Origin: a virus
Lineage: Duplodnaviria > Heunggongvirae > Uroviricota > Caudoviricetes
Length of the DNA stretch: 4,653 nt
Direction: 5' to 3' (one strand)
IMG/VR virus record: IMGVR_UViG_2568526749_000005
Shown here: positions 1 to 4,653 of the stretch, one piece after another
How positions within the stretch are numbered: the first letter of the stretch is position 1
How the letters are laid out: each line of letters opens with the position of its first letter
Notes under the pieces: model-generated
The model's database searches: none
What the model was told of the DNA's origin: nothing
The model's input: the letters and a program-made list of their open reading frames with translations, nothing else
Made by a program: the position numbers and the translations under genes

Positions 1-62
1 GTTGTTCTGAGGTGAGCATATCACCTCTGTTCAGGTGGCCAAATTCAGTAAACCACTTCAAA
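1..62. repeat. Left copy of perfect 62-bp terminal inverted repeat (IR-L)
   Basis: Positions 1-62 are the exact reverse complement of 4591-4652, checked base by base; identity breaks at 63/4590. Contains an internal 7-bp stem palindrome GAGGTGA (9-15) / TCACCTC (21-27) with a 5-nt loop. Confidence 0.95.
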
Positions 63-87
63 CTTAAATGGTCAGCAGCTTTATGGA

Positions 88-336
88 TTGTTAGTTGGTG
101 GTGGCATCATAAACGCAGCAGTATTAGCGGGGATGCTAAAAACGGCTGCGTTTGTTGTTCCTGCTGCTGGTGTCGTAGGAGGAGCTGCGAAGGCATACGA
201 AAGCCCTGTTATACGAAATGCCTTGTTACGTCTGGCAAATACGCCAAAAGGTAGCACAGCATATGACAGAGCGATCAGTACGGTCACACAATCGCTCACC
301 AGAGTCGCACAGGCATCACAAAAAGAAGCTCAATAA
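88..336 (+). CDS. ORF remnant, unknown product; Gly/Ala-rich hydrophobic segment then hydrophilic tail. Probably the 3' end of a longer gene
   Basis: Frame 1 is open from 52 (just after TAA at 49-51 inside IR-L) to the stop at 334-336. No convincing start: TTG at 88 has no SD, and ATG at 133 has GGG directly abutting it. The other two overlapping ORFs (12-254 plus, 81-299 minus) look less protein-like. Confidence 0.3.
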   Translation: MLVGGGIINAAVLAGMLKTAAFVVPAAGVVGGAAKAYESPVIRNALLRLANTPKGSTAYDRAISTVTQSLTRVAQASQKEAQ

Positions 337-353
337 CTGGCAGCCACGGATGG

Positions 354-704
354 CTAATTTTTATTCTTTGATCTCGTCCACAGGTAAAGAAGAGCAATGG
401 CAAGACAGGAAACAGAGAATAGATAACCTACCTCATATGGTGCGCCAAAAAAATTAGCTATTGATACGGGCAAAAAAGCCGAAGCGATCAGAATTGAAAG
501 GCAAAAAATAAGCCCAGTAACATAGTTTATTAAACTCTTAAATGAGAAACGTTTTGCTTGATTTACGGTCTCAGCGAGTGATCGCTTAACGATGGATAAA
601 AGCAAATAGATGGCGACAGTAGCTAATGCCCCTTTCCACCAGTCTGGATATAGTTTTGCGACAATCAGCCCAAGGAAAACCATGATGACAGACTGAGCAT
701 TCAC
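354..704 (-). CDS. Small integral membrane protein (about 116 aa, 3-4 predicted TM helices); possible superinfection-exclusion-type protein
   Basis: ORF with GTG start at 702-704 preceded on the minus strand by AAGGAGG (complement of 711-717) at 6-nt spacing. The sequence is strongly hydrophobic. It is divergent from the 880-1904 operon. No family recognised. Confidence 0.5.
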   Translation of the reverse strand: MNAQSVIMVFLGLIVAKLYPDWWKGALATVAIYLLLSIVKRSLAETVNQAKRFSFKSLINYVTGLIFCLSILIASAFLPVSIANFFGAPYEVGYLFSVSCLAIALLYLWTRSKNKN

Positions 705-783
705 ACCAACCTCCTTAGTTTTGCGCAGGATACCAGATGATGTATAGGAGTGGGAGTAAAGTTAGTCGGTGATAGAACGGTGG

Positions 784-812
784 TTGCATAATGATATCAC
801 GTGACGTAAACT
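784..812 (+). promoter_or_regulatory. Putative sigma70 promoter for the 880-1904 operon
   Basis: -35 TTGCAT (784-789), 17-bp spacer, -10 TAAACT (807-812). The spacer holds a perfect 8-bp palindrome TCACGTGA (797-804). The GCATAG motif recurs downstream. Confidence 0.3.
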
Positions 813-879
813 TATTGCGCATAGCGTGTATTCAATGGATGCATAGCTATTGATAATCTCCGATAAGAAGGAGGTTTGT

Positions 880-1446
880 ATGAGCAATGAGACTAATGGG
901 ATTGATGAAATGTTTAGCTTGAACGCTGCCAAAGCTGGAGTCGCAATAGGTTTGCTATTACAGCAAGCTTCTGCGTTCAGTTGTGAGGTGGTTGTTACTG
1001 ATAACGTTCAGCACGCTTACCATCAATCCTCATTCAGCAGTGAACGGGCTAATGATGAGCTTCATGAGGCGGTGTCTTCGATTAAAGAATTGTCTCGAAT
1101 GCTGAAATACGCTTATCGTGTTCTTGCAAACGCTACCGATGAGAATGTAGACAATGTGTTGTCTATCATTGAACCAGAAAAGTCTCGATTGATAGAGCAT
1201 CAATTGAGAGGACTTGAAGGGGCAATGAAATCGGTATTCAAAGAAGCTTCTGCTGATTTTAAAGAGATCGCAAGAGATATCTATATCGTTGTTGCTGATG
1301 CCAGATCTGCCGTAACCAACCTGAATAGTCTTATTAAACAACGCTCATGTGTTCCGGTTGTTTTTGATAGTTCCGTAGATATGGCTGGTTTGCGTGCGCT
1401 TGCTGAGCACGGGACTCGTGTGTTTCACTCTGGTAACTTCCACTGA
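880..1446 (+). CDS. Hypothetical protein (188 aa), predicted mostly helical; no family recognised; upstream partner of the YafO-like gene
   Basis: ATG at 880 preceded by AGGAGG (869-874) at 5-nt spacing. The stop TGA (1444-1446) overlaps the SD of the downstream gene. Confidence 0.7.
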   Translation: MSNETNGIDEMFSLNAAKAGVAIGLLLQQASAFSCEVVVTDNVQHAYHQSSFSSERANDELHEAVSSIKELSRMLKYAYRVLANATDENVDNVLSIIEPEKSRLIEHQLRGLEGAMKSVFKEASADFKEIARDIYIVVADARSAVTNLNSLIKQRSCVPVVFDSSVDMAGLRALAEHGTRVFHSGNFH

Positions 1447-1454
1447 GGTAAAAC

Positions 1455-1904
1455 ATGCAAGTAACCGTGGAATATAATCAGGATAGTTTTGACTATTTTT
1501 TCTCCCCGGTTTTTGTTGAGTTTCCTGATTTAAAACAAACACTTGTAGATGATTTTATCATCTACAAGTCTACGGGAACGTTGCCCAGCTATTTTGGCAG
1601 AGACACCTCTTATCATCGACCTCCTGATATTGAAGATGCAGGCCTTATGCACCTTCATTTAGCAATTGGTGAAAATAAATTTGAGCCAATAAAAAATGGC
1701 ACAGATATCAGCACACCGCAAAAGTTGCAGTGGCATAAAACATCCAATACCGCTCTCGTTTATGCACAAAATCTTTTTGATGAGAACAGGTATTCATTGA
1801 TTGCTCTTTTTCATCCTGTAGCTCACATGTCTGCTAACAATCATAATAGAATGAGAGTGTTAGCAGGGTATGCGAGAGACTTTAGAAACACTATGTTTGA
1901 CTAA
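1455..1904 (+). CDS. YafO-family toxin-like protein (ribosome-dependent mRNA interferase family), 149 aa
   Basis: ATG at 1455 with GAGG (1445-1448) 6 nt upstream. Resembles my recollection of E. coli YafO in several blocks (DFIxYK..G.LP..FGRD.SY, H.HLA, LVYxQ..FDE, LIA, NN..M). Followed by an intrinsic terminator. Confidence 0.6.
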   Translation: MQVTVEYNQDSFDYFFSPVFVEFPDLKQTLVDDFIIYKSTGTLPSYFGRDTSYHRPPDIEDAGLMHLHLAIGENKFEPIKNGTDISTPQKLQWHKTSNTALVYAQNLFDENRYSLIALFHPVAHMSANNHNRMRVLAGYARDFRNTMFD

Positions 1905-1927
1905 ACCCACCGTCAGGTGGGTTTTTT
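1905..1927 (+). terminator. Rho-independent terminator after the YafO-like gene
   Basis: Stem ACCCACC (1905-1911) / GGTGGGT (1916-1922), loop GTCA, then a T-run through 1927. It lies between convergent genes (1455-1904 plus, 1953-2489 minus). Confidence 0.7.
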
Positions 1928-1952
1928 ATAAGGAGTAATCATGATTTACCCA

Positions 1953-2489
1953 TCAAACAACCCACCAGTTTGCCTGATTGGATGCCAGCCTTGCAGTTTT
2001 TATGGAATTAATTATGCCATGCTCAAGAGCCTTGTTAGCATCCAAAATGGTCGAGTCTGCTATCAGGGATGCCCACCTAATATGGGTTCCGATGTCGATA
2101 TTGAACGTCTCAACGAAGCGATCAAGATCGTTATCGAGGCATTTCCCGTACTCTCTCAATCTGGCATGGTCGGCGGCTGGGGAGGCAAAGCACCATAATA
2201 GAGGATGTAACAGGAATCTTGATAATGGGTTTGCGAAACGTTCTGAGCCAGCCAGGAAAACGATATTAGCTATGGATTCAACATTGCTTATGTTGTGAGT
2301 TCTAACGGTAACAGGGAGTGACTTAAGAAAGTTATACGCAGTAAAGCCAGCAGCAGTTTCCCCTCCCTGACTTGATATATGGATATTTAATTCAGTTGCG
2401 CCTTGAGATAATGCGGTGAGACAGTGGTTCTGAAGTTGCCCAACAGTGGCAGTGTTAACAGGGCATAAGAAATGAATTGTGTGCAGCAT
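1953..2489 (-). CDS. ClpP-fold (S14-like) serine protease homolog, 178 aa
   Basis: Aligns to the ClpP core as I recall it: IHISSQGGETAAGFTAYNFL vs [20 protein letters not shown], a Ser in NVESIAN aligned to catalytic Ser in GQAASMG, LLHP vs MIHQP, and C-terminal EHGIINSI vs EYGLVDSI. Its ATG (2487-2489) overlaps the mnt stop (2489-2491) as TAATG. Confidence 0.7.
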   Translation of the reverse strand: MLHTIHFLCPVNTATVGQLQNHCLTALSQGATELNIHISSQGGETAAGFTAYNFLKSLPVTVRTHNISNVESIANIVFLAGSERFANPLSRFLLHPLLWCFASPAADHARLREYGKCLDNDLDRFVETFNIDIGTHIRWASLIADSTILDANKALEHGIINSIKTARLASNQANWWVV

Positions 2490-2737
2490 TATTTTTCATC
2501 CTTAGCATACATGGTCTTTAGCGTCTCAAGTAGCGCCTCTTTGAATTTATCAGCTTCTTGCTGAGCAAATGACTCAACTGACTTTGGCGACCTATCTTCA
2601 TCAATCGCGGCTTGCAAAATCATGACGATCTCGGAGTTAACAGAGCGACCATTTTTTGATGCTCTGACAGCAAGAGCCTCGCGTAAAGATTCAGGGATTC
2701 TTACCGTAGTTGGAGAAATTGACACACCCTTTGCCAT
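2489..2737 (-). CDS. mnt: Mnt-like ribbon-helix-helix repressor (82 aa)
   Basis: ATG at 2735-2737 with AAGGTG SD on the minus strand. Similar to P22 Mnt (RIPESLREALAVRASKNGRSVNSEIVMILQAAI vs FRMPMEVREKLKFRAEANGRSMNSELLQIVQDAL). Divergent from arc. The ORF track extends to 2779, but that N-terminal extension has no homology. Confidence 0.75.
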   Translation of the reverse strand: MAKGVSISPTTVRIPESLREALAVRASKNGRSVNSEIVMILQAAIDEDRSPKSVESFAQQEADKFKEALLETLKTMYAKDEK

Positions 2738-2851
2738 ATAACACCTTTGGTATTCAATTTGATAGCAAAGTGTATGCAAAAAAATTTTGACTAGATATAC
2801 TCACTTTGCTATCTTTTGTATTCGAAAAGAGTTGTTTGCGTGGAGGGTAAC
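2738..2851. promoter_or_regulatory. Divergent mnt / arc-ant promoter-operator region
   Basis: Perfect 12-bp inverted-repeat arms GATAGCAAAGTG (2761-2772) and CACTTTGCTATC (2802-2813), 29 bp apart. Candidate Pant: -35 TTGACT (2787-2792), 17-bp spacer, -10 TATCTT (2810-2815), overlapped by the right arm. A TTGCAT -35 candidate for Pmnt sits on the minus strand (complement of 2774-2779). Confidence 0.55.
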
Positions 2852-3004
2852 ATGGAGAAAGAAATAAGTAAGATTTTGGTAAGGATGCCGCAGTCGTTAA
2901 AGGATGCTATCGGTAGCAGGGCAAAGGAAGAGTGCAGGTCGTTTAACTCAGAGGTTATCAAGCGCCTGATAGACAGCCTGAAGAGAGAGGGGGTAACGGT
3001 GTGA
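2852..3004 (+). CDS. arc: Arc-like ribbon-helix-helix repressor (50 aa)
   Basis: ATG at 2852 with GGAGGG SD (2842-2847). Similar to P22 Arc (VRMPQSLKDAIGSRAKEECRSFNSEVIKRLIDSLKREG vs LRWPREVLDLVRKVAEENGRSVNSEIYQRVMESFKKEG). Confidence 0.75.
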   Translation: MEKEISKILVRMPQSLKDAIGSRAKEECRSFNSEVIKRLIDSLKREGVTV

Positions 3005-3174
3005 TTCGCTTGGATGCAGTAGTCAAAGAGATTGCGATTACCATTTTAAGACCAAATTTTGTTCATGGCGAATCATTTGGCACGAACGAAAAATTGAGAA
3101 GAGAAAGAGTATTCAGTGGCAAGCGCACGTTTTCAGAAGTGATGCTTGATGCGGCAAAGAAATCAAAACAGTGA
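3001..3174 (+). CDS. Possible small ORF (57 codons) translationally coupled to arc; speculative
   Basis: GTG at 3001-3003 overlaps the arc stop (GTGTGA), with GAGGGGG (2987-2993) 7 nt upstream. Open frame to TGA at 3172-3174. No homology recognised. It overlaps the predicted sar-like terminator, so it may be non-coding. Confidence 0.15.
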
Positions 3175-3236
3175 AGCCCCAACTGCTGGAACAGTCAGGG
3201 CTTCGGTTGTCGGTAAATCCGTGGAGAAAAACCAAC
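3157..3236 (-). ncRNA. sar: Predicted sar-like antisense small RNA covering the ant ribosome-binding site
   Basis: Minus strand has an extended -10 TGcTATACT (complement of 3243-3251) placing the start near 3236. A minus-strand-specific hairpin follows (complement of 3173-3204, 13-bp stem with two G-U pairs, 6-nt loop), then the U-rich tail ACUGUUUUGAUUUCUUU (complement of 3156-3172). This matches the known P22 sar arrangement (about 69 nt, antisense to the ant start). Confidence 0.35.
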
Positions 3237-4139
3237 ATGAATAGTATAGCAATTTTAGAAGCAGTGAACACCTCTTACGTGCCATTCAACGGTCAGCAAA
3301 TTATCACCGCCATGGCTGCCGGAGTTGCATATGTTGCGATGAAGCCAATCGTTGAAAACCTCGGAATGAGCTGGTCAACGCAGCAAACAAAACTCATGAA
3401 GCAGATTAGCAAATTCAACTGTGTTCATATGAACATGGTTGCCGCTGATGGTAAGCTTCGTAAGCTACTCTGCCTTCCTTTGAAGAAGTTAAATGGATGG
3501 CTGTTCAGCATCAACCCTGAGAAAGTTCGTGCTGACATCCGCGATAAACTGATTCAGTACCAGGAAGAATGCTTTACTGTGCTGCATGACTACTGGACAA
3601 AGGGAGAGGCAGCAAATGCACGGAAGAAAACATCTGTTGATGACAGGACTCCGCTTCGTGATGCTGTAAATATGCTAGTCAGCAAAAAGCATCTAATGTA
3701 CCCAGAAGCTTATGCAATGATTCATCAGCGTTTCAATGTGGAAAGTATTGAAGAGCTTGATGCATCTCAGATACCACAAGCAGTAGAGTACATCCACAGG
3801 GTAGTGCTTGAAGGTGAGTTCATCGGCAAACAAGAGAAGAAAACCAACGAGCTTTCTGCAAAAGAAGCAAACAGCCTTGTATGGCTATGGGATTATGCCA
3901 ACCGCTCACAGGCATTATTCCGCGAACTGTATCCGGCGCTAAAACAAATTCAATCGAACTATTCCGGCAGATGTCATGACTGCGGTTATGAGTTCTCCCG
4001 TATTATCGATATGGCGAGAGACGTTTTAATCAATCACACACGAGATGTTGATATCAATGAGCCAGACGGACCAACGAATCTTTCCGCATGGATGAGACTT
4101 AAGAATAAAGAATTACCTCCTTCAGTACATAATTACTGA
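3237..4139 (+). CDS. ant: Ant-like antirepressor (300 aa)
   Basis: ATG at 3237 with GGAGA SD. The N-terminus [26 protein letters not shown] matches my recollection of P22 Ant. Position after arc is as in P22 immI. The ORF-track start at 3171 is a GTG upstream extension. Confidence 0.85.
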
Positions 4140-4157
4140 CAGATAACCAACGCAACG

Positions 4158-4181
4158 ACCCAGCTTCGGCTGGGTTTTTTT
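4158..4181 (+). terminator. Rho-independent terminator after ant
   Basis: Stem ACCCAGC (4158-4164) / GCTGGGT (4169-4175), loop TTCG, then a T-run to 4181. Confidence 0.7.
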
Positions 4182-4239
4182 ATGCCCAAAATTCACCGTG
4201 GCCATGCTGCGGCGATTCTTTGCATCTGGAGCAAATTAA

Positions 4240-4608
4240 ATGACAGACATTACAGCCAATGTGATTGTATCGATGCCTTCGCAACTCTTCACTATGGCGC
4301 GTTCTTTTAAAGCCGTAGCCAATGGCAAAATTTATATCGGTAAAATTGACACTGACCCGGTAAATCCTGAAAACCGGATTCAGGTTTATGTAGAGAACGA
4401 AGACGGCTCTCACGTTCCTGTTTCGCAACCAATCATCATTAACGCTGCTGGTTACCCTGTATATAACGGACGGATTGCCAAGTTCGTAACTGTGCAAGGC
4501 CATTCTATGGCTGTGTACGATGCGTATGGCGTACAGCAGTTCTATTTCCAGAATGTGCTGAAGTATGATCCTGATCAACTACGGCAGCAATTTGAAGTGG
4601 TTTACTGA
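4240..4608 (+). CDS. P22-type tailspike N-terminal head-binding domain only (122 aa); truncated relative to a full tailspike
   Basis: [43 protein letters not shown]...[15 protein letters not shown]...NVLKYDPDQ closely matches the P22 gp9 N-terminus. GGAG SD at 4228-4231. Similarity ends at DPDQ; the last codons FEVVY and the TGA stop (4606-4608) lie inside IR-R. Confidence 0.85.
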
Positions 4609-4653
4609 ATTTGGCCACCTGAACAGAGGTGATATGCTCACCTCAGAACAACA
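4591..4653. repeat. Right copy of the terminal inverted repeat (IR-R)
   Basis: 4591-4652 is the reverse complement of 1-62. Position 4653 (A) would pair with a T one base before the window start, so the full repeat may be 63 bp or more with 5'-TG...CA-3' ends. Same internal palindrome at 4626-4632 / 4638-4644. Confidence 0.95.

Follow-up and report, generated by a model that had tools for sequence, protein, structure and literature searches.

The stretch of DNA analyzed here, 4,653 nucleotides long and called the window in the following, represents the "ant moron" that extends from gene 16 to gene 9 in a P22-like E. coli prophage of the CUS-3/APEC-1 type, and its positions 60-4597 match E. 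coli prophages such as those of S88, APEC O1 and ATCC 11775 at 99.98-100%. It corresponds to the APEC-1/UTI-1 type of ant moron, for which Villafane et al. 2008 (PMC2629481) drew six genes, and the non-immI genes of such ant morons were treated there as functionally unassigned. The left part is taken by the 3' end of a homologue of gene 16, which codes for a DNA-ejection protein of the P22-gp16 family (60-336, plus strand; PHROG 770/29117 and S88 annotation), and the C-terminal segment encoded there is hydrophobic and glycine-rich. Tail-to-tail with this gene, after a gap of 18 bp that is the same in annotated close homologues, lies on the minus strand the gene of a hydrophobic protein of 116 residues, termed M116 (354-704; GTG start codon 704-702, TAA stop codon 356-354), which is defined by the ORF list, homologues, dN/dS and hydropathy. 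A terminator scan places a terminator-like hairpin with T-run for the gene 16 transcript at 342-355 (plus strand), where it overlaps the M116 stop codon.

On its other side, M116 is separated by a divergent intergenic region of 175 bp (705-879, delimited by sequence and locus comparison) from a 188-aa ORF (880-1446, plus strand; ORF list, phrog_8416) and a YafO-family toxin homologue (1455-1904, plus strand; Pfam, 3.4e-22). A ClpP-like protease of 178 aa (1953-2489; Pfam CLP_protease) and an Mnt-like repressor (2489-2737; Pfam) follow on the minus strand. The genes of Arc (2852-3004) and Ant (3237-4139) are on the plus strand according to the RefSeq annotation of the matching prophage, the sar antisense RNA of the immI region is on the minus strand (3170-3236; Rfam RF00262, 83.9 bits), and the head-binding domain of the tailspike begins at 4240 (plus strand; family match and annotation). 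A 57-aa ORF (3001-3174), which is hypothetical in RefSeq, overlaps with the sar RNA by its 3' end, and the sar RNA adjoins the ant start at 3237 upstream. The ClpP-like protease is free-standing, being located beside the Mnt-like repressor inside the ant moron and distant from the head genes, and its best PHROG and NCBIfam matches are head-maturation proteases. Wholly antisense inside its gene there is an 85-aa ORF (1941-2198, plus strand) with a full-length match to phrog_7758 (E = 1.2e-61). RefSeq annotates the protease gene but not this ORF, and probably one frame of this pair is a shadow ORF carried on from one phage annotation to the next.

The window is bounded by a perfect inverted repeat (arms 1-62 and 4591-4652), and positions 1-60 and 4593-4653 represent the ends of a repeated IS3-family element, which is annotated with an ISEc52-family transposase in strain SF-088 and occurs in 4018 of 5426 E. 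coli genomes. These IS ends interrupt gene 16 on its 5' side and the tailspike gene past codon ~118, and the tailspike frame is thereby closed by ..QFEVVY and a stop. As IS copies are present at both ends, the window does not represent an intact phage but an IS-bounded prophage remnant or a contig broken at these copies. In SF-088, the left IS junction is identical to that of the window, and the right-hand IS is located elsewhere in opposite orientation. M116 is intact in this IS-bounded remnant, both in the window and in SF-088. An intact homologue is also found at the edge of a prophage remnant beside ykgL in O111 strains, such as E. coli O111:H8 strain 1056-1 (locus L033, 3510-3899), where a deletion that extends to the M116 stop codon has removed gene 16 and the other structural genes. 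This is a second, independent instance of M116 outlasting the decay of a prophage.

The M116 gene and its product

On the minus strand, the Shine-Dalgarno sequence AAGGAGG (716-710) precedes the GTG codon (704-702) by the five-base spacer TTGGT (709-705), and the same Shine-Dalgarno sequence is found in the start regions of P22-type sieA, epsilon34 gp14, SEN22_15 and SI8. RefSeq/PGAP begins the protein at an ATG at 683, which results in a shorter product of 109 aa. The start at 704 is favoured over this annotation because the Shine-Dalgarno spacing suits it, because residues 2-7 (NxQxxI) are conserved at 37-40% identity with several homologues having an ATG at this very position, and because the annotated starts of P22-type sieA (phage As3), epsilon34 gp14, SEN22_15 and the SI8 gene align with it. 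The dN/dS of M116 versus homologues is 0.14-0.44, and homologues at 37-40% identity retain a length of 115-120 aa as well as the N-terminus MNxQ. Judged by these sequence data, M116 is a real gene, since it is under purifying selection, keeps its length at 37% identity, and has a strong and conserved Shine-Dalgarno sequence.

The protein has a GRAVY of 0.88, with hydrophobic segments at residues ~2-19, 23-39, 57-88 and 90-110 by hydropathy. AlphaFold2 models contain helices at 3-18, 23-49, 55-85 and 90-115, though at low confidence (pLDDT 57 and 64 in two runs). Positive charges cluster in the loop 40-56 (K40, R41, K51, R52, K56) and in the tail (R111, K113, K115), and by the positive-inside rule this distribution points to a topology with both termini inside and with two short periplasmic turns. 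Within the family, the best-conserved part comprises TM1 and the turn KLYPDxW. The original prediction, which had been made from the letters and open reading frames of this DNA, thus described the gene accurately in its strongly hydrophobic 116-aa product, its canonical AAGGAGG and its 175-bp divergence from the 880-1904 operon, and hydropathy and the low-confidence models predict four hydrophobic helices.

A word-indexed search of 5.8 billion proteins resulted in 19 clusters, all at least 71% identical, from E. coli, Salmonella, Yersinia enterocolitica and Edwardsiella tarda. When 1.84 billion representatives were searched with a HMMER profile, just seven matches were obtained, all of them belonging to the M116 family, and four of these were new relatives at 37-40% identity. 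All family members found are from Enterobacterales. Among 5426 complete E. coli genomes, the gene occurs in 229, always on the chromosome, and it is annotated as hypothetical in every listed E. coli record. No match was obtained by tblastn against 50,697 phage records, and a scan of genome contigs with one genome per species found nothing. In the collections searched, M116 appears to be known from prophages and IMG/VR contigs only.

There was no match at or near threshold in Pfam, PHROGs, PADLOC or NCBIfam, with NCBIfam scores far below the cut-offs; the Pfam copy was scanned without the SieA model PF26849, and its negative result therefore says nothing about SieA membership. In Pfam, PADLOC and NCBIfam, M116 does not reach the gathering threshold of any RexB, Imm, holin, SMR, GtrA or colicin immunity family. 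Foldseek searches of the model against BFVD and PDB gave no match with E <= 0.001, and matches are meaningless at a pLDDT of 57-64. A literature search by the RefSeq protein accession retrieved no paper or expression data. The M116 family is new by sequence, and as a small prophage-encoded inner-membrane moron beside ejection-protein genes it is of a familiar kind.

A conserved linker and the genes behind it

The start region of M116 is part of a conserved slot linker of 43 bp (699-741, minus strand) that includes a -10 element, the leader, the Shine-Dalgarno sequence and the GTG. Its identity to the listed P22-like phages of Salmonella and E. coli amounts to 94.6-100% and that to the start region of P22 sieA to ~97%, and as a query it matched 69 phage records. 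The linker is common to P22-type sieA (phage As3), epsilon34 gene 14 (HkcB-like), SEN22_15, the SI8 gene and others, always with the GTG at the same base, so that the coding-strand reading of all these start regions is ..TGGTATCCTGCNCAAAACTAAGGAGGTTGGTGTG, and the coding sequences of the slot genes are unrelated from the second codon on. The linker occupies only the M116-proximal third of the 175-bp region (705-741, or up to 814 in the comparison with SEN22/SI8). It contains the candidate extended -10 element TGGTATCCT (727-735, minus strand; TG at 735-734, TATCCT at 732-727), which reads as a putative extended -10 promoter, and transcription of M116 would then be expected to start near 720. 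There is no good -35 element upstream of it and none that is conserved among linker copies, and a sigma-70 consensus scan in which both hexamers are required does not call this element.

In IMG/VR, the exact 22-nt linker occurs in at least 120 contigs, with TGGTATCCTG just upstream in 113 of 120 copies, and in 100 of 109 linker loci a long convergent frame of the gene 16 type ends at most 120 nt away. The ORFs that start at the linker GTG belong to at least 12 unrelated families, among them M116 with 6 loci and SieA type A with 7. In 11 of 12 linker families there is a signal peptide or a transmembrane segment, the exception being a 140-aa family without membrane or secretion signal. Ten other families behind the linker are uncharacterized (IMG/VR loci L035-L154): these are the HkcB-like family, three more families that are anchored by their N-terminus and have 103-149 aa, proteins of 129, 99 and 68 aa with signal peptides, proteins of 62 and 75 aa with two transmembrane segments, and the 140-aa protein as the single soluble one. 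A second linker variant, ..GCTAAAGGGAGGGTTGGTGTG, heads three genes, namely those of the 87-89% M116 variants, of a SieA type-B-like protein and of a secreted 131-aa protein.

As linker variants thus head unrelated genes, the gene 16-proximal slot is, by comparison of sequences, an exchange site for small envelope proteins. The right boundary of the M116 cassette lies at 711-741, in the Shine-Dalgarno and -10 region, where homologous loci diverge from the window, and the left boundary lies at ~345-355, at the stop codon and the terminator hairpin of gene 16. In E. coli genomes that contain gene 16 without M116, the match ends at ~337-355, and in those that contain M116 without gene 16 it begins at ~345. 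M116 has the properties of a moron, as it is replaced among syntenic relatives and brings its own expression signals, including the promoter deduced above. As far as we found, there is no description of a dozen unrelated envelope-protein cassettes being served by one conserved linker, although a report of 2008 had noted that the region is variable.

The neighborhood on the gene 16 side is constant. A gene 16 homologue is positioned tail-to-tail with M116 in all 25 homologous loci that were compared at the protein level, and its C-terminal 82 residues are 63-100% identical to those encoded in the window. Where the context is readable, this adjacency holds for E. coli, Yersinia and Edwardsiella, and even for the homologues at 37-40% identity. 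G532 of P22 gp16, which is one of the SieA-escape positions (PMC10883804), aligns with a glycine encoded at ~70-72 of the window. The gene 16 segment beside M116 covers the residue aligned with G532 and the hydrophobic glycine-rich region, which is suggestive only. The idea that M116 co-evolves with one type of gene 16 C-terminus was rejected: all M116 loci compared have this type, but the same end, at 87-98% nucleotide identity, is also found beside the SieA type-B-like gene or the gene of the secreted 131-aa protein, and the association of M116 with a gene 16 type is best explained by physical linkage. A mimicry of ejection proteins was likewise rejected: blastp of M116 against the gp7, gp20 and gp16 homologues of the prophage gave no match even at E = 100.

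Possible functions of M116

The slot is best known from SieA. In P22, sieA and 85 bp of the DNA upstream of it suffice in single copy for an at least 10^7-fold exclusion; SieA prevents P22-like phages from injecting their DNA, and mutations that escape it are in gp16 and gp20 (PMC10883804). How it stops the DNA-delivery conduit formed by gp7, gp20 and gp16 is unsolved, and it is a puzzle how very different SieA types can exclude phages with very different ejection proteins (PMC10883804). The original prediction had placed M116 in the SieA neighborhood of P22-like phages, and the match has turned out to be more precise than that, as M116 shares with sieA the slot right after gene 16 on the opposite strand of P22-like prophages, as well as the linker with its extended -10, Shine-Dalgarno and GTG. 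Both proteins are small, and M116 would resemble SieA also in crossing the inner membrane several times and exposing very little to the periplasm.

We tentatively propose, with somewhat less than even confidence, that M116 is a moron in the sieA slot that serves as a prophage-expressed inner-membrane functional analogue of SieA and excludes incoming phage DNA. Such an action is suggested by the slot, the expression signals and the predicted membrane location, and an exclusion function as such appears plausible at a comparably guarded level. Mechanistically, the weak extended -10 promoter TGGTATCCT would drive the transcription of M116 in the prophage, in the antisense direction to the late operon, and translation would use the strong Shine-Dalgarno sequence and the GTG, with these signals residing on the conserved linker that could serve any cassette in the slot. 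In the inner membrane, the product would form four helices and have both ends and the basic loop 40-56 in the cytoplasm, exposing only two short turns, YPDWW and PVSIANFFGAPYE, to the periplasm. It could then block incoming phage DNA by an intramembrane interference with the gp7/gp20/gp16 conduit, or with a host factor that is needed by this conduit. The preference of the slot for envelope proteins, the purifying selection and the retention in decayed prophages count for a SieA-like function. Against it counts that the position alone links M116 to exclusion, and that there is neither homology to SieA of type A or of a type-B-like kind nor a SieA motif. No known function was found for any of the 11 slot families besides SieA, M116 included, and the slot position is thus no guarantee of exclusion. 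Moreover, there is no specific co-variation of M116 and gp16, since other slot genes are found beside the same gene 16 end.

An alternative is that M116 is a prophage-expressed inner-membrane protein with another job, which we regard as possible, at a confidence somewhat lower still. Small inner-membrane proteins that block phage DNA entry or membrane attack include T4 Imm, HK97 gp15, lambda RexB with four transmembrane segments, and the immunity proteins of pore-forming colicins with three to four such segments and about 110-180 aa; HK97 gp15 blocks a host transporter that is used in DNA entry. The likeness of M116 to these proteins is by analogy only and concerns their similar size and polytopic topology, as well as a prophage- or plasmid-expressed protection of the carrier that presumably involves intramembrane contacts. 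M116 could accordingly defend against unrelated phages, be it as a RexB-like channel, by abortive infection or by a transporter block as in the case of HK97 gp15, or it could contribute to the fitness or virulence of ExPEC/K1 and EHEC hosts. Such a job would agree with the fact that among 12 unrelated slot families a role is known for SieA only, with the missing similarity to SieA, with the lack of specificity for one gene 16 type, and with the retention of M116 in remnants that no longer make phage, which fits any host-beneficial function. However, PADLOC, Pfam and NCBIfam, including the RexB, Imm, holin, SMR and GtrA-type models, gave no match, and nothing positive favours any one of these functions. 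A conserved partner gene of M116 was not found among the 25 homologous loci; lambda RexB has RexA, whereas M116 has no RexA-like partner gene. Other occupants behind the same linker, such as HkcB of HK620 or gp14 of epsilon34 and further genes of the ant moron slot, are membrane-anchored and uncharacterized (PMC2629481). They differ from M116 in that HkcB-like proteins have one N-terminal transmembrane segment followed by a soluble coiled coil, whereas M116 is predicted to be almost wholly embedded in the membrane, and there is no sequence similarity between them.

Could M116 be a true SieA of a fourth type, diverged beyond the reach of sequence methods? The common slot and expression signals and the polytopic inner-membrane character would be compatible with this idea, and so would the four predicted transmembrane segments, as SieA has three transmembrane helices in type A and four in types B and C (PMC10883804). 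Nevertheless, this is improbable. The sole motif conserved across the three types is FxRYPxEAxxFNK, which is located at the cytoplasmic C-terminus (Leavitt et al. 2024, PMC10883804), and it is absent from M116 and from ten aligned family members, whereas the type-B-like protein used as control has RYPGEA. In a comparison that covered type A and type-B-like sequences, hhalign of the M116 profile gave 0.28% against the SieA type A profile and 0.18% against the type-B-like 204-aa protein, as opposed to 94.7% (E = 5.8e-8) in the positive control of type A against type-B-like. With 116 aa, M116 is also shorter than type A (162-164 aa) and than types B and C, which have about 30-50 aa more, and its four predicted helices are closely spaced, whereas in SieA a cytoplasmic loop of ~45 residues separates TM1 from TM2 and TM3. 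Because of the absent motif and the hhalign values of 0.28% and 0.18% versus the control, M116 is on present sequences not a demonstrable member of the SieA family, and the profile searches against SieA, Imm and holin families that had been suggested as a check have brought no support at threshold.

The original prediction had offered as a second possibility that M116 is a membrane partner of the adjacent toxin system, linked to the 188-aa/YafO-like operon by the shared 175-bp control region. The divergent arrangement in the window fits this idea, and so do the almost mirror-image Shine-Dalgarno regions of the two genes. These consist of AAGGAGGTTGGTGTG (701-716) and AAGGAGGTTTGTATG (868-883) and form inverted repeat I5, which may be due to chance or may be a trace of cassette joining. 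The M116 gene proved to be independent of the operon. Ten loci with the >=97% variant were checked at the protein level (L014-L020, L028 and the annotated S88 and SF-088), and the operon is beside M116 in eight of them and missing in L019 (98%) and L020 (97%). It is also missing in all 85-89% variants (L008-L011, L021-L027), in the Yersinia and Edwardsiella loci and in the readable flank of the 37-40% homologues, and the similarity between loci stops at 711-741, which is inside the intergenic region. The promoter-side neighbor is a tandem ClpP-like gene in L008-L011, differs again in Yersinia and Edwardsiella, and is of yet other content in L019, L020 and L021-L027. These varied neighbors rule out a dedicated partnership with the toxin operon, and with the operon missing from most homologous loci, any role of M116 as its membrane component is highly improbable. 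As for the operon itself, the 188-aa protein before the toxin belongs to no Pfam family and does not resemble YafN-type antitoxins, and a comparison with loci such as L008 suggests that the 188-aa/YafO-like unit was inserted, together with its terminator (1905-1927), between the ClpP-like gene and M116.

Equally improbable is that M116 is a holin or another lysis-related membrane protein, for which a sub-threshold Pfam match to Phage_holin_3_6 (E = 0.065, 13.7 bits versus a cut-off of 28.4) and a few holins among the non-significant fold matches could be cited, but this score is far below threshold, no fold match reaches E <= 0.001, and the gene resides in a prophage-expressed moron on the strand opposite the late operon and outside the lysis cassette, while the related assumption that the ORF is not a gene at all conflicts with the purifying selection, the length conservation at 37% identity and the strong conserved Shine-Dalgarno sequence.

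What does the SieA-like reading, in which M116 excludes incoming phage DNA at the inner membrane, imply? If M116 does not exclude phages, it is one more unknown moron. A wider version of the proposal would be that the slot is a swap site at which a dozen or more envelope proteins are expressed from a near-identical linker, and that M116 represents a new, SieA-unrelated family of inner-membrane blockers of DNA entry. We consider this combination rather unlikely, but if it is true, the slot as a whole would amount to a natural collection of proteins that act against the ejection-protein conduit by various routes. With an unrelated membrane protein much smaller than SieA in the same slot, there would be an independent handle on this conduit, by escape mutants and intramembrane contacts, and the shared linker in front of a dozen unrelated envelope cassettes is the most useful experimental lead. 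M116 is common, including in K1/ExPEC and O111 EHEC lineages, and if it is active, it could alter the susceptibility of those strains to P22-like phages.

Follow-up and report, generated by a model that had tools for sequence, protein, structure and literature searches.

The window, i.e., the whole stretch of 4,653 nucleotides of viral DNA analyzed here (IMG/VR record IMGVR_UViG_2568526749_000005), carries a two-gene module in which a gene for an uncharacterized partner protein and putative antitoxin of 188 aa (ORF1 of the open reading frame list; 880-1446, plus strand) is followed by a gene for a YafO-family toxin homologue of 149 aa (ORF2; 1455-1904, plus strand; assigned by Pfam PF13957). 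The two genes form an obligate unit: an ORF1-family gene lies directly upstream of a YafO-family gene in 37 of 37 complete loci (~28 distinct sequences), which were reached by independent searches from ORF1 and from ORF2, and no orphan of either gene occurs among these 37 loci. The pair is also horizontally mobile and is found at unrelated sites. We consider it somewhat probable that it is a moron of the toxin-antitoxin type whose antitoxin belongs to a new family, and in which ORF1 neutralizes the YafO-like RNase via a conserved C-terminal motif. In this reading, we infer the toxicity, the neutralization, the binding region, and the biological role of the pair.

Prophage Setting and Exchangeable Cassette

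Over positions 57-4597 the window shares 99.7-100% identity with a prophage of E. coli ATCC 11775, and the region of the module (750-1950) is identical in ExPEC/APEC strains, e.g., S88 and APEC O1. Its sequence indicates that the window is the immI (immunity-I) region of a defective, decaying P22-like prophage of pathogenic E. coli. To the left of the module lie the end of gene 16, encoding a DNA-transfer protein (to 336, plus strand), and, in the position of sieA, an ORF for a membrane protein of 116 aa (354-704, minus strand). To the right follow a ClpP-like protease gene (1953-2489, minus strand), a Mnt-like ribbon-helix-helix gene (2489-2737, minus strand), arc (2852-3004, plus strand), the sar antisense RNA (3170-3236, minus strand; Rfam RF00262, 83.9 bits), ant (3237-4139, plus strand), and the head-binding domain of the tailspike (from 4240, plus strand). 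A preliminary description of this DNA had placed the module in a sie/immI neighborhood, and gene 16 on the one side and mnt, arc, the sar RNA, ant, and the tailspike on the other bear this out. The module thereby resembles the morons and exclusion genes in the immI/sieA region of P22, which occupy the same slot after gene 16 and before mnt-arc-sar-ant and the tailspike and which likewise have a separate promoter-like region and terminator, as is typical of morons. It differs from these exclusion genes, however, in that no similarity to a described exclusion protein and no match in PADLOC were found.

Comparison with Lederbergviruses delimits the exchangeable cassette to positions 742-1902 (plus strand), i.e., the regulatory region, ORF1, and ORF2. 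Window positions 700-741 and 1903 onward are common to the Lederbergviruses Emek, phiv205-1, E212, and EC.P3, and between the same boundaries these four phages carry another two-gene cassette, composed of a Panacea/SocA-domain gene (PF13274, E about 1e-24) and, after it, a gene for an unassigned protein of 140-161 aa. This slot in the immI region is a hot spot at which two-gene cassettes with the antitoxin-type gene first are exchanged. The Panacea (PanA/SocA) cassettes and the present one have in common the slot, its boundaries, the terminator, the number of genes, and an upstream position of the (putative) antitoxin gene, and this sharing of a slot provides independent support for a toxin-antitoxin-type reading of ORF1-ORF2. 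The proteins themselves are different: ORF1 is unrelated to the Panacea domain (no Pfam match to PF13274; an hhalign probability of 0.2% against the Panacea protein of Emek), and ORF2 is unrelated to the product of the downstream gene of Emek. The ClpP-like gene was considered as a third component of the module, for instance as a protease acting on the antitoxin, but it is absent from module-bearing Salmonella relatives and is present in phages with a Panacea cassette in the module's place.

Organization of the Operon

The cassette begins with an upstream regulatory region (742-879, plus strand), which is conserved in the Salmonella relatives (L025-L028). Read from the sequence, it holds a candidate promoter on the plus strand with TTGCAT as -35 hexamer (784-789), a spacer of 17 nt, and TAAACT as -10 hexamer (807-812), alternative hexamers on the same strand (ATGATA, 791-796, and TATTGC, 813-818), and an inverted repeat GTGATA/TATCAC (769-774/795-800). 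The earlier claim that the operon has a promoter of its own is therefore weakly supported: a consensus promoter scan upstream of ORF1 called none, and the conserved block of 138 nt with its plausible -35 and -10 hexamers points weakly to one, so that we infer its promoter function from the sequence. ORF1 is preceded by a strong ribosome-binding site, AAGGAGG (868-874, plus strand), 5 nt before its ATG.

The two genes were described as tightly coupled, and the junction (1444-1457, plus strand) agrees with this. The TGA stop of ORF1 (1444-1446) overlaps the ribosome-binding site of ORF2, GAGG (1445-1448), and the ATG of ORF2 (1455-1457) follows after a gap between the genes of 8 nt. This junction, TTYCAYTGAGGTnnnnn(A/T)TG, recurs with its 8-nt gap across the closer clades, and its retention in distant homologues argues that it is not due to chance; the start codon of the toxin gene is TTG in most homologues. 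Downstream of ORF2, an intrinsic terminator, consisting of a hairpin (1903-1924) and a T-run (together 1903-1930), lies between the cassette and the convergent ClpP-like gene. It folds with a dG of -14.9 kcal/mol on both strands (z -3.4), and the annotation of phage Emek gives the identical sequence as a rho-independent terminator, which confirms the terminator noted in the preliminary description; it escaped the consensus scanner, since part of the T-run is taken up into the stem. The terminator belongs to the phage backbone and is common to other Lederbergviruses.

A YafO-Family Toxin Homologue

The product of 1455-1904 had been called YafO-like, with an HMM search of both proteins proposed as the check. 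ORF2 indeed matches the Pfam family YafO_toxin (PF13957) with E=3.4e-22 and 78.9 bits (gathering cutoff 25) over profile positions 3-101 of 101; the same search with ORF1 gives no match to any Pfam family. Against YafO of E. coli K-12, which is experimentally toxic, BLASTP yields 38% identity over 120 aa (E=7e-20), and the motifs DF.YK..G.LP.FGRD, H-x-H-L, LVY, DE, LIA, and P..H are kept in both proteins and are invariant in the alignment of the ORF2 subfamily. The name assigned to ORF2 by PGAP is "type II toxin-antitoxin system YafO family toxin." With 79 bits ORF2 remains below the cutoff of 153 of the NCBIfam equivalog PRK09885 and, therefore, belongs to a distinct subfamily and is not an orthologue of K-12 YafO. 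This subfamily has a specific, aromatic N-terminal extension of ~28 residues, which K-12 YafO is without, and ORF2 is acidic (pI 5.7). No relative of ORF2 was detected among PDB sequences and no match in PADLOC-DB v2; its AF2 model, built on an alignment of 15 sequences (pLDDT 53, pTM 0.40), is of poor quality for a comparison of folds. On its sequence, ORF2 would be a YafO-family (RelE/BECR superfamily) mRNA endonuclease toxin with putative toxicity. One source (PMC11980606) classes YafO with the RelE/ParE BECR superfamily and gives the order of its genes as antitoxin first, toxin second.

The Partner Protein

The upstream gene had been described as encoding a helical protein that is not an antitoxin of the YafN/RelB/DinJ type and that fits no described family, and all of this holds. 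ORF1 has no match in Pfam or NCBIfam and no relative among PDB sequences, and the profile of its family (33 sequences) aligns to K-12 YafN with an hhalign probability of 0.3%. In PADLOC-DB v2 it gives only a coiled-coil-like match to the tail of ZorA (E=0.004, 14 bits), which is not a match to a defence model. Its sole family match is phrog_8416 (E=2e-96), for which no function is assigned, and all of the ORF1-family members examined are "hypothetical" in NCBI and UniProt. The AF2 model of the ORF1 monomer is all-helical (pLDDT 73), and a fold search with this model returned nothing beyond generic helical bundles. At about twice the length of typical antitoxins, ORF1 contains no recognizable DNA-binding domain of the RHH, HTH, Phd/YefM, or AbrB type.

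Members of the family share a layout of, in this order, a signal-peptide-like N-terminus, a linker that is disordered, a bundle of helices, and, at the C-terminus, a strongly conserved motif. In ORF1 this motif comprises residues 160-188 (VFDSSVDMAGLRALAEHGTRVFHSGNFH; 1357-1443, plus strand); it is the best-conserved part of the protein in all clades and has a pLDDT of 45-61 in the monomer model. We regard these residues as a candidate toxin-binding region. The family is of low diversity, as clustering at 50% identity leaves 23 representatives in a set of 1.84 billion proteins, but it is frequent in isolates: the exact ORF1 protein occurs on at least 1000 contigs, including those of the ExPEC/K1 strains S88 and APEC O1. 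A scan of genome contigs with patterns of the close ORF1 family returned no relative, and a scan with P0022 returned no match.

Distribution and Co-evolution of the Pair

The pair occurs in Escherichia, Salmonella, Enterobacter, Pseudomonas, Proteus, and Gilliamella, the last two represented by clades of the Proteus and Gilliamella types, and 15 IMG/VR contigs are among the loci. Searches from the toxin side found the partner in six out of six cases and added three more loci. One group of loci is formed by P22-like prophages of Salmonella. In HK639 the pair separates the tape-measure gene from a minor tail gene, in PhiR40_1 and in Pseudomonas phage D14L it is at the genome end or close to it (with an integrase gene nearby in D14L), and in some contigs it is flanked by the Q antiterminator and the holin or by Mu-F/DUF6246 and the tape-measure gene; at one non-phage site it sits between genes for a GntP permease and MarC. 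The flanking genes on both sides of the module differ between phages, and the cassette is two genes wide in every context, with no further conserved ORF.

Pairwise identities within the ORF1 family correlate with those within the ORF2 family (r=0.89, Mantel p~2e-4). In 97.5% of the pairwise comparisons the toxin is better conserved than its partner, which is the usual pattern for toxin-antitoxin systems. Both genes are complete at an identity of at least 99% in 55 out of 5426 complete E. coli genomes, and they are still complete where the prophage is interrupted by IS elements; the sole indel found, a frameshift in strain SF-088, truncates the toxin and leaves ORF1 intact. Of the features of type II toxin-antitoxin systems, a co-oriented operon and co-occurrence with co-evolution are thus present, and a DNA-binding antitoxin domain is lacking. 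The possibility of a new antitoxin class, raised in the preliminary description, gains from the pairing in 37 of 37 loci, the correlation of the two families, and the Panacea pair in the same slot, with ORF1 as a putative neutralizer of the toxin.

The N-Terminus of ORF1

The hydrophobic segment at residues 19-34 of ORF1 (AGVAIGLLLQQASA/FS; 934-981, plus strand), which is followed by a conserved Cys35, resembles a signal peptide. This N-terminus, the most unusual feature of the partner family, had been overlooked in the preliminary description. It is ill-fitting for a simple cytoplasmic antitoxin and is the main obstacle to applying that label to ORF1, since the mature form of an exported ORF1 could not sequester a cytoplasmic toxin. 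True export, which would either release ORF1 into the periplasm upon cleavage or leave it tethered to the inner membrane on its outer face and would distribute the module over two compartments, is a possible, albeit doubtful, alternative. In one version of it, ORF1 neutralizes only as the cytoplasmic precursor and export, not proteolysis, makes it short-lived; in another, its site of action is outside the cytoplasm, where it serves as envelope sensor or exclusion factor, and control of the toxin is by other means.

Several features of the family fit such export. Every ORF1 clade has the same signal-like layout, with an n-region that is short and usually basic, a stretch of 9-12 hydrophobic residues, and small residues at -3/-1. 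By heuristic metrics, the N-termini of the family have 15-27 uncharged residues and a best 9-residue hydropathy of 1.7-2.8, and by these heuristics nearly all members look like signal peptides, unlike the toxins, which served as negative control. The residues of the segment vary between clades and its layout is kept, as is expected for signal peptides, and a variable, disordered linker follows. Lysine and arginine make up 4% of the first 12 residues past the putative cleavage site vs. 12% of the rest of the protein. Moreover, distant clades with a textbook signal layout, e.g., MANHSVINSAILAALFAFSSQA/DE and MNSLYAIKLATLCGVLAQPGAMA/ET, are also directly followed by YafO genes. On the other hand, the n-region is acidic in the window's own clade (net charge -1 to -4 in five of six sequences, and +1 in P0003), which disfavors Sec targeting. 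The GLL(M/L)QQ core is near-invariant within the closer clades, where Cys35 is unusually conserved too; such conservation of the core, as read from the alignment, is above the usual level for signal peptides and counts against export. The alignment of the family reveals no consistent cysteine pair in the mature part, and a segment of ~16 residues with QQ inside is too short to anchor the protein stably in a membrane. Export would, finally, leave a cytoplasmic RNase toxin without obvious inhibitor, yet the pair is stably maintained.

Two further readings of this region were rejected. Cys35 does not make ORF1 a lipoprotein: AFSC is a marginal lipobox, and the corresponding ALHC, AIPC, and AMYC of the HK639 clade are no lipoboxes. 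An internal start at the near-invariant Met11 is at odds with the first ATG, which most clades provide with the strong and conserved ribosome-binding site; on their sequences, a few ORF1 clades probably do start at the equivalent of Met11, and such alternative starts count as a further point against export.

Proposed Mode of Action and Alternatives

In the reading that we favor, that of a toxin-antitoxin-type moron, the module would be a self-contained, mobile two-gene cassette carried in a decaying P22-like prophage. ORF1 would be made first and in excess from its strong ribosome-binding site, and the toxin would be translated by coupling from the weak GAGG that overlaps the ORF1 stop. ORF1 would most likely bind the toxin directly by way of its conserved C-terminal motif (residues ~160-188) and so neutralize it, with the helical bundle (residues ~55-156) standing in for the usual DNA-binding domain. 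The module would likely serve to protect the lysogen, by abortive infection or exclusion of incoming phages, or to stabilize the prophage. The gene order, with the partner before the toxin as in yafNO, supports the toxin-antitoxin reading.

Export and neutralization could also be combined. ORF1 would then be a Sec-exported or membrane-released antitoxin that neutralizes as a precursor and is cleared by export rather than by Lon/Clp proteolysis, and the toxin would be freed once synthesis from the operon ceases, or upon a disturbance of secretion or of the state of the membrane, e.g., by an infecting phage. We regard this as unlikely. To the best of our knowledge, no antitoxin cleared by export has been described, and a search of the literature on antitoxins with signal peptides found no precedent. 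If true, an export-cleared antitoxin would constitute a toxin-antitoxin or abortive-infection switch that is read through the secretion machinery.

The acidic character of ORF2 and its aromatic extension, missing from K-12 YafO, could instead mean that the pair is no toxin-antitoxin system at all, with the YafO-like protein acting as a non-lethal RNase or regulator for the phage or lysogen and ORF1 as a non-neutralizing accessory such as a localization factor or chaperone. This seems improbable: ORF2 keeps the motifs of the experimentally toxic K-12 YafO, the upstream partner, the translational coupling, and the toxin-first decay in SF-088 match the behavior of toxin-antitoxin systems, and sister phages carry a toxin-antitoxin-type cassette in the same slot. 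Even if ORF2 is a toxin, ORF1 might be a third-party adaptor or chaperone, with an RNA of the locus or a small unannotated peptide as the real antitoxin. A strong hairpin in the 5' part of ORF2 (1541-1569; dG -17.7, z -5.4), with a terminator-like score on the minus strand, could hint at such an RNA. It was, however, rejected as a regulatory RNA, since the codons for V-D-D-F-I-I-Y account for most of it and since it decays in L015. Positions 742-1930 give no match to an Rfam family, and a hidden peptide finds no additional conserved ORF in a cassette that is only two genes wide. We therefore hold a hidden antitoxin to be very improbable.

Comparison With yafN-yafO and Implications

The module shares with yafN-yafO of E. 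coli K-12 a toxin of the same Pfam family (PF13957; 38% identity and common motifs), the antitoxin-then-toxin order, and the close spacing of the genes. It differs in its upstream protein, which is unrelated to YafN (Phd/YefM type), is longer (188 vs. 97 aa), and combines a helical bundle with a signal-like N-terminus and no DNA-binding domain, and in its toxin, with the ~28-residue aromatic extension and a score below the equivalog cutoff. Moreover, yafN-yafO sits in the SOS-regulated dinB operon, whereas the present module is phage-borne and mobile.

To our knowledge, no structure of the YafO toxin family has been solved and YafN is its one characterized partner type. Genome surveys have nevertheless touched upon partners of YafO. 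An E. coli survey distinguished 13 clusters of upstream partners of YafO-family toxins, 8% of which are known (PMC10790755), a survey of Pectobacterium genomes lists a "YafO/YafM" system, and surveys of Pseudomonas prophages list the YafO toxin as an orphan. The subject of the APEC yafNO paper, which makes no mention of prophages, appears to be the canonical yafN-yafO pair. A RAST-style record of phage PhiR40_1 labels a distant member of the ORF1 family "YafM antitoxin," which is a computational label. In the literature searched, no experimental work on the ORF1 partner family was found, and the sources consulted on YafO partners do not mention a family-wide signal-like N-terminus or the cassette hot spot. 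Already known are, therefore, the toxin, which is annotated by RefSeq in the 55 complete E. coli genomes, and the computational labels of the partner; new are the family to which ORF1 belongs, with its signal-like N-terminus and its obligate association with one subfamily of YafO, and the hot spot for cassettes.

If ORF1 is confirmed as the neutralizer, it would represent a new antitoxin family for YafO toxins and would explain the "orphan" YafO toxins of the prophage surveys. If its signal-like N-terminus is real, it would tie control of the toxin to protein export or to the cell envelope. Sequenced clinical isolates commonly carry the module, which makes the system easy to test, and a practical site at which to seek further defence or addiction cargo is the hot spot that P22-like phages have between gene 16 and mnt.

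A Variable Slot and a Possible Second One in the immI Region of P22-Like Phages

The position occupied by the ORF1-YafO module, i.e., the gene for the 188-aa putative antitoxin (ORF1; 880-1446, plus strand) and that for the YafO-family toxin homologue (ORF2; 1455-1904, plus strand), is a cassette-exchange hot spot of P22-like phages. The boundaries of the slot, at 700-741 on the left and 1903-1944 on the right of the window, are identical in other P22-like phages (loci L038-L041, from the Lederbergviruses Emek, phiv205-1, E212, and EC.P3), where ORF1-YafO is replaced by a gene with a Panacea (PF13274) antitoxin domain and a gene encoding 140-161 aa. The left boundary also adjoins a 116-aa hydrophobic ORF (354-704, minus strand) at the sieA position, for which no match to any family was found. 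Positions 700-741, with the 5′ region and ribosome-binding site of this gene, are kept between phages while the gene body varies, which suggests that the gene position is a second variable slot; in relatives, the gene located there encodes 107-297 aa.

An inverted repeat, GTGATA...TATCAC (769-774 and 795-800), has one arm on either side of the -35 hexamer proposed for the cassette promoter and falls within a block that is conserved in the Salmonella relatives, i.e., the P22-like prophages of Salmonella that carry the same module. It is a possible operator for a regulator. Contig L042, which is siphovirus-like and has genes for a tail tube and a tape measure, contains an mnt/arc/ant-type immI block that directly adjoins the same ORF1-YafO module; the module and immI may move together beyond the P22-like phages.

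State of the Toxin Gene and of the Prophage

In E. coli SF-088 (L030), a 1-nt deletion costs the toxin gene, as annotated, its first ~42 codons; ORF1 is intact. Such decay on the toxin side is the direction expected for a toxin-antitoxin pair, although this is a single case and a sequencing error is possible.

The two ends of the window (1-62 and 4591-4652) are perfect inverted copies of one insertion-sequence end, a sequence that also lies under an annotated IS911 in phage Sf6 and that was found in 4020 out of 5426 E. coli genomes. Either two inverted IS copies cut the prophage fragment (57-4597) in gene 16 and the tailspike gene, or the contig broke at the IS ends. Whichever origin of the window ends holds, the cassette is intact within a defective prophage. 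In E. coli ATCC 11775, the same prophage carries an IS21-family element, ISEc12 (L001, 12713-15015), close to the 5′ end of the tailspike gene. Its insertion point is about 28 nt into the tailspike ORF of the window, and it represents an IS event separate from that bounding the window.

Neighboring Genes and RNA Elements

Downstream of the cassette, a gene encoding a ClpP-like serine protease of 178 aa (1953-2489, minus strand; Pfam CLP_protease, E = 2e-11) starts where a Mnt-like ribbon-helix-helix gene (2489-2737, minus strand) ends (2489), and since the two coincide, both genes probably share one transcript from the mnt promoter. Both phiv205-1 and EC.P3 also have the ClpP-like gene; the Salmonella relatives lack it. 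Between arc and ant lies a small ORF of 57 aa (3001-3174), and the sar antisense RNA (3170-3236, minus strand; Rfam RF00262, 83.9 bits) is located just upstream of ant, the same placement as in P22.

Within ORF2, a 13-bp hairpin (1541-1569; dG -17.7, z -5.4) was scored as a minus-strand site resembling a terminator. It is largely dictated by the codons for V-D-D-F-I-I-Y; the 8-9 bp that the Salmonella relatives retain are lost in one homologous locus (L015).

Follow-up and report, generated by a model that had tools for sequence, protein, structure and literature searches.

A P22-like prophage of Escherichia coli carries, directly downstream of its mnt repressor gene, a gene for a ClpP paralog without an N-terminal gate—a prophage-borne new branch of the recently characterized PpClpP1-type short ClpP proteins. 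That this truncated paralog is co-expressed with mnt we hold with high confidence. With more modest confidence, we favor a fuller reading, in which this is a prophage accessory gene, coupled to mnt, whose product would be made in the lysogen, would probably behave much as PpClpP1 does, and would bring a general benefit rather than one specific to the Ant or Arc proteins. A preliminary description of this DNA had pointed out the coupling and proposed that a protease tied to the immunity switch might degrade Ant, Arc, or an incoming phage protein, or might serve as a defense effector. Its observation is sound and the arrangement is noncanonical; the specific mechanism it put forward is unlikely.

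The window, i.e., the whole stretch of 4,653 bp that was analyzed, comes from a P22-like (Lederbergvirus) prophage of E. coli, in which it covers the interval between the tailspike gene and an ejection-protein gene of the gene 16 type. It matches the chromosome of the E. coli type strain ATCC 11775 at 99.98% identity over positions 57–4268 and at 99.7% identity over positions 4264–4597. Its left part encodes the C-terminus of a gp16-like protein (88–336, plus strand), a 116-aa membrane ORF (354–704, minus strand), a 188-aa protein of unknown kind (880–1446, plus strand), and a YafO-family toxin (1455–1904, plus strand). The toxin gene converges on the ClpP-like gene (1953–2489, minus strand; 178 aa), and a G+C-rich hairpin, recognized by sequence and fold, lies between the two (1903–1927). 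Upstream of the ClpP-like gene is mnt (2489–2737, minus strand), encoding an 82-aa Mnt-type ribbon-helix-helix (RHH) repressor, followed across a mnt-arc control region (2761–2822) by arc (2852–3004, plus strand; 50 aa; PF03869, E 5.1e-12), a 57-aa ORF coupled to arc (3001–3174, plus strand), the sar antisense RNA (3170–3236, minus strand; Rfam RF00262, 83.9 bits vs. a gathering score of 43, E 2.8e-17), the 300-aa antirepressor gene ant (3237–4139, plus strand; PF10547, E 4.3e-45 and PF10548, E 2.3e-28), and the tailspike head-binding domain (4240–4608, plus strand). Two plus-strand ORFs overlapping the ClpP-like gene in antisense (1941–2198 and 1978–2298) were set aside: they are unannotated in RefSeq, and it is the minus-strand frame that is under selection.

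How is the ClpP-like gene expressed? The junction with mnt (2487–2503, minus strand) can be read directly: positions 2504–2484 of the minus strand are TAAGGATGAAAAATAATGCTG, in which the TAA stop of mnt (2491–2489) and the ATG of the 178-aa ORF (2489–2487) have one base in common, giving the TAATG overlap noted in the preliminary description. An AAGGA Shine-Dalgarno (SD) sequence (2503–2499) lies within the final mnt codons (Lys-Asp), 9 nt 5' of the ClpP-like ATG. A promoter scan of the minus strand from 2737 to 2489 found no separate promoter-like site for the ClpP-like gene. Read from these sequence features, the gene is translationally coupled to mnt and transcribed from the mnt promoter. 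In P22, mnt is expressed in lysogens, where it keeps ant off; the ClpP-like protein should therefore be made in lysogens as well and, by analogy with P22, is probably made whenever Mnt is.

The control region was delineated by promoter scan, inverted repeat, and alignment with P22 and epsilon34. It holds a Pant-like promoter (TTGACT-17-TATCTT, 2787–2815, plus strand; 9 of 12 consensus matches) and a 12-bp perfect inverted repeat, GATAGCAAAGTG (2761–2772 and 2802–2813), which is a candidate operator. A relaxed sigma-70 scan of the mnt-arc region returned no minus-strand promoter with 8 or more of 12 matches, and so no convincing Pmnt; we infer its location by position only, from alignment with the annotated Pant, Pmnt, and operators of P22 and epsilon34. 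At the other end of the operon, the hairpin at 1903–1927 (−18 kcal/mol for the minus-strand fold, z −2.47) is a good intrinsic terminator on the plus strand but a weaker one for the mnt transcript, with only three U, and so marks no more than a putative 3' end of that transcript.

The upstream gene was correctly called mnt. Its product has an Arc domain (PF03869, E 9.5e-11) and aligns with P22 Mnt at 36% identity over 74 residues (E 7e-14), and the gene is divergent to arc, sar, and ant, the layout of annotated P22. The gene order and orientation of P22 immI are kept, with an ortholog of Mnt as well as Arc, Ant, and the sar RNA (83.9 bits) all present. Downstream of mnt, P22 has orf59a, a terminator, and then sieA with its own promoter, whereas in epsilon34 an annotated terminator overlaps the mnt 3' end; neither annotated genome has a protease gene after mnt, in keeping with the statement in the preliminary description that canonical P22 immI lacks one. 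The 57-aa ORF coupled to arc is extra in the window, and the operator sequences differ from those of P22.

What kind of protein does the gene encode? The RefSeq product name is "ATP-dependent Clp protease proteolytic subunit," and the 178-aa ORF matches the Pfam family CLP_protease (PF00574) at E 2.2e-11 and 44.4 bits (gathering score 20.2), while its scores against NCBIfam ClpP and head-protease models all fall well under their cutoffs. The family alignment served to build an AlphaFold model (pLDDT 93.7, pTM 0.89), which was compared with known structures by Foldseek. All 50 matches listed are ClpP structures (TMq 0.75–0.94), with no member of the S49 or crotonase families among them; the best of those listed is 9UXT (TM 0.94, rmsd 1.6), and canonical ClpPs come next (TMq 0.75–0.85, about 20% identity). 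By sequence, 9UXT is also the top match (E 1.6e-35 over residues 3–175, vs. 2.5e-7 or weaker for canonical ClpPs), at 40% identity, compared with about 20% for E. coli ClpP. The preliminary description had left open a choice among S14 ClpP, S49, and an inactive crotonase-type fold; profile and structure searches decide it for S14, and by sequence and model the protein is a genuine S14 ClpP-fold protein. The protein lacks the N-terminal region, as its PF00574 match sets in only at position 37 of the 182-position model; the first beta-strand of the AlphaFold model begins at residue 2, and the axial loop or gate that engages ClpX/ClpA is, on sequence and model, missing.

The active site is only partly canonical. 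In alignment, Ser72 (codon 2276–2274) and His95 (codon 2207–2205) correspond to the catalytic Ser and His of both 9UXT (Ser73 and His96) and Mycobacterium tuberculosis ClpP1, as had been claimed for these two residues. S72, H95, and G42-G43 are invariant across 36 family members, and in 50 distant short ClpP-like proteins (29–52% identity) the sole invariant residues are G42, G43, S72, R84, F92, and H95. The complete Ser-His-Asp triad, however, did not hold up: the canonical Asp position is taken by Ser146 (codon 2054–2052), which is Ser or Ala throughout the family, and the adjacent Asp145 is not conserved in the family. This residue pattern suggests that the protein is probably catalytic via the Ser-His pair, and we regard catalytic activity as likely. 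The protein is conserved and no decayed copy: against an 80%-identical Pectobacterium ortholog, dN/dS is about 0.08 (synonymous sites are close to saturation).

The nearest structural match, 9UXT, is PpClpP1 of Pseudomonas plecoglossicida, whose N-terminus is truncated by >15 residues and whose active site has a Ser-His-Pro arrangement (PMC12900304). PpClpP1 forms a homotetradecamer with an axial pore of 42.7 Å and has a peptidase efficiency 13-fold below that of its canonical paralog; activity is abolished by substitution of the Ser or the His, while changing the Pro causes partial loss only (PMC12900304). Alone, PpClpP1 does not bind ClpX; with canonical ClpP it forms a stable hetero-tetradecamer that binds ClpX and degrades substrate faster (PMC12900304). 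The protein was overproduced in E. coli for purification and was put forward as a drug target, and phages are not discussed in that paper (PMC12900304). We ruled out that PpClpP1 is itself prophage-borne, given its conserved chromosomal context: its close homologs (88% and 67% identical) occupy a conserved, syntenic stretch of the chromosome next to KGG stress-protein and DUF6555 genes, where neither prophage genes nor an RHH gene is seen.

A superfamily search of 1.84 billion representatives returned 524 clusters at E up to 1e-10, mostly of 180–190 aa and starting at the first strand, and by these lengths and starts the short ClpP-like proteins make up a sizeable superfamily. The survey thereby places PpClpP1, the only characterized relative, within a large group of short ClpP-like proteins with an invariant Ser and His.

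Where else is the gene found? It is present in 128 of 5,426 complete E. coli genomes (2.4%), always on the chromosome and full-length in 126 of the 128 carriers, which include the type strain ATCC 11775 and K1/ST95/APEC lineages. A 98%-identical protein is encoded in six phage records, three of them P22-like (phiv205-1, EC.P3, and E212) and three lambda-like (PhiR12_1, _4, and _5). In PhiR12_1, the one lambda-like record read, the mnt-ClpP pair and the arc-like/antirepressor genes form one cassette between tail genes L and K, and in E212 the ClpP-like ORF is retained despite deletion of most of mnt, arc, and ant. The preliminary description had allowed that the gene might be a routine occupant of this position, with a known role, in well-studied P22-like phages. 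It is routine in E. coli P22-like prophages; it is not so in the well-studied phages, and no role for it is known.

To examine genomic context, we surveyed 80 viral-contig loci, comprising 46 from the E. coli/Pectobacterium clade and 34 others. A Mnt-like gene lies directly 5' of the ClpP-like gene in all 46 loci of the E. coli/Pectobacterium clade. The TAATG junction is no chance feature, since the identical overlap recurs in 45 of these 46 loci, including that of an ortholog only 80% identical; in the remaining locus, the A-run is shorter by one base. The conserved unit extends into mnt itself. One ClpP-like protein (97–100% identical) follows at least six types of Mnt N-terminal (i.e., DNA-binding) region, one of which matches P22 Mnt exactly through residue 53, and all of these types are joined to a conserved mnt 3' end (...ETLKTMYGKDEK) that holds the SD sequence.

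Outside this clade, the gene stands on its own. The 34 other loci (52–75% identity) carry solo ClpP-like genes with their own SD sequence, and mnt, arc, and ant are all absent within 5 kb of them. In 21 of the 34, the gene faces the end of a lysis cassette tail-to-tail, usually with terminase genes on its other side; an Erwiniaceae relative is placed in a myovirus-type baseplate module and a Proteus prophage relative in the pL region between N and erf/ssb. In these solo and other placements the gene occupies the strand opposite the surrounding lytic operons, sometimes with one small same-strand ORF, and cargo expressed in the lysogen is typically placed in this way, alone and antisense to lytic operons. 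An upstream RHH gene is not a family-wide trait: none was present in 20 species-representative genome loci or in the 34 viral loci. No AAA+ unfoldase gene was adjacent to the ClpP-like gene in any context examined.

What might such a protein do for a prophage? One alternative to a general accessory role, which we consider unlikely though worth weighing, is an anti-phage or superinfection-exclusion effector, i.e., a gate-less, ATPase-independent protease that breaks down unfolded proteins of incoming phages or sets off abortive proteolysis. A pore as wide as that reported for PpClpP1 (PMC12900304) would admit unfolded chains, and the gene would be expressed along with the lysogenic repressor, in a region where annotated P22 has sieA (between mnt and gene 16). 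It also adjoins the YafO-family toxin moron in the window, and the contexts throughout its family are those of lone antisense genes, typical of lysogenic-conversion or defense cargo. The flanking defense-like genes are not conserved, however, with the YafO pair near the gene in only about 6 of the 46 mnt-linked loci, and none of the ten window proteins had a relevant match in a PADLOC v2 scan, in which the ClpP-like protein hit no model at E up to 0.1. We found no literature on such a role, and the activity of PpClpP1, 13-fold below that of canonical ClpP, is weak (PMC12900304).

We think it improbable that the protease is a switch component with Ant, Arc, or another immI protein as its specific substrate, as a post-translational layer on Mnt repression. 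If expressed together with the maintenance repressor, it would be at hand where and when such degradation is needed, and the gene directly follows mnt in every locus of the E. coli/Pectobacterium clade. Across the mnt-linked loci, however, the nearly invariant ClpP-like protein is found with Ant proteins that range from 40% to 100% identity or, in Pectobacterium, with a Bro-N domain gene in the ant position, and the Mnt and Arc alleles vary likewise. Close relatives reside in prophages lacking mnt, arc, and ant within 5 kb, E212 keeps the ORF with most of these genes gone, and the protein is a ClpP core without a substrate-recognition domain of its own. With at least six Mnt alleles, varied Ant proteins, and solo relatives, the functional tie to the immunity switch that the preliminary description proposed is not borne out. 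The gene is probably not a dedicated part of the switch, although its strict mnt linkage in the E. coli clade (46/46) could still reflect a switch-related function.

We give similarly little credence to a dominant-negative decoy, whose co-assembly with host ClpP would lower ClpXP/ClpAP activity and so stabilize a Clp substrate useful to the prophage. The protein lacks both the N-terminal loops for unfoldase engagement and the catalytic Asp, and PpClpP1 does not bind ClpX (PMC12900304), features that would suit a decoy. Yet the Ser and His are invariant over 50 divergent relatives, which argues that catalysis matters, and in the single mixed complex tested, that of PpClpP1, activity with ClpX was higher, not lower (PMC12900304).

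A type II toxin-antitoxin pair, with the RHH protein as antitoxin and the ClpP-like protein as toxin, seems very improbable. PpClpP1 could be overproduced in E. coli (PMC12900304), no RHH partner accompanies the gene in any of the 34 viral-contig loci of 52–75%-identity relatives or in the Pseudomonas homologs, and P22 Mnt, which itself has no such partner, has a C-terminus homologous to the conserved one of these Mnt proteins. The gene order, an RHH gene followed by an overlapping second gene, does fit such a pair, and exchange of the DNA-binding N-terminus, with the mnt 3' end conserved alongside the ClpP gene, resembles antitoxin architecture; that 3' end, however, also carries the SD sequence. 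The remaining explanation, a misplaced or decaying head-maturation protease (the annotation given in phage phiv205-1), was rejected on score and context and is effectively refuted by the latter: matches to ClpP-related prohead models are weak (phrog_94, E 7e-21; NF045542, 49.3 bits vs. a cutoff of 120), and although such proteases share the ClpP fold and a phage origin, the prophage gene lies between the gene-16 region and immI, outside the head morphogenesis module and on the strand opposite the late genes, has no scaffold or capsid domain fused to it, and is under strong purifying selection (dN/dS about 0.08), while P22-type heads are not known to use a protease in maturation.

A general accessory role, in contrast to degradation of Ant or Arc, is favored because it is a better fit to the mosaic evidence. 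On this account, an accessory ("moron") gene for a short ClpP paralog would have become joined to the mnt 3' end in a P22-like prophage, and transcription from the mnt promoter with coupled translation would keep the protein present in the lysogen. By analogy with PpClpP1, it would most likely form a wide-pore tetradecamer of modest peptidase activity that could not itself dock an unfoldase. Such a ring may pair with a heptamer of host ClpP and thereby retune ClpXP/ClpAP proteolysis in the lysogen. We put action through mixed complexes of this kind at somewhat short of even. Co-assembly with E. coli ClpP would be an extrapolation, given 40% identity to PpClpP1 and about 20% to E. coli ClpP, and PpClpP1 biology may not transfer, because the members of its clade are chromosomal genes rather than phage cargo. 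What the prophage gains would most likely be general—through effects on host physiology, on the exclusion of other phages, or on the stability of the lysogenic state—and would probably not consist in targeted degradation of its linked Ant or Arc.

A broader proposal, which we offer as speculative and rather unlikely, is that the temperate phages of the Enterobacterales bring along, as lysogenic cargo, a ClpP ring of their own, whose gate-less subunit caps the heptamer of host ClpP or pairs with it and reprograms ClpXP/ClpAP proteolysis in the lysogen. If true, reprogramming of host ClpP could lead to phage exclusion or stabilized lysogeny and would be an unrecognized prophage takeover of a host protease, and P22-like phages would have such a gene wired directly to the Mnt maintenance repressor. 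Were co-assembly with host ClpP true, the locus would offer a compact and easily tested case in which a prophage rewires a protease central to its host. The carrier phage phiv205-1 has been reported to raise biofilm formation and virulence, at the level of the whole prophage.

How does this arrangement compare with known ClpP systems? Alternative ClpP subunits are already known as host-encoded tuners of regulated proteolysis; what appears to be new is a ClpP subunit carried by prophages, expressed with the lysogeny repressor, as mobile lysogenic cargo. Our literature search, which included the DefensePredictor paper, found no description of a prophage-borne or immI-linked ClpP. Pseudomonas aeruginosa ClpP2 is a precedent for an alternative ClpP subunit that tunes ClpXP (PMC13056064). 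Like it and the ClpP1P2 systems of Listeria and Mycobacterium, whose subunits form mixed tetradecamers, the prophage gene places a second ClpP-fold subunit beside canonical ClpP in one cell. Those subunits, however, are host-encoded and of normal length, whereas here the subunit is supplied by a prophage, and its resemblance to them is only the general similarity among ClpPs (E about 1e-7 or weaker). The closer comparison is with PpClpP1. That protein is the product of a chromosomal gene and has Pro as the third "triad" residue, whereas the prophage protein has Ser146 and is cargo coupled to a repressor gene. In other respects the two agree closely: they are full-length homologs of the same length class (178 vs. 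183 aa), the gating N-terminus is missing from both, each has the invariant Ser and His with a third residue other than Asp, and the motifs THN..VES, F.HP..W, DH, and LD.DL are common to both.

How conserved is the mnt repressor gene that lies upstream of the ClpP-like gene? Among the mnt-linked loci (L037–L085), at least six differing N-terminal DNA-binding Mnt alleles precede the ClpP-like gene, one of them matching P22 Mnt exactly as far as residue 53, and all of these varied N termini are joined to a single conserved C-terminal segment and the ClpP gene. The mnt gene is mosaic, and the combination of at least six N termini with one conserved C-terminal segment implies that a recombination boundary lies inside it. 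In phage E212 (locus L003, 4667–4981), the ClpP-like open reading frame (ORF), which is unannotated in the record, persists together with the last ∼20 nt of mnt; a stretch equivalent to window positions 2509–3968 is missing, and with it the remainder of mnt, the arc gene, and the greater part of ant.

Genes of the PpClpP1 type, named for the short Pseudomonas plecoglossicida ClpP that is the nearest characterized relative, occupy two differing chromosomal neighborhoods in Pseudomonas (L117–L123), where they adjoin genes for small KGG-motif stress proteins and a DUF6555 gene. The Pro position named in the PpClpP1 paper (PMC12900304) varies within this Pseudomonas clade, and an Azotobacter homolog carries Asp-Ser there.

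Two plus-strand genes of the window encode a 188-aa protein (880–1446; phrog_8416) and, 8 nt downstream, a YafO-family toxin (1455–1904; PF13957, E = 3.4e-22). Of the 46 related mnt-linked viral-contig loci from the E. coli/Pectobacterium clade, only about 6 carry this pair, which is an independent moron. It is possibly a toxin–antitoxin or defense pair; the 188-aa protein is not recognizable as an antitoxin.

The two window termini form a perfect 62-nt inverted repeat (1–62 and 4591–4652). Because the terminal ∼70 nt recur in 4,020 of 5,426 complete E. coli genomes, at up to 24 places per genome and on both chromosomes and plasmids, we identify the termini as insertion-sequence (IS) ends. The gp16-like gene is interrupted at the left end, and the tailspike ORF meets a stop at 4608, directly past the head-binding domain. 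Taken together, these features indicate either that two inverted IS ends flank the immI segment or that the contig was broken at IS copies, and the prophage is probably defective. In E. coli ATCC 11775, whose prophage is otherwise identical, ISEc12 (IS21 family, with istA/istB; 11367–13947 of locus L006) lies inserted close to where the tailspike gene begins, at a point corresponding to about 4264–4268, where the window lacks it.

How does the region compare with those of the reference phages P22 and epsilon34? The mnt–arc intergenic region is ∼27 nt longer than in P22 and contains a perfect 12-bp inverted repeat (2761–2772, GATAGCAAAGTG; 2802–2813, CACTTTGCTATC), the arms of which flank the −35 and overlap the −10 element of a Pant-like promoter; the two arms may serve the window's immunity allele as an operator pair. 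A 57-aa ORF (3001–3174, plus strand; phrog_17642, E = 1.3e-43), listed in RefSeq as a hypothetical protein, overlaps the stop codon of arc in a GTGA sequence, and its 3′ end falls within the sar RNA (3170–3236). It is a second add-on with predicted translational coupling in the immI region, and P22 and epsilon34 both lack it. The gene-16 homolog is followed, in reverse orientation, by a 116-aa multi-pass membrane ORF (354–704, minus strand) without a family assignment, a candidate exclusion protein; its slot is held by sieA in P22 and by an hkcB-like gene in epsilon34.

What the first reader, a model, noticed from the sequence alone, without database searches (positions are those of the whole stretch)
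2738..2851. Divergent immI control region with twin operator arms unlike the P22 operators
Two perfect copies of GATAGCAAAGTG in inverted orientation (2761-2772 and 2802-2813) flank the predicted Pant -35, and the right arm overlaps the -10. The repressor folds are P22-like, but the operator sequences differ from the P22 Omnt/Oarc as I recall them. That implies a distinct immunity specificity (heteroimmune immI).
Basis: partly seen in the sequence, partly recalled or inferred. Interest (0 to 1): 0.4.

Follow-up and report, generated by a model that had tools for sequence, protein, structure and literature searches.

The report
Heteroimmune immI operator boxes, P22-like prophage
This is the on/off control region for the antirepressor gene of a P22-like E. 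coli prophage, and it carries its own pair of repressor-binding boxes, so it is a new specificity variant of a well-known phage switch rather than a new kind of system.

Summary
GATAGCAAAGTG (2761-2772) and its exact reverse complement (2802-2813) lie 29 nt apart in the 114-nt spacer between a leftward Mnt-like gene and a rightward Arc-like gene. They flank a Pant-like -35 and the right copy overlaps the extended -10. A perfect repeat this long arose in 7 of 20,000 shuffles. The window is an immI "ant moron" of a P22-like prophage: gene 16, mnt-like, arc-like, sar RNA, Ant (84% identical to P22) and the tailspike N-terminus. The segment 2480-3010 is 100% identical in E. coli ATCC 11775 and matches 107 of 5,426 complete E. 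coli genomes. P22 Omnt and Oarc are absent, and P22 DNA homology starts only at 3172.

Across about 14 related control-region types, the repeated box follows the beta-strand of the Mnt-like protein and not the Arc-like partner. The arms are therefore most likely the high-affinity boxes of two mirrored operators read by the Mnt-like repressor, which implies a distinct immI specificity. There are caveats. Most relatives have an 11/12 repeat. The right arm sits where the right half of P22 Oarc sits and matches it at 9/11 positions. The Arc-like operator is unresolved, and nothing has been tested biochemically. This is a new variant of a known kind, of modest interest.

The parts
1953..2489 (-). 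178-aa ClpP-like protease gene. It is the second gene of the mnt-like operon, and its start overlaps the mnt-like stop.
   Evidence: Pfam CLP_protease, 44 bits. RefSeq annotates it as an 'ATP-dependent Clp protease proteolytic subunit'. The same gene pair occurs in PhiR12_1.
2489..2737 (-). Mnt-like ribbon-helix-helix repressor gene (82 aa). Predicted DNA-reading strand: GVSISPTTVRIP.
   Evidence: Pfam Arc domain, E = 9.5e-11. 36% identical to P22 Mnt across the DNA-binding domain and the C-terminal helix. Best solved-structure hit is 1mnt.
2745..2757 (.). Left outer, weaker box (CTTTGGTATTCAA). It overlaps the DNA of the mnt-like ribosome-binding site. Proposed secondary half of the left operator.
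   Evidence: Direct repeat D2 with 2813-2823. Conserved in the Serratia relative. Replaced by a GTGAT-type box in the 611R6 type.
2761..2772 (.). Left arm GATAGCAAAGTG. Proposed primary box of the left operator, centred about 55 nt upstream of the predicted Pant start.
2778..2788 (+). A7T4 tract between the left arm and the -35. Possibly an UP-element or a bend. Conserved scaffold across the box types.
   Evidence: Read directly from the sequence. Conserved in the W, 611R6, PhiR12 and L047 types.
2787..2815 (+). Pant-like promoter: TTGACT, 17 nt, TATCTT, with a TG extended -10.
   Evidence: Promoter scan. Aligns with P22 Pant.
2793..2801 (.). AGATATACT segment between the -35 and the right arm. 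Probably the -10 region of the leftward Pmnt (TATATC on the minus strand). It is not specific to the Arc-like type.
   Evidence: Inferred from the P22 layout. The hypothesis that this segment follows the Arc type was rejected using L270.
2802..2813 (.). Right arm CACTTTGCTATC. Proposed primary box of the right operator. It overlaps the TG and four bases of the Pant -10.
2814..2823 (.). Right outer, weaker box TTTTGTATTC, 10 bp downstream of the right arm. It covers the predicted Pant start region.
   Evidence: Direct repeat D2. Conserved in Serratia. Its counterpart in the 611R6 type is TTTGTGATTCAC.
2852..3004 (+). Arc-like ribbon-helix-helix repressor gene (50 aa). Predicted DNA-reading strand: EISKILVRMP.
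   Evidence: Pfam Arc domain, E = 5e-12. 39% identical to P22 Arc. Solved-structure hits to Arc.
3001..3174 (+). 57-aa ORF of unknown function between arc-like and sar.
   Evidence: Full-length match to phrog_17642. Annotated in RefSeq and in phiv205-1.
3170..3236 (-). sar antisense RNA gene.
   Evidence: Rfam RF00262, 83.9 bits against a gathering score of 43.
3237..4139 (+). Antirepressor gene ant (300 aa).
   Evidence: Pfam P22_AR_N and P22_AR_C. 84% identical to P22 Ant.

Best explanation
The spacer 2738-2851 is the back-to-back Pant/Pmnt control region of a variant immI module. The two 12-nt arms are the high-affinity boxes of two mirrored operators read by the Mnt-like repressor.

Each arm has a weaker copy 10-11 bp further from the promoter centre: CACTTTGCTATC + TTTTGTATTC on the right, and the mirror image on the left. 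That spacing suits a dimer-of-dimers like P22 Mnt.

Occupancy of the right operator covers the extended -10 and the start site of Pant and keeps ant silent in the lysogen. The left operator lies upstream of the A-tract and -35 and within the mnt-like leader. It would reinforce repression and/or autoregulate mnt.

Because the boxes and the DNA-reading residues both differ from P22, the module should be blind to P22 Mnt and Arc, and P22 should be blind to this module's repressors. That is a heteroimmune immI.

Shown here: the sequences, their positions, their conservation, and their co-variation with the Mnt-like head. Inferred: the binding itself, the stoichiometry, the position of Pmnt and the regulatory outcome.
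For: 1. The repeat is real and unlikely by chance.
2. It lies on a Pant-like promoter that aligns with P22 Pant.
3. In the whole 44.6-kb phiv205-1 prophage, exact copies of the box occur only in this control region; the one 1-mismatch hit elsewhere lies in the IS transposase region.
4. A Serratia relative keeps both arms and both outer boxes. Its 80-nt core is 94% identical, while the flanking mnt and arc coding DNA is 76-77% identical.
5. Co-variation:
- The window's head PTTVRIP goes with CTTTG(C/A)TATC.
- Heads of the form PY(S/G)(V/L)RMP go with GTGATATCAC-type boxes at the same three or four positions, whichever of five different rightward ribbon-helix-helix partners is present.
- Heads of the form P(L/M/T)G(I/V)R(I/L/V)P go with GTGTAGC boxes.
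- The window and 611R6 share nearly the same Arc-like head but have different boxes.
6. Recombinants keep the Mnt head and the spacer together and break inside mnt, after the DNA-binding domain. L142-144 have a 611R6-type C-terminus. PhiR12_1 shares the C-terminal helix plus the ClpP-like gene at 96% DNA identity.
7. The Mnt-like protein aligns with P22 Mnt through the C-terminal helix, so a tetramer with two DNA-binding heads is plausible.
8. In the 611R6 type, the GTGAT cores of the primary and secondary boxes are 11 bp apart on both sides, in mirror arrangement.
Against: - No binding data exist.
- The window-type variant CACTTTGATATC differs from the 611R6 left box CACTGTGATATC at a single base, so the two 'specificities' are close.
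- By position, the right arm corresponds to P22 Oarc rather than Omnt, and it matches the right half of Oarc at 9/11 positions.
- Edno5 has a head close to the 611R6 class but different boxes.
- The Mnt head lies right next to the spacer, so some co-inheritance would be expected from linkage alone.
- The outer boxes are weak matches (6/10).
- Pmnt could not be placed with confidence; its best hexamers score 3-4 of 6.
Confidence: 0.55

Rival explanations
1. Both repressors use the same boxes. The Arc-like dimer and the Mnt-like tetramer compete or alternate on the arms, and the difference between them lies in oligomer state and timing rather than in the sequence each reads.
For: In the sister lineages PhiR12, L180 and Edno5, the two repressors carry nearly identical DNA-reading strands, for example ARDISPLGIRIP and RDIAPLGIRIP. 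In the window, the two N-terminal domains are closer to each other (47% identity) than to their P22 counterparts. No separate site specific to the Arc-like type could be found.
Against: In the window, the predicted DNA-facing residues differ: P9/T11/R13 in the Mnt-like protein against K7/L9/R11 in the Arc-like protein (positions assigned by analogy with Arc and Mnt, from memory). GTGATATCAC boxes persist with five very different rightward partners.
Confidence: 0.2
2. The arms are the Arc-like operator, equivalent to an Oarc split around the -35. The Mnt-like repressor would then bind elsewhere.
For: The right arm lies between the -35 and -10, exactly where Oarc lies in P22, and it matches the right half of Oarc at 9/11 positions. 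Both arms point inward, as the two Oarc half-sites do.
Against: The boxes do not follow the Arc-like head: the window and 611R6 have the same head but different boxes, while 611R6, L047, L270, L176 and L187 have different heads but the same boxes. A 50-aa dimer cannot span centres 41 bp apart. The two mismatches against Oarc fall in the TAGA box that P22 Arc is known to read (from memory).
Confidence: 0.1
3. The arms pair as a hairpin or cruciform, for example a 12-bp stem in a leftward transcript, and are not protein sites.
For: The complement is a perfect 12 nt, and the arms changed together between the window type and the 611R6 type.
Against: At the one polymorphic pair (2765/2809), the haplotypes are T/C (20 contigs), G/C (10) and G/A (4), and never the compensated T/A. 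Further copies occur as direct repeats that cannot pair. The Pant transcript starts downstream of both arms.
Confidence: 0.03
4. The repeat is inherited promoter scaffold or chance, with no operator function. The module could be a decaying remnant.
For: The window is cut at both ends by IS3-family copies. The whole 80-nt core is uniformly conserved, so conservation does not single out the arms.
Against: Shuffle P = 3.5e-4. The box sequence is replaced in concert at three or four positions when the Mnt head changes, while the scaffold between the boxes stays the same. All the genes are intact in 98 complete E. coli genomes and in the prophage record phiv205-1.
Confidence: 0.07

Closest known systems
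Phage P22 immI region (mnt, Pmnt/Pant with Oarc and Omnt, arc, sar, ant)
   Same: - Same place in the genome, between gene 16 and the tailspike gene.
- Same gene order and orientation.
- Both repressors are Arc/Mnt-family ribbon-helix-helix proteins.
- The sar RNA is present (83.9 bits) and Ant is 84% identical.
- The Pant core aligns, and a repressor box overlaps the -10.
   Different: - The repressors are only 36-39% identical to P22's, with different DNA-reading strands.
- There is no Omnt-type 17-bp palindrome downstream of the -10.
- P22 Omnt and Oarc are absent at up to 3 mismatches.
- The boxes flank the -35 with centres 41 bp apart, and there are outer secondary boxes.
- The spacer is 27 nt longer and contains an A7T4 tract.
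- A ClpP-like gene lies in the mnt operon and a 57-aa ORF follows arc.
- P22 DNA homology starts only at 3172.
Variant 'ant morons' of P22-like phages and prophages (Villafane et al. 2008, PMC2629481: epsilon34, CUS-3, the UTI-1 and APEC-1 types), and phages Emek and vB_EcoP-611R6
   Same: This is a highly mosaic region at the same locus with mnt, arc and ant homologues. 611R6 has the same scaffold and nearly the same Arc-like protein. Emek and L107-110 show that other natural Mnt heads come with their own operators.
   Different: The paper describes gene content only and does not analyse operators or specificity. I did not verify whether the window is the UTI-1/APEC-1 type. Emek, L107 and L110 keep the P22 layout (a single palindrome after the -10), and the window does not.
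Immunity-type modularity in lambdoid phages (repressor plus operators exchanged as a cassette)
   Same: The DNA-reading domain and its operators travel together, while the effector (Ant, sar) and the oligomerisation part of the repressor are exchanged independently.
   Different: Here the cassette is a ribbon-helix-helix head plus boxes that control an antirepressor. It is not a helix-turn-helix CI/Cro switch. The recombination joint lies inside the repressor gene, between the head and the C-terminal helix.

Membership tests
P22-type immI / 'ant moron' | Located between the gene 16 homologue and the tailspike gene of a P22-like late operon | tested here: met
   The C-terminus of the gene 16 homologue lies at 88-336 and resembles the P22 gp16 tail. 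The tailspike head-binding domain lies at 4240-4608 (Pfam, 220 bits). Context in E. coli ATCC 11775 and in phiv205-1 agrees.
P22-type immI / 'ant moron' | Divergent mnt and arc-ant transcription units separated by a short control region | tested here: met
   The ORFs are 2737-2489 (-) and 2852-3004 (+), with a 114-nt spacer and a Pant-like promoter. Transcription itself was not tested.
P22-type immI / 'ant moron' | Antirepressor Ant with P22_AR_N and P22_AR_C domains | tested here: met
   153 and 98.5 bits. 84% identical to P22 Ant.
P22-type immI / 'ant moron' | sar antisense RNA opposite the ant ribosome-binding site | tested here: met
   RF00262, 83.9 bits, at 3170-3236 on the minus strand.
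P22 immI immunity specificity (homoimmune with P22) | Omnt (AGGTCCACGGTGGACCT) and Oarc (ATGATAGAAGCACTCTACTAT), or close copies of them | tested here: not met
   No match at up to 3 mismatches. The region corresponding to Oarc is 15/22 identical, and the right arm matches the right half of Oarc at 9/11 positions.
P22 immI immunity specificity (homoimmune with P22) | DNA-reading residues of the Mnt and Arc beta-strands conserved | tested here: not met
   The Mnt-like strand is GVSISPTTVRIP against P22 DDPHFNFRMP. The Arc-like strand is EISKILVRMP against P22 MPQFNLRWP.
Arc/Mnt ribbon-helix-helix repressors (Pfam PF03869) | Arc-like DNA-binding domain above the Pfam gathering score | tested here: met
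   41.8 and 45.9 bits against a cut-off of 20.4. Solved-structure hits to 1mnt and to Arc entries.
Mnt subfamily (tetrameric) | C-terminal helix that forms the tetramerisation bundle | tested here: inconclusive
   The alignment with P22 Mnt runs to residue 79 of 82 and to residue 73 against 1mnt. The oligomer state was not modelled or measured.
Arc/Mnt ribbon-helix-helix repressors (Pfam PF03869) | Sequence-specific binding to the proposed boxes | not testable with these tools
   There is only comparative co-variation.

The most novel reading that the evidence does not exclude
This may be a widespread family of antirepressor switches, found in P22-like podoviruses, lambdoid siphoviruses such as PhiR12_1, Edwardsiella phages and others, that works differently from P22 immI.

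In this reading, a tetrameric Mnt-like repressor clamps two mirrored composite operators held at a fixed 41-bp phasing around an A-tract and the -35. It would shut both divergent promoters at once, giving negative rather than positive autoregulation.

Specificity would be re-programmed by swapping a short 'head plus boxes' cassette at a joint inside the repressor gene. In some lineages the small Arc-like partner carries the same head and would compete for the same boxes.
Probability: 0.2. Interest if true: 0.5.

Novelty: new variant of a known kind. Interest (0 to 1): 0.32.

Why it matters
If the boxes are read by the Mnt-like repressor, about 2% of complete E. coli genomes carry an antirepressor switch that P22-type repressors cannot see, and that in turn cannot see P22. 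The carriers include the E. coli type strain; most listed hits are human isolates, with several from chickens. That bears on which prophages can induce or protect one another in a polylysogen.

The family also offers a natural series of matched ribbon-helix-helix heads and operators: PTTVR with TTTG(C/A)TATC, PYSVR with GTGATATC, and PLGIR with GTGTAGC. Such a series is useful for working out a recognition code for this fold and for building orthogonal small repressors.

It does not change the general picture of how immI works.

Tried and rejected
1. Candidate Arc-like operator at 2793-2801 (AGATATACT). It is shared by the window and 611R6, which have the same Arc-like head, and it differs in L047, which has a different head. 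I rejected it because L270/L254 carry a window/611R6-type Arc-like head but have the L047 version (TAATATTAT) in a spacer almost identical to L047. The Arc-like operator is still unidentified.

2. A leftward promoter using the mirror -35 TTGCAT (complement of 2774-2779). No consistent -10 follows it in any type (by inspection). I kept the P22-like layout for Pmnt only as a weak inference.

3. A hairpin or cruciform. There is no compensatory haplotype.

4. A palindrome centred on CAC-N-GTG like P22 Omnt. This holds for the PhiR12 and L180 types (CTACAC-A-GTGTAG) but not for the window's arms.

5. One tetramer bridging both arms. The centres are 41 bp apart, which is too far for the short linkers unless the DNA loops tightly. 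This is not excluded, because an A-tract lies between the arms.

The scaffold-pattern scan of IMG/VR found no contigs beyond those already found through the proteins.

7. PADLOC gave no hits for the cargo genes.

8. The literature searches found descriptions of gene content in variant ant morons but no operator analysis of this type.

Full report
**What the window is**

The 4653-nt window carries the following, from left to right:
- the C-terminus of a gene 16 (DNA-ejection protein) homologue at 88-336;
- a small membrane-protein ORF (704-354, minus strand) at the position P22 sieA occupies;
- a 188-aa ORF followed by a YafO-family toxin gene and a terminator;
- a ClpP-like gene (2489-1953, minus strand);
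- an 82-aa Mnt-like gene (2737-2489, minus strand);
- a 114-nt spacer;
- a 50-aa Arc-like gene (2852-3004);
- a 57-aa ORF;
- the sar antisense RNA (3170-3236, minus strand; Rfam 83.9 bits);
- ant (3237-4139; 84% identical to P22 Ant);
- the head-binding domain of a tailspike.

This is the immI region, or 'ant moron', of a P22-like phage. The segment 2480-3010 is 100% identical in E. coli ATCC 11775 and matches 107 of 5,426 complete E. coli genomes, always on the chromosome. The stretch 2400-3300 is 98.6% identical in the Lederbergvirus prophage phiv205-1. P22 DNA homology covers only 3172-4578 and a short patch at 702-735. The repressors, the spacer and the 57-aa ORF therefore form a non-P22 cassette joined to a P22-type sar-ant effector at the sar terminator.

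**The observation**

The repeat is exactly as described: GATAGCAAAGTG at 2761-2772 and CACTTTGCTATC at 2802-2813, perfect, 29 nt apart. The window has no other copy at up to 2 mismatches. The only promoter-like site in the spacer is TTGACT (2787-2792), 17 nt, then TATCTT (2810-2815) with an upstream TG. The arms therefore flank the -35, and the right arm covers the extended -10.

A perfect inverted repeat of at least 12 nt arose in 7 of 20,000 dinucleotide shuffles of the spacer. In the complete 44.6-kb phiv205-1 genome, exact copies of the box occur only in this control region. At one mismatch there is a further copy overlapping the left box and one hit in the IS transposase region.

**The proteins**

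Both repressors carry the Arc-like ribbon-helix-helix domain. Their best solved relatives are P22 Mnt (1mnt) and Arc. Identity to the P22 proteins is 36% and 39%. The N-terminal strands that read DNA in this fold are different: GVSISPTTVRIP against P22 Mnt DDPHFNFRMP, and EISKILVRMP against P22 Arc MPQFNLRWP.

The alignment with P22 Mnt continues through the C-terminal helix. In P22 that helix forms the tetramer (from established knowledge of Mnt). The oligomer state here is inferred.

**Comparison with P22 operators**

P22 Omnt and Oarc have no match in the window at up to 3 mismatches. There is no palindrome downstream of the -10, where Omnt lies in P22.

The regions are not unrelated, however. 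The Pant cores align. The stretch from the -35 to the -10 is 15/22 identical to the P22 stretch that contains Oarc. The right arm CACTTTGCTAT matches the right half of Oarc (CACTCTACTAT) at 9/11 positions. Relative to P22, the window has 27 extra nucleotides upstream of the -35 that hold the left arm and an A7T4 tract.

**Relatives and co-variation**

I collected the same kind of locus from four sources:
- annotated phages (611R6, PhiR12_1, CUS-3, ES2, ST899, Edno5, Emek, epsilon34);
- one Serratia genome;
- IMG/VR;
- metagenomes.

A subset shares a scaffold with the window. It reads: left box ending in GTG, then TA-NN-CAAAAAAA(T/C)TTTGAC(T/A), then nine or ten nucleotides, then a right box starting with CAC and overlapping the -10. 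Exactly 29 nt separate the GTG from the CAC.

Within this scaffold, the box sequence changes with the Mnt-like head:

| Mnt-like head | Box | Rightward partner(s) |
|---|---|---|
| GVSISPTTVRIP (window); GASISPTTIRIP (Serratia) | CTTTG(C/A)TATC | EISKILVRMP; DVSKTLIRMP |
| VRDIAPYSVRMP, VRDISPYGVRMP, IRDIIPYSLRMP, IRDITPYSLRMP | GTGATATCAC / CAC-N-GTGATAT | five different heads: EVSRILVRMP, EISRIVVRMP, DVVDCIVRMS, SKLQLRLTE, GKFQLRLTE |
| ARDISPLGIRIP and related P(L/M/T)G(I/V)R heads | GTGTAGC / CTACACAGTGTAG | same head as the Mnt-like protein (PhiR12, L180) or a close variant (L181-L186) |

The window and 611R6 have almost the same Arc-like head but different boxes. L047 and L270 have different Arc-like heads but nearly identical spacers. 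The boxes therefore follow the Mnt-like protein and not the Arc-like one.

Recombinants point the same way:
- L142-144 join the window-type head and spacer to a 611R6-type Mnt C-terminus.
- PhiR12_1 shares the Mnt C-terminal helix and the ClpP-like gene with the window at 96% DNA identity, but has its own head and boxes.

The joints thus fall inside mnt, after the DNA-binding domain.

**Conservation**

The Serratia relative keeps both arms and both outer boxes. Its 80-nt core (2744-2823) is 75/80 identical, against 77% and 76% for the adjacent mnt and arc coding DNA. The whole core is under constraint, not the arms alone.

Among the 34 IMG/VR contigs with the window-type head, the arms vary at one position each, and these are the two positions that would pair (2765 G/T and 2809 C/A). 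One further variant has CGC in place of CAC. The haplotypes are T/C (20 contigs), G/C (10) and G/A (4), and never T/A. The metagenome contigs show the same three haplotypes. The perfect 12/12 repeat of the window is therefore a minority state. The absence of the compensated combination argues against selection for base pairing.

**Likely architecture**

Each arm has a weaker copy further from the promoter centre:
- On the right: CACTTTGCTATC followed by TTTTGTATTC (2802-2823).
- On the left, read on the other strand: CACTTTGCTATC followed by AAATTGAATAC (2772-2750).

The TTG cores are 10 and 11 bp apart. In the 611R6 type this is clearer: CACGGTGATATG-TTTGTGATTCAC on one side and CACTGTGATATC-AATGTGATTATCAC on the other, with the GTGAT cores 11 bp apart on both sides.

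Two boxes one helical turn apart is what a dimer-of-dimers such as Mnt or Arc needs. I therefore read the region as two mirrored composite operators with the arms as their strong halves, centred about 55 and 14 nt upstream of the predicted Pant start. The right one would block the -10 and the start site of Pant. The left one lies upstream of the A-tract and -35 and, if Pmnt is laid out as in P22, inside the mnt leader. This architecture is inference.

**What remains open**

- I could not place Pmnt with confidence. The best candidates score 3-4 of 6 per hexamer.
- I could not identify a separate operator for the Arc-like protein.
- In sister lineages (PhiR12, L180, Edno5) the two repressors have nearly the same head. 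In the window, the two heads are closer to each other (47% identity) than to their P22 counterparts. Shared use of the boxes is therefore a serious alternative.
- The window-type and 611R6-type boxes can differ by a single base, so cross-recognition between those two types cannot be excluded.

**Literature**

Villafane et al. 2008 (PMC2629481) described the strong variability of the 'ant moron' among P22-like phages and prophages, including E. coli prophage types. They noted that only the P22 version has been studied. The phage L paper (PMC8022706) and a 2026 transcriptome paper on phage Kapi1 (PMC12922286) say only that such loci differ from P22. I found no operator analysis of this type in the library searched.

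**Verdict**

The feature is real and is almost certainly a repressor-binding pair in a variant immI control region. The heteroimmunity reading is well supported by comparison but untested. It is a new variant of a known kind, and it is already present, with only generic annotation, in many sequenced genomes.

Noticed in passing
window 1-62 and 4591-4652: The two ends of the window are a perfect 62-nt inverted repeat. The sequence is the outer end of a multicopy IS3-family element (ISEc52-like), found in 4,020 of 5,426 E. coli genomes. It truncates the gene 16 homologue and the tailspike gene (122 aa remain). The immI segment is therefore bracketed by two inverted IS copies, or the contig ended in them.
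   Followed up: partly
window 1953-2489 (-), overlapping the mnt-like stop at 2489: A 178-aa ClpP-like serine protease gene is translationally coupled to the mnt-like gene. The same pair occurs in the lambdoid siphovirus PhiR12_1 (L005 1483-2267), where window 2400-2570 is 96% identical. It has no PADLOC hit and its function in a lysogen is unknown.
   Followed up: partly
window 880-1925: A 188-aa ORF (phrog_8416, no Pfam hit) is followed directly by a YafO-family toxin gene (1455-1904) and a terminator (1905-1925). This may be a toxin-antitoxin-like moron. A perfect 13-bp hairpin (1541-1569) lies inside the toxin gene.
   Followed up: no
window 3001-3174: A 57-aa ORF whose GTG start overlaps the arc-like stop matches phrog_17642 over its full length. 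It is unrelated to the 73-aa ORF at the same place in 611R6 and Emek. Its end overlaps the sar terminator.
   Followed up: partly
L006 (phage CUS-3, CP000711) about 1489-1626, inside the feature 'bsq2; boundary sequence': An unannotated 46-aa Arc-like ORF (MKVKTLRMPEKLEK...; Pfam Arc, 33.8 bits) lies upstream of ant. The 2008 comparison stated that CUS-3 lacks arc. Its spacer has its own direct repeat, ATGCGTACC, present twice.
   Followed up: partly
L002 (P22), L107/L108, L010 (Emek), L110: Relatives with the P22 layout show natural pairs of Mnt head and operator at the Omnt position: AGGTCCACGGTGGACCT with DPHFNFRMP, TGAACCACGGTGGTTCA with DPQFKLRLP, and TAGTACGGTACTA with DPQFNVRMP.
   Followed up: partly
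L005 (PhiR12_1, PV340549) 255-2267: A complete immI-like module (antirepressor, small Arc-like gene, Mnt-like gene, ClpP-like gene) sits between tail-tip assembly genes K and L of a lambdoid siphovirus. The module is therefore not confined to the gene 16/tailspike site of P22-like podoviruses.
   Followed up: no
window 354-704 (-) and 702-735: A 116-aa hydrophobic ORF occupies the place of P22 sieA. It has no Pfam or PHROG hit. The 34 nt at its start region are 97% identical to P22, which suggests that a P22-type upstream region was kept in front of a replaced gene.
   Followed up: no

Follow-up and report, generated by a model that had tools for sequence, protein, structure and literature searches.

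Pant is the promoter repressed by Arc in phage P22. The immI region of this phage (mnt, Pant, arc, sar, ant) also encodes sar, an antisense RNA that has been established by experiment and is detected by recent RNA-seq; a transcript of ~68–69 nt that represses Ant synthesis has been shown for P22 only (PMC13397905, PMC7968456). The mechanism assumed in this paper, masking of the ant Shine-Dalgarno sequence, is taken from P22 (PMC7968456, PMC13397905). In P22-like phages the region from gene 16 to the tailspike gene, termed the "ant moron", is highly mosaic, with ten types found in sixteen genomes (Villafane et al. 2008, PMC2629481).

The stretch of DNA analyzed here (termed the window) is 4,653 nt in length and belongs to a virus of the Caudoviricetes (IMGVR_UViG_2568526749_000005), a P22-like prophage of E. 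coli. It shares with P22 immI the gene order, the orientation, the ribbon-helix-helix repressors Mnt and Arc and the P22-type antirepressor, and the order is also that of epsilon34. The mnt gene (positions 2489–2740, minus strand) is divergent from arc and encodes an 83 amino acid ribbon-helix-helix repressor (Pfam Arc, 41.8 bits; FitA-like_RHH, 34.4 bits); its counterpart in E. coli ATCC 11775 is annotated as an Arc family DNA-binding protein. The arc gene (positions 2852–3004, plus strand) encodes 50 amino acids (Pfam Arc, 45.9 bits). Its allele is unlike the P22 Arc; phage phiv205-1 and E. coli ATCC 11775 carry copies with 100% identity to it. The ant gene (positions 3237–4139, plus strand) encodes a 300 amino acid antirepressor (Pfam P22_AR_N, 153 bits; P22_AR_C, 98.5 bits). 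A consensus scan predicts Pant at positions 2787–2815 of the plus strand (TTGACT, a 17-nt spacer and TATCTT, with a TG before the −10), and this is the sole plus-strand promoter-like site that the scan found upstream of arc, ant and the open reading frame described below. The predicted position is equivalent to that of the Pmnt/Pant feature annotated in epsilon34, and the assignment is by position only.

The window departs from P22 in the distance between arc and ant. From the arc end at 3004 to the ant start at 3237 the gap is 232 bp, whereas in P22 and epsilon34 the gap is 68 bp and free of open reading frames (arc end 797, ant start 866, locus positions), such that arc abuts sar. A first-pass annotation, made from the DNA letters alone, had remarked that the gap is longer than in P22, with the reservation that the P22 spacer might prove to be of similar length without extra sequence; the P22 value upholds the remark and removes the reservation. 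The gap is longer because a 57-codon open reading frame (positions 3001–3174) sits between arc and the sar terminator, and this frame exactly fills the extra 168 bp.

The antisense RNA of the window

Positions 3170–3236 of the minus strand match Rfam family RF00262 over model positions 1–68 of 68, with 83.9 bits and an E-value of 2.8e-17 (the gathering score of the family is 43 bits), and the family was also found in seven of seven related loci. The first-pass annotation had proposed a sar-like antisense RNA in the gap; the sequence is in fact a full-length, canonical P22-type immI sar. It has the Psar −10, the two stem-loops and the terminator of P22 sar and is 89% identical to the P22 sequence from position 3172 onward, but the U-tail of the window sar is richer (ACUGUUUUGAUUUCUUU, compared with AACUUUACGCGC in P22). 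This RNA is already known, and the window brings nothing new on sar itself.

The extended −10 that had been noticed on the minus strand at the ant start is present. It reads TGCTATACT, the reverse complement of positions 3243–3251, and lies 7 nt upstream of the sar 5′ end, inside ant codons 3–5; it is the predicted −10 of Psar, at the same position as the Psar feature in epsilon34. The motif is found in 151 of 181 loci, across at least five different Ant N-termini, and its variants retain TGnTAnnnT.

The 5′ end of sar, at 3236, is 1 nt ahead of the ant ATG at 3237. The ant Shine-Dalgarno sequence GGAGAA (positions 3223–3228, plus strand) is complementary to sar positions 9–14 and is covered by the 5′ stem-loop of sar, with GGAG (3223–3226) inside the complement of the RNA. 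Since sar starts one base before the ATG, it covers the Shine-Dalgarno sequence and leaves the start codon free, so that an earlier suggestion that both are covered holds for the former only. The length of 75–80 nt suggested at the same time is an overestimate: the sequence matched to the Rfam model spans 67 nt (3236 to 3170), and with the U-tract the RNA can reach ~72 nt at most, which gives a length of ~67–72 nt. The U-rich tail runs on to about position 3160.

The predicted sar fold has a free energy of −32.4 kcal/mol (z −5.3), and two stems are present in both the minimum free energy and the centroid structures. In the 5′ stem-loop, 3236–3231 pair with 3214–3209; in the terminator stem, 3204–3191 pair with 3186–3173. 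The terminator hairpin (3204 to 3173, minus strand) thus consists of 14 pairs, three of which are G.U pairs rather than the two first counted, with a 4-nt loop and the tail ACTGTTTTGA. A scan of positions 2400–3500 found this hairpin as the sole terminator-like site and called it on the minus strand only. When a 48-nt piece containing the hairpin is folded in the sar sense, it gives −24.4 kcal/mol and an unbroken 14-bp stem, compared with −19.3 kcal/mol and an internal loop in the plus sense. The scan and the stronger sar-sense fold bear out the view that this is a good terminator on the minus strand alone.

Covariation across homologous loci, an analysis that had been suggested at the outset, supports the sar structure. 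Among 18 distinct sequences, 99.2% of the cells are paired, compared with 25–54% in slid controls. The 5′ stem (stem 1) occurs in three versions and shows compensatory changes, two of its pairs being altered on both sides, and the three single changes in the terminator stem all retain pairing in the sar sense.

Outside the immI interval, a match to sroH at positions 1896–1925 (19.5 bits, with a gathering score of 80) encompasses a terminator hairpin only and was rejected.

The open reading frame between arc and sar

The 57-codon open reading frame (positions 3001–3174, plus strand) starts with a GTG that overlaps the arc stop codon (GTGA, 3001–3004). At the other end, the TGA stop of the frame shares bases with the beginning of the sar terminator stem, and the U-tract of sar is encoded by the final codons. 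The last codons of arc hold both its start codon and its Shine-Dalgarno sequence: a Shine-Dalgarno-like run, GAGAGGGGG, can be read directly at positions 2983–2993, 7 nt upstream of the GTG at 3001. These features agree with the first description of the frame (a GTG on the arc stop with a good Shine-Dalgarno sequence), and arc and the open reading frame form an overlapping gene pair that may be translationally coupled. The arc 3′ end, GACAGCCTGAAGNGAGAGGGG, precedes the open reading frames in all slot-bearing loci that were retrieved with it. Scans show no promoter-like site between arc and the open reading frame and no plus-strand terminator after it.

The translated sequence matches PHROG 17642, a phage protein family of unknown function, with residues 2–57 aligned to profile positions 2–57 of 57 (E-value = 1.3e-43, 147.8 bits). 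It is annotated as a hypothetical protein in GenBank and RefSeq, and 77 of 5,426 complete E. coli genomes carry it, among them that of the type strain of the species. None of the 34 viral and metagenomic copies examined has lost the open frame, so that the frameshifts or stops in related phages that had been named as a possible objection are not seen among them; frameshifted protein variants do occur in databases (P0004, P0006, P0008 and P0009), some of which may be sequencing errors.

No match was found in Pfam, NCBIfam, PADLOC or among PDB sequences, and an AlphaFold2 model shows no confident fold (pLDDT 53.5, pTM 0.25). A word-indexed search for distant homologs gave close copies only, a scan of species-representative genomes gave no homologs, and a metagenome scan gave eight near-identical copies. 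Two further metagenome loci with 46% identity had been chosen by the search pattern itself and have no open reading frame with a start codon; they were rejected. An exhaustive HMMER search of 1.84 billion representatives returned only the family itself and spurious repeat proteins. The latter, four in number, are long tandem-repeat proteins that add up weak matches to a short motif, and were also rejected. The 57-aa open reading frame is an orphan beyond its own family, with no other homologs and no domain.

Another frame in this region, an N-terminal extension of Ant from a GTG at position 3171 (a 322-aa open reading frame), was considered and rejected. It is open in 82 loci and stopped in 83, depending on a polymorphism of the loop.

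Occupants of the arc-sar slot

The position between arc and sar is a slot that is occupied in ~48% of sar loci, by at least nine unrelated families of small open reading frames. In nearly all of these, the start codon overlaps the arc stop at offset −1 (NTGA) and the stop codon is the TGA of the stem. The family found in the window (family 1) has a GTG start in every copy, whereas all other slot families use ATG. No description of a gene slot between arc and sar was found in the literature searched.

Five of the families are similar to the zinc finger of ClpX, and these are the commonest kind of occupant. They carry conserved CxxC...CxxC motifs and one, a 60-aa occupant that can be aligned to PDB 1OVX, is above the Pfam threshold (PF06689, 42.2 bits; cutoff, 27). 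The literature searched held no description of free-standing ClpX zinc fingers in phages. An all-against-all BLASTP search of the slot families shows that the zinc-finger families are related only among themselves, and that family 1 and the 73-aa and 89-aa families are each unrelated to all others. Compared with the C4 zinc finger of ClpX (PF06689), the 57-aa sequence has no cysteine, no Pfam match and no similarity to the zinc-finger occupants.

Family 1 behaves as a cassette. A near-identical copy is found behind at least four arc alleles, and arc alleles with differences at 53–64 nt are followed by identical family 1 DNA. In Klebsiella aerogenes a copy follows a different arc and precedes a KilA-N-type antirepressor. 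The cassette also varies in length: one locus has an in-frame insertion of 45 nt and three loci have an in-frame deletion of 135 nt. The deletion removes 45 of the 57 codons and leaves 12, with the GTGA start and the TGA stop retained; some prophages, at least, can thus do without the protein. The open reading frame of the window is one allele of a hypervariable cargo slot that is undescribed in the literature searched, and is poorly constrained.

A ClpP-like gene next to mnt occurs together with the open reading frame in 14 of 21 loci, compared with 5 of 56 loci with other occupants. A functional link between the two was considered and rejected. Most of these loci represent one haplotype, and two loci with other arc alleles (L006 and L008) are without the ClpP-like gene; the co-occurrence is treated as linkage.

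Readings of the insert and comparison with known systems

The arc-ant interval of the window probably consists of two elements placed end to end, a canonical sar and a functional cargo open reading frame in an exchangeable slot. According to this model, sar would be transcribed from Psar, whose −10 is within ant codons 3–5, fold into its two stem-loops, mask the ribosome-binding site of ant by pairing with its leader, and terminate at the 14-bp hairpin. As the open reading frame has no promoter of its own, it would be transcribed from Pant together with arc and ant, and would most likely be translated through reinitiation, with ribosomes that reach the arc stop starting again at the overlapping GTG. 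Synthesis of the product would then coincide with the short burst of Arc and Ant that follows infection or the loss of Mnt, until Arc shuts it off. Because the frame ends on the TGA of the stem and its last, Lys-rich codons complement the sar U-tract, its presence leaves sar and the ant leader untouched. Alleles of the slot would be swapped by recombination in the conserved flanks, i.e. the arc 3′ end and the sar terminator.

An unlikely reading, but one that has to be taken seriously, is that the insert is a translated spacer or a decaying relic, a former gene whose amino acid sequence is no longer important. The open frame would let ribosomes go from arc to the base of the hairpin formed by sar and the ant leader, which would protect the mRNA upstream of ant from Rho-dependent polarity or from decay, or else preserve the usual termination of translation at the hairpin. 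The variable sites of the open reading frame, 11 nonsynonymous and 5 synonymous, are consistent with this. They give an omega of ~0.62, which on only 16 sites is an underpowered value; it cannot be told from neutrality (P = 0.27), and an omega of 0.2, as under strong constraint, is disfavored (P = 0.026). For the control gene, ant, a crude omega across loci is 0.16 (P = 1e-27). Estimates of dN/dS are underpowered for every small slot open reading frame, and purifying selection on the protein is not demonstrable. An orphan family with a low-confidence fold, the weak GTG start in every copy and the natural 12-codon version that keeps both its start and its stop point in the same direction. So does the stop itself, since in every architecture the frame before sar ends on the TGA of the stem, or in P22 on a TAA 7 nt before it, whether that frame is arc or a slot open reading frame. 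A conserved stop could, however, come with a conserved recombination flank, and the selection test has only its 16 variable sites. The near-identical cassette behind at least four arc alleles, in two genera, argues for recent spread rather than long decay, and other slot occupants, with their conserved CxxC...CxxC motifs, are clearly genuine proteins, one of which passes the Pfam threshold.

It is very improbable that the extra sequence is non-coding, with a role at the RNA or DNA level (e.g. a longer sar target, a sar read-through transcript, a promoter or an operator), and that the open frame is due to chance. Shuffled inserts of this composition are open in that frame in 1.3% of cases on a mononucleotide model and in 6.2% on a dinucleotide model, and the latter value leaves some room for chance. 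There is also a weak promoter-like match on the minus strand (3071 to 3043), and RNA-seq coverage of sar in P22 reaches ~35 nt past the terminator (PMC13397905). The number of promoter-like sites, however, is that expected from shuffles (2 found, 2.0 expected), no Rfam family matches positions 3005–3169, and the other five frames of the insert have 1–4 stops each. Moreover, at least nine unrelated inserts each fill the slot with one open reading frame in the frame of the arc stop, which an RNA or DNA element would not need.

Scarcely credible is a reading of the hairpin at 3173–3204 as a bidirectional terminator, or as the end of an arc/open reading frame transcript with ant having its own promoter: the plus strand likewise forms a hairpin there (−19.3 kcal/mol), but an internal loop interrupts it and the sequence after it, GGUUGUCGG, contains no U run, a terminator is called on the minus strand only, a consensus scan shows no promoter-like site from the hairpin to ant, and in P22 the same hairpin is established to lie inside the arc-ant transcript (PMC7968456).

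It is conceivable, although rather doubtful, that the slot is a dedicated site for small host-takeover or counter-defense proteins made in the Pant burst upon infection or derepression, with the zinc-finger families as free-standing mimics of the ClpX zinc-binding domain and the 57-aa protein as an alternative effector. The mimics could then be decoys that block recognition of substrates or adaptors by ClpX, with the effect, for instance, of stabilizing a phage protein such as Ant or of countering a host response that depends on ClpXP. The cysteine-free 57-aa protein would be a fast-evolving effector with the same or a parallel target, and an omega near 1 would mean diversifying rather than absent selection. 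Searches with the 57-aa sequence in PADLOC, Pfam and NCBIfam gave no sign of an anti-defense role.

Both sar and immI are classic cases of control by antisense RNA and repressors, and the interest lies in the surrounding anatomy. In about half of the sar-bearing prophages, the antirepressor operon has a swappable small gene between the arc stop and the sar terminator. If the slot proteins act, their timing would be that of the lysis/lysogeny decision of the phage. The ClpX-like occupants resemble the substrate-recognition domain of the host ClpX unfoldase, and so provide a lead on interference with host proteolysis. Less is gained for the 57-aa open reading frame itself: the hypothetical protein is widespread and its expression context can now be predicted, and the frame provides a natural test of whether ant expression needs translation up to the sar hairpin.

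The closest relatives of the locus are Escherichia phage phiv205-1 (MN340231) and the prophage of E. coli ATCC 11775, which are 99.8–100% identical to the window over arc, the open reading frame, sar and ant. In these records the open reading frame is a hypothetical protein (QGF19908.1, WP_000620145.1) and sar is unannotated in both. The tailspike gene is interrupted by ISEc12 in ATCC 11775 and is truncated by an IS3-family element in the window.

The window is another example of the mosaicism of the "ant moron" region. The description of that region concerns the presence or absence of whole genes (ant, arc, sieA and others; PMC2629481), whereas the window shows a fixed slot inside the arc-ant operon. 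A classical moron is likewise an additional gene that looks non-essential and occurs at a given junction in some relatives and not in others, but it has its own promoter and terminator, and neither was found for the open reading frame. Given its predicted dependence on Pant and on the stop-start overlap with arc, the open reading frame is better termed an in-operon cargo gene than an autonomous moron. The acr operons with an Aca autorepressor provide a functional analogy only, as no sequence relation was found. They too combine a strong early operon, turned off by a small repressor of its own, with small, unrelated and swappable open reading frames; the repressor is downstream of these in acr operons, and upstream in the window.

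The immI segment and its flanks

The window comes from a P22-like (Lederbergvirus) prophage of E. coli, of which it represents the secondary immunity (immI) region. From left to right, it carries the 3′-terminal part of an ejection-protein gene, a few accessory genes, a ClpP-like gene (1953–2489, minus strand), mnt (2489–2740, minus strand), a promoter-like site for the arc-ant operon (Pant, 2787–2815), arc (2852–3004), a 57-codon open reading frame (3001–3174), ant (3237–4139), a terminator between ant and the tailspike gene, and, from position 4240, the head-binding portion of the tailspike gene. The arc-ORF-ant stretch is shared at 99.8% identity with Escherichia phage phiv205-1 and at 100% with a prophage in ATCC 11775, the E. 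coli type strain; 77 of 5,426 complete E. coli genomes contain at least 80% of it.

The window ends, positions 1–62 and 4591–4652, form a perfect 62-nt inverted repeat. This sequence is the terminus of an IS3-family element (ISEc52 type) and is present in 4,020 of the 5,426 E. coli genomes. The left IS end interrupts the ejection-protein gene and the right one cuts the tailspike gene after about 117 codons. Because the ends are inverted copies of one IS end, the immI segment is probably a 4.5-kb prophage remnant flanked by two inverted IS ends; alternatively, the assembly may have broken at the repeats. The same IS end truncates the 57-aa open reading frame in another genome (protein copy P0010, ending ...GGEVVY).

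The ClpP-like gene, which lies downstream of mnt and whose start codon overlaps the mnt stop codon by 1 nt (TAATG), encodes a 178-aa protein; the two genes would be expressed together in the lysogen. The protein matches the NCBIfam ClpP-related head maturation protease at 49.3 bits, under the model cutoff, and is named ATP-dependent Clp protease proteolytic subunit by PGAP. Positions 1455–1904 (plus strand) encode a 149-aa homolog of YafO-family type II toxins (PGAP annotation in ATCC 11775), and a 188-aa hypothetical protein (880–1446, plus strand) precedes it by 8 nt. No antitoxin was recognised. A strong hairpin terminator lies directly after the toxin gene (1905–1925). This hairpin produced an sroH match, which is spurious.

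The sar antisense RNA

The sar RNA, its promoter (Psar) and the immI operon are textbook knowledge, and the antisense part of the finding is therefore not new. The antisense RNA of the window is sar: the Rfam model RF00262 matches over its whole length on the minus strand at 3170–3236, with 83.9 bits against a gathering score of 43. The family is found at the equivalent position in 7 of 7 related loci tested (P22, 97.8 bits; epsilon34, 95.6 bits), and in epsilon34 sar is carried as an annotated feature. The first-pass annotation had proposed an RNA of 75–80 nt over the ant Shine-Dalgarno sequence and start codon. By the Rfam match the RNA is 67 nt long, and about 72 nt at most if it terminates within the U run. 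With its 5′ end one base ahead of the ATG, it spans the Shine-Dalgarno sequence (GGAG, 3223–3226) and leaves the start codon free.

The extended −10 motif described earlier on the minus strand at the ant start is present as the reverse complement of 3243–3251, TGCTATACT. The identical motif occurs in 151 of 181 loci and the variants retain TGnTAnnnT, while the Ant N-terminus that Psar overlaps exists in at least five versions across loci. The terminator hairpin claimed for the minus strand is present at 3204..3173, with 14 pairs, a 4-nt loop and the tail ACTGTTTTGA; it is the sole terminator-like site in 2400–3500. G-U pairs were said to become mismatches on the opposite strand; a 48-nt piece indeed folds into an unbroken stem in the sar sense (−24.4 kcal/mol) versus a stem with an internal loop in the opposite sense (−19.3 kcal/mol). 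A 77-nt minus-strand stretch forms the two expected stem-loops (−32.4 kcal/mol, z = −5.3).

Covariation, suggested earlier as a check, was assessed with 32 distinct sar sequences collected from related loci. Eighteen that span the variation were aligned, and pairs were counted on the Rfam structure: 99.2% of cells are paired in the true register versus 25%–54% with the 3′ partners slid. The 5′ stem occurs in three versions (GUUGGU/ACCGAC, GUCAA/UUGAU and GUCGU/ACGAU), with two pairs altered on both sides. Three single changes occur in the terminator stem (C to U, U to C, G to A), and pairing in the sar sense survives each of them. These comparisons establish the identity, structure and promoter motif of the window's sar. 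In P22, sar pairs with the ant leader, which blocks the ribosome-binding site and reduces antirepressor synthesis, and its transcript has been detected by recent RNA-seq (PMC7968456, PMC13397905). By analogy, the sar of the window would act in the same way.

A slot for small open reading frames between arc and sar

The arc-ant gap, from the end of arc at 3004 to the start of ant at 3237, is 232 bp and is expanded as had been noted; in P22 and epsilon34 (arc end 797, ant start 866, in locus positions) it is 68 bp. P22 and epsilon34 homology starts at about 3172, at TGAAGCCCC, the opening of the terminator stem. The additional 168 bp is exactly one open reading frame, the 57-codon frame pointed out earlier (3001–3174), with a GTG start on the arc stop (GTGA) and a Shine-Dalgarno-like GAGAGGGGG 7 nt upstream. 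The ant frame is itself open for 66 nt before its ATG (3171–3236, plus strand), from a GTG that overlaps the stop of the 57-codon frame (GTGA), and some gene callers report ant plus this extension as a 322-aa ORF. The extended Ant frame is not conserved: a TAA in the terminator loop closes it in 83 of 165 loci.

The 57-aa sequence is a full-length member of PHROG 17642 (E = 1.3e-43), a family annotated without function, and is a hypothetical protein in GenBank and RefSeq. It gave zero matches in Pfam, NCBIfam, PADLOC and PDB sequences. When 1.84 billion representative proteins were searched exhaustively with an HMMER profile, the only hits were the family itself and four tandem-repeat proteins, which were rejected as homologs because they sum weak matches to one short motif. 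Species-representative genomes and metagenomes, when scanned, yielded only near-identical copies; two further loci were artefacts. The AlphaFold2 model (three short helices, pLDDT 53.5) is unusable.

Phages vB_EcoP-611R6 and EC.P3 have the same arc type as the window and a different ORF at the same place (73 and 89 aa). Two separate scans of viral contigs, one with the conserved 3′ end of arc and one with the sar terminator, served to tabulate the intervening content. This site, or slot, is occupied by at least nine unrelated ORF families: the 57-aa family; a 73-aa family (PHROG 11805); an 89-aa family (PHROG 27312) with a hydrophobic N-terminus and a coiled-coil-like tail; an 80-aa family ending ...GRKIEVDQSVEHVSGFLLGQAGQKS, seen only in the sar-terminator scan (loci L124, L164); and five cysteine-rich families with CxxC...CxxC, of 60 aa (e.g. 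L064, L076, L090), 63 aa (L012), 67 aa (L011, L025), 71 aa (L080) and 74 aa (L015), which show distant kinship among themselves. The 60-aa family matches the Pfam ClpX C4 zinc finger (PF06689; 42.2 bits, threshold 27) and aligns to the solved zinc-binding domain of E. coli ClpX (1OVX, E = 1.7e-7). The five families are free-standing proteins resembling this domain, possibly decoys for ClpX substrate or adaptor recognition made with the antirepressor. In 11 loci (L010, L016, L023, L032, L042, L054, L062, L063, L070, L073, L078) the 67-aa ORF has an extra T in a T-run (TTTTTT versus TTTCT) and is frameshifted after codon 7; this may represent a pseudogene of a single lineage that has been sequenced widely, or else a sequencing error that recurs in the homopolymer.

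The tabulated loci show the exact anatomy of the slot. Almost all occupants start at offset −1 on the arc stop, with ATGA but GTGA in the window's family, and they nearly always stop with a TGA, the last two bases of which begin the sar stem. The codons that close these ORFs (...AAA-CAG-TGA, AAA-AGT-TGA, AAA-CGT-TGA) are complementary to the U-rich sar tail, and the P22 arc stop lies within the same conserved string, TAA-AGT-TGA. The sar-terminator scan gave at least 120 rows, and these do not each represent an independent genome. Some 38 of its loci had already been counted in the slot set, and a slot ORF is also present in 16 of 74 evaluable new loci; the slot is thus occupied in about 48% of sar-bearing loci among the matches listed; in the remainder of these matches, including P22 and most Salmonella phages, arc abuts sar. 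Of 21 loci with the 57-aa ORF, 14 also have the ClpP-related gene, versus 5 of 56 loci with other occupants; this is probably haplotype linkage.

The 57-aa ORF is exchanged like a cassette. Copies that follow arc alleles differing at 53 nt from the window's arc match its DNA at all 174 nt, and the ORF is essentially unchanged behind a P22-type arc. A Klebsiella aerogenes prophage has a copy (86% aa identity) with another arc upstream and a KilA-N-type antirepressor downstream. This constancy behind differing arcs places the exchange points in the arc 3′ end and the sar terminator. The GTG start is present in every copy found and moves with the cassette.

Two length variants were observed. A copy in locus L008 (1542–1760) has an in-frame 45-nt insertion, a partial RRERVF duplication giving 72 aa, and lies behind a hybrid arc (P22-type N-terminus, window-type C-terminus). 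Loci L112, L135 and L167 show a natural 135-nt in-frame deletion between two GATGC microhomologies, and the resulting 12-codon ORF still starts on the arc stop (GTGA) and still ends with the TGA of the sar stem.

Possible function of the 57-aa frame and comparison with known systems

By the P22 model, Pant would direct arc, the ORF and ant as a single message; Arc would subsequently repress Pant, and Mnt would hold it off in the lysogen. Ribosomes ending arc may reinitiate at the overlapping GTG, and the small protein would be made in one short burst together with Arc and Ant. Since the stop of the ORF coincides with the opening bases of the sar hairpin, the insertion would leave the ant leader, sar target and sar terminator unaltered. 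Its Lys-rich tail would provide the sar U-tract (ACUGUUUUGAUUUCUUU in the window versus AACUUUACGCGC in P22).

Translation of the 57-aa frame is considered likely, and a function of its product somewhat less so, though still favored. The frame fits the insert exactly, which has a chance of 1.3% in mononucleotide and 6.2% in dinucleotide shuffles, and both length changes are in frame (+45 and −135 nt). Its conservation, raised earlier as a check, is borne out in 34 of 34 viral and metagenomic copies; against this, frameshifted versions occur among the database proteins, some of them perhaps sequencing errors. Other occupants of the site include unmistakable proteins. Also against function, diversity in the ORF is very low and without synonymous bias (11 nonsynonymous and 5 synonymous variable sites). 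The omega of about 0.62 does not depart from neutrality (P = 0.27) and conflicts marginally with strong constraint (omega 0.2, P = 0.026), and the same method gives 0.16 for ant (P = 1e-27), 0.34 for mnt and 0.37 for the 73-aa family. The 135-nt deletion shows that the protein can be lost.

This weak constraint also fits the main rival explanation, that translation through the insert matters and the peptide itself does not. So does the rule that some reading frame always stops at the hairpin base; this rule, however, could equally be inherited with the conserved recombination flank, and the explanation is regarded as rather unlikely. A functional product remains the preferred reading.

Earlier work characterised the stretch from gene 16 to the tailspike gene as a highly mosaic “ant moron” (PMC2629481). 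A limited literature search turned up no account of a fixed arc-sar slot for translationally coupled small genes, or of free-standing ClpX-zinc-finger proteins in it. The slot is the more interesting part, to a moderate degree; sar and the orphan ORF themselves are of low interest. Unlike a classical moron, the ORF of the window has neither a promoter nor a terminator of its own, and thus it is not a moron in the classical sense.

Follow-up and report, generated by a model that had tools for sequence, protein, structure and literature searches.

Insertion of ISEc52 into the tailspike gene of a degraded CUS-3-like prophage of Escherichia coli

Results

The window, by which we mean the whole stretch of 4,653 nt analysed here, comprises 4,532 bp located between two inverted copies of the mobile element ISEc52, both of which lie outside the window apart from their tips. 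Between these tips we found the 3′ part of a P22-type ejection gene, an immI-type region and the 5′ part of a tailspike gene:

1..60, minus strand: IRL end of the left ISEc52 copy, in reverse complement; what remains of this 1,250-bp IS is located beyond the left edge of the window
61..336, plus strand: P22 gp16-family DNA ejection (injection) gene, 3′ fragment, cut by the left IS
354..4139, both strands: immI-type region, assigned from Pfam, PHROG and the annotation that RefSeq gives to the identical DNA of S88 and PE144
4157..4180, plus strand: intrinsic terminator after ant, with a GC-rich stem of 8 bp and a T run behind it, directly upstream of the tailspike ORF
4240..4592, plus strand: tailspike gene, native 5′ portion comprising codons 1-117 and 2 nt of codon 118; encodes the head-binding domain and a stretch of the linker
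4590..4592, no strand: ATT, left copy of the 3-bp target-site duplication of the right ISEc52 insertion
4593..4653, plus strand: right ISEc52 tip (IRL end, forward); the full copy is at 10354-11603 of contig L003

The immI-type region encodes a 116-aa hypothetical protein (minus strand), a 188-aa protein of unknown function, a YafO-family toxin, a ClpP-like protein (minus strand), a Mnt-like Arc-family repressor (minus strand), Arc, a 57-aa ORF and Ant. The gene 16 fragment in front of it covers positions 576-667 of the 668 positions of the PHROG profile for DNA transfer proteins and is named "injection protein, missing N-terminus" in RefSeq.

The tailspike ORF (4240-4608) codes for 122 aa, of which 117 are native residues and the remaining five, FEVVY, are translated from the IS. 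Its product matches the Pfam family PF09008 (Head_binding) over positions 1-113 of 113 with E = 7e-66 and 220 bits at a cut-off of 24, and it aligns with the solved N-termini of the Sf6 and P22 tailspikes through residue 114-115, at the motif KYDPDQ. In these structure matches (Sf6 7SG7, E = 1e-66; P22 2VKY, 2XC1 and 1LKT, about 1e-50) residues 1-114 are covered end to end. The original prediction, made from the letters of the window, of a P22 gp9-type head-binding domain reaching to KYDPDQ is therefore confirmed, together with its placement of the last five codons (118-122) and the TGA stop (4606-4608) inside the right-hand repeat. The likeness to P22 gp9 and Sf6 gp14 (PF09008; 1LKT, 2XC1, 7SG7) is that of residues 1-114; unlike these proteins, the ORF has no receptor-binding body. 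Whereas a functional P22-like tailspike carries the head-binding domain in frame with a catalytic body, the reading frame stops here within the IS.

The position of the break can be given to the base. The window core (61-4592) matches the genomes of S88 and PE144 exactly, and residues 1-117 are identical to the 981-aa tailspike of S88, in which residues 114-117 (LRQQ) belong to the native CUS-3-type linker. The break follows nt 4592, which is the second base of codon 118, and the right ISEc52 tip supplies the last base of this codon, codons 119-122 (EVVY) and the TGA. The cut is located four codons past the protein similarity to P22 and Sf6 and 2-21 nt past the end of the DNA similarity to other P22-like tailspike genes (4571-4590). 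In Sf6, the linker comprises residues 107-123 (PMC9728967), and the ISEc52 cut falls within it. Thus, the claim that the gene was cut exactly at the boundary between head-binding and receptor-binding parts holds as far as nearness to this boundary is concerned, but the real break is found four codons further downstream, as LRQQ is native linker. The "boundary sequence" bsq1 of CUS-3 was also considered as breakpoint and was dismissed, as it is located upstream of the tailspike start and not at the domain boundary.

Both ends of the window are formed by a perfect inverted repeat with arms of 62 nt (1-62 and 4591-4652, 100% complementary), which is the left-end (IRL) tip of two identical 1,250-bp ISEc52 copies in inverted orientation. 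Sixty of the 62 bases stem from the mobile element, and the remaining two (aa at 61-62, tt at 4591-4592) pair by chance, so that the true IS boundaries in the window are 60/61 and 4592/4593. Boundaries at 56/57 and 4597/4598, which would follow from the megablast match of native DNA at 57..4597, were rejected because BLAST overran the junctions: the native targets mimic the IS tip over 4-5 nt, with native TTAGAAG against TGAAG of the IS on the right (4593-4597) and native TTCAAAAC against TTCA/AAC on the left (57-60). IS911-like elements have a tendency to insert beside sequences that resemble their own ends.

The complete ISEc52 element is 1,250 bp long with the ends TGAAGTGG...CCACTTCA and carries the imperfect terminal inverted repeats of the IS3 type, 5′-TG...CA-3′ (TGAAGTGGTTTACTG... 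and ...GTTGACCACTTCA), of which the first 9 nt are perfect while similarity extends over about 36 nt. Its orfA codes for an HTH_Tnp_1 protein of 100 aa and orfB, in the -1 frame, for a protein with rve/rve_3 domains; a slippery A6G site (AAAAAAG) is found at IS position 324 near the end of orfA. An identical 1,250-bp IS is present at 4572-5821 of contig L003, 6811-8060 of L001 and 4811-6060 of L008, the left and right copies in L003 are identical to each other, and RefSeq names the sequence left of window position 61 in SF-088 and PE144 "IS3-like element ISEc52 family transposase". A query with the first 110 bases of the window had matches in 4,732 of the 5,426 complete E. coli genomes, with a median of 2 and a maximum of 24 places per genome, some of which are ends of related IS elements at lower identity. 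In these genomes the repeat matches are multi-copy, occur on chromosomes and plasmids and lie inside many unrelated genes, a distribution typical of a mobile element. A target duplication of 3-4 bp, as is usual for the IS3 family, is seen as ATT at the right copy in L003 and as CGT at the tailspike copy of SF-088. With its length, TG...CA ends, A6G -1 frameshift, 3-bp duplication and multi-copy occurrence, the present case resembles other pseudogenes generated by ISEc52, and nothing of substance differs from known ISEc52 insertions. A group II intron or an element of the IS200/IS605 type had been considered on account of the hairpin GAGGTGAGCATATCACCTC, an apparent TTCAAA "target" and the location in other IS or plasmid genes; both were dropped since the full element reads as a 1,250-bp IS3-type IS with target duplication.

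The length of the terminal repeat follows the k-mer size of the assembler minus one. It amounts to 62 nt in the window and to 140 nt in the ENA metagenome contig k141_603 (locus L004), a MEGAHIT contig assembled with k = 141 which contains the window as an exact substring and in which the 140 nt consist of 138/139 nt of IS plus the two chance bases. A de Bruijn assembler run with k = 63 would keep 62 nt of a 1,250-bp repeat and then break the contig. The repeat hence does not bound an element, and the ends of the window reflect assembler breaks within ISEc52. These very properties, a window ending inside a repeat of length k-1, could also speak for an assembly artefact or a sequencing error, in which case the tailspike of the source would be intact and stop and repeat would mark a chimeric contig end. 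However, junction and 122-aa ORF recur unchanged in independent NCBI, ENA and Logan assemblies, and in nine collection blocks contigs of more than 1 Mb cross the whole IS and continue into the remainder of the gene, with a clean duplication of ATT. An artefact, including the sequencing error at the stop codon that the original prediction had named as its refuting case, is thus extremely improbable.

All context beyond the window was taken from other assemblies with the identical 122-aa ORF, not from the source sample, the closest being the superstring contig L004. An exact look-up of the 122-aa product returned 33 contigs in 61 collection blocks, metagenomes included, and nine of these blocks hold contigs of more than 1 Mb. 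In the 5,426 complete RefSeq genomes of E. coli searched, the insertion in tailspike codon 118 is absent, whereas it is present in other public assemblies. The 4.9-Mb chromosome contig L003 (GCA_964037715.1) shows the order dsdC, torI, ISEc52 (minus strand), 3′ fragment of gene 16, immI-type genes and ant, followed by the 122-aa ORF, ISEc52 (plus strand, 10354-11603), a 737-aa ORF, intS and a chromosomal gene, which is yfdC in RefSeq (SF-088, S88), where a tRNA-Arg lies between intS and yfdC. A single SNP (2810, T/C) distinguishes the window from L003. It falls on the first base of a -10-like hexamer, TATCTT, which belongs to a promoter-like site at 2787-2815; this site is flanked by the divergent mnt-like and arc genes and corresponds in position to P_ant.

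The 737-aa ORF beyond the right ISEc52 copy contains End_beta_propel, End_beta_barrel, End_tail_spike and Peptidase_S74 domains and represents the endosialidase part of the tailspike, so that the receptor-binding module indeed lies beyond the repeat, as had been proposed. In L003, ATT is found on either side of the right copy (...GCAGCAATT-IS-ATTAGAAGACCC, native sequence GCAGCAATTAGAAGACCC), which has therefore arisen by simple transposition into codon 118. The endosialidase part is not translatable from the IS because a TGA is located in its frame 9 nt inside the right end of the IS and the first in-frame start follows about 127 codons downstream. A rearrangement that joins the two halves of the tailspike, which had been the other option for the module beyond the repeat, does not agree with these data: what follows the repeat is the 1,250-bp ISEc52 and ATT, and the TGA blocks any read-through.

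At the left junction, the IS is flanked by CATAG and AAC (CATAG-IS-AAC) with no target duplication. Gene 16 is complete in S88 (2,013 bp). The remnant lacks the 5′ 1.7 kb of this gene and all that preceded it in the prophage. Since the flanks differ and the 5′ part of gene 16 is gone, the left junction is the end of a deletion and not a fresh insertion. The uninterrupted prophage region exists in S88, APEC O1 and about 40 other complete genomes; its native tailspike has 981 aa and shares 99% DNA identity with siaK1 of CUS-3 over all 2,946 nt. PE144 combines this left IS junction with an intact 981-aa tailspike, and we infer from this sister allele that the deletion preceded the insertion into the tailspike gene.

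The identical inverted IS copies bracketing cargo genes might also suggest a composite transposon, in which the 4.5-kb core would have moved as a unit with both ISEc52 copies and carried the genes of Ant, the YafO toxin and the ClpP-like protein. Such a transposon would be expected to show an outer duplication and to occur at more than one locus. In contrast, the outer flanks, CATAG and ATT, form no duplication, the core aligns colinearly with the S88 prophage, which is uninterrupted and occupies the identical position in the chromosome, and every context we found was the argW locus, which leaves the composite transposon a chance close to nil.

Discussion

Taken together, the window is almost certainly unique DNA between inverted identical ISEc52 copies in a degraded CUS-3-like (P22-like, K1-specific) prophage at the argW tRNA-Arg gene of E. 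coli, the tailspike gene of which is split by the IS. As a first step, an ISEc52-associated deletion would have removed the DNA from just inside torI to the 3′ end of gene 16, which would leave a left junction without duplication. In one sublineage, a second copy of ISEc52 would then have entered the linker at codon 118 of the tailspike gene and produced the ATT duplication. Translation from the native start is predicted to run 16 nt into the left end of the IS and to stop there after 122 aa, with the endosialidase part 1,250 bp further downstream. To the right, the sequence would accordingly pass through the 1,250-bp ISEc52 into ATT and AGAAGACCCAGATGG, and to the left it would pass through ISEc52 into torI. 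The idea of a repeat-bearing element that inserted into the gene and left a 122-aa ORF is hence correct with respect to the insertion, but the window itself is not this element, as it lies between two external ISEc52 copies.

The remnant shares with CUS-3 the P22-type head-binding domain fused to an endosialidase and the arrangement with ant upstream of the tailspike gene, followed by the neuO region, int and the att site (CUS-3 record). Unlike CUS-3, it is a remnant only, its tailspike is split by the IS and the accessory genes in the immI region are different.

A 4.5-kb segment flanked by a perfect inverted repeat could also be the invertible segment of a programmed, shufflon-like switch that joins alternative receptor-binding modules to the head-binding domain, and a RecA-dependent inversion between 1,250-bp inverted copies is physically possible; short reads cannot place the orientation of the core. 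However, the repeats are ordinary IS ends, one of them with a target duplication. Programmed inversions of the Hin/Gin/Cin type or shufflons have a recombinase beside their sites, but neither an invertase nor a resolvase was found in the window ORFs scanned or in the L003 flanks, where the recombination enzymes are IS transposases and IntS. Furthermore, an inversion would place the head-binding ORF beside torI and away from the endosialidase, and the TGA inside the right end of the IS would bar a fusion. We therefore regard such a switch as extremely unlikely.

The cut in the tailspike gene lies close to the known module-exchange point of this protein family. The remnant has been hit by IS elements repeatedly across lineages (L001 13225-14474; proteins P0014 and P0006; ant): SF-088 carries ISEc52 at tailspike codon ~329 with a CGT duplication, in another lineage the tailspike is cut at codon ~145 by a different element, and in AH21I008 and relatives ISEc52 resides within ant. 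Because the same gene was also hit at codons ~145 and ~329, we attribute the nearness of the codon-118 insertion to the module boundary, without a formal test, to chance and see it as one of several scattered insertions. The repeated hits could be due to ISEc52 hopping locally, to neutral decay or to counter-selection of the endosialidase gene in K1-capsulated hosts.

The original prediction further held that the stand-alone domain could compete for tailspike-binding sites. Spelled out, the fragment would be expressed at a low level, e.g. by read-through from P_ant, and its trimers, co-opted as a dominant-negative decoy, would fill the tail-hub tailspike sites of superinfecting P22-like coliphages and lower the infectious yield; if true, a decaying prophage would act as a weak superinfection defence. 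In support of this, the ORF retains the native start and a complete PF09008 domain, the allele is distributed over the contigs and metagenomes mentioned above, and in the cryo-EM structure of Sf6 the tail-hub contacts are formed by residues 1-123 alone (PMC9728967). On the other hand, the terminator (4157-4176) lies directly upstream of the ORF and no promoter-like site is present at 4140-4240. In P22, gene 9 is part of late transcription, which is antiterminated by gp23, and Mnt and Arc act as repressors of P_ant. By comparison with P22, the region lost upstream of the gene 16 fragment included the late promoter and the gp23 antiterminator, and the remnant has kept the genes of the Mnt-like and Arc repressors. 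Owing to this combination of a terminator, no promoter-like site, lost late control elements and retained repressors, the 122-aa fragment is probably a pseudogene product that has little or no expression or is non-functional. The spread of the allele fits clonal inheritance, as the DNA is identical or differs by one SNP, and sister lineages carry differently placed, evidently random truncations. Our data lend no support to a competitor for tailspike sites, and we consider the decoy very unlikely.

In its biological content, the locus combines a known IS (ISEc52) with a known prophage gene (the CUS-3-type endosialidase tailspike) and adds another case of IS-driven prophage decay in extra-intestinal pathogenic E. 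coli of K1 lineages, which by itself is of little biological weight. Nevertheless, the codon-118 insertion could be used as a lineage marker. For genome scans, the window calls for caution, since a short contig whose ends are perfect inverted repeats of length k-1 points to unique DNA between inverted copies of a longer repeat and not to an element bounded by repeats.

Besides the tailspike, the accessory genes show some features of their own. At 880-1904, the gene of the 188-aa protein (phrog_8416, no Pfam match) ends 8 nt before the gene of the 149-aa YafO-family toxin, and no recognisable YafN-type antitoxin is present; the 188-aa protein, an immI accessory gene product, may be a non-canonical partner of the toxin. 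A search of the accessory ORFs with PADLOC matched no known defence system. On the minus strand (1953-2737), the Mnt-like repressor gene runs into the gene of the ClpP-like protein (178 aa, PF00574), the end of the former and the start of the latter overlapping at 2489, so that the two look like one operon; a stand-alone gene with Clp-protease fold that is coupled to an immI repressor is unusual. The 3′ end of the ClpP-like ORF is overlapped in antisense by an 85-aa ORF (1941-2198, plus strand) with a strong AAGGAG ribosome-binding site and a full-length match to phrog_7758 (E = 1e-61), and it is unlikely that both of these overlapping readings are real there. A hairpin similar to the terminator at 4157-4180 is also located at 1905-1927.

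Downstream of the tailspike gene lies the neuO O-acetyltransferase region (L003 14199-15397; L007 9105-9237), which contains a phase-variable AAGACTC heptanucleotide repeat, present in 19 copies in CUS-3, and depending on the genome neuO is called as a full gene, as a short gene or not as a gene.
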